From the NCBI RefSeq assembly GCF_041248615.1, contig NZ_CP158426.1: a DNA stretch of 64,000 nt; one strand, written 5' to 3'. The notes beneath the pieces are model-generated. The model made no database searches and was not told the DNA's origin. It worked only from the letters and a program-made list of their open reading frames with translations. The stretch is from Escherichia coli (lineage in GTDB: Bacteria > Pseudomonadota > Gammaproteobacteria > Enterobacterales > Enterobacteriaceae). A program made the translations under genes and the position numbers. The first letter of the stretch is position 1. Every line of letters begins with the position of its first letter. Below are positions 1 to 64,000 of this stretch, piece by piece.

Positions 1-2638
1 TTCCGCATTGCGTAGTAATGTCAGTATGCTCGGCAAAGTGCTGGGAGAAACCATCAAGGATGCGTTGGGAGAACACATTCTTGAACGCGTAGAAACTATC
101 CGTAAGTTGTCCAAATCTTCACGCGCTGGCAATGATGCTAACCGCCAGGAGTTGCTCACCACCTTACAAAATTTGTCGAACGACGAGCTGCTGCCCGTTG
201 CGCGTGCGTTTAGTCAGTTTCTGAACCTGGCCAACACCGCCGAGCAATACCACAGCATTTCGCCGAAAGGCGAAGCTGCCAGCAACCCGGAAGTGATCGC
301 CCGCACCCTGCGCAAACTGAAAAACCAGCCGGAACTGAGCGAAGACACCATCAAAAAAGCAGTGGAATCGCTGTCGCTGGAACTGGTCCTCACGGCTCAC
401 CCAACCGAAATTACCCGTCGTACACTGATCCACAAAATGGTGGAAGTGAACGCCTGTTTAAAACAGCTCGATAACAAAGATATCGCTGACTACGAACACA
501 ACCAGCTGATGCGCCGCCTGCGCCAGTTGATCGCCCAGTCATGGCATACCGATGAAATCCGTAAGCTGCGTCCAAGCCCGGTAGATGAAGCCAAATGGGG
601 CTTTGCCGTAGTAGAAAACAGCCTGTGGCAAGGCGTACCGAATTACCTGCGCGAACTGAACGAACAACTGGAAGAGAACCTCGGCTACAAACTGCCCGTC
701 GAATTTGTTCCGGTGCGTTTTACCTCGTGGATGGGCGGTGACCGCGACGGCAACCCGAACGTCACTGCCGATATCACCCGCCACGTCCTGCTGCTCAGTC
801 GCTGGAAAGCCACCGATCTGTTCCTGAAAGATATTCAGGTGCTGGTTTCTGAACTGTCGATGGTTGAAGCAACCCCTGAACTGCTGGCGCTGGTCGGCGA
901 AGAAGGTGCCGCAGAGCCGTATCGCTATCTGATGAAAAACCTGCGTTCTCGCCTGATGGCGACACAGGCATGGCTGGAAGCGCGCCTGAAAGGCGAAGAA
1001 CTGCCAAAACCAGAAGGCCTGCTGACACAAAACGAAGAACTGTGGGAACCGCTCTACGCTTGCTACCAGTCCCTTCAGGCATGTGGCATGGGTATTATCG
1101 CCAACGGCGATCTGCTCGACACTCTGCGTCGCGTGAAATGTTTCGGCGTACCGCTGGTGCGCATTGATATCCGCCAGGAGAGCACCCGCCATACCGAAGC
1201 ATTGGGCGAGCTGACCCGCTATCTCGGCATCGGCGATTATGAAAGCTGGTCAGAGGCCGACAAACAGGCATTCCTGATCCGCGAACTGAACTCCAAACGT
1301 CCGCTTCTGCCGCGCAACTGGCAACCAAGCGCCGAAACGCGCGAAGTGCTCGATACCTGCCAGGTGATTGCCGAAGCACCGCAAGGCTCCATTGCCGCCT
1401 ACGTGATCTCGATGGCGAAAACGCCGTCCGACGTGCTGGCTGTCCACCTGCTGCTGAAAGAAGCGGGTATCGGCTTTGCGATGCCGGTTGCTCCGCTGTT
1501 TGAAACTCTCGATGACCTGAACAACGCCAACGATGTCATGACTCAGCTACTGAATATCGACTGGTATCGCGGCCTGATTCAGGGCAAACAGATGGTGATG
1601 ATTGGCTATTCCGACTCAGCAAAAGATGCGGGCGTGATGGCGGCTTCCTGGGCGCAATATCAGGCACAGGATGCATTAATCAAAACCTGCGAAAAAGCGG
1701 GTATTGAACTGACTCTGTTCCACGGTCGCGGCGGTTCCATTGGTCGCGGCGGCGCACCTGCTCATGCGGCGCTGCTGTCACAACCGCCAGGAAGCCTGAA
1801 AGGCGGCCTGCGCGTGACTGAACAGGGCGAGATGATCCGCTTTAAATATGGTCTGCCAGAAATCACCGTCAGCAGCCTGTCGCTGTACACCGGGGCGATT
1901 CTGGAAGCCAACCTGCTGCCACCACCTGAGCCGAAAGAGAGCTGGCGTCGCATTATGGATGAACTGTCAGTCATCTCCTGCGATCTCTACCGTGGCTACG
2001 TACGTGAAAACAAAGATTTTGTGCCTTACTTCCGCTCCGCTACGCCGGAACAGGAACTGGGCAAACTGCCGTTGGGTTCACGTCCGGCGAAACGTCGCCC
2101 GACTGGCGGCGTCGAGTCGCTGCGCGCCATTCCGTGGATCTTCGCCTGGACGCAAAACCGCCTGATGCTCCCCGCCTGGCTGGGTGCAGGTACGGCGCTG
2201 CAAAAAGTGGTCGAAGATGGCAAACAGAGCGAGCTGGAGGCTATGTGCCGCGATTGGCCATTCTTCTCGACGCGTCTCGGCATGCTGGAGATGGTCTTCG
2301 CCAAAGCAGACCTGTGGCTGGCGGAATACTATGACCAACGTCTGGTAGACAAAGCACTGTGGCCGTTAGGTAAAGAGTTACGCAATCTGCAAGAAGAAGA
2401 CATCAAAGTGGTGCTGGCGATTGCCAACGATTCCCATCTGATGGCCGATCTGCCGTGGATTGCAGAGTCTATTCAGCTACGGAATATTTACACCGACCCG
2501 CTGAACGTATTGCAGGCCGAGTTGCTGCACCGCTCCCGCCAGGCAGAAAAAGAAGGCCATGAGCCGGATCCTCGCGTCGAGCAGGCGTTAATGGTCACTA
2601 TTGCCGGGATTGCGGCAGGTATGCGTAATACCGGCTAA
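1..2638 (+). CDS. ppc: Phosphoenolpyruvate carboxylase, 5'-truncated at window edge (about 5 codons missing)
   Basis: ORF 8..2638 continues in frame back to base 2; translation matches Ppc along its length, including [30 protein letters not shown] and the C-terminal MRNTG. The TTG at 8 is internal, not the true start. Confidence 0.97.
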
Positions 2639-2652
2639 TCTTCCTCTCCTGC

Positions 2653-2685
2653 AAACCCTCGTGCTTTTGCGCGAGGGTTTTCTGA
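2653..2685 (+). terminator. Rho-independent terminator downstream of ppc
   Basis: GC-rich inverted repeat aaaccctcgtgc/gcgcgagggttt followed by a T-run. Confidence 0.6.
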
Positions 2686-2820
2686 AATACTTCTGTTCTA
2701 ACACCCTCGTTTTCAATATATTTCTGTCTGCATTTTATTCAAATTCTGGATATCCCTTCAGATATCCTTAAGGAATTGTCGTTACATTCGGCGATATTTT
2801 TTTCAAGACAGGTTCTTACT

Positions 2821-4554
2821 ATGCATTCCACAGAAGTCCAGGCTAAACCCCTTTTTAGCTGGAAAGCCCTGGGTTGGGCACTGCTCTACTTTTGGTTTTT
2901 CTCTACTCTGCTACAGGCCATTATTTACATCAGTGGTTATAGTGGCACTAACGGCATTCGCGACTCGCTGTTATTCAGTTCGCTGTGGTTGATCCCGGTA
3001 TTCCTCTTTCCGAAGCGGATCAAAATTATTGCCGCAGTGATCGGCGTGGTGCTATGGGCGGCCTCTCTGGCGGCGCTGTGCTACTACGTCATCTACGGTC
3101 AGGAGTTCTCGCAGAGCGTTCTGTTTGTGATGTTTGAAACCAACACCAACGAAGCCAGCGAGTATTTAAGCCAGTATTTCAGCCTGAAAATTGTGCTTAT
3201 CGCGCTGGCCTATACGGCAGTGGCAGTTCTGCTGTGGACACGCCTGCGCCCGGTCTATATTCCAAAGCCGTGGCGTTATGTTGTCTCTTTTGCCCTACTT
3301 TATGGCTTGATTCTGCATCCGATCGCCATGAATACGTTTATCAAAAACAAGCCGTTTGAGAAAACGTTGGATAACCTGGCATCGCGTATGGAGCCTGCCG
3401 CACCGTGGCAATTCCTGACCGGCTATTATCAGTATCGTCAGCAACTAAACTCGCTAACAAAGCTACTGAATGAAAATAATGCCTTGCCGCCGCTGGCGAA
3501 TTTCAAAGATGAATCGGGTAACGAACCGCGCACTTTAGTGCTGGTGATTGGCGAGTCGACCCAGCGTGGCCGCATGAGTCTGTACGGTTATCCGCGTGAA
3601 ACCACGCCGGAGCTGGATGCGCTGCATAAAACCGATCCGAATCTGACCGTGTTTAATAACGTGGTGACGTCTCGTCCTTACACCATTGAAATACTGCAAC
3701 AGGCGCTGACCTTTGCCAATGAAAAGAACCCGGACCTGTACCTGACACAGCCGTCGCTGATGAACATGATGAAACAGGCGGGTTATAAAACCTTCTGGAT
3801 CACCAACCAGCAGACGATGACCGCCCGCAATACCATGCTGACGGTATTTTCGCGCCAGACCGACAAGCAGTACTACATGAACCAGCAACGTACGCAGAGT
3901 GCGCGTGAATACGACACCAACGTGCTGAAGCCGTTCCAGGAAGTGCTGAAGGACCCTGCGCCGAAGAAACTGATCATCGTTCATCTGCTGGGTACGCATA
4001 TCAAGTACAAGTACCGTTATCCGGAAGATCAGGGCAAATTTGACGGTAATACAGAGCATGTTCCACCGGGATTAAACGCAGAAGAGCTGGAGTCATATAA
4101 TGATTATGACAATGCTAACCTGTACAACGATCACGTGGTTGCCAGCCTGATTAAAGACTTTAAAGCAGCAGACCCGAACGGTTTCCTGGTTTATTTCTCT
4201 GACCACGGTGAAGAGGTTTACGACACGCCGCCGCACAAAACTCAGGGGCGTAATGAAGACAACCCGACGCGTCATATGTACACCATTCCGTTCCTGCTGT
4301 GGACGTCAGAAAAATGGCAAGCGACTCATCCGCGTGATTTCTCACAGGATGTTGATCGTAAATACAGCCTGGCGGAACTGATCCACACCTGGTCAGATTT
4401 GGCGGGCTTATCTTACGACGGTTACGATCCAACCCGTTCAGTGGTGAATCCGCAGTTCAAAGAAACTACCCGCTGGATTGGTAACCCGTACAAGAAAAAC
4501 GCGCTGATCGATTACGACACGCTGCCATATGGCGACCAGGTAGGTAATCAGTAA
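2821..4554 (+). CDS. eptC: Phosphoethanolamine transferase EptC (YijP), 577 aa
   Basis: ORF 2776..4554; N-terminal multi-pass hydrophobic region followed by a sulfatase-like periplasmic domain. Start placed at MHSTEVQAKP, the recognised EptC N-terminus. Confidence 0.9.
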   Translation: MHSTEVQAKPLFSWKALGWALLYFWFFSTLLQAIIYISGYSGTNGIRDSLLFSSLWLIPVFLFPKRIKIIAAVIGVVLWAASLAALCYYVIYGQEFSQSVLFVMFETNTNEASEYLSQYFSLKIVLIALAYTAVAVLLWTRLRPVYIPKPWRYVVSFALLYGLILHPIAMNTFIKNKPFEKTLDNLASRMEPAAPWQFLTGYYQYRQQLNSLTKLLNENNALPPLANFKDESGNEPRTLVLVIGESTQRGRMSLYGYPRETTPELDALHKTDPNLTVFNNVVTSRPYTIEILQQALTFANEKNPDLYLTQPSLMNMMKQAGYKTFWITNQQTMTARNTMLTVFSRQTDKQYYMNQQRTQSAREYDTNVLKPFQEVLKDPAPKKLIIVHLLGTHIKYKYRYPEDQGKFDGNTEHVPPGLNAEELESYNDYDNANLYNDHVVASLIKDFKAADPNGFLVYFSDHGEEVYDTPPHKTQGRNEDNPTRHMYTIPFLLWTSEKWQATHPRDFSQDVDRKYSLAELIHTWSDLAGLSYDGYDPTRSVVNPQFKETTRWIGNPYKKNALIDYDTLPYGDQVGNQ

Positions 4555-4628
4555 ATGACCTTTGTATCGCGTCTGGCGCTATTTGCCGGATGCGATACTG
4601 TCGCAATGTTTACATCGAACTCCCCTCA

Positions 4629-4656
4629 GGCCACACTTTTCAGGTGGCCTTTTTTA
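4629..4656 (+). terminator. Rho-independent terminator downstream of eptC
   Basis: Hairpin ggccac...gtggcc followed by tttttt. Confidence 0.6.
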
Positions 4657-4702
4657 ATAATGCCAGTTACTGTTTTCTCGTCTACATACCTAAGGGAATA
4701 AC

Positions 4703-5554
4703 ATGTATCACGACGTCAGCTATCTGCTCTCCCGCCTGATCAACGGCCCGCTGTCCCTGCGCCAGATTTACTTTGCCAGCAGTAACGGCCCGGTGCCCGA
4801 TCTTGCGTATCAGGTCGATTTTCCACGACTGGAAATTGTGCTGGAAGGTGAGTTTGTTGATACCGGCGCTGGAGCAACGTTAGTTCCCGGCGATGTACTA
4901 TACGTTCCCGCTGGTGGCTGGAATTTTCCACAATGGCAAGCCCCCGCTACTACCTTTAGCGTGCTGTTTGGCAAACAGCAACTCGGCTTCAGCGTCGTGC
5001 AATGGGATGGCAAACAATATCAAAATCTGGCGAAGCAACACGTCGCCCGACGCGGCCCACGCATAGGTTCCTTTCTGCTACAAACGCTCAATGAAATGCA
5101 AATGCAGCCGCAGGAGCAGCAAACGGCAAGGCTTATCGTCGCCAGCCTGCTTAGCCACTGCCGCGATTTGCTTGGCAGCCAAATCCAGACCGCCTCACGC
5201 AGCCAGGCACTATTCGAAGCTATTCGCGATTATATCGACGAACGCTATGCCTCCGCGCTTACCCGCGAATCTGTCGCACAGGCATTCTATATTTCGCCAA
5301 ATTACCTCTCGCACCTGTTTCAAAAAACGGGGGCCATTGGTTTTAACGAATACCTGAATCACACGCGACTGGAGCACGCTAAGACGTTATTGAAAGGCTA
5401 TGACCTGAAGGTAAAAGAAGTGGCGCACGCCTGCGGCTTTGTCGACAGCAACTACTTCTGCCGTCTGTTTCGTAAAAATACCGAACGCTCACCGTCGGAA
5501 TATCGTCGGCAGTACCACAGCCAACTGACAGAAAAACCGACTACTCCAGAATGA
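4703..5554 (+). CDS. yijO: AraC-family transcriptional regulator YijO, 283 aa
   Basis: ORF 4703..5554; C-terminal AraC-type HTH region (ISPNYLSHLF...NYFCRLFRK). Confidence 0.88.
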   Translation: MYHDVSYLLSRLINGPLSLRQIYFASSNGPVPDLAYQVDFPRLEIVLEGEFVDTGAGATLVPGDVLYVPAGGWNFPQWQAPATTFSVLFGKQQLGFSVVQWDGKQYQNLAKQHVARRGPRIGSFLLQTLNEMQMQPQEQQTARLIVASLLSHCRDLLGSQIQTASRSQALFEAIRDYIDERYASALTRESVAQAFYISPNYLSHLFQKTGAIGFNEYLNHTRLEHAKTLLKGYDLKVKEVAHACGFVDSNYFCRLFRKNTERSPSEYRRQYHSQLTEKPTTPE

Positions 5555-5882
5555 GATGGGTTTGCTGCGGCGCAGAAAGCACTTTGCGTACCGCGCTCAT
5601 CACCCGCTGCGGCTCACGCAGGAAAGCGTAGATGCTGCATTGCACATAGCGGCAATGTTCAAATCGCTCAGCACCGGCAAGCTCGATATCCGTAATCAAC
5701 AGCGCAACATCCGCCCGGCGGATATCCTCGTCCGCTAAACGATTCTCCGTTCCCAACGCGCCCTGGGTTTCAATGCTGACGCCCCACTTCTCTAACTGGC
5801 ACAACTTTTCCAGCCGTTCCGCCGCCATATATGTATGCGCCACGCCGCTTACGCAGGCGGTTACTGCCACCAGGTATGCCAT
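5541..5882 (-). CDS. frwD: PTS fructose-like IIB component FrwD, 113 aa
   Basis: ORF 5541..5966 trimmed to the MAYLVAVTACVSGVAHTYMAAE start; IIB-type CxxGxAHTYMA motif. Confidence 0.88.
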   Translation of the reverse strand: MAYLVAVTACVSGVAHTYMAAERLEKLCQLEKWGVSIETQGALGTENRLADEDIRRADVALLITDIELAGAERFEHCRYVQCSIYAFLREPQRVMSAVRKVLSAPQQTHLILE

Positions 5883-5883
5883 T

Positions 5884-6762
5884 TTAACCTCCCACGGTAA
5901 CCTGAAATCCGGCCCATTCTGCCATTTCACGCATCGTTGCCACATCGGCTGACGACGGCGCAGCAACCTCTTTCATCGACCATGTTTTCCCCAGCAGGCG
6001 GTATTTCGGCTCGCCGTACTGATGAAACGGTAACAGATGGATCTGCTTGATATTCAGCGGGATCAGCACGTCCAGCGCCTGCTGCATATTCTCCCGGCTG
6101 AGCGTGAAACCAGGGATCAGCGGTAAACGCGGGATCACGTTGACGCCCTCACTCACCAGCAAACGCAGATTCTCCAGCACGCGTGGCAGATTCATCTTCA
6201 CCACATCCCGCGCCTGAGTCGCGTCCATAATTTTTAAATCGAACAACACTTCATCGCACAATTTCGCCAGCGGTAGCAGCTTGCTGGCTGGCGCGTCTCC
6301 GGCAGTTTCAATGGCGCATGACACGCCCCACAACCGCAGCCGCTGTAAAAAACGGGTAGCAAACTCCGCCTGCATTAACACTTCGCCGCCAGAAAGCGTG
6401 ACGCCGCCGCCGGACGTGCGAAAGAAAATGTCATCTTTCATCACTTCACGTTCCAGCGCGTCAAGGCTGATATCGCGGCCAATCCGTTCAAACGCCCCGG
6501 AGGGGCATTCATCCGCATCACGCAAACATTTCGCACAGTGCAGACATTTCGCCTCTCTGCGTACCGTCTGGATTTTGCCGGAGATCGACTCCGGATTAGC
6601 ACACCATGGGCAAAGATGCGGACAGCCTTTAAAAAAGACCACCGTACGAATGCCCTCGCCGTCATTCAGTGAATAACGCTGAATGTTGAAAATGCGCGCC
6701 ACATCATTGCGGCGCGTTTCCACAACGTTACAGCTGATGCGCTGTCCGGCGGATGATGTCAT
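5884..6762 (-). CDS. pflC: Pyruvate formate-lyase 2 activating enzyme PflC (radical SAM), 292 aa
   Basis: ORF 5884..6831 trimmed to MTSSAGQ; radical-SAM CxxxCxxC cluster (GCPHLCPWCANPES) and additional Cys motifs. Confidence 0.9.
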   Translation of the reverse strand: MTSSAGQRISCNVVETRRNDVARIFNIQRYSLNDGEGIRTVVFFKGCPHLCPWCANPESISGKIQTVRREAKCLHCAKCLRDADECPSGAFERIGRDISLDALEREVMKDDIFFRTSGGGVTLSGGEVLMQAEFATRFLQRLRLWGVSCAIETAGDAPASKLLPLAKLCDEVLFDLKIMDATQARDVVKMNLPRVLENLRLLVSEGVNVIPRLPLIPGFTLSRENMQQALDVLIPLNIKQIHLLPFHQYGEPKYRLLGKTWSMKEVAAPSSADVATMREMAEWAGFQVTVGG

Positions 6763-9025
6763 CCTGGATCTCCTTCGACAATTCGACAAAGAAGGCGCTG
6801 TATCCGGCAACGCGCACCACCAGCCCGGCATAATCTTGTGGGCGCTGTTGCGCTTCCCGCAACGTGTCGGCGTTCACCACGTTAAACTGAATGTGTTGTA
6901 ACTTAAGCTGGGTAAATGCCCGTAAGAAGTCGGCCAGTTTGCGTAATCCCGCTTCACCTTCCAGGGTCGCCGGAGTGAATTTCACGTTCAGCAACGTACC
7001 GTTAGACAGCAGCGTATTATCGAGCTTACTGACTGACTTCAGTACCGCCGTTGGCCCTTGTGCGTCCTGACCCAGCATAGGTGACAAGCCGCCGTCTGCC
7101 AGTTGTTCCCCGGCAAAACGACCGTCTAGCGTCGCGCCAACCACCGATCCCAACGGGACGTGAGCAGAAACGGTATACGATCCCGGCGTGAAGTAGCCGC
7201 CGCGCGGGTTCTGGTATTTTTCCACTTCTTTGCAGTAGTGGCGTAACAGTTCGGCGCTGATGTTATCCACCTCGTCGATATCGTTACCGTATTTCTCGAA
7301 GCGGTTAATTAAGCGAGCACGGACTTTTTCGCCTTCTGGCGTTGCGAAGTTGGCTTTTAATACCGACAGCAATTCGTCAAAACTTAAACGCTGTTGCTCA
7401 AAAATCATACCTTTCAACGCATGGAGAGAATCGCTCAGGTTGGCGATACCGATCCCCTGTACGCCGGAGAAGTTATAACGCGCACCGCCATCGGTAATAT
7501 CGCGGCCTTTTTCCAGACAATCGCTGATAAAAGACGAGAGCAGCGGTACAGGTGCCCAGTCACGGTGACCGATATCGCAAATATTGCTGCCCTCAACCAT
7601 CAGGGTGATGTAGTGGCTGATCTTGGCGCGGATCTGCTCCAGTAAACCTTCATAAGTCAGCGCAGCATTGCCTTCATTTTCATGCAGGCAGATTTCCATC
7701 ACTTTCAGCAGATTAAACATCGCGATGTCATGCAAGCCGTAGGTTCTGCCGGGAATAGATAATTCCACACAGCCCACTACGGAATAGTCGCGCGCATCTT
7801 CCAGCGAAACGCCACGGTTGAGGAACGCTGGCACTACCACTTCATCGTTAAAGATTTGCGGAATACCGGTGCCGAGGCGAATGGTTTCTGCGGTTTTCAT
7901 CAGGAACGGCGTGTCGATCAAGGCGTTAGTGCGCACCCCCAGGTTCGGTTGCGGTAATTGCACGCTTTGATAAGCGTCAAGGCAAAGGAACGAAAGCACG
8001 TTCACCGCGCTACGTCCGTTCTCGGTTAACCCGCCGAGCAGTGCGGTATAGCCGGTCGGGAAACCGGCGAAATAACGCGCGCTACTGGTGGAGCGCAACA
8101 GCACGATGTCGTTGCATTTCACCCATAAAGATTCGAGCAGTTCTTTCAGGAACGCCGGATCTTCGCCCTGGGTTAAAGATGCCTGATAGAACGGCAACAT
8201 ATACTGGTCGAAGCGCCCTAAAGACAGCGAACTGGCGTTGGATTCGTATTGCAGAATGATGTTCATGTACCAGAATAACTGGCACGCCTGCCAGAACGTC
8301 TGCGGCTTATGTTCGGCGTTATGGCGAGAGATCTCCGCAATAGTCAGCAGTTCTTCGCGACGCTGGGCATCTGTGCAGTTTGCCGCCATCGTTTCCGCCA
8401 GTTCGGCGTAACGCAAAATGTGTTTCTGCGAGGCTTCGAGCAGTAACAGCGCTGCCTGATAAAAGTGATTCTCCGGCTGTTGCTGACAATGTTGCTGCAT
8501 CTGCGCTACCAGCTCACCCAGCCCGTGATTCAGCAGGCGCGGGTAATCAATAATAATGTGCCCCTGGCCTTTATCCGTCTGGTTGATGCTGAAAATCTGC
8601 GTGCTGGTCGCGGCTTTTACTTCATCCGTCATCTGCCCGTTGATGAAATCTTTCATCGAACGTTTTTCCCAGTACGGGAACAACTCTTCACGGTAGATAC
8701 GTTTATCTTCTTCGCTGATAGCAAAGCGGTCCTGCGGACGCGTCGGGAATTGATCCAGCTCTTTCAGCAGCCAGTAAGGGTCCATTTCCGGCGACATAAT
8801 TCCGGCGCGCGGTTTCACCGTACGGTTACCGGCAATCAGTTCTTCATCACGAATCGATATTTCAACATGTTCAAGGATATACGCTGTTGCTTTCGCCCGG
8901 CGCAATATCACCGGTTCGCCTTCGGTTTGCCGATGGCTGGCGGTATAAAGCAGCGCCCGCTCCAGCGAGATTTCACGGGTATTGGCAAACAGTGCAGTTT
9001 TGAGGCGAGAGATACGATTCGTCAT
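6728..9025 (-). CDS. pflD: Pyruvate formate-lyase-like glycyl radical enzyme PflD, 765 aa
   Basis: ORF 6728..9025; C-terminal glycyl-radical motif RVAGYSAFF; 35-bp overlap with pflC, typical operon arrangement. Confidence 0.93.
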   Translation of the reverse strand: MTNRISRLKTALFANTREISLERALLYTASHRQTEGEPVILRRAKATAYILEHVEISIRDEELIAGNRTVKPRAGIMSPEMDPYWLLKELDQFPTRPQDRFAISEEDKRIYREELFPYWEKRSMKDFINGQMTDEVKAATSTQIFSINQTDKGQGHIIIDYPRLLNHGLGELVAQMQQHCQQQPENHFYQAALLLLEASQKHILRYAELAETMAANCTDAQRREELLTIAEISRHNAEHKPQTFWQACQLFWYMNIILQYESNASSLSLGRFDQYMLPFYQASLTQGEDPAFLKELLESLWVKCNDIVLLRSTSSARYFAGFPTGYTALLGGLTENGRSAVNVLSFLCLDAYQSVQLPQPNLGVRTNALIDTPFLMKTAETIRLGTGIPQIFNDEVVVPAFLNRGVSLEDARDYSVVGCVELSIPGRTYGLHDIAMFNLLKVMEICLHENEGNAALTYEGLLEQIRAKISHYITLMVEGSNICDIGHRDWAPVPLLSSFISDCLEKGRDITDGGARYNFSGVQGIGIANLSDSLHALKGMIFEQQRLSFDELLSVLKANFATPEGEKVRARLINRFEKYGNDIDEVDNISAELLRHYCKEVEKYQNPRGGYFTPGSYTVSAHVPLGSVVGATLDGRFAGEQLADGGLSPMLGQDAQGPTAVLKSVSKLDNTLLSNGTLLNVKFTPATLEGEAGLRKLADFLRAFTQLKLQHIQFNVVNADTLREAQQRPQDYAGLVVRVAGYSAFFVELSKEIQDDIIRRTAHQL

Positions 9026-9075
9026 GAGGAACTCCTGTGGGAAAGCGAACCCGCCCTTACGGGCGGGATAAGAAC

Positions 9076-9396
9076 TTAAGCGGTTTGTGCCAGGTGAGCT
9101 TCAATTTTGCTCATAATGGCATCAGCGCGTTTTACCGCGTCGCTGATGTTGACGCGCACGATGGTCTTGCCAGCAAAACGCTCTTCAAACTTGATGCCGA
9201 TATCTTTGGTCAGAATCACCATATCGGCGCTCGCCACGTCTTCCGCAGTCAGTTCATTTTCCAGACCAATCGAGCCCTGGGTTTCTACTTTCACTTCCCA
9301 GCCTTTCGCTTTCGCGGCACTTTCCAGCGCCTCTGCCGCCATATAGGTATGGGCAACACCAGATGGACACGCGGTTACTGCAATAATTTTCGTCAT
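9076..9396 (-). CDS. frwB: PTS fructose-like IIB component FrwB, 106 aa
   Basis: ORF 9076..9396; IIB motif CPSGVAHTYMAAEALE. Confidence 0.9.
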   Translation of the reverse strand: MTKIIAVTACPSGVAHTYMAAEALESAAKAKGWEVKVETQGSIGLENELTAEDVASADMVILTKDIGIKFEERFAGKTIVRVNISDAVKRADAIMSKIEAHLAQTA

Positions 9397-9410
9397 GGCT
9401 CGTTCCTCAA

Positions 9411-10490
9411 TTAATTAATTTCAAAATCCAAATCCAGGTCGTCTTCTTTTTCATCAGTCGAAGACCCATTATTACGCGCCAGACTTTTCAGCACGTTCAC
9501 GCAGACTGCCGTCACAACCGCCCCGACAGCCACTGCTGCGATATAACCCAGCTTGCCTTCAACCACCGGCAGCACAATCAGACCGCCCCAGCCTGCATAG
9601 CACTGCGCACCGACCAGCGCCGCAGTTACTGCACCACAAACTGAACCGACCATGATGGAAGGAATAACACGCAGCGGATCGGCAGCGGCGAAAGGAATCG
9701 CCCCTTCAGTAACCCCAACGCACCCCATCACCAACGCCGCCTTGCCGGTTTCGCGCTCTTCTGCGGAGAAATTTTTACGACCAATCAGCGTCGCCAGCCC
9801 CATCCCCAGCGGCGGGATACAAATACCCACGGCAGCAATGGCCACCACGGTATATACACCCTGAGCAACGCAAATCAGCATGAAGGCATAGGCCACTTTG
9901 TTAACCGGACCGCCCATATCGAACGCCAGCATCAGACCCATGATCACCGCCAGCATAACAATGCTGCCCTGCTGCATCCCCTGAAGCCACTGAGTCAGGC
10001 TGTTGGTCAATGCCCCCACAGGCTCGCCCAGCCCCCACATCATGATGCCTGCGGTAATCAGTGTGCCGACGATCGGAATGATGAAGATTGGCATCACCGA
10101 GCGCAGAACTTTATGCACCGGAATTTTCTTCAGGTAATGCACCACGATGCCGCCAATAATCCCGGCGATCAGCGCACCAAAGAAGCCCGCACCAAAGCTG
10201 TTGCCGACCCAGGCACCGATAGCGCACGGGGCCAGCGCAGAGCGTTCTGCAATGGAATAACCAATGTAAGCAGCGAGGAAAGGCACCATCAGCGTCAAAC
10301 CTGCAACGCCGATATCAAACAGTTTTTTCAGATTCGGATCGGCTACGGCATCCGGCACTGCGCCTTTGCCATACAACATGACGGAAACCGCCAGCAAAAT
10401 ACCGCCCGATACCACGAAGGGAATCATGTGTGAAACGCCCGTCATTAAGTGCTGACGGGTATTTTTCAGGATCTGCACCAACTCATTCAT
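9411..10490 (-). CDS. frwC: PTS fructose-like IIC permease FrwC, 359 aa
   Basis: ORF 9411..10511 trimmed to MNELVQILKNT; polytopic membrane protein. Confidence 0.88.
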   Translation of the reverse strand: MNELVQILKNTRQHLMTGVSHMIPFVVSGGILLAVSVMLYGKGAVPDAVADPNLKKLFDIGVAGLTLMVPFLAAYIGYSIAERSALAPCAIGAWVGNSFGAGFFGALIAGIIGGIVVHYLKKIPVHKVLRSVMPIFIIPIVGTLITAGIMMWGLGEPVGALTNSLTQWLQGMQQGSIVMLAVIMGLMLAFDMGGPVNKVAYAFMLICVAQGVYTVVAIAAVGICIPPLGMGLATLIGRKNFSAEERETGKAALVMGCVGVTEGAIPFAAADPLRVIPSIMVGSVCGAVTAALVGAQCYAGWGGLIVLPVVEGKLGYIAAVAVGAVVTAVCVNVLKSLARNNGSSTDEKEDDLDLDFEIN

Positions 10491-10798
10491 AAGCTGCTCC
10501 CGGGCTTGCAAAAGCCCATGTCCATATTTTTGATGGAGGAAACAATAGGCAATCGCAGGCGGAGCAAACAGTGGATAAAAAGGCCATTTACTGGACTTTT
10601 GTAATATCAGTACAAAAATGCGATCCGCCTCATAACTTGCGGCAACCCGGAAGCATGCCGCAAAACGGCGTCTTGTGAGACGCGTCGCAAATTGACGGTT
10701 ACATTACATTTGTCCAGCTTTTGGCAGATTTGTCACATGGCAGGCCGTTGCCGTGCGCTCTTATCCTGTAAACAGAAAACCGTACCGGGAGAGAGGCA

Positions 10799-13300
10799 AT
10801 GGCCCTGATTGTGGAATTTATTTGTGAGCTACCTAACGGCGTACATGCGCGCCCGGCAAGCCACGTTGAAACGCTGTGTAATACTTTTTCATCACAAATT
10901 GAGTGGCATAACCTGCGCACTGACCGCAAGGGCAACGCCAAAAGCGCCCTTGCGCTGATTGGCACCGATACGCTGGTGGGCGATAACTGCCAGTTACTGA
11001 TTTCCGGGGCCGACGAACAGGAAGCGCACCAGCGTTTAAGCCAATGGCTGCGCGATGAATTCCCCCACTGCGACGCACCGCTGGCGGAAGTAAAATCTGA
11101 CGAACTGGAACCACTGCCGGTTTCACTGACCAATCTGAATCCGCGAATTATCCGCGCCCGCACCGTGTGCAGCGGTAGCGCAGGCGGCATTCTGACGCCG
11201 ATCTCTTCTTTAGATCTCAATGCGCTGGGTAATCTTCCCGCTGCCAAAGGCGTTGATGCCGAACAATCCGCACTGGAAAACGGCCTGACGCTGGTACTGA
11301 AAAACATAGAGTTTCGTCTGCTGGATAGCGACGGTGCTACCAGCGCGATTCTGGAAGCGCACCGATCCCTGGCTGGCGATACTTCCCTGCGCGAACATTT
11401 ACTGGCAGGCGTCAGCGAGGGATTAAGCTGTGCCGAAGCGATTGTCGCCAGTGCACACCACTTCTGCGAAGAGTTCGCCCGTTCCAGCAGCAGCTACCTG
11501 CAAGAACGCGCCCTGGACGTACGCGACGTCTGCTTCCAGTTACTCCAGCAAATCTACGGTGAGCAACGCTTCCCGGCACCGGGCAAACTGACGCAGCCCG
11601 CCATTTGTATGGCTGATGAACTAACCCCCAGCCAGTTCCTCGAACTGGATAAAAATCACCTCAAAGGATTGTTGCTCAAAAGCGGCGGCACCACCTCACA
11701 TACCGTAATTCTTGCCCGTTCGTTCAACATTCCGACGCTGGTTGGTGTGGATATTGATGCCCTTACCCCGTGGCAACATCAAACGATTTATATCGACGGC
11801 AACGCCGGAGCGATTGTGGTTGAGCCAGGGGAAGCCGTAGCCCGTTATTATCAGCAAGAAGCCCGCGTACAGGATGCCCTGCGTGAGCAACAGCGTGTCT
11901 GGCTGACCCAACAAGCCCGTACCGCTGATGGTATCCGCATTGAAATTGCTGCTAACATCGCTCACTCCGTGGAAGCGCAGGCCGCATTCGGCAATGGTGC
12001 GGAAGGAGTTGGTTTGTTCCGCACTGAAATGCTCTATATGGATCGCACCAGCGCACCGGGCGAAAGCGAGCTGTACAACATTTTTTGTCAGGCGCTGGAG
12101 TCCGCCAACGGACGCAGCATTATTGTGCGCACTATGGATATTGGCGGTGACAAACCCGTTGATTATCTGAACATTCCCGCAGAGGCAAACCCGTTCCTCG
12201 GTTATCGCGCCGTGCGTATTTATGAAGAGTACGCGTCGTTATTTACCACACAACTACGGTCGATTCTCCGTGCCTCCGCTCACGGCAGCCTGAAAATCAT
12301 GATCCCGATGATCTCTTCAATGGAAGAGATCTTATGGGTGAAAGAAAAACTGGCGGAAGCCAAACAGCAACTGCGCAATGAACATATTCCGTTTGATGAG
12401 AAGATCCAGCTTGGCATCATGCTTGAAGTGCCGTCGGTGATGTTCATCATCGATCAATGCTGTGAAGAGATTGATTTCTTTAGTATTGGTAGTAATGACC
12501 TGACGCAATATCTGCTGGCAGTAGATCGCGATAACGCTAAGGTTACTCGTCACTACAACAGCCTGAATCCGGCATTCTTACGGGCGCTCGATTACGCCGT
12601 GCAGGCGGTGCATCGCCAGGGCAAATGGATTGGTCTGTGCGGTGAACTGGGAGCGAAAGGTTCCGTGCTGCCGTTGCTGGTCGGTTTAGGGCTGGATGAG
12701 CTGAGCATGAGCGCACCATCAATTCCGGCGGCGAAAGCGCGGATGGCGCAACTTGATAGCCGCGAATGCCGCCAGTTGCTCAACCAGGCAATGGCCTGCC
12801 GTACTTCGCTGGAAGTGGAACACCTGCTGGCGCAATTCCGCATGACCCAACAGGACGCGCCGCTGGTCACCGCCGAGTGCATCACGCTGGAAAGCGACTG
12901 GCGCAGCAAAGAAGAAGTGCTGAAAGGCATGACCGATAACCTGCTACTGGCGGGCCGCTGCCGCTATCCGCGTAAACTGGAAGCCGACTTGTGGGCACGC
13001 GAGGCCGTTTTCTCTACCGGTCTGGGCTTTAGTTTTGCCATTCCCCACAGCAAATCGGAACATATTGAGCAATCCACCATCAGCGTAGCGCGTCTGCAAG
13101 CGCCGGTGCGCTGGGGCGATGATGAAGCACAATTCATCATTATGTTAACCCTGAACAAACATGCTGCGGGCGATCAGCACATGCGCATTTTCTCGCGCCT
13201 CGCTCGCCGCATCATGCACGAAGAATTCCGTAACGCGCTGGTTAACGCCGCCTCTGCCGACGCTATCGCCAGCCTGCTGCAACATGAACTGGAACTGTAA
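10799..13300 (+). CDS. ptsA: Multiphosphoryl transfer PTS protein PtsA/FrwA (HPr-like, EI-like and IIA domains), 833 aa
   Basis: ORF 10799..13300; PEP-utilising enzyme signature ([21 protein letters not shown]) and a C-terminal IIA-like domain. Confidence 0.93.
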
Positions 13301-13311
13301 AAGGAAACATC

Positions 13312-13974
13312 ATGGAACTGTATCTGGACACCGCTAACGTCGCAGAAGTCGAACGTCTGGCACGTATATTCCCGATTGCCGGGGTGACAACTAACCCGAG
13401 CATTATCGCTGCCAGCAAGGAGTCCATCTGGGAAGTGCTGCCGCGCCTGCAAAAAGCGATCGGTGATGAGGGCATTCTGTTTGCTCAGACCATGAGCCGT
13501 GATGCGCAGGGAATGGTGGAAGAAGCGAAGCGCCTGCGCGACACCATTCCGGGCATTGTGGTTAAAATCCCGGTGACTTCCGAAGGTCTGGCAGCAATTA
13601 AAATACTGAAAAAAGAGGGTATTACTACACTTGGCACCGCTGTATATAGCGCCGCACAAGGGTTATTAGCCGCACTGGCAGGGGCAAAATACGTTGCTCC
13701 GTATGTTAACCGCGTAGATGCCCAGGGCGGAGACGGCATTCGTACGGTTCAGGAGCTGCAAGCGCTGTTAGAAATGCACGCACCAGAAAGCATGGTGCTG
13801 GCGGCCAGCTTTAAAACGCCGCGTCAGGCGCTGGACTGTTTACTGGCAGGATGTGAATCCATCACCCTGCCCTTAGATGTAGCGCAACAAATGCTCAACA
13901 CCCCTGCGGTAGAGTCAGCTATAGAGAAGTTCGAACACGACTGGAATGCCGCATTTGGCACTACTCATCTCTAA
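13312..13974 (+). CDS. fsaB: Fructose-6-phosphate aldolase 2, 220 aa
   Basis: ORF 13312..13974; transaldolase-like TIM-barrel sequence ([13 protein letters not shown]...). Confidence 0.93.
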
Positions 13975-13984
13975 AGGAGCAATT

Positions 13985-15088
13985 ATGGACCGCATTATTC
14001 AATCACCGGGTAAATACATCCAGGGCGCTGATGTGATTAATCGTCTGGGCGAATACCTGAAGCCGCTGGCAGAACGCTGGTTAGTGGTGGGTGACAAATT
14101 TGTTTTAGGTTTTGCTCAATCCACTGTCGAGAAAAGCTTTAAAGATGCTGGACTGGTAGTAGAAATTGCGCCGTTTGGCGGTGAATGTTCGCAAAATGAG
14201 ATCGACCGTCTGCGTGGCATCGCGGAGACTGCGCAGTGTGGCGCAATTCTCGGTATCGGTGGCGGAAAAACTCTCGATACTGCCAAAGCACTGGCACATT
14301 TCATGGGTGTTCCGGTAGCGATCGCACCGACTATCGCCTCTACCGACGCACCGTGCAGCGCATTGTCTGTTATCTACACCGATGATGGTGAATTTGACCG
14401 CTATCTGATGTTGCCAAATAACCCGAATATGGTCATTGTCGACACCAAAATCGTCGCTGGCGCACCTGCACGTCTGTTAGCGGCGGGTATCGGCGATGCG
14501 CTGGCAACCTGGTTTGAAGCACGCGCCTGTTCCCGTAGCGGCGCGACCACTATGGCGGGCGGCAAGTGTACCCAGGCGGCGCTGGCACTGGCAGAACTGT
14601 GCTACAACACTCTGCTGGAAGAAGGCGAAAAAGCGATGCTTGCCGCCGAACAGCATGTAGTGACTCCGGCGCTGGAGCGCGTGATTGAAGCGAACACCTA
14701 TTTGAGCGGCGTTGGTTTTGAAAGCGGCGGGCTGGCGGCGGCTCACGCGGTGCATAACGGCCTGACCGCTATCCCGGACGCGCATCACTATTACCACGGT
14801 GAAAAAGTGGCATTTGGTACGCTGACGCAGCTGGTTCTGGAAAATGCGCCGGTGGAGGAAATCGAAACCGTAGCTGCACTTAGCCATGCGGTAGGTTTGC
14901 CAATAACTCTCGCTCAACTGGATATTAAAGAAGATGTCCCGGCGAAAATGCGAATTGTGGCAGAAGCGGCATGTGCAGAAGGTGAAACCATCCACAACAT
15001 GCCTGGCGGCGCGACGCCAGATCAGGTTTACGCTGCACTGCTGGTAGCCGACCAGTACGGTCAGCGTTTCCTGCAAGAGTGGGAATAA
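13985..15088 (+). CDS. gldA: Glycerol dehydrogenase, 367 aa
   Basis: ORF 13946..15088 trimmed to [17 protein letters not shown]; iron-type alcohol dehydrogenase fold ([13 protein letters not shown]). Confidence 0.93.
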
Positions 15089-15159
15089 CCTACTCCAAAC
15101 TCCCGGATTGTCCGGGAGTTTGAGAGTGCAGGCAAAGTGGCTCACTCGTCACTGCGGGC

Positions 15160-15275
15160 ATGTTTTTCCCCCTCGCCCTTTCAGGGAGAGGGTCGGGATG
15201 AGGGTAAATATTCGCCCCGGAGCTGGCCTGTTCCCCTCACCCTAACCCTCTCCCCAAAGGGGAGAGGGGACTGTT
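15160..15275. repeat. Intergenic GC-rich palindromic repeat, boxC/RSA-like, two subunits
   Basis: ccctcgccctttcagggagagggtcggg and cccctcaccctaaccctctccccaaaggggagagggg; an inverted copy of the same family lies at 60340..60500. Confidence 0.7.
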
Positions 15276-15418
15276 CGAGCACTTTTTATACGTTATCACC
15301 CGTCTGAAACTCACACGTTGTTCAGGAATTTTTTATCCGCTTCTGGACATTTTCTCTACAGAACAATCGTTAGCCCGGAAGGTCGAATCTGTGACTCTTA
15401 TTTTCACGGACGAACCAG

Positions 15419-16036
15419 ATGAAAGCTTCACTGGCGCTGGTCAGCCTGCTAACGGCGTTTACCAGCAACTCCTTAAAATCTCCGGCCGTTCCACCAACCG
15501 TGGTACAAATCCAGGCCAACACCAACCTTGCCATCGCAGACGGTGCCAGACAGCAAATCGGCAGCACGCTATTTTACGATCCGGCGTATGTGCAGCTTAC
15601 CTATCCTGGCGGTGATGTCCCGCAAGAACGCGGCGTATGTTCCGATGTGGTGATCCGCGCCTTGCGCAGCCAGAAGGTCGATTTGCAGAAACTGGTTCAC
15701 GAAGATATGGCGAAGAATTTTGCTGAGTACCCGCAAAAATGGCAGTTAAAGCGCCCGGACAGCAACATCGATCACCGTCGGGTGCCTAATCTGGAAACCT
15801 GGTTTAGCCGCCATGATAAAACACGCCCCACCAGCAAGAACCCCAGTGACTATCAAGCGGGCGATATTGTCTCCTGGCGACTGGATAACGGGCTGGCGCA
15901 TATTGGGGTGGTGTCAGATGGCTTTGCCCGCGACGGTACGCCGCTGGTGATACATAACATTGGCGCAGGCGCGCAGGAAGAAGACGTGCTGTTTAGCTGG
16001 CGGATGGTGGGGCACTATCGGTATTTTGTTAAATAA
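15419..16036 (+). CDS. yijF: Uncharacterised exported protein YijF (DUF1287 family), 205 aa
   Basis: ORF 15419..16036 with N-terminal signal peptide MKASLALVSLLTAF. Confidence 0.85.
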   Translation: MKASLALVSLLTAFTSNSLKSPAVPPTVVQIQANTNLAIADGARQQIGSTLFYDPAYVQLTYPGGDVPQERGVCSDVVIRALRSQKVDLQKLVHEDMAKNFAEYPQKWQLKRPDSNIDHRRVPNLETWFSRHDKTRPTSKNPSDYQAGDIVSWRLDNGLAHIGVVSDGFARDGTPLVIHNIGAGAQEEDVLFSWRMVGHYRYFVK

Positions 16037-16062
16037 GCGATCGCCCCACATGAAGAAAAAAT

Positions 16063-16968
16063 TCAGATGTTTTTTACACTGACAGCTTCTTTTTTCTTAC
16101 GGCTCACCAGCGCCAGTGCCAGCACAATCAGCACAATACCGCTACCTTCAACGGCCCCCGGATTCTCACCGAGCAACCACCAGGAAAAGAGTACGCCGCA
16201 AACGGGAACGGCCAGTGTGCTTAAGCTGGCAATACTGGCAGGCAAGTTTTTCAATACAAACAACCATAAGCTCCACGCCAGCGCCGTCGCCAGAATCGCA
16301 CTGTAGGCCAGAGCCCAGAACACGGTGGGCTGCCAGTCAATTTCACGTTGTGGCACCAGTAAAGCGACCGCACTCATCACCAGCGCCGCATAAAGCATCT
16401 GCCAGGATGTTAACGACAATAAATCCACGCGTGGATGGCGGGCGTATAGGCGTTTCGCGACAATCGCGCTCGCCCCCCAACTAACACCGGAGAGGATTGC
16501 CAGCAGGGCACTTTTCATCGAAGAGAAATCGAGTTGCCACGGCTGCAACACCAAAAATAAGCCGAAAGCGGCAATCAGTATCGCGAAATATTGCCCACGT
16601 CGCAGGCGTTCACCGAGAAACAACGCGGCGAAAATCACCACCCAGAACGGCATGGTATAGCTCAGGATCGCCACCTTCCCCGCTCCTCCGCTAACCAGCG
16701 CCCACTGCGCCAGGCCAACCATCCCACAGGTTTGTAACAGGGCAATGGCTAAGGTGTATTTAAACGGTGTCGGGCGCATTCCGCGACCACGTAATAAAAG
16801 GACAATGAATAAAACGAGAGCGCCGAAAATGCAGCGTAAGGCGGTGAAGTCGAAGGCACCGATGTAGCTGGTGACTTGCTTCATGAAAATCCAGCTATAA
16901 CTCCAGATAAGTGTGAGCACAACCAGGCCACTGATTGCCAGTGGGTTGCTCTTTCCTGCGGCAGACAT
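16063..16968 (-). CDS. yijE: EamA/DMT-family transporter YijE, 301 aa
   Basis: ORF 16063..17001 trimmed to [17 protein letters not shown]; about 10 TM helices. Confidence 0.85.
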
Positions 16969-17018
16969 GAGAGATCCAGTGTGTAGTTTTCCTGTGGACA
17001 CTATACGCCGGTAAAGAA

Positions 17019-17052
17019 ACTTCAGCGACTGCCATCAGGCAGTCGCTGAAGA
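17019..17052 (-). terminator. Probable terminator hairpin downstream of katG
   Basis: Inverted repeat ttcagcgactgcc/ggcagtcgctgaa immediately 3' of the katG stop; weak U-run. Confidence 0.45.
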
Positions 17053-17060
17053 AGGTCAGA

Positions 17061-19295
<2,235 letters not shown>

Positions 19296-19569
19296 TTATA
19301 ATTGAATTAATCCACGGATGCGATAGTTGAGATCTTACATATTGTTGGTTAAAGAGATGTAGATCAAATTGATCGTAATTAAGCTTTTTTGATTATGTCC
19401 GAATTCGGACAAATGCTTTATAAAAAAGGGTTTTAGCTTTATATCCTTCAAGTAATGAGGGAGAAAACAAGGCTGACACCCTTATTTTCCCGCCCTCATT
19501 TCGAGGCAGCATTTTGTGCTCTGTTTAAAATTTGTGATCACTGTGTGATTTTCACAAAAGCCACACTAT

Positions 19570-20463
<894 letters not shown>

Positions 20464-20502
20464 TTACCTCATCAATCGCTTGTAGTTATATGTTGTGTTG
20501 TG

Positions 20503-20534
20503 AACATCTATCCATTTAGACGTCCAGATGTAAA
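20503..20534 (-). promoter_or_regulatory. MetJ operator (tandem met boxes) upstream of metF
   Basis: Tandem 8-bp units related to AGACGTCT (acatctggacgtctaaatggatagatgt on the metF strand), 40-75 bp upstream of the metF start. Confidence 0.6.
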
Positions 20535-20841
20535 GATGAAGGAAAAGCCGAGGGGCGTCAACCGAAAAATGACCAATGATGGTGAGGAAAAATCAGGGAA
20601 GTTGAAAAAAACTCATCTTAATTAGAGGCGATAAAAGATTTCTCTATAGCGCAATCCACCTCGCACGTTTTGACTGATATTCTGACAACACAGCGACACC
20701 TGGGCTTATTCGAAAAACAACGTCCTGCCACCGGATGGTGATGCTAAGGCATCTGATTCGGCCTGCGCCCTCGCGTAGGCCGAATACTGGATCTGCAAAA
20801 TCAACTGGTAACAAACAGATGAATCAACTCAATACGTACTT

Positions 20842-22395
20842 TTACTTGATATCTTTCACGCGCATACCGTTGATCTGTTCATCCGTGATGGTGTTACCCG
20901 CTTTGAAGTAATCAACCACGGCGTGATAAACGTAATAACCGCCCGTTGTGTTACGCGCTTTCCCTTCGGTAAAGGCGGTAAAACCATCTCCACCATCAGC
21001 AAGGAAACTCTGAGTAGCAATGTGGTAAATCGTCGCATCTTCAATGGGTTTGCCATTCAGAGTCAGCGTGATTACCCGCTGACCAACCGGCTTACTGCTG
21101 TCGTACTTCATTTCCAGGCCTTTCGATACCTGTAAAACGCCATTACTTAAACTTGCGCCGTGTTCCATCAAACTGCGTAATTGTTTACCCGTGAGATCCA
21201 TCGTCACCAGTTCGTTGGGAAACGGGAAGGTACTGATGACGCCGCCCATCGTAATCGCCCCTGCGGGGATCTCATTGCGAATGCCGCCAGAGTTGGTTAA
21301 CGCCAATTGGGTGTTTTTACCCGCCGCTACCAGTAAAGCATCAGCCGCCAGGTTCCCGAGGGAAGCCGATTCACCATAGGCACGTTTTAATTCAACCGGC
21401 GATTTCGCGACCGTTTGTTGCACCACTTCATCAAGCTTTTTATTCCAGCCGTCGATCACCTGTTTTGTTTGCGGATCGGGCTTCCACTCGTCGGCGTAAA
21501 TGGTTTTAAGCTCGAAGTTTTTCACCGTAAAATCATGCGGCTTCTCTTTGTAGTCGAGAACCAGTTTGCCCACATCAATCCCGCCGCTGTCAGTGGAGAG
21601 GATGAGCGTATTGCCGACTTTAATCGGTTCCGGCGTACCCACATGCGCATGTCCGGTGATCAAAATATCCAGCCCTTTCACCTGACTTGCCGTCTGAATA
21701 TCTTTATCCAGCGCGCGACGCACATCTGTGCCTCCCATACTGGACTGGCGGGCCGGAACACCTTCATGGATCAGGGCGACGGTCAAATCAACCTTGCCTT
21801 TAAGTTCATCGATATAACGTTGTAGCCATTTAATTTCATCACGCGCTTCAATCCCCACTCGCGTTGCCGCAGATACCGTGTCATTAAAGGCAAATACACC
21901 GTGCAAACCTATAACGCCTATTTTCACTCCGTCTTTTTCGATGATGGTATATGGCTTATCCCAGAATGATTTACTGCTGTTCTGATAAAAAACATTGCCC
22001 TGCACAATAGGGAATTTTGCCTGACTCAACTGTAATAATGTGTTGTCCCAGCCGTGGTCAAATTCATGGTTGCCTATCGTGACGGCATCAAACGGCATAG
22101 TATTCATAATATCGATAATAGCCTTACCTTTGGTCAGGCTGCTGATATATGGCCCGGTAAAATAATCACCCGCATCAAAAAACCATGTCGCTTTATTTTT
22201 TGCTTTTTCTTGCTTAACCAGCGTAGTGATATTTGCCCAGCCGCCAATATCCCGTTTACCATCAGCGATCCACGGCACTTTATAAGGCTCGACATGCGCA
22301 TGGAGGTCGTTGGTATAAATGATGGTGACATCTTTGGCGCAAGCCCAAAACGGCAGTGTTAATGCGATACCCGCAGCAAGTATTTTAATTTTCAT
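20842..22395 (-). CDS. Secreted bifunctional metallophosphoesterase/5'-nucleotidase family protein (UshA/CpdB-like), 517 aa
   Basis: ORF 20842..22395; N-terminal signal peptide [20 protein letters not shown]; calcineurin-like motifs NDLHAH, GDYFTG, GNHEFD, GHAH; C-terminal 5'-nucleotidase-type substrate domain. No equivalent gene between metF and metL in K-12 as I recall. Confidence 0.75.
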
Positions 22396-22527
22396 AAACA
22401 GTCCCTTTCAGTGAGATAAAGGATTGCTACATTACGTTCTGAAAGAGTTATTTATGTGAGAGTAATCACATCCACAGGGGAGCGTTGCCGGACAAAATCA
22501 ACGACCATGTGAAATCGTTGGTGATAT

Positions 22528-23658
22528 ATGTCGACTCTGTTTACGATTAATGCCTGCAAGTCGTTTGGTTGCCGTAATTTAGGGCAGCCAACATCTAAAG
22601 ATTATAGCTGGCCCGACTATCGGCTGGGTTATCCGGCATTGCACTGTCGGGCATGTGGCAGTTACCCGCCGTTGTTTGACGAGCAACAATTTCGTGACTG
22701 GTTGTCAGTTCACTTATCTACTTTTGCAACAGAGAAAGGCCATTTTTGCCCGGTATGTTATGGCACAAAGACGATTTGTTATGGCCACAATCCACAGGGG
22801 TCGCAACGCATTCAATGTCGTAACTGCAAAAAAGTCTGGACACCTAAACAATATCAGAAAGAAATAACGCCTCCTGAAATAATCGAAACGGTTGCTCTTC
22901 TGGTGCCATTTCAGGGAGCCAGCAATGGGCAGAAACTGTATGTTTTAATCAGTTTTGATGCTCTTCGCGGTAATATTCTTCATCTTTCTACTAATTACAC
23001 GCAGCATCAGGCTGGAGAAAGTCTGCATTATCGATACAGAGGGAATGCAGAACCAGAGTTACACGAGAGTAATATTGTACAACGCGTTGATATGCGCGAA
23101 GCACAATTTCTACGCCGCAGTCAGTTTGATGAAATTCAGTATGGCAGCGCAGCGCTCAAACGCAATGCTAAAGGTGTTATTCTGCGTCCGGTTATCACTG
23201 CACACGGGCATTTCAGAGTACTGAATATTTTATTCCCTACAGTAAAAACACATGTAATTTCACACGAGTGTTTTTTAAGAGGTGCGATTATTACGGCCTG
23301 GGCAGAACTGTTTCGCCAACAGCAAGGTGAGATTTGGTTTATTGAAGAGGAAATAGCTGACTATACCGATAATACGCCCTGGCGTTTTCAGGGAAAAACT
23401 TATCACGGCTGGTGGAAAAATCAGTGGCAACTCTGGGTTCAGGGCAAAAATCGTAAAATGGTATGTGCATTAACGGGCGGAAATATCAGCAAAGCTGAAA
23501 TGCTCTCTTTAGCAACCAGCAGACATTTTATCGACTGGCTACATAAACAAGCAGTATTTACTCACAGCGCCCCGCTTTCCGCAGGGCGCGTTACGCAAAT
23601 ACTGCTTTCTCTGGCTCAGGATTACAACAACTGCGCCAGGCGGTTAATATCCGACTGA
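22528..23658 (+). CDS. Uncharacterised 376-aa protein with N-terminal Cys-rich zinc-ribbon region (transposase InsA/IS1595-type)
   Basis: ORF 22528..23658; motifs C-x4-C, C-x2-C and CPVC-x17-QRIQCRNCKKVW resembling IS1 InsA and IS1595 zinc ribbons; no obvious DDE triad; 3' end overlaps the convergent metL stop by about 37 bp. Confidence 0.55.
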   Translation: MSTLFTINACKSFGCRNLGQPTSKDYSWPDYRLGYPALHCRACGSYPPLFDEQQFRDWLSVHLSTFATEKGHFCPVCYGTKTICYGHNPQGSQRIQCRNCKKVWTPKQYQKEITPPEIIETVALLVPFQGASNGQKLYVLISFDALRGNILHLSTNYTQHQAGESLHYRYRGNAEPELHESNIVQRVDMREAQFLRRSQFDEIQYGSAALKRNAKGVILRPVITAHGHFRVLNILFPTVKTHVISHECFLRGAIITAWAELFRQQQGEIWFIEEEIADYTDNTPWRFQGKTYHGWWKNQWQLWVQGKNRKMVCALTGGNISKAEMLSLATSRHFIDWLHKQAVFTHSAPLSAGRVTQILLSLAQDYNNCARRLISD

Positions 23659-26054
23659 ATCGCCCCTGCGGTGACGTCGCGCCCCGCGCCAGGCCCACGG
23701 ATCACCAGAGGGTTATCGCGATACCAGCGGCTTTCGATGGCAAAGACGTTATCGCACGGCAGCAGTGATGCCAGCGGATGGTCTTCACGCACCGCTTCCA
23801 CGCCCACACGCGCTTTGCCATTGGCATCGAAACGCGCCACGTAGCGCAGCACCAGCCCCATTTCGCGGGCCGCTTCCAGCCGTTGCACCATCTGCTCGTT
23901 AAGTTCATCGCCGTTTTCAAAGAAATGGTCGATGCTACCACCTTCGCAATGGGCAGGCACCAGCGATTCCACGCGCACCTGATCTGGTTCGATGTCGTAA
24001 CCCGCTTCACGCGCCAGAATCACCAGCTTGCGCATCACGTCTTTGCCGGAAAGGTCATCACGCGGATCAGGCTCGGTTAAGCCCTGCTGCCACGCCTGAT
24101 CCACCAGCTCGGTAAACGGCACGCTACCGTCGAATTGCAGGAACAGCCAGGAGAGCGTGCCGGAGAAGATCCCACTGATCGACAAAATAGTATCGCCGCT
24201 GTCGATCAGATCGCGCACGGTATGGTTGATCGGCAAGCCCGCACCGACGGTGGCGTTGTACAGCCAGTGACGCCCGGTTTTTTCGAAGGCGTCGTGGATC
24301 TGGCGATATTTATTGCTGTCGCTGGCTCCCGCCAGTTTGTTGGCGCTGATGACGTGGAAACCGTGGCTGGCAAAATCGAGATACTGATCAGCAAGCTGCT
24401 GGCTGGCGGTAACGTCCAACACCACTAAATCATCATACGGATGGGCGCGCATCCACAGGAACAGCGACTCTTCATCCTGCTCGACCGCTTCATCGTTGAA
24501 GAAGGCTAACGCGCGGCTGGCGTCCAGCCCGTCATAACTCAACAGGCTACGGCGGCTGTCCACCACGCCTGCCAGCACAAATTCAAAGCCGGTACGCGCC
24601 GAGAGCGTGCTCTGCTCACGGGCGAACAGTTCCAGCCAGCGGGAACCGATATTGCCCTTGCCGAACAATACCAGGCCGATGCGTTTTTCTGCGCGGAAGA
24701 CGGACTGATGCAGCCCCTGAATCAGGCTTTCGGTCGGTCCGGTGCGCAGTACTGCCACCAGGCTGATGCCGTCATCCGACTGCCAGGTAAATTCGACCGG
24801 CTGGCCTTTCAGTTGCTGCCAGAAGCGGTGGCAATGCAGCGGGTTACGGGTTACGCCCGCCCCAACCATCGCCACCAGCGCCAGCCCCTGACGCAGGCGC
24901 AGTTCGCCAGGTAATCCCGCTTCGTCGAGGATTTTCAGCGCACTGTCGGCCACTTCTGAGGTGTAGCAAAATTGCAGCAACTGGCGATCGTTATGTACGC
25001 CAACCGCCAGTGGGCGCACCTGAGCACGTTTCAGGATCTGGTCGATCTCTTTATGCGCCAGTTTGAAATCCTGGCTGGTGGGCACCTGAAACTCAATCAA
25101 GCAGACATCATCGTGGCTGGTGACAATACGCGCACCAGTACCGGAGGCCAGCACGCGTTCAATGCGCGTGGAACCTTGATCCGGCGTGTAGCTACAGCGC
25201 AGCTGCAGGTCAATTTCGCTGCCAGAAACCGGCTGTAAAGTACGGGCGTGAAGAACGGGAGCCGCCAGACGCGCCAGTTCGCTGGCCTCATCCAGACGCA
25301 GCAACGGCAGCAGGCAGGCATCTTTCACTTTACGCGGGTCGGCACTGTATACCCCGGCGACGTCGCTCCAGATGGTGACGCGAGAAACACCCGCCAGCGC
25401 ACCGATTTGTGTCGCGGAATAGTCGGAACCGTTACGCCCCAGCAGCACCGTTTCACCGGCGTTGTTACGGCTGATAAACCCGGTCACCACCAGACGTTTG
25501 CCCGGATGTTGCACCAGTAGCTGTTGCAGCAACGGGTAAGAAAGCCCTTCATCAACCTGCGGTTGCGCAGCGCGTTCAGCGCGTAAAAACTCGCGGGCAT
25601 CAAGCCAGGCCGCTGGCAGCCCTTGTTGATTAAGCACCGCAGACATCAGGCGCGCCGACCACACTTCACCGTGACCCACCACTTCCGCATACACCGCATC
25701 GTTAATACCGCTGTCGAGCAGCGCCGCCAGGCGCTCAAGATCGCTGACAAAAGCGCTAATGAGGCTATCGGCTTCTTCGGCGGGTAGCAGGCCGCTAATC
25801 AGATCGCACTGATAGCGACGCAGCGTTTGTTGAACCTGATGCGCAGAGAGACGATCGGTCTGACTTAGTTTCAACCAGTTAATCAACTGGTTAGTGGTGC
25901 TACCGGCGGCGGAAACCACCATCATATCGTCAGGCTGAGAGTACTCCGCCATAATGCCCGCGACACGCAAATAACACTTCACATCAGCCAGACTACTGCC
26001 ACCAAATTTATGCAGTTGACGACCTTTCGCCCCTGCCTGCGCAATCACACTCAT
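23622..26054 (-). CDS. metL: Bifunctional aspartokinase II / homoserine dehydrogenase II, 810 aa
   Basis: ORF 23622..26054 (MSVIAQAGAKGRQLHKFGGSSLADVKCY...). Confidence 0.95.
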   Translation of the reverse strand: MSVIAQAGAKGRQLHKFGGSSLADVKCYLRVAGIMAEYSQPDDMMVVSAAGSTTNQLINWLKLSQTDRLSAHQVQQTLRRYQCDLISGLLPAEEADSLISAFVSDLERLAALLDSGINDAVYAEVVGHGEVWSARLMSAVLNQQGLPAAWLDAREFLRAERAAQPQVDEGLSYPLLQQLLVQHPGKRLVVTGFISRNNAGETVLLGRNGSDYSATQIGALAGVSRVTIWSDVAGVYSADPRKVKDACLLPLLRLDEASELARLAAPVLHARTLQPVSGSEIDLQLRCSYTPDQGSTRIERVLASGTGARIVTSHDDVCLIEFQVPTSQDFKLAHKEIDQILKRAQVRPLAVGVHNDRQLLQFCYTSEVADSALKILDEAGLPGELRLRQGLALVAMVGAGVTRNPLHCHRFWQQLKGQPVEFTWQSDDGISLVAVLRTGPTESLIQGLHQSVFRAEKRIGLVLFGKGNIGSRWLELFAREQSTLSARTGFEFVLAGVVDSRRSLLSYDGLDASRALAFFNDEAVEQDEESLFLWMRAHPYDDLVVLDVTASQQLADQYLDFASHGFHVISANKLAGASDSNKYRQIHDAFEKTGRHWLYNATVGAGLPINHTVRDLIDSGDTILSISGIFSGTLSWLFLQFDGSVPFTELVDQAWQQGLTEPDPRDDLSGKDVMRKLVILAREAGYDIEPDQVRVESLVPAHCEGGSIDHFFENGDELNEQMVQRLEAAREMGLVLRYVARFDANGKARVGVEAVREDHPLASLLPCDNVFAIESRWYRDNPLVIRGPGAGRDVTAGAIQSDINRLAQLL

Positions 26055-26056
26055 TT

Positions 26057-27217
26057 TTACCCCTTGTTTGCAGCCCGGAAGCCATTTTCCAGGTCGGCAA
26101 TTAAATCTTCGCCATCTTCAATACCGGTGGAGATACGCAGCAGCGTCTCGGAGATCCCGGCGGCAGCACGCGCTTCTGGTGCCATGCCTGCATGTGTCAT
26201 GGTTGCGGCGTGAGAGATTAAACTTTCCACTCCCCCTAATGATTCCGCCAGCGTAAACAACGACAGCCCGCCCAGGAAACGACGCAGCGTCTGCTCATCG
26301 CCATCCAGTTCAAAACTCAACATTGCGCCAAAGCCTTTTTGCTGGCGCGCGGCAATTTCATGCCCCTGATTTTCCGGCAGCGACGGGTGATACAGTTTTT
26401 TCACCAACGGCTGGGTTTGCAGATATTTCACAATCGCCTGCGCGTTGCGCTGGGCCAGCTCCATACGCGGCACCAGCGTTCGCAAACCACGTAGCAGCAG
26501 ATAGCTGTCAAACGCGCCGCCCGTCACGCCAATATTATTTGCCCACCAGGCCAGTTCGGTGACAACGTCCGGATCTTTAGCAATCACCACGCCGGCCACC
26601 ACGTCTGAGTGACCGTTCAGATATTTCGTGCATGAATGCAACACCAGATCGGCACCTAATGCCAGCGGATTTTGTAATGCCGGGCTTAAGAAGGTGTTAT
26701 CCACCACGCTCACCGCCCCGACTTCCCTTGCCAGATGGCAGATTTTCGCAATATCCACGACGCGTAACAATGGATTACTTGGGCTTTCTACCAGTACCAG
26801 TTTGGGGTTTTCTGCCAGCGCTGCCCGTAATGCCTGTTCATCGCCTTGATCAACAAACAACACGCGATAGCAACCGCGTTTCGCCAGGCTGTCGAACAGG
26901 CGATAGCTGCCTCCGTAGCAGTCGTGCGGCGCAACCAGCAGATCGCCAGGTTTCAAAAAGACGGTCGTTACCAGGTGAATCGCGGACATGCCGGTATTAG
27001 TAAGTACTGCACCAGCACCGCCTTCCAGTTCTGCCAGCGCACGCTGAACCACATCGCGCGTTGGGTTGCCGCGCCGCGAGTAATCATGCGCGCGCGGTTC
27101 ATTAAATCCGGTAAAGTTATAGGTGCTGGAAAGATGGATGGGAGGGACAACGCAACCATACTGTTCGTCGTCATTTAACCCGCTACGCACTGCGATGGTG
27201 GCCTGTTTACGCGTCAT
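26057..27217 (-). CDS. metB: Cystathionine gamma-synthase, 386 aa
   Basis: ORF 26057..27394 trimmed to MTRKQATIAVRSGLNDDEQYG; PLP-dependent Cys/Met-metabolism fold; 2 bp from metL. Confidence 0.93.
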   Translation of the reverse strand: MTRKQATIAVRSGLNDDEQYGCVVPPIHLSSTYNFTGFNEPRAHDYSRRGNPTRDVVQRALAELEGGAGAVLTNTGMSAIHLVTTVFLKPGDLLVAPHDCYGGSYRLFDSLAKRGCYRVLFVDQGDEQALRAALAENPKLVLVESPSNPLLRVVDIAKICHLAREVGAVSVVDNTFLSPALQNPLALGADLVLHSCTKYLNGHSDVVAGVVIAKDPDVVTELAWWANNIGVTGGAFDSYLLLRGLRTLVPRMELAQRNAQAIVKYLQTQPLVKKLYHPSLPENQGHEIAARQQKGFGAMLSFELDGDEQTLRRFLGGLSLFTLAESLGGVESLISHAATMTHAGMAPEARAAAGISETLLRISTGIEDGEDLIADLENGFRAANKG

Positions 27218-27278
27218 GTGATGAAGTTCCCTGGGCTTTGTCGGTGAAATGTCAGGCACCAGAGTAAACATTGTGTTA

Positions 27279-27312
27279 ATGGACGTCAATACATCTGGAC
27301 ATCTAAACTTCT
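27279..27312. promoter_or_regulatory. MetJ operator (met boxes) in the divergent metB/metJ control region
   Basis: Tandem octamers ggacgtca atacatct ggacatct aaacttct related to the AGACGTCT met-box consensus, between metB and metJ. Confidence 0.7.
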
Positions 27313-27493
27313 TTGCGTATAGATTGAGCAAATCCCAAATAGCCGTTAAAATTATATGCATTATCACGCCGACAGGTGCATTACACGATGTCACGGTAGC
27401 GCCTGTACGGTAAACTATGCGGGTTTACGGTCAGTACCCACATAAATTGTGTGGTCTGGTCTCAATTTATTGACGAAGAGGATTAAGTATCTC

Positions 27494-27811
27494 ATGGCTG
27501 AATGGAGCGGCGAATATATCAGCCCATACGCTGAGCACGGCAAGAAGAGTGAACAAGTCAAAAAGATTACGGTTTCCATTCCTCTTAAGGTGTTAAAAAT
27601 CCTCACCGATGAACGCACGCGTCGTCAGGTGAACAACCTGCGTCACGCTACCAACAGCGAGCTGCTGTGCGAAGCGTTTCTGCATGCCTTTACCGGGCAA
27701 CCTTTGCCGGATGATGCCGATCTGCGTAAAGAGCGCAGCGACGAAATCCCGGAAGCGGCAAAAGAGATCATGCGTGAGATGGGGATTAACCCGGAGACGT
27801 GGGAATACTAA
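27494..27811 (+). CDS. metJ: Methionine repressor MetJ, 105 aa
   Basis: ORF 27449..27811 trimmed to [45 protein letters not shown]. Confidence 0.95.
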
Positions 27812-27870
27812 AGCGGAAAAGAGCGGCGCGGAGTTAACCAGCCGCTTTTTTCATACATGGACGTTTAACG

Positions 27871-28479
27871 ATGAAAATCAGGCTACTGATCCTCAGCCTG
27901 CTGGTTTCTGTGCCTGCATTTGCCTGGCAACCACAAACCGGCGACATCATCTTTCAGATCTCTCGCTCATCGCAAAGTAAAGCGATCCAACTGGCGACCC
28001 ATTCCGATTACAGCCACACCGGTATGCTGGTGATACGCAACAAAAAGCCCTACGTTTTTGAAGCGGTCGGCCCGGTGAAATACACCCCGCTCAAGCAGTG
28101 GATTGCCCATGGTGAAAAGGGCAAATACGTTGTTCGCCGCGTTGAAGGCGGACTGAGTGTTAAACAACAGCAAAAACTGGCGCAAACGGCAAAACGTTAT
28201 CTCGGCAAACCGTATGATTTCAGCTTCTCGTGGAGCGACGATCGCCAGTACTGTTCGGAAGTGGTGTGGAAGGTTTATCAGAATGCGCTGGGAATGCGCG
28301 TGGGCGAACAGCAGAAGTTGAAAGAGTTCGACCTGAGCAGCCCACAAGTTCAGGCAAAGCTCAAAGAACGTTACGGCAAGAATATTCCGCTTGAGGAAAC
28401 GGTGGTCTCGCCACAAGCCGTTTTCGATGCGCCACAACTCACCACTGTTGCCAAAGAATGGCCGCTGTTTTCGTGGTAA
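27871..28479 (+). CDS. yiiX: Putative lipid-binding hydrolase YiiX (permuted papain-like fold), 202 aa
   Basis: ORF 27871..28479 with signal peptide MKIRLLILSLLVSVPAFA. Confidence 0.85.
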   Translation: MKIRLLILSLLVSVPAFAWQPQTGDIIFQISRSSQSKAIQLATHSDYSHTGMLVIRNKKPYVFEAVGPVKYTPLKQWIAHGEKGKYVVRRVEGGLSVKQQQKLAQTAKRYLGKPYDFSFSWSDDRQYCSEVVWKVYQNALGMRVGEQQKLKEFDLSSPQVQAKLKERYGKNIPLEETVVSPQAVFDAPQLTTVAKEWPLFSW

Positions 28480-28623
28480 TGGATGATAAAAAAAATAATT
28501 CCCGCCGTAGTCTGTTTGTTGCTTTGTAGTTGCACGACCTTTCCGCAAGCTGTCGCTCCGGTAAACGGTGATGCCTCCAATTAGTTGAATTAAGGATATA
28601 ATACTCGCTTTTAAGGTTGTTTC

Positions 28624-28896
28624 ATGGTCACAGTTAACCTTCATTGTCCCCGTTGCCAGTCCGTTCAGGTTTACCGTCACGGGCAGAACCCCAAAAGACA
28701 TGATCGATTCCGCGGCCGTGACTGTCACCGGGTATTTCAGCTCAGTTACTGTTACGAGCCCCGTAAACCAGGAGTTAAAGACCAAATCGCTGAAATGGCT
28801 TTCAACGGTGCCGGGGTTCGCTATACTGCCCTTACGCTGAAAATCGGCATTAATACAGTCATCCGAACTTTAAAAAACTCTCGCCACGAAAAATAA
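28624..28896 (+). CDS. insA: IS1-family InsA-like zinc-ribbon protein, 90 aa
   Basis: ORF 28624..28896; CPRC-x17-CHRVFQ zinc ribbon plus HTH region (GAGVRYTALTLKIGINTVIRTLKNS); roughly 40% identity to canonical IS1 InsA by eye. Confidence 0.75.
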   Translation: MVTVNLHCPRCQSVQVYRHGQNPKRHDRFRGRDCHRVFQLSYCYEPRKPGVKDQIAEMAFNGAGVRYTALTLKIGINTVIRTLKNSRHEK

Positions 28897-28922
28897 CGTC
28901 ATCCCCGGTCGCTCATGCTGAT

Positions 28923-29330
28923 GTGGCACTCATCTGCGAACTTAGTCAGCAATGGAGCTTTGTCGGCAGTAAAGCGCGACAGCACTGGCTCTGGTACGTG
29001 TACAACACGAAAACTGGTGGTGTTCTGGCCTACACTTTTGGCCCCCGGACTGATGAAACCTGTCGTGAACTGCTGGCGCTGCTTACCCTTTTACCATCGG
29101 CATGTTGACCACTGACGAATGGGGTAGTTACGCTAGAGAGTTACCAAAGGAGAAGCATCTGACTGGTAAGATTTTTACTCAGCACATTGAGCGTAACAAT
29201 CTGACCCTGAGAACCCGAATCAAACGTCTGGCCCGCAGAACCATCTGTTTCTCGCGTTCTGTAGAACTTCATGAAAAAGTCATCGGTGCTTTTATCGAAA
29301 ATATATGTTCTACTAATTGGAGTCATCACC
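28923..29330 (+). pseudogene. insB: IS1-family insB-like transposase segment, split across two frames
   Basis: InsB-like sequence in ORF 28923..29108 (EQWSFVGSKARQHWLWYVY) continues in another frame in ORF 29102..29416 (TDEWGSY...RSVELHEKVIG); frame break near 29100; the second ORF reads through the IS end. Confidence 0.6.
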
Positions 29331-29385
29331 CTTCTGATGAGCTTTCCTTGGATGATTACCAGACTGAATACACAGCCAAAGATTT

Positions 29386-29709
29386 TTACCTCATTCTGCT
29401 CTTTTTTCTCAAATGACATATATTATATTTTACATCATATTCATAGGCATATGACATTCCCCCGCCCCCCATTATGTCATTGTGGGTTGATGTTGGGCTT
29501 TCATAAAAAAATACATCTTTTTTTGAACTAGCATTAATTATATTTACTTTATATATTAAAATATTTTCTCCATCTGGAAATATTTTAGCCACACAATATA
29601 AAGCAGCTAAATCCGAATTACTTAAAAATATATTGTCATCACTCATAACTCCAGCCATTAAATGACTGGAGACTAAAGCAAGGAAATAACAACATTGTAT
29701 TACCTTCAT
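29386..29709 (-). CDS. Putative Rhs immunity protein, 107 aa, with N-terminal hydrophobic signal or anchor
   Basis: Native ATG at 29709 lies 1 nt after the reconstructed native rhs stop (TAA, 29713..29711). N-terminus MKVIQCCYFLALVSSHLMAGV; AT-rich DNA. ORF-track entry 29386..29769 is extended into IS5. Confidence 0.55.
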   Translation of the reverse strand: MKVIQCCYFLALVSSHLMAGVMSDDNIFLSNSDLAALYCVAKIFPDGENILIYKVNIINASSKKDVFFYESPTSTHNDIMGGGGMSYAYEYDVKYNICHLRKKSRMR

Positions 29710-29754
29710 TTTAATTACTCCCTTGCCTGATAATTGTAACTCCATTCCCTTTAG

Positions 29755-30950
<1,196 letters not shown>

Positions 30951-33900
30951 TTAGCTTTGGGATTATATTTTAGATAGGTGTTATTTGGTGTTCCCAAGTA
31001 ACTACTGTATTCTTTTTTTCCCATTCCATTCATATAAGAATTCGTTAAATCTTTGCTTGAAAAATTTAGACTATCATAAACATCATTTTCTTTTGTTACT
31101 TTATTGCCTTTATCGTCAGAGTAAAAACCGTGAGTGTGATAATCGCCTACTCTCTCTGAACCTTCAGGGCATTTTATATTTCGCAAGTCTACACTATCAT
31201 TATCATTTGAACTTATCGGATTCATGGGGAAATATTCACCTTGCTTCTTACATATTAGCCCACCATATTCTTTATTCTCGTTAATTGATTCTCCATTACA
31301 CATTGCCAATGCAAATATTCCAATATCATCTATATTTTTTGATTTAAATTCATATAATCCTAATGGATCTATATTTGAGATCGGATTCAACGGATACTGA
31401 TAAAAATTCCATCCCCCCTTCAGCCCAATCGGATCCTGAGTGATATACCGCCCCTGCAGCGGGTCATAATAGCGGTGGCGGTTGTAATAGAGGCCGGACT
31501 CCTCATCATACTGCTGACCCGGCAGGCGGATGAGCTGCTGCAGCTGGTGCGGGTTCTCTTCATTCAGCAGGTTGCCCCATTCATCGTATTCTGCGCACCA
31601 TTCTGTTGCCCCTTCCGTGCTGACAAGCGCCAGCGGCAGGCCGCGATGGTCGCAGTGGTACAGGTGGATTTTTCGCGCCGGCGTGTACACCGGGTCCATC
31701 TGGTTTTGTATCTGCTCCACCGTCAGGCCGCACGATGCCAGCCAGCGGCGGCTTTCCTCACTCACCCGGTCAGCCAGGATTTCACTTTCCAGCCGGTCGA
31801 GCATCTGCACCAGCACCGGCGGGAACACCACACTGCCACCGTCTTCACCGCCGGACTGCTGAAGCGCATCCGCCAGGCTGCGGCGCTGCGTTTTCGCCAG
31901 CTCACCGGTGGCAGTTTCAACTCTGATGAGTGGCGTGAAGCTCCCCGGCTGATAAACCGTCTGGATGCGGGTTCTGTCGTTCTGTATTGTGGTCAGCCGG
32001 TCGCCGTCCCAGCCGTACCAGGGCACTTCCGGTTTCCATGACAGCGACATCCAGCCCGTCAGGTCCCGTTCACGCCGCCATACCCGTTTTGCCACCCTGC
32101 GGCCCAGCAGGTCGTAAAGATAGCGACTTTCGACCAGCGGCTCTGCATATTGTGTCCGCGTGTAGTGCACCAGCCGGTGCCGGCTGTCGTAATGGTACCG
32201 GTGAGTCCGCTCATCATCCGTGCGGATAACCCCTTCCGGGATGAGGTCGGTTTTCTCCGTCAGCCTGCCGTGACGGTCATACCGGTAAAGATAGTGCGCG
32301 TCACGGGCGATACGGTTATCCGGCCATGCGCTGAGGGGGCTGTCCGGGTGCAGCTCCGGGTCGGGCAGGCGGTTGCCCGCCGGGTCCGTGGCATACGGGA
32401 TGCGGATATCAAGGTTCGCTGCCGTGGTGTGGACGCCGGTCAGCCTGCCGGTGTCGCTGTAGCTGTAACTCCGGGTCTGGCGCGGGCTGCTGATGCGGAT
32501 GAGTTCGCCGTTGTCGTTCCAGGTGTAATCGCGGTCATACTGCAGGCTGTTCAGGTGCTGGCTCTGTAACTGCCCGGCAGGGGTGTAAGCGGTGGTGAGT
32601 TCATAACGGCCGAAGCTGCGCAGCGTTTCCCGGTGCAGGCGGTCGCGGGTGAAATCCACCAGCGGTGTGTCGCCGAGTTTCATGCCTGACAGCCAGCCGC
32701 TGCCGTAGGTCAGCCATTCCACGGCGGGCAGGCTGTCCGGTATACAGCGGTTCGCCAGTCCCTGCGCGTTGTACGCATGTCTGGTTTCATGCTGCCAGAG
32801 CAGTGCTTCCGTCTGCGGGTGATGCACCGTCTGGCGCTCACCGGTCAGGCGGCCTTTCTCATCATACCCGTAATGCACCGTCACCCGGTGGCCTTCGCTG
32901 AGATGGCTGATTTGTGTCAGCCAGCCGCGTTCGTCGTACCGCCACTGTTCTGCGGTTTCACCATTCACCGTTCGCTGTGTGATGCGGTCTGCTTCGTCAT
33001 AGTGCCAGTGGGTGACCAGCCCCTCATCCTCGCTGCGGATAAGTTTGCCGGTCAGGTCGTGGTGATAACGCTGTGTGCGGCCGTCAAAGCCGGTTTCCTG
33101 TATCAGCCGGTCGAGTACATCGTAACGGAAGGTGGTGTGGCTGCCGTTTTCACTGGTCAGGCGGATGACCCGTCCGGCAGCATCGTATTCCATACTGCGC
33201 GTCAGACCACCCTGCGTGGTACGGATGGCCTTTCCCCACGTATCGTACTGTGTCCCGTTTCTGCTGCCGTCCGGGGCAATGACGGCGGTCAGGTCACCGG
33301 CGGCGTTGTATTCATACCGCGTTTCATGGCCCTGCATGTCTTTCACCGCAATTAACTGTCCACGGCTGTCGTATGCGCGGTACTGGCTCAGGCCTTCCTC
33401 GCGGTGCACCGTCGTCACCTGACCAAAACGGTCATGGTCATAGCGGGTTACATAACCGGAACAGTCGGTAAAGCTCAGCAACTGACCGTAACGGCTCCAC
33501 GTCATGGTTTTCCGGCTGCCGGTGGCATCTTCCGTTGCGCAGGGGAAGTCACTGTGTGGATTATCATAACGGTAGCGGGTGATATCGCCGTCAGGGGCGG
33601 TTTCCTGAATCAGACGGCCGGATTCATCATATTCCCGGCGTATTTCCAGCCCGTCAGTCCCGGTGGCTGACGTTAACTGGCTGTGGTGGTTATAGTAAAA
33701 CGCCGATGCCCTGCCATCCGGCGTGGTGATGCGCGTGATGAGGCCCGTCACCACATCCGGGCTGTATTCTGTTGTCCGGCCTGCGGCATCCGTCTGTGCC
33801 TTAAGCCTGCCCACCGCATCAAACTGACTCTGCGTGACGCTGCCGTCCGCGTGTTCCTTTTTCACCACCCGCTTCAGCCCGCCTTCGCCCTGCGTGTGCA

Positions 33901-34092
33901 GCACTTCACGGCGGTCCAGACTGTCGGTGATGGTGATGCGGTCTTTCTCATACTGATACGTGTAGCTTAAGCCTGCCGGGTTTAGCTGCTCTGTCACCCG
34001 CCCGTCGCTGTCGTAACGGTAACGGATTTCCGGCCGGCCCGCGCGGTGGTTGAACTGCACCCCAAATGTTGGACATAATCTGACATCTGAAG

Positions 34093-34623
34093 GTGCAGTT
34101 TATGAAACATTCATTTGAAGTAAAACTTGCCGCTGTAAATCATTACCTGGCTGGTCATGCAGGCATCATTTCTACGGCAAAACTCTTTCAACTTTCTCAC
34201 ACCAGCCTCTCACACTGGATTAATCTTTTTCTTCTTCACGGTCCTCGGGCACTGGATTGCAGACACAAGCGTAGCTATTCTCCTGAAGATAAACTTTGCG
34301 TGGTTCTTTATGCTCTCGGGCATTCTGAGTCTCTACCCCGGGTAGCTGCCCGGTTTAACATTCCCAGCCACAACACGGTTAAAAACTGGATAAAAGGCTA
34401 CCGCAAATCTGGTAATGAGGCCTTTATCAGGCGCAGGAAGGAGAAAAGCATGACCCGTTCTGATGATACCCATGAAAACGAGGCAAACATGACGCCGGAA
34501 GAGATGAAGAATGAGCTGCGTTATCTTCGCGCAGAAAATGCATATCTGAAAGCCATGCAGGAGCATCTCCTGGAAAAAAAGCGCCAGGAGCTGGAGAAAA
34601 AACGAAAGTCATCCGGAGCCTGA
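34093..34623 (+). CDS. IS3-family transposase OrfA (HTH), 176 aa
   Basis: ORF 34093..34623; HTH and leucine-zipper-like region; slippery heptamer near its 3' end. Confidence 0.85.
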
Positions 34624-34727
34624 GGTGCGGACACTGCCAGTCTGACCTGTTAAAGGCTGCAGGGCTGGCCAGAAGCACGCTGTACTACCAGCTGTCACTG
34701 CAGAAGGCTAAGGACAAGTATGCTGAT

Positions 34728-36530
<1,803 letters not shown>

Positions 36531-36648
36531 CGTAAAATCCTTTTGAAATAAATAAGAACCAGAAGCCTAGCGCCAGTCAACAACAGGAAATGATAATGAG
36601 TTAACACCCCGGAATTTTTCAGAATTTATAAAAGGCAAATTACAGGCA

Positions 36649-36677
36649 CAAAAAAAGCGCCATGCGGCGCTTTTTTC
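36649..36677 (-). terminator. Rho-independent terminator downstream of rpmE
   Basis: Hairpin gcgccatgcggcgc flanked by A-run and T-run (aaaaaagcgccatgcggcgctttttt); potentially bidirectional. Confidence 0.7.
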
Positions 36678-36689
36678 GGAAATCCGGTC

Positions 36690-36941
<252 letters not shown>

Positions 36942-36945
36942 CTAA

Positions 36946-39303
<2,358 letters not shown>

Positions 39304-53229: not shown

Positions 53230-53985
53230 TTAACGCAAAATCTCACACTGATGATCCTGGATTTCCTCGGCTGAAGCACGGTTCAGCGTCAGTAAATTTC
53301 GTTGTGTCGCCAGCAATACAAATGAGTTATCACTCTGCCGTACCATTGCCAGCCCGTAGCTTCCCATATGTTCCCGCGCCTCAGGCACTTCTTCTGCAAG
53401 CATCATAAATGGGCTGCGTTGTACCAGTTCGCTTTCCGTTACCCGACGCGCCAGGTATTCATGCCCGCGCAAACCACCTGGCAGTGGCAACCAGCGGCTG
53501 CTGATGTTCGCCAGATTTTTATCCAGTTGTTCGCGCACATCAGGACGAATACAAGAGATATGAATATGAAAATGGTTTTGCGTACGCCCGGTGCGGGAGT
53601 TGATCGCCAAAGAAACCGCGCGATCGGGAACCGACTGACCGTATTTTTTGCTCATAAAATCACGCGCCTGCCAGGCCAACCAAAAGAAGTTCGGCGTTGA
53701 AGGATCGGTCAACAAAGGACTTTCAGTACCGTTAATACGATACGTTGGCATCAACAGATATTGCAGTGGGCCATTAAGATCTTTTAAAACCACGTATCCG
53801 GCATTGGGTTTGACTTCCGCACATGGCGAAGGATTTTGATTTTGCTGCTGATTGGGCAAACATTCCTCAAGGACAATCTTACGTAATGTATCCGACTCTT
53901 CACCGGTTAATTTCCAGTAACCAATACCGGCAGCCACAACGGCGATAACTATCATCACCAAAAAAAGAAGACCCGCTTTTTTCAT
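53230..53985 (-). CDS. cdh: CDP-diacylglycerol pyrophosphatase, 251 aa
   Basis: ORF 53230..54177 trimmed to [20 protein letters not shown]; HIT-like motif HFHIHI. Confidence 0.9.
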
Positions 53986-54091
53986 CTTTTTTTCCCTGTA
54001 CCTCAAAGAGATGCAAGGGTAACGCAAAATCGTGACAAATAAAAAACCCGGTCGCGAGAAACCACCGGGTTTGATAATTATCCTGGAGAAA

Positions 54092-55081
54092 TCAGCGTTT
54101 GCTGATCTGATCGAACGTACCGCCGTTAGCAAAATGCTCTTTTTGCGCTTTCGTCCAGCCGCCGAACTCTTCATCAATGGTGAATAACTTCAGCTTTGGA
54201 AACGCATTTTCGTACTTTTTCGCCACCTCAGCATCGCGCGGACGGTAGTAGTTTTTCTCGGCAATTTCCTGACCTTCTGGCGAGTAGAGATATTTCAGAT
54301 AGGCTTCCGCCACCTCTTTGGTGCCTTTTTTCTCGACCACTTTATCGACCACCGACACGGTTGGCTCTGCGAGGATAGACTCACTCGGCGTAACGATTTC
54401 GAATTTATCTTTCCCCAGTTCATTCGCTGCCAGCAGAGCTTCGTTTTCCCAGGCGATCAGTACATCGCCAATTCCGCGCTCGACAAAAGTGTTAGTGGAG
54501 CCGCGCGCGCCAGAATCCAGAACTTCGACGTTTTTATACAGTGCCCGAACAAAATCCTGTGCTTTTGCCTGATCGTTGTTGTTGTGATGCAGCGCGTAGC
54601 CCCAGGCTGCCAGGTAGTTCCAGCGCGCGCCACCAGAGCTTTTCGGATTAGGCGTGATCACCGAAACACCCGGTTTAATCAGATCGTTCCAGTCATGGAT
54701 CTGCTTCGGATTGCCCTTACGCACCAGGAAAACAATGGTGGAAGTGTACGGTGCGGAGTTATCCGGCAGACGTTTGATCCACTCTTTATCAATCCGCCCG
54801 CGTTCCGCAATCGCGTCCACGTCATAGGCCAGAGCCAGCGTGACAACATCAGCTTCAATACCGTTGATTACCGACGTCGCTTGTTTGCCTGAACCACCGT
54901 GGGACTGACGGATCACCACGTTATCGCCAGTTTGCTGTTTCCAGTGGGCGCTGAATGCCTTGTTGTACTGTTCGTACAATTCGCGCGTTGGATCATATGA
55001 AACGTTAAGAAGCTGAATATCCTTTGCCATAACGCTGGTTGCCGCCAGCAAAAATGTTAACCCTACGCCCCACTTGTTCAT
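54092..55081 (-). CDS. sbp: Periplasmic sulfate-binding protein, 329 aa
   Basis: ORF 54092..55081; signal peptide [19 protein letters not shown]. Confidence 0.95.
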
Positions 55082-55246
55082 CGCCAGACTCTCTTATGTT
55101 GTGTTGTGATGAGCAAAGCGTGCCAGAAGGTTAACCAAACATTAAAGAATAAAAAAAGATTGGCTATAACTTGCGGGTATATGTTGGGGGATTAAAAAGG
55201 CGGAAGAAATCCGCCTCATATTGCTGACAAAGTGCGCTTTGTCCAT

Positions 55247-55345
55247 GCCGGATGCGGCGCGAACGCCTTATCCGGCCTACAAAAGTTTGCAAATTCAATA
55301 AATTGCAGAATTCATGTAGGCCTGATAAGCGAAGCGCATCCGGCA
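55247..55345. repeat. REP/BIME element: two inverted REP palindromic units
   Basis: gccggatgcggcgcgaacgccttatccggcctac and its inverted partner gtaggcctgataagcgaagcgcatccggca. Confidence 0.85.
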
Positions 55346-55400
55346 TTTTTGCTTCTGTCATCGGTTTCAGGCTAAAGGAATCTGCCTTTTTCCGAAATCA

Positions 55401-56363
55401 TTAATACAGTTTTTTCGCGCAGTCCAGCCAGTCGCCTTTGAACGGACGCTTCATGTTTTCGATAGCGTCGATGATGTCGTGGTGAACCAGCTGTTCGTTC
55501 TGGATACCTACGCAACGACCGCCGTAACCTGCCAGCAGCAGATCGATAGCGTAAGCGCCCATACGGGAAGCCAGAATACGGTCGTAAGGCACCGGAGAAC
55601 CACCGCGCTGGATGTGGCCCAGCACAGTTGCGCGGGTTTCACGACCGGTTTCTTTCTCGATGAAATGCGCCAGTTCGTCAACATCACACATATGTTCGGT
55701 AATCGCCACGATCGCGTGTTTTTTACCTTTCGCGATACCCGCTTTGATTTCGTTTACCAGGTCTTCACGGCTGAATTCAACTTCCGGAACTACAACGAAT
55801 TCACAGCCACCGGCAATGGCCGCAGCCAGGGTCAGATCGCCACAATAACGACCCATCACTTCCACCACGGAAATACGCTGGTGAGAAGAAGAGGTGTCAC
55901 GCAGACGGTCGATCGCTTCTACAACGGTGCTCAGCGCAGTGAAGAAACCGATAGTGTAGTCAGTGCCTTTGATGTCGTTGTCGATAGTGCCAGGCAGACC
56001 GATGCACGGGAAGCCCATTTCGGTCAGACGCATTGCACCCATGTAGGAACCGTCACCGCCGATAACCACCAGCGCGTCGATACCACGTTTTTTCAGGTTT
56101 TCGATAGCCACGGCGCGGATGTTCTCGTCGCGGAATTCCGGGAAACGCGCAGAACCGAGGAACGTACCGCCACGGTTGATCATGTCAGAAACGCTGTAAC
56201 GGTCTAGCTGTACCATACGGTCTTCATACAGACCCAGATAGCCGTCATAAATGCCCATTACTTCCAGACCTTCTGTCAGCGCAGAACGAACAACCCCGCG
56301 AATTGCGGCGTTCATGCCTGGCGCATCACCGCCGCTTGTCAACACACCGATTTTCTTAATCAT
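55401..56363 (-). CDS. pfkA: 6-phosphofructokinase I, 320 aa
   Basis: ORF 55401..56459 trimmed to [23 protein letters not shown]. Confidence 0.97.
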
Positions 56364-56543
56364 GACTACCTCTGAACTTTGGAATGCAAAATGAAATCTG
56401 TTGCCGGAAGTCTTCTTGCACATCGAAGTGATCCAACGAATGTGCAAATAGTATAACAATCACTTCCTGCTGAATTGATTCAGGTCAGGCCAAATGGCGG
56501 TATTTTATACACAAAATGCGGGTCTGGCTCTCTTTTATACTGA

Positions 56544-57446
56544 TTATGAAAGCATAGACCGTTTACCCTCCCTGGGTACGACGGAACAGGGGTCCTGATG
56601 GATAATCACATCCGATCCCGGAAAACGCCGTAAAATAGCCTGCTCTACCTGATCCGCCACCATATGTGCCTGAACCAAAGGCAGAGAGTCTTCCATTTCC
56701 AAATGAATCTGAATAAAGCGGGTCGGCCCTGACTGCCGCGTGCGAAGATCGTGAGCGCCGCTAACACCCGGCCAGGAAGTCACGATATCAATAATTTCTT
56801 GCCGTTCTTCATCAGGCAATGCGCGATCCAGTAATGACTGTACCGCCTCATATCCCATGCGTAACGCGCTATATAAAATATAGATGCCGATTCCCAATGC
56901 AAACAGAGCATCGGCGCGATGCCAGCCGTACCAGGACAACCCCAGCGCCAGCAGAATTGCGCCGTTCATCATAACATCAGACTGGTAATGTAGCATATCA
57001 GCCCGCACCGCCTGGCTTTGCGTCCGGCGCACCACCCACCGCTGAAACGAGACAAGGATAATCGTACAAATTAGCGCCACAATTGTCACGATTACCCCGA
57101 CGCCTGGATCTGTCATCGGTGTTGGAGATATCAGATGTTGAATACCCGTCAAAAAGAGGAATAGTGCCGAACCGGAGATAAACATACTTTGCGCCAGCGC
57201 CGCGAGGGACTCAGCTTTACCGTGACCAAACGAGTGATTATCGTCGGCAGGTTGCAGGGAATATCGCACCACCAGTAAATTCGTCAACGACGCGCCGATA
57301 TCCACCAGCGAATCCACCAGCGCGGCGAGAATACTCACCGACCCGGTATACCACCATGCAAAAATTTTAATCAGCAATAGCAGTGAAGCCATCGCCGTTG
57401 CAGCAATCGCCGCCCGACTGACCAGCCGTCCATAAGATTGATTCAT
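56544..57446 (-). CDS. fieF: Cation diffusion facilitator (Zn/Fe efflux) FieF/YiiP, 300 aa
   Basis: ORF 56544..57464 trimmed to [21 protein letters not shown]; CDF transmembrane domain plus cytoplasmic C-terminal domain. Confidence 0.93.
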
Positions 57447-57527
57447 AAATACTCCCGCTATCAACTGACGCTAGTATAACGGAAGCAAATCATCTGCAAT
57501 GCATTAAGCAGCAGGCAAATTGAGGAT

Positions 57528-57592
57528 AAAAAAACCCCCACATCATGTGGGGGAAGACAGGGATGGTGTCTATGGCAAGGAAAACAGGGTTT
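57528..57592 (-). ncRNA. cpxQ: CpxQ small RNA, processed from the cpxP 3' UTR
   Basis: Sequence directly 3' of the cpxP stop ends in a terminator hairpin cccccacatgatgtggggg plus U-run; matches the CpxQ region as I recall it. Ends approximate. Confidence 0.5.
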
Positions 57593-57593
57593 A

Positions 57594-58094
57594 CTACTGG
57601 GAACGTGAGTTGCTACTACTCAATAGCTTCAACGATGAACTTTTTTGCCATTGCGTCACGTCACGCAACTGCTCCATTCGTTGTTGATGTTTCTCATTTA
57701 AAACCGCTTGCTGCTCCGGCGTTAACAGGCGATACATTTGGTTGCGGACTTTTGCCATCTCAACCTGACGAGCAATTTGCTCATTCGCCATTTTTTCTGC
57801 CTGTGCGCGCACAGCGTTTTCATCAAAATTTTCTGCGGTGACAAGGCGATGCATTGTCTCCAGTTCGCTAACATTAACAGGAGGCTGTTCGTGCCGGGCC
57901 TGTTGCATAAGATCTCGCATCTGCTGACGCTGATGTTCGGTTAAACTTATGCCGTCGAACATATGGCTCTGCGTACTGCGCTGCGTAAGTTCTTCACCCG
58001 GATGCCAGTTATCGCCTGAACCGACTTCAGCAGCGTGGCTTAATGAACTGACTGCCAGCGTTGAGGCCATGACGGCAGCGGTAACTATGCGCAT
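57594..58094 (-). CDS. cpxP: Periplasmic stress adaptor/chaperone CpxP, 166 aa
   Basis: ORF 57594..58097; signal peptide plus paired LTxxQ motifs. Confidence 0.93.
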
Positions 58095-58172
58095 CATTTG
58101 CTCCCAAAATCTTTCTGTCGCGATTCAACGATAGAGAGTTTACGATTCAGGCTGCAAACATGCGTCAGGGGG

Positions 58173-58187
58173 TGTAAAACAACGTAA
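58173..58187. promoter_or_regulatory. CpxR-P binding site in the divergent cpxP/cpxRA control region
   Basis: gtaaaacaacgtaaa fits the GTAAA-N5-GTAAA CpxR consensus. Confidence 0.7.
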
Positions 58188-58243
58188 AGTCATGGATTAG
58201 CGACGTCTGATGACGTAATTTCTGCCTCGGAGGTATTTAAACA

Positions 58244-58942
58244 ATGAATAAAATCCTGTTAGTTGATGATGACCGAGAGCTGACTTCCCTATTAAAGGAG
58301 CTGCTCGAGATGGAAGGCTTCAACGTGATTGTTGCCCACGATGGGGAACAGGCGCTTGATCTTCTGGACGACAGCATTGATTTACTTTTGCTTGATGTAA
58401 TGATGCCGAAGAAAAATGGTATCGACACATTAAAAGCACTTCGCCAGACACACCAGACGCCTGTCATTATGTTGACGGCGCGCGGCAGTGAACTTGATCG
58501 CGTTCTCGGCCTTGAGCTGGGCGCAGATGACTATCTCCCGAAACCGTTTAATGATCGTGAGCTGGTGGCACGTATTCGCGCGATCCTGCGCCGTTCGCAC
58601 TGGAGTGAGCAACAGCAAAATAACGACAACGGTTCACCGACACTGGAAGTTGATGCCTTAGTGCTGAATCCAGGCCGTCAGGAAGCCAGCTTCGACGGGC
58701 AAACGCTGGAGTTAACCGGCACTGAGTTTACCCTGCTCTATTTGCTGGCACAGCATCTGGGTCAGGTGGTTTCCCGTGAGCATTTAAGCCAGGAAGTGCT
58801 GGGCAAACGCCTGACGCCTTTCGACCGCGCTATCGATATGCACATTTCCAACCTGCGTCGTAAACTGCCGGATCGTAAAGATGGTCACCCGTGGTTTAAA
58901 ACCTTGCGTGGTCGCGGCTATCTGATGGTTTCTGCTTCATGA
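58244..58942 (+). CDS. cpxR: Envelope-stress response regulator CpxR (OmpR family), 232 aa
   Basis: ORF 58244..58942 (MNKILLVDDDRELTSLLKELL). Confidence 0.97.
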   Translation: MNKILLVDDDRELTSLLKELLEMEGFNVIVAHDGEQALDLLDDSIDLLLLDVMMPKKNGIDTLKALRQTHQTPVIMLTARGSELDRVLGLELGADDYLPKPFNDRELVARIRAILRRSHWSEQQQNNDNGSPTLEVDALVLNPGRQEASFDGQTLELTGTEFTLLYLLAQHLGQVVSREHLSQEVLGKRLTPFDRAIDMHISNLRRKLPDRKDGHPWFKTLRGRGYLMVSAS

Positions 58943-60312
58943 TAGGCAGCTTAACCGCGCGCATCTTCGCCATCTTCTGGCTGACGCTGGCGCTGGTGTT
59001 GATGTTAGTTTTGATGTTACCCAAGCTCGATTCACGCCAGATGACCGAGCTTCTGGATAGCGAACAGCGTCAGGGGCTGATGATTGAGCAGCATGTTGAA
59101 GCGGAGCTGGCGAACGATCCGCCCAACGATTTAATGTGGTGGCGGCGTCTGTTCCGGGCGATTGATAAGTGGGCACCGCCAGGACAGCGTTTGTTATTGG
59201 TGACCACCGAAGGCCGCGTGATCGGCGCTGAACGCAGCGAAATGCAGATCATTCGTAACTTTATTGGTCAGGCCGATAACGCCGATCATCCGCAGAAGAA
59301 AAAGTATGGCCGCGTGGAACTGGTCGGTCCGTTCTCAGTGCGTGATGGCGAAGATAATTACCAACTTTATCTGATTCGTCCGGCCAGCAGTTCTCAATCC
59401 GATTTCATTAACTTACTGTTTGACCGCCCGCTATTACTGCTGATTGTCACCATGCTGGTCAGTACGCCGCTGCTGTTGTGGTTGGCCTGGAGTCTGGCAA
59501 AACCGGCGCGTAAGCTGAAAAACGCGGCCGATGAAGTTGCCCAGGGAAACTTACGCCAGCACCCGGAACTGGAAGCGGGGCCACAGGAATTCCTTGCCGC
59601 AGGTGCCAGTTTTAACCAGATGGTCACCGCGCTGGAGCGTATGATGACCTCTCAGCAGCGTCTGCTTTCTGATATCTCTCACGAGCTGCGCACGCCGCTG
59701 ACGCGTCTGCAACTGGGTACGGCGTTACTGCGCCGTCGTAGCGGTGAAAGCAAGGAACTGGAGCGTATTGAAACCGAAGCGCAACGTCTGGACAGCATGA
59801 TTAACGACCTGTTGGTGATGTCACGTAATCAGCAAAAAAACGCGCTGGTTAGCGAGACCATCAAAGCCAATCAGTTGTGGAGTGAAGTGCTGGATAACGC
59901 GGCGTTCGAAGCCGAGCAAATGGGCAAGTCGTTGACAGTTAACTTCCCGCCTGGGCCGTGGCCGCTGTACGGCAACCCGAACGCCCTGGAGAGTGCGCTG
60001 GAAAACATTGTTCGTAATGCCCTGCGTTATTCCCATACGAAGATTGAAGTGGGCTTTGCGGTAGATAAAGACGGTATCACCATTACGGTGGACGACGATG
60101 GTCCTGGCGTTAGCCCGGAAGATCGCGAACAGATTTTCCGTCCGTTCTATCGTACCGATGAAGCACGCGATCGTGAATCTGGCGGTACAGGTTTGGGGCT
60201 GGCAATTGTTGAAACCGCCATTCAGCAGCATCGTGGCTGGGTTAAAGCGGAAGACAGCCCGCTGGGCGGTTTACGGCTGGTGATTTGGTTGCCGCTGTAT
60301 AAGCGGAGTTAA
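58939..60312 (+). CDS. cpxA: Envelope-stress sensor histidine kinase CpxA, 457 aa
   Basis: ORF 58939..60312; H-box SHELRTPLTR; 4-bp overlap with cpxR. Confidence 0.97.
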   Translation: MIGSLTARIFAIFWLTLALVLMLVLMLPKLDSRQMTELLDSEQRQGLMIEQHVEAELANDPPNDLMWWRRLFRAIDKWAPPGQRLLLVTTEGRVIGAERSEMQIIRNFIGQADNADHPQKKKYGRVELVGPFSVRDGEDNYQLYLIRPASSSQSDFINLLFDRPLLLLIVTMLVSTPLLLWLAWSLAKPARKLKNAADEVAQGNLRQHPELEAGPQEFLAAGASFNQMVTALERMMTSQQRLLSDISHELRTPLTRLQLGTALLRRRSGESKELERIETEAQRLDSMINDLLVMSRNQQKNALVSETIKANQLWSEVLDNAAFEAEQMGKSLTVNFPPGPWPLYGNPNALESALENIVRNALRYSHTKIEVGFAVDKDGITITVDDDGPGVSPEDREQIFRPFYRTDEARDRESGGTGLGLAIVETAIQQHRGWVKAEDSPLGGLRLVIWLPLYKRS

Positions 60313-60339
60313 ACTCGGCGCAGTGCCGTCCCCTTCGGG

Positions 60340-60500
60340 GTGAAGGCAACAGGTCAGCACTGTGCGAACTGATACCCTCACCACGGCCCTCTCCCTGAAA
60401 GGGCGAGGGGAAAAACGTAGCCCTGTTCAGCAACGGAGCTGAGCACCGCTCCGGACAGTCCCCTCGCCCCTCTGGGGAGAGGGTTAGGGTGAGGGGAAAA
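60340..60500. repeat. Intergenic GC-rich palindromic repeat, boxC/RSA-like, inverted relative to the 15160..15275 copy
   Basis: ccctcaccacggccctctccctgaaagggcgagggg and cccctcgcccctctggggagagggttagggtgagggg are reverse complements of the units at 15160..15275. Confidence 0.7.
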
Positions 60501-60566
60501 ATTCAGCACAATGCAAACGGCACTGCTCTCACCGGAAACCATGCCAGATTTCGTATTAAGGCAGAC

Positions 60567-61241
60567 TTATTTTCCCCACAACCGGCGGGAAAAATCTTCG
60601 ATCTTGCCGCTCAGTCGGCGCTTTTGCATCGTCCGCGTCCAGCTTTTCGATAACCCGGCGGCGGAGAGTAAACGGTGATACTGCTCGTCATCAAACGGCA
60701 TATGCCATGCGATGGCGGCAGCCTCCTGCACGGTCACATCGCTGACACGGGAAACCAACTCCAGCGGCGCATCAGCAGATACCAACCCTGGCGCTATCAC
60801 GCTATACAACCACCCCACTTTACCTGTGTTTTGCATCAACTGCGCTATATCGCTGATATCAAAATGGTAATTGAGTTTATAGCAAGGTGAGCGTGGCTGG
60901 CTGACCTGAATTAATGCCTCTCCCCAGCGGAAAATATCGCCAATATAAACATTACTTTCCGTCAGACCGTCGGTTGAGAGATTTTCGCCAAACGCAGGCG
61001 CAACAAACAACTCCGCCTGTTCCGGAAATTCCCGCGCCCAGTAGAGATAGTGCTCACGAGGATAATGACACAGCGCTCTGTCTGGCCCGCCGTGAACCTT
61101 TTTCTCCGCCTGCTCGTCACCTTCCAGCCCCAGCTCCGTCAGCATCAACTCACCATCAACCTGGATTTTGGCAATTGCGCTGGGTTTGCCTTCGGGATAA
61201 GCCTGAATCTTGCCTGTGTATACATCAACCGGATATCGCAT
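60567..61241 (-). CDS. yiiM: MOSC-domain protein YiiM, 224 aa
   Basis: ORF 60567..61271 trimmed to MRYPVDVYTGKIQAYPEG. Confidence 0.88.
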   Translation of the reverse strand: MRYPVDVYTGKIQAYPEGKPSAIAKIQVDGELMLTELGLEGDEQAEKKVHGGPDRALCHYPREHYLYWAREFPEQAELFVAPAFGENLSTDGLTESNVYIGDIFRWGEALIQVSQPRSPCYKLNYHFDISDIAQLMQNTGKVGWLYSVIAPGLVSADAPLELVSRVSDVTVQEAAAIAWHMPFDDEQYHRLLSAAGLSKSWTRTMQKRRLSGKIEDFSRRLWGK

Positions 61242-61390
61242 CTGTTCCCTCTCCACGAGAAATTTCCCCATTAGACCATATTTATTTTATGTCAGGCGTG
61301 CTGTTTTCGCGGTATGTATCCAGGCAGTAGCTCAAATAGAAAACCGGACGAACGTTAGTTCATCCGGCTGTGGGGATTAAGGAAGCAGGT

Positions 61391-62374
61391 TTATTTTACC
61401 GTGCTTAAAATTTCGATTTTCGCCACTCTGGCTTTGACTTTACGTGACCAGATAGAGGTAAGAATTGGCACCAGAATCGAAGTCACAATGACCGCCGTCG
61501 CAACCAGCGAAGTTGCTGCCGGAGCCATCGGTTTAAACGCAGGCACCATTTCAGCAATCAGCACAGGTGTCGCTACCGCGGCCCCTGCGGAACTGGAAGC
61601 GGCAATTCCGGCAGTGCCATCGCCACCGCCAATCAATTTATCAGCGATAATCAACGGAATACCGGTCACGATAATTACTGCCACACCCAACAGGATCCCC
61701 AGCAAACCTGTCTGGGCAATTACAGTCAAATCAATGGTATTGCCCAGTGCGAAGGCAAAGAACGGAATCAGCGTTTGCACCGCTTTGCTGAAAAATTCTC
61801 GCAATTCAGGATCAAGATTCCCCAGGGCAAAGCCCACCAGGAACGGTAATACTGCGCCGACGAAAACATGCGGTTCAAACGAGGCAATCCCGGCAGTGCC
61901 CAGAATAATCATCGTCATGAGCGGCCCGGACTCCAATGACATCAACACAAATGCCCCAGCTTCTTCTTTTGTGCCGTACTGCTGCATGATGGAAGCGTAA
62001 AGTCCGCCGTTGGTCATATCCATCGCCGCCACCAGCGCCAGCGTTGAAAGTCCGGCAAAGAATCCAACTTCAACACCATGTTCCGGAATAATGCGCGAGG
62101 CAATTGCCGCAACCACCCACGCGACGGCAATTTTTGTTACCACCAGCGTACCGGATTTACGCAATACCGTTCCCGTCGCGCTTAATTTTATTGACGCCCC
62201 CATGCAAAAAAACCACACCGCCAGAATGGGCACCGTACCGGTAATCATCCCGTTGGTGAATGATCCAAAATATTTCCCCGCCCCCGGCGAGAAGGTGTGG
62301 CACAGTGCGCCAAGGAATAGCGGGACGAGCATCATCCCCCCCGGGATTTTCTCAATCGAGCGTTTTATCTGCAT
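61391..62374 (-). CDS. kdgT: 2-keto-3-deoxygluconate permease, 327 aa
   Basis: ORF 61391..62383 trimmed to [23 protein letters not shown]. Confidence 0.92.
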
Positions 62375-62633
62375 TTCCATCACCTGTCGGCATATTTTTA
62401 AGGGCTGATGCGTAATTCCTCAATGGAGCATCAGTGTTGATGGAAACGAAGATAGACATTCATTTAATCAATAAAAGTGATCAAAACCACATCAATTGAA
62501 ACACTGTTTTATTTTTATCGGATCATTGTTTTTATTTTGAAATTGATCACAAAAAAACCACCGCCGTTGGCGATGGTTCATTTTTTAAGCTGATATGCGG
62601 CGTAAACGCCTCATTGCAGCAGGCGGCAAATGA

Positions 62634-63254
62634 TTATTTTTTCGCCGCGAAACGTGCCGCTGCTTCGTCCCAGTTCACCACGTTCCAGAACTCTTTGATG
62701 TAGTCCGGACGGCGGTTCTGGAATTTCAGGTAGTAAGCATGTTCCCACACATCCAGGCCCAGAATCGGGAAGCCGGAAGCGCCAGAAATAGCTTCACCCA
62801 TCAGCGGGGAGTCCTGGTTAGCAGTAGAAACCACCGCCAGTTTATCGCCTTTCAGCACCAGCCATGCCCAGCCGGAACCAAAGCGGGAAGCTGCCGCTTT
62901 CTCAAATTCTGCTTTGAAGTTATCAACGGAGCCGAAGTCACGTTCGATAGCCGCTTTCAGGTCACCCTGTAAGGTGGTGCCTTTTTTCAGACCTTTCCAG
63001 AACAGGCTGTGGTTAGCGTGACCGCCAGCGTTGTTGCGCAGTACGGTTTTCTTGTCTGCTGGCAGCTGGTCCAGTTTGGTGATCAGCTCTTCAACCGGCA
63101 GGTTGGCAAATTCTGGCAGGCTTTCCAGCGCCGCGTTGGCGTTGTTGACGTAGGTCTGATGGTGTTTGGTGTGGTGGATTTCCATGGTCTGCTTATCGAA
63201 GTGCGGTTCCAGGGCATCGTAAGCATACGGCAGGGATGGCAGGGTATAGCTCAT
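62634..63254 (-). CDS. sodA: Manganese superoxide dismutase, 206 aa
   Basis: ORF 62634..63260 trimmed to [32 protein letters not shown]. Confidence 0.98.
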
Positions 63255-63539
63255 ATTCATCTCCAGTATTGTCGGGCGGCCGATTGTTAATGCCGCGTAA
63301 GCAGTTGGTTCATTATAGTTAATTAAATGATATTGAAAATGATTATCAATGCCGTACTTTTCGTAAGGGTATGGTTTTGCAGGAAAATGCCCGAGATGTG
63401 AAGCAAATCACCCACTTAATGCCGTGATTGCCAGTAAATCGACAACGGCGGCAACAGGCGAAAGGTTAATCGACAGCACGATTTTTACACTCATCTCGTC
63501 GGAGATGTGACGCGACGAAAAATGATGAGGATAAGAAGA

Positions 63540-64000
63540 TGAGTAACGCGATTACGATGGGGATATTTTGGCATTTGATCGGCGCGGCCAGTGCAGCCTG
63601 TTTTTACGCTCCGTTCAAAAAAGTAAAAAAATGGTCATGGGAAACCATGTGGTCAGTTGGTGGGATTGTTTCGTGGATTATTCTGCCGTGGGCCATCAGC
63701 GCCCTGTTACTACCGAATTTCTGGGCGTATTACAGCTCGTTTAGTCTCTCTACGCTGCTGCCTGTTTTTCTGTTCGGCGCAATGTGGGGGATTGGTAATA
63801 TCAACTACGGCCTGACCATGCGTTATCTCGGCATGTCGATGGGGATTGGTATCGCCATTGGTATCACGTTGATTGTTGGTACGCTGATGACGCCAATTAT
63901 CAACGGCAATTTCGATGTGTTGATCAATACCGAAGGTGGACGCATGACATTGCTCGGCGTTCTGGTGGCGCTGATTGGTGTAGGGATTGTGACTCGCGCC
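63540..64000 (+). CDS. rhaT: L-rhamnose-proton symporter RhaT, N-terminal part, runs off window end
   Basis: ATG at 63540 opens [38 protein letters not shown]..., open to the window edge; not in the ORF track because no stop is reached. Confidence 0.9.

Follow-up and report, generated by a model that had tools for sequence, protein, structure and literature searches.

CpxQ and other sRNAs released from mRNA 3' ends

CpxQ is a well-studied and already known small regulatory RNA (sRNA) derived from a 3' UTR, and in K-12 and Salmonella it is a type II (processing-derived) sRNA of the Cpx envelope stress response. It is described as an Hfq-dependent species of about 58-60 nt that RNase E releases from the cpxP 3' UTR (PMC4817254, PMC9438474, PMC6755755, PMC10250213), the E. 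coli form being 58 nt long (PMC6755755). RNase E together with Hfq releases CpxQ from the cpxP mRNA, and mutation of the cleavage site abolishes it (PMC9438474); the product, 5'-monophosphorylated and very stable, has a half-life of more than 16 min (PMC10250213). CpxQ represses nhaB, skp, agp, ydjN, fimA, and cfa (PMC4817254, PMC9438474). Further literature reports that it lowers the production of CpxP, promotes Rho-dependent termination in the cfa 5' UTR, and, according to recent work, represses fad genes through FadL. The 5' end of CpxQ serves as the seed for nhaB and cfa, and the pairing was tested genetically with the C11G change and the compensatory cfa G135C change (PMC6755755).

Several other sRNAs, namely SroC, SdhX, MicL-S, NarS, and MalH, follow the same plan, in which the end of an mRNA supplies a conserved seed, a terminator hairpin, and an Hfq-binding U-tail (PMC9438474). 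They differ from CpxQ in their parental genes, seeds, and regulons, and have no sequence relation to it. A closer counterpart is Hrs1 of Erwinia amylovora, a 74-nt Hfq-regulated sRNA located between cpxP and fieF (PMC4070566), which Zeng and Sundin (2014) listed as co-oriented with cpxP and fieF and as ending in a Rho-independent terminator (PMC4070566).

The cpxP-fieF locus and its identity with K-12 cpxQ

The DNA analysed here, called the window, is a 64-kb stretch of an Escherichia coli genome other than that of MG1655. Within it, positions 57528-57592 are almost certainly the cpxQ locus encoding the known CpxQ sRNA, as judged from the CpxR box, the identity with K-12, and the strong intrinsic terminator. 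The features of the locus are as follows.

58174..58188, no strand assigned: recognition box for CpxR, GTAAAACAACGTAAA, between cpxP and cpxR
57594..58094, minus strand: cpxP coding sequence, 166 aa plus stop, in the parental mRNA (list of open reading frames and transfer of the K-12 annotation)
57585..57593, minus strand: spacer UAAACCCUG from the cpxP stop to the CpxQ 5' end, identical to K-12, where the K-12 cpxQ 5' end maps
57528..57584, minus strand: CpxQ sRNA, 57 nt, UUUUCCUUGCCAUAGACACCAUCCCUGUCUUCCCCCACAUGAUGUGGGGGUUUUUUU (alignment to K-12 b4716; covariance-model match of 86.9 bits)
57572..57584, minus strand: single-stranded 5' seed, CpxQ nt 1-13, UUUUCCUUGCCAU, identical to K-12
57555..57571, minus strand: small predicted stem-loop in which nt 14-18 pair with nt 26-30 (minimum free energy and centroid structures)
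57535..57553, minus strand: Rho-independent terminator hairpin, 8 bp, loop UGA (terminator scan, alignment, and folding)
57528..57534, minus strand: U7 tail, seen as a T-run (terminator scan)

The parental cpxP frame is intact. Its mechanical open reading frame extends from 58097 to 57594 on the minus strand, the equivalent of the K-12 start codon being at 58094, and a single substitution, at 57696, separates it from K-12 cpxP. The frame closes on tandem stops (window 57591-57596, minus strand), a TAG at 57596-57594 followed by an in-frame TAA at 57593-57591, in a stop region that varies across species. On the 3' side of cpxP and on the same minus strand, fieF starts with its ATG at 57446, 81 nt downstream, while cpxR and cpxA diverge from cpxP on the plus strand from 58244. 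Two plus-strand frames across the site, 57520-57687 and 57545-57841, are mechanical and antisense to cpxP. GTAAA-N5-GTAAA is the CpxR consensus, and its sole perfect match within the 64-kb window is the box at 58174-58188, which points to CpxR-controlled production through the cpxP promoter.

The K-12 record NC_000913.3 annotates the ncRNA cpxQ (b4716, "small regulatory RNA CpxQ") at 4106330-4106387, 58 nt in length and beginning 9 nt past the cpxP stop codon. The window RNA shares this position, 9 nt after the cpxP stop, on the same strand and before fieF, as well as the terminator stem and the upstream CpxR box. In the alignment to b4716, CpxQ nt 1-41 of the window equal K-12, seed included, and two differences were found: a C-to-A change in the terminator loop at 57543, and a T-run of seven rather than eight. 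K-12 CpxQ is thus a 58-nt RNA with the loop UGC-U and U8, and the window form a 57-nt RNA with the loop UGA-U and U7. Over 1.1 kb around the locus, five substitutions and one gap, in the T-run, distinguish the window from K-12. A covariance model built from orthologues, which gives one match per locus, found one match in the window, at 57527-57584 on the minus strand (86.9 bits, E = 5e-18). The context of the predicted RNase E processing site, CCCUG|UUUUCC between 57585 and 57584, is also identical to K-12.

The sequence-only reading had described 57528-57592 as the cpxP 3' UTR with a strong stem and a U-run, consistent with CpxQ. That interval is essentially the entire 3' UTR, the sRNA proper being 57584..57528 on the minus strand. 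The reading named no strand, and the stem that it quoted, CCCCCACATGATGTGGGGG, is the correct minus-strand sequence, namely the minus-strand reading of 57553..57535, with eight pairs, six of them G-C, and a 3-nt loop; its U-run is the T7 at 57534..57528, directly after the stem. The Rho-independent terminator and long U-tail characteristic of CpxQ are both present, as an 8-bp stem with six G-C pairs and T7. The alignment that the reading had proposed as a check bore out the CpxQ identity, b4716 being matched bar one loop substitution and one T, and the divergence of the seed that it had named as counting against CpxQ was not seen, with nt 1-41 identical to K-12. Its statement that the K-12 cpxP 3' UTR is processed to an Hfq-dependent CpxQ agrees with the published work (PMC4817254, PMC9438474, PMC6755755, PMC10250213).

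Fold, seed, and target pairing

In minus-strand orientation, the 3' UTR consists of UAAACCCUG, UUUUCCUUGCCAUAGACACCAUCCCUGUCUU, the hairpin CCCCCACA-UGA-UGUGGGGG, and UUUUUUU. In sRNAs, a hairpin with a U-tail forms the Hfq-binding 3' end, and by analogy with other sRNAs as a model, the hairpin and U7 tail of the window RNA are predicted to act in the same way. The 57-nt RNA folds with -17.4 kcal/mol (z = -2.9), and 2 of 200 shuffled sequences folded as well. Terminator-like motifs show no excess in the surrounding 2 kb, where two were counted against a shuffle mean of 2.1, so that a count of motifs says little at this site. Taken alone, the hairpin is only modestly unusual, and it is the identity with a known gene that decides the case.

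The seed contains C11, the genetically tested pairing base, at 57574. When nt 1-31 of the window CpxQ were paired with the K-12 cfa 5' UTR by RNAduplex, nt 4-11 paired with positions 78-85, an arrangement that reproduces the validated pair of C11 with the G at -135 and that only 1 of 300 shuffled seeds equalled. The seed is thus intact, C11 included, and the pairing with validated targets is recovered through the cfa site. Pairing with the full nhaB mRNA, also by RNAduplex, was no better than that of shuffled seeds (137 of 300) and so adds no support of its own. The 3' side of the small stem-loop holds a second invariant, pyrimidine-rich stretch, CCCUGUCUU, at nt 23-31 (57554-57562). A second complementary block for this stretch lies in the cfa 5' UTR at positions 37-45, about 40 nt upstream; in the K-12 sequence (L125) the two cfa blocks are at 338-346 and 379-386.

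Conservation across Enterobacterales

Species-representative genomes were scanned with the pattern TGTTTNCCTTGCCA-N9-12-CCCTGTC, which returned at least 120 loci. The pattern fixes 20 positions, so that conservation can be read only from the free ones, and it demands both conserved blocks, which makes the set blind to the frequency of CpxQ divergence and loss. Among the matches listed, 119 lie directly 3' of a cpxP homologue, wherever the upstream DNA sufficed, and come from Enterobacterales species; the identity of CpxP to the window protein ranges from 48 to 98% among them. The genera represented among the matches listed include Escherichia, Salmonella, Citrobacter, Enterobacter, Klebsiella, Raoultella, and Pantoea, together with Erwinia, Mixta, Yersinia, Dickeya, Brenneria, and Lonsdalea. 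One Nitrosomonas locus among the pattern matches was set aside as a chance match without the hairpin.

Across the 119 species among the matches listed, the first 31 nt of CpxQ are unvarying, 20 of these positions being fixed by the pattern. Of the free positions, nt 4 and the 10 nt of the spacer UAGACACCAU show no variation in 112 of the 119 matches listed; the remaining seven carry a deletion of one base. The CCC 5' of the processing site, which the pattern leaves unconstrained, is 97-100% conserved in 113 orthologous loci among the matches listed. In the ungapped flanks of the matches listed, the majority fraction falls to about 0.36-0.46. The CCCUG directly 5' of the CpxQ 5' end is kept across species among the matches listed, unlike the cpxP stop region.

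The terminator shows the opposite pattern. Its arm changes by genus (CCCCCACA, CCCCCUCA, CCCCCGCA, CCCCGCC, GCCCUCC, and others), and the 3' arm always matches, so that compensatory variants are visible by eye in the sequences themselves. MAFFT aligned the terminator of some genera out of register, and covariation was therefore counted on an alignment guided by the model; it comprises 99 loci (43 distinct rows) and is biased towards the structure. On that alignment, 91% of the cells of the terminator stem are paired and 39 cells, spread over several pairs of the stem, are changed on both sides, a number that none of 500 shuffles reached, and slid registers of the stem were all far worse. In the small stem (nt 14-18/26-30), all five pairs are invariant among the 43 distinct orthologues, and covariation therefore speaks neither for nor against it.

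These patterns bear on a simpler account of the site, namely that it holds nothing but the intrinsic terminator of cpxP, with the upstream 31 nt as a passive 3' UTR devoid of any role in trans. A terminator would be needed here in any event, with fieF on the same strand 81 nt downstream, and the hairpin by itself is statistically unexceptional. Against this, the 31 nt before the hairpin are frozen among the matches listed even where CpxP is about 50% identical, while the hairpin drifts compensatorily, and a frozen leader with a drifting hairpin is the reverse of what a plain terminator leads one to expect. Moreover, genetics and Northern blots in K-12, whose sequence is identical at nt 1-31, demonstrate regulation in trans (PMC10250213, PMC6755755). 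Removal of nt 1-31 with the terminator left in place has also reportedly altered target expression in K-12. A mere terminator is hence a very improbable reading, and the site is better regarded as cpxQ.

Alleles among E. coli genomes

All but one of the 5,426 complete E. coli genomes (5,425) gave a match to a 901-nt query spanning the site, nearly always with at least 99% identity. Alleles were counted as exact matches to a query of 69-72 nt in the 5,426 complete genomes, with the following outcome.

Loop A, T8: 4,109 of 5,426 genomes, the commonest allele
Loop C, T8: 896 of 5,426 genomes, the K-12 allele
Loop A, T7: 71 of 5,426 genomes, the window allele, also carried by E2348/69, UM146, and FORC_041

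Loop A is accordingly what most E. coli genomes carry, and the T7 tail is rare among them. Between species, the T-run measures eight in 104 of the 119 matches listed, seven in 7, nine in 7, and six in 1, and the U7 tail falls within this natural range. The loop C-to-A change and the U7 tail are both outside the pairing regions, and we infer that they bring no functional change and are neutral or nearly so; U7 could still have a slight effect on termination or Hfq binding. The T7 allele could be a true lineage marker or a homopolymer sequencing artefact. A short U-tail allele of this kind could be used to probe how U-tail length affects a processed sRNA.

Hrs1, Rfam, and the strand of the RNA

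Automatic annotation passes over the site. Rfam 15 holds no family called CpxQ, a scan of the whole window at gathering thresholds placed no family at the CpxQ site, and the RefSeq/PGAP annotation of the other E. coli genomes examined carries no feature at CpxQ. Elsewhere in the window, three Rfam matches were above threshold: the ES036/CssrF sRNA between sbp and pfkA (55282-55323, plus strand), the ClpQY (hslVU) promoter element (41573-41630, plus strand), and the L31 ribosomal protein leader (36909-36961, minus strand).

A permissive Rfam scan gave RF02628 (Hrs1) as the best match, on the plus strand at 57528-57599 with 42.4 bits and E = 4e-7. In the same search, RyhB, Esr41, NsiR1, and OmrA-B (E of 0.2-6) were rejected as chance resemblances of a hairpin plus U-tail. 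The RF02628 match scores 42.4 bits against a gathering score of 56.4, and it lies on the strand opposite cpxP. At Erwinia, Winslowiella, and Pantoea loci, RF02628 passes its threshold (61-69 bits), at the coordinates of the CpxQ model and again on the opposite strand. These antisense matches are located as follows.

L043: 1373-1446
L051: 3606-3679
L061: 6295-6368
L013: 360-430

Because the Rfam and CpxQ models match the same coordinates, the two names denote the same RNA: Hrs1 is CpxQ under an earlier name, given two years before CpxQ was named, and its Rfam model spans the whole CpxQ region and reaches another 16 nt into the 3' end of cpxP. The RF02628 consensus opens with AAAAAAA and then a hairpin, and to judge by this sequence, the family as distributed is the reverse complement of the RNA.

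Taken at face value, the orientation of the Hrs1 model would mean a functional plus-strand RNA that is antisense to the 3' end of cpxP, and RF02628 is indeed the best Rfam match of the region (plus strand, E = 4e-7), while the plus strand folds about equally well, its reverse-complement fold reaching -19.2 kcal/mol (z = -2.4). A similar fold energy is, however, expected of any reverse complement, and the Hrs1 match remains under its gathering score (42.4 versus 56.4). The plus strand has an A-run ahead of the hairpin but no T-run behind it, and hence no terminator; the paper defining Hrs1 puts the RNA on the cpxP/fieF strand with a Rho-independent terminator (PMC4070566); and K-12 work throughout detects a cpxP-sense RNA. 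A plus-strand RNA is thus scarcely conceivable, and the minus-strand CpxQ stands. Pipelines leave CpxQ unlabelled because RF02628 matches the opposite strand and its threshold is too high for the E. coli sequence to pass.

Proposed course of CpxQ production and action

The mechanism outlined here is carried over from experiments in K-12 and Salmonella to the window strain. Under envelope stress, active CpxA/CpxR would drive the transcription of cpxP, whose transcript would end in the hairpin plus U-tail at 57553-57528. RNase E, with Hfq in a guiding and protecting role, would then cleave between G57585 and U57584 to yield a stable 5'-monophosphate sRNA of about 57 nt. Through its 5' seed and the second C/U-rich stretch, this CpxQ would pair with the mRNAs of envelope proteins, its expected targets being nhaB, skp, agp, ydjN, fimA, and cfa, with fadL added from recent work. 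Repression would proceed by a block of translation initiation, by stimulation of RNase E decay, or by Rho-dependent termination.

CpxQ as a phage attachment site

Part of the CpxQ sequence is shared with P2-like phages, and the window holds the putative empty site:

57525..57570, minus strand: attB core for P2-like phages of the Wphi type, unoccupied, with CpxQ nt 15-57 followed by ATC (alignment to the Wphi attP)

In the int-ogr region of Wphi (AJ245959), the core begins at G15 of CpxQ, takes in the T-run, and ends with ATC. It measures 47 nt in Wphi, a length taken from the alignment made in this analysis, and 46 nt in the window; 46 of the 47 positions are present, and apart from the T7/T8 length the two are identical. 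The same 43-nt stretch occurs in about 55 Peduovirus records, downstream of ogr, and the carriers include Wphi, L-413C, other Yersinia phages, fiAA91-ss, FSL SP-004, R18C, and P24B2.

Occupied sites were found in other genomes. In about 830 of 5,425 E. coli genomes (about 15%), the intergenic match breaks directly after the T-run, and in O157:H7 AC-3 a P2-like prophage with integrase, C-type repressor, and Cox begins at the end of the T-run. The lysogen EC16, which carries a P2-like prophage, has a full CpxQ at attL adjoining cpxP (L127, 37460-37517) and a 5'-truncated CpxQ copy at attR between ogrK and fieF (L127, 17776-17827). Further copies of the att core were located at L004 249-299 and L002 2537-2600. 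The identity of the core, combined with prophages at this exact point elsewhere, points to an attB for Wphi-type peduoviruses in the window. The two EC16 copies have different loop bases, A at attL but the K-12 base C at attR; as a matter of speculation, the A/C polymorphism of the E. coli loop may have been exchanged through phage integration and excision.

The genome paper of E. coli W located prophage Wphi1 at "cpxP-fieF" and listed P2-like prophages at cyaR and rybB (PMC3032704). At att sites in tRNA, tmRNA, and sRNA genes, the 3' part of the gene serves as the core and the phage copy rebuilds the gene at attL, and CpxQ is alike in this respect. Unlike other sRNA att sites, the cpxQ site is named just "cpxP-fieF" in the open-access sources found. 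In the searched library, to which this negative result is confined, no literature linking CpxQ with a phage integration site was found.

Phage use could itself be invoked to explain the conservation of the sequence in place of sRNA function, given that CpxQ nt 15-57 plus ATC make up the core common to Wphi-type attP and that about 15% of E. coli genomes are broken directly after the T-run. Phages, however, adopt conserved host sequences and do not keep them conserved; the att core leaves out nt 1-14, where conservation is highest and function has been validated, and it includes a terminator stem that differs from genus to genus. We give this explanation next to no weight, and the roles of att site and sRNA are not mutually exclusive. 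The conservation of CpxQ is thus better ascribed to its function as an sRNA.

Another insertion was observed at the same point. In isolate AF40 (L003, about 1275-2060), an element with an IS200/IS605-family tnpA lies directly 3' of the T-run and before fieF, and the terminator hairpin may have been its target. In Enterobacter sp. Bisph1, Pseudescherichia vulneris, and others (L007, L015, L092, L095, L099, and L103), an ATCA..ACTTA-like sequence follows the T-run. These junctions look like that of the E. coli prophage, which suggests that genera other than Escherichia also carry P2-like prophages at cpxQ.

The phage copy amounts to the last three quarters of CpxQ, with the small stem-loop, the CCCUGUCUU stretch, the terminator, and the U-tail, and it is situated directly downstream of ogr on the same strand; in lysogens it comes to lie at attR, between ogrK and fieF. 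It is conceivable, if unlikely, that this copy acts both as the ogr terminator and as an Hfq-binding, 5'-truncated look-alike of CpxQ that tunes the envelope stress response of the host.

Significance

CpxQ is a textbook 3' UTR-derived sRNA that automatic annotation has overlooked, and RF02628 is the sole Rfam family covering it. The use of sRNA genes as att sites is a known principle, to which cpxQ adds at most a named example; in E. coli, cpxQ doubles as an integration site for a widespread group of P2-like phages. If the phage copy did act as a CpxQ look-alike, it would be one without the main seed, competing for Hfq or for the targets of the second stretch.
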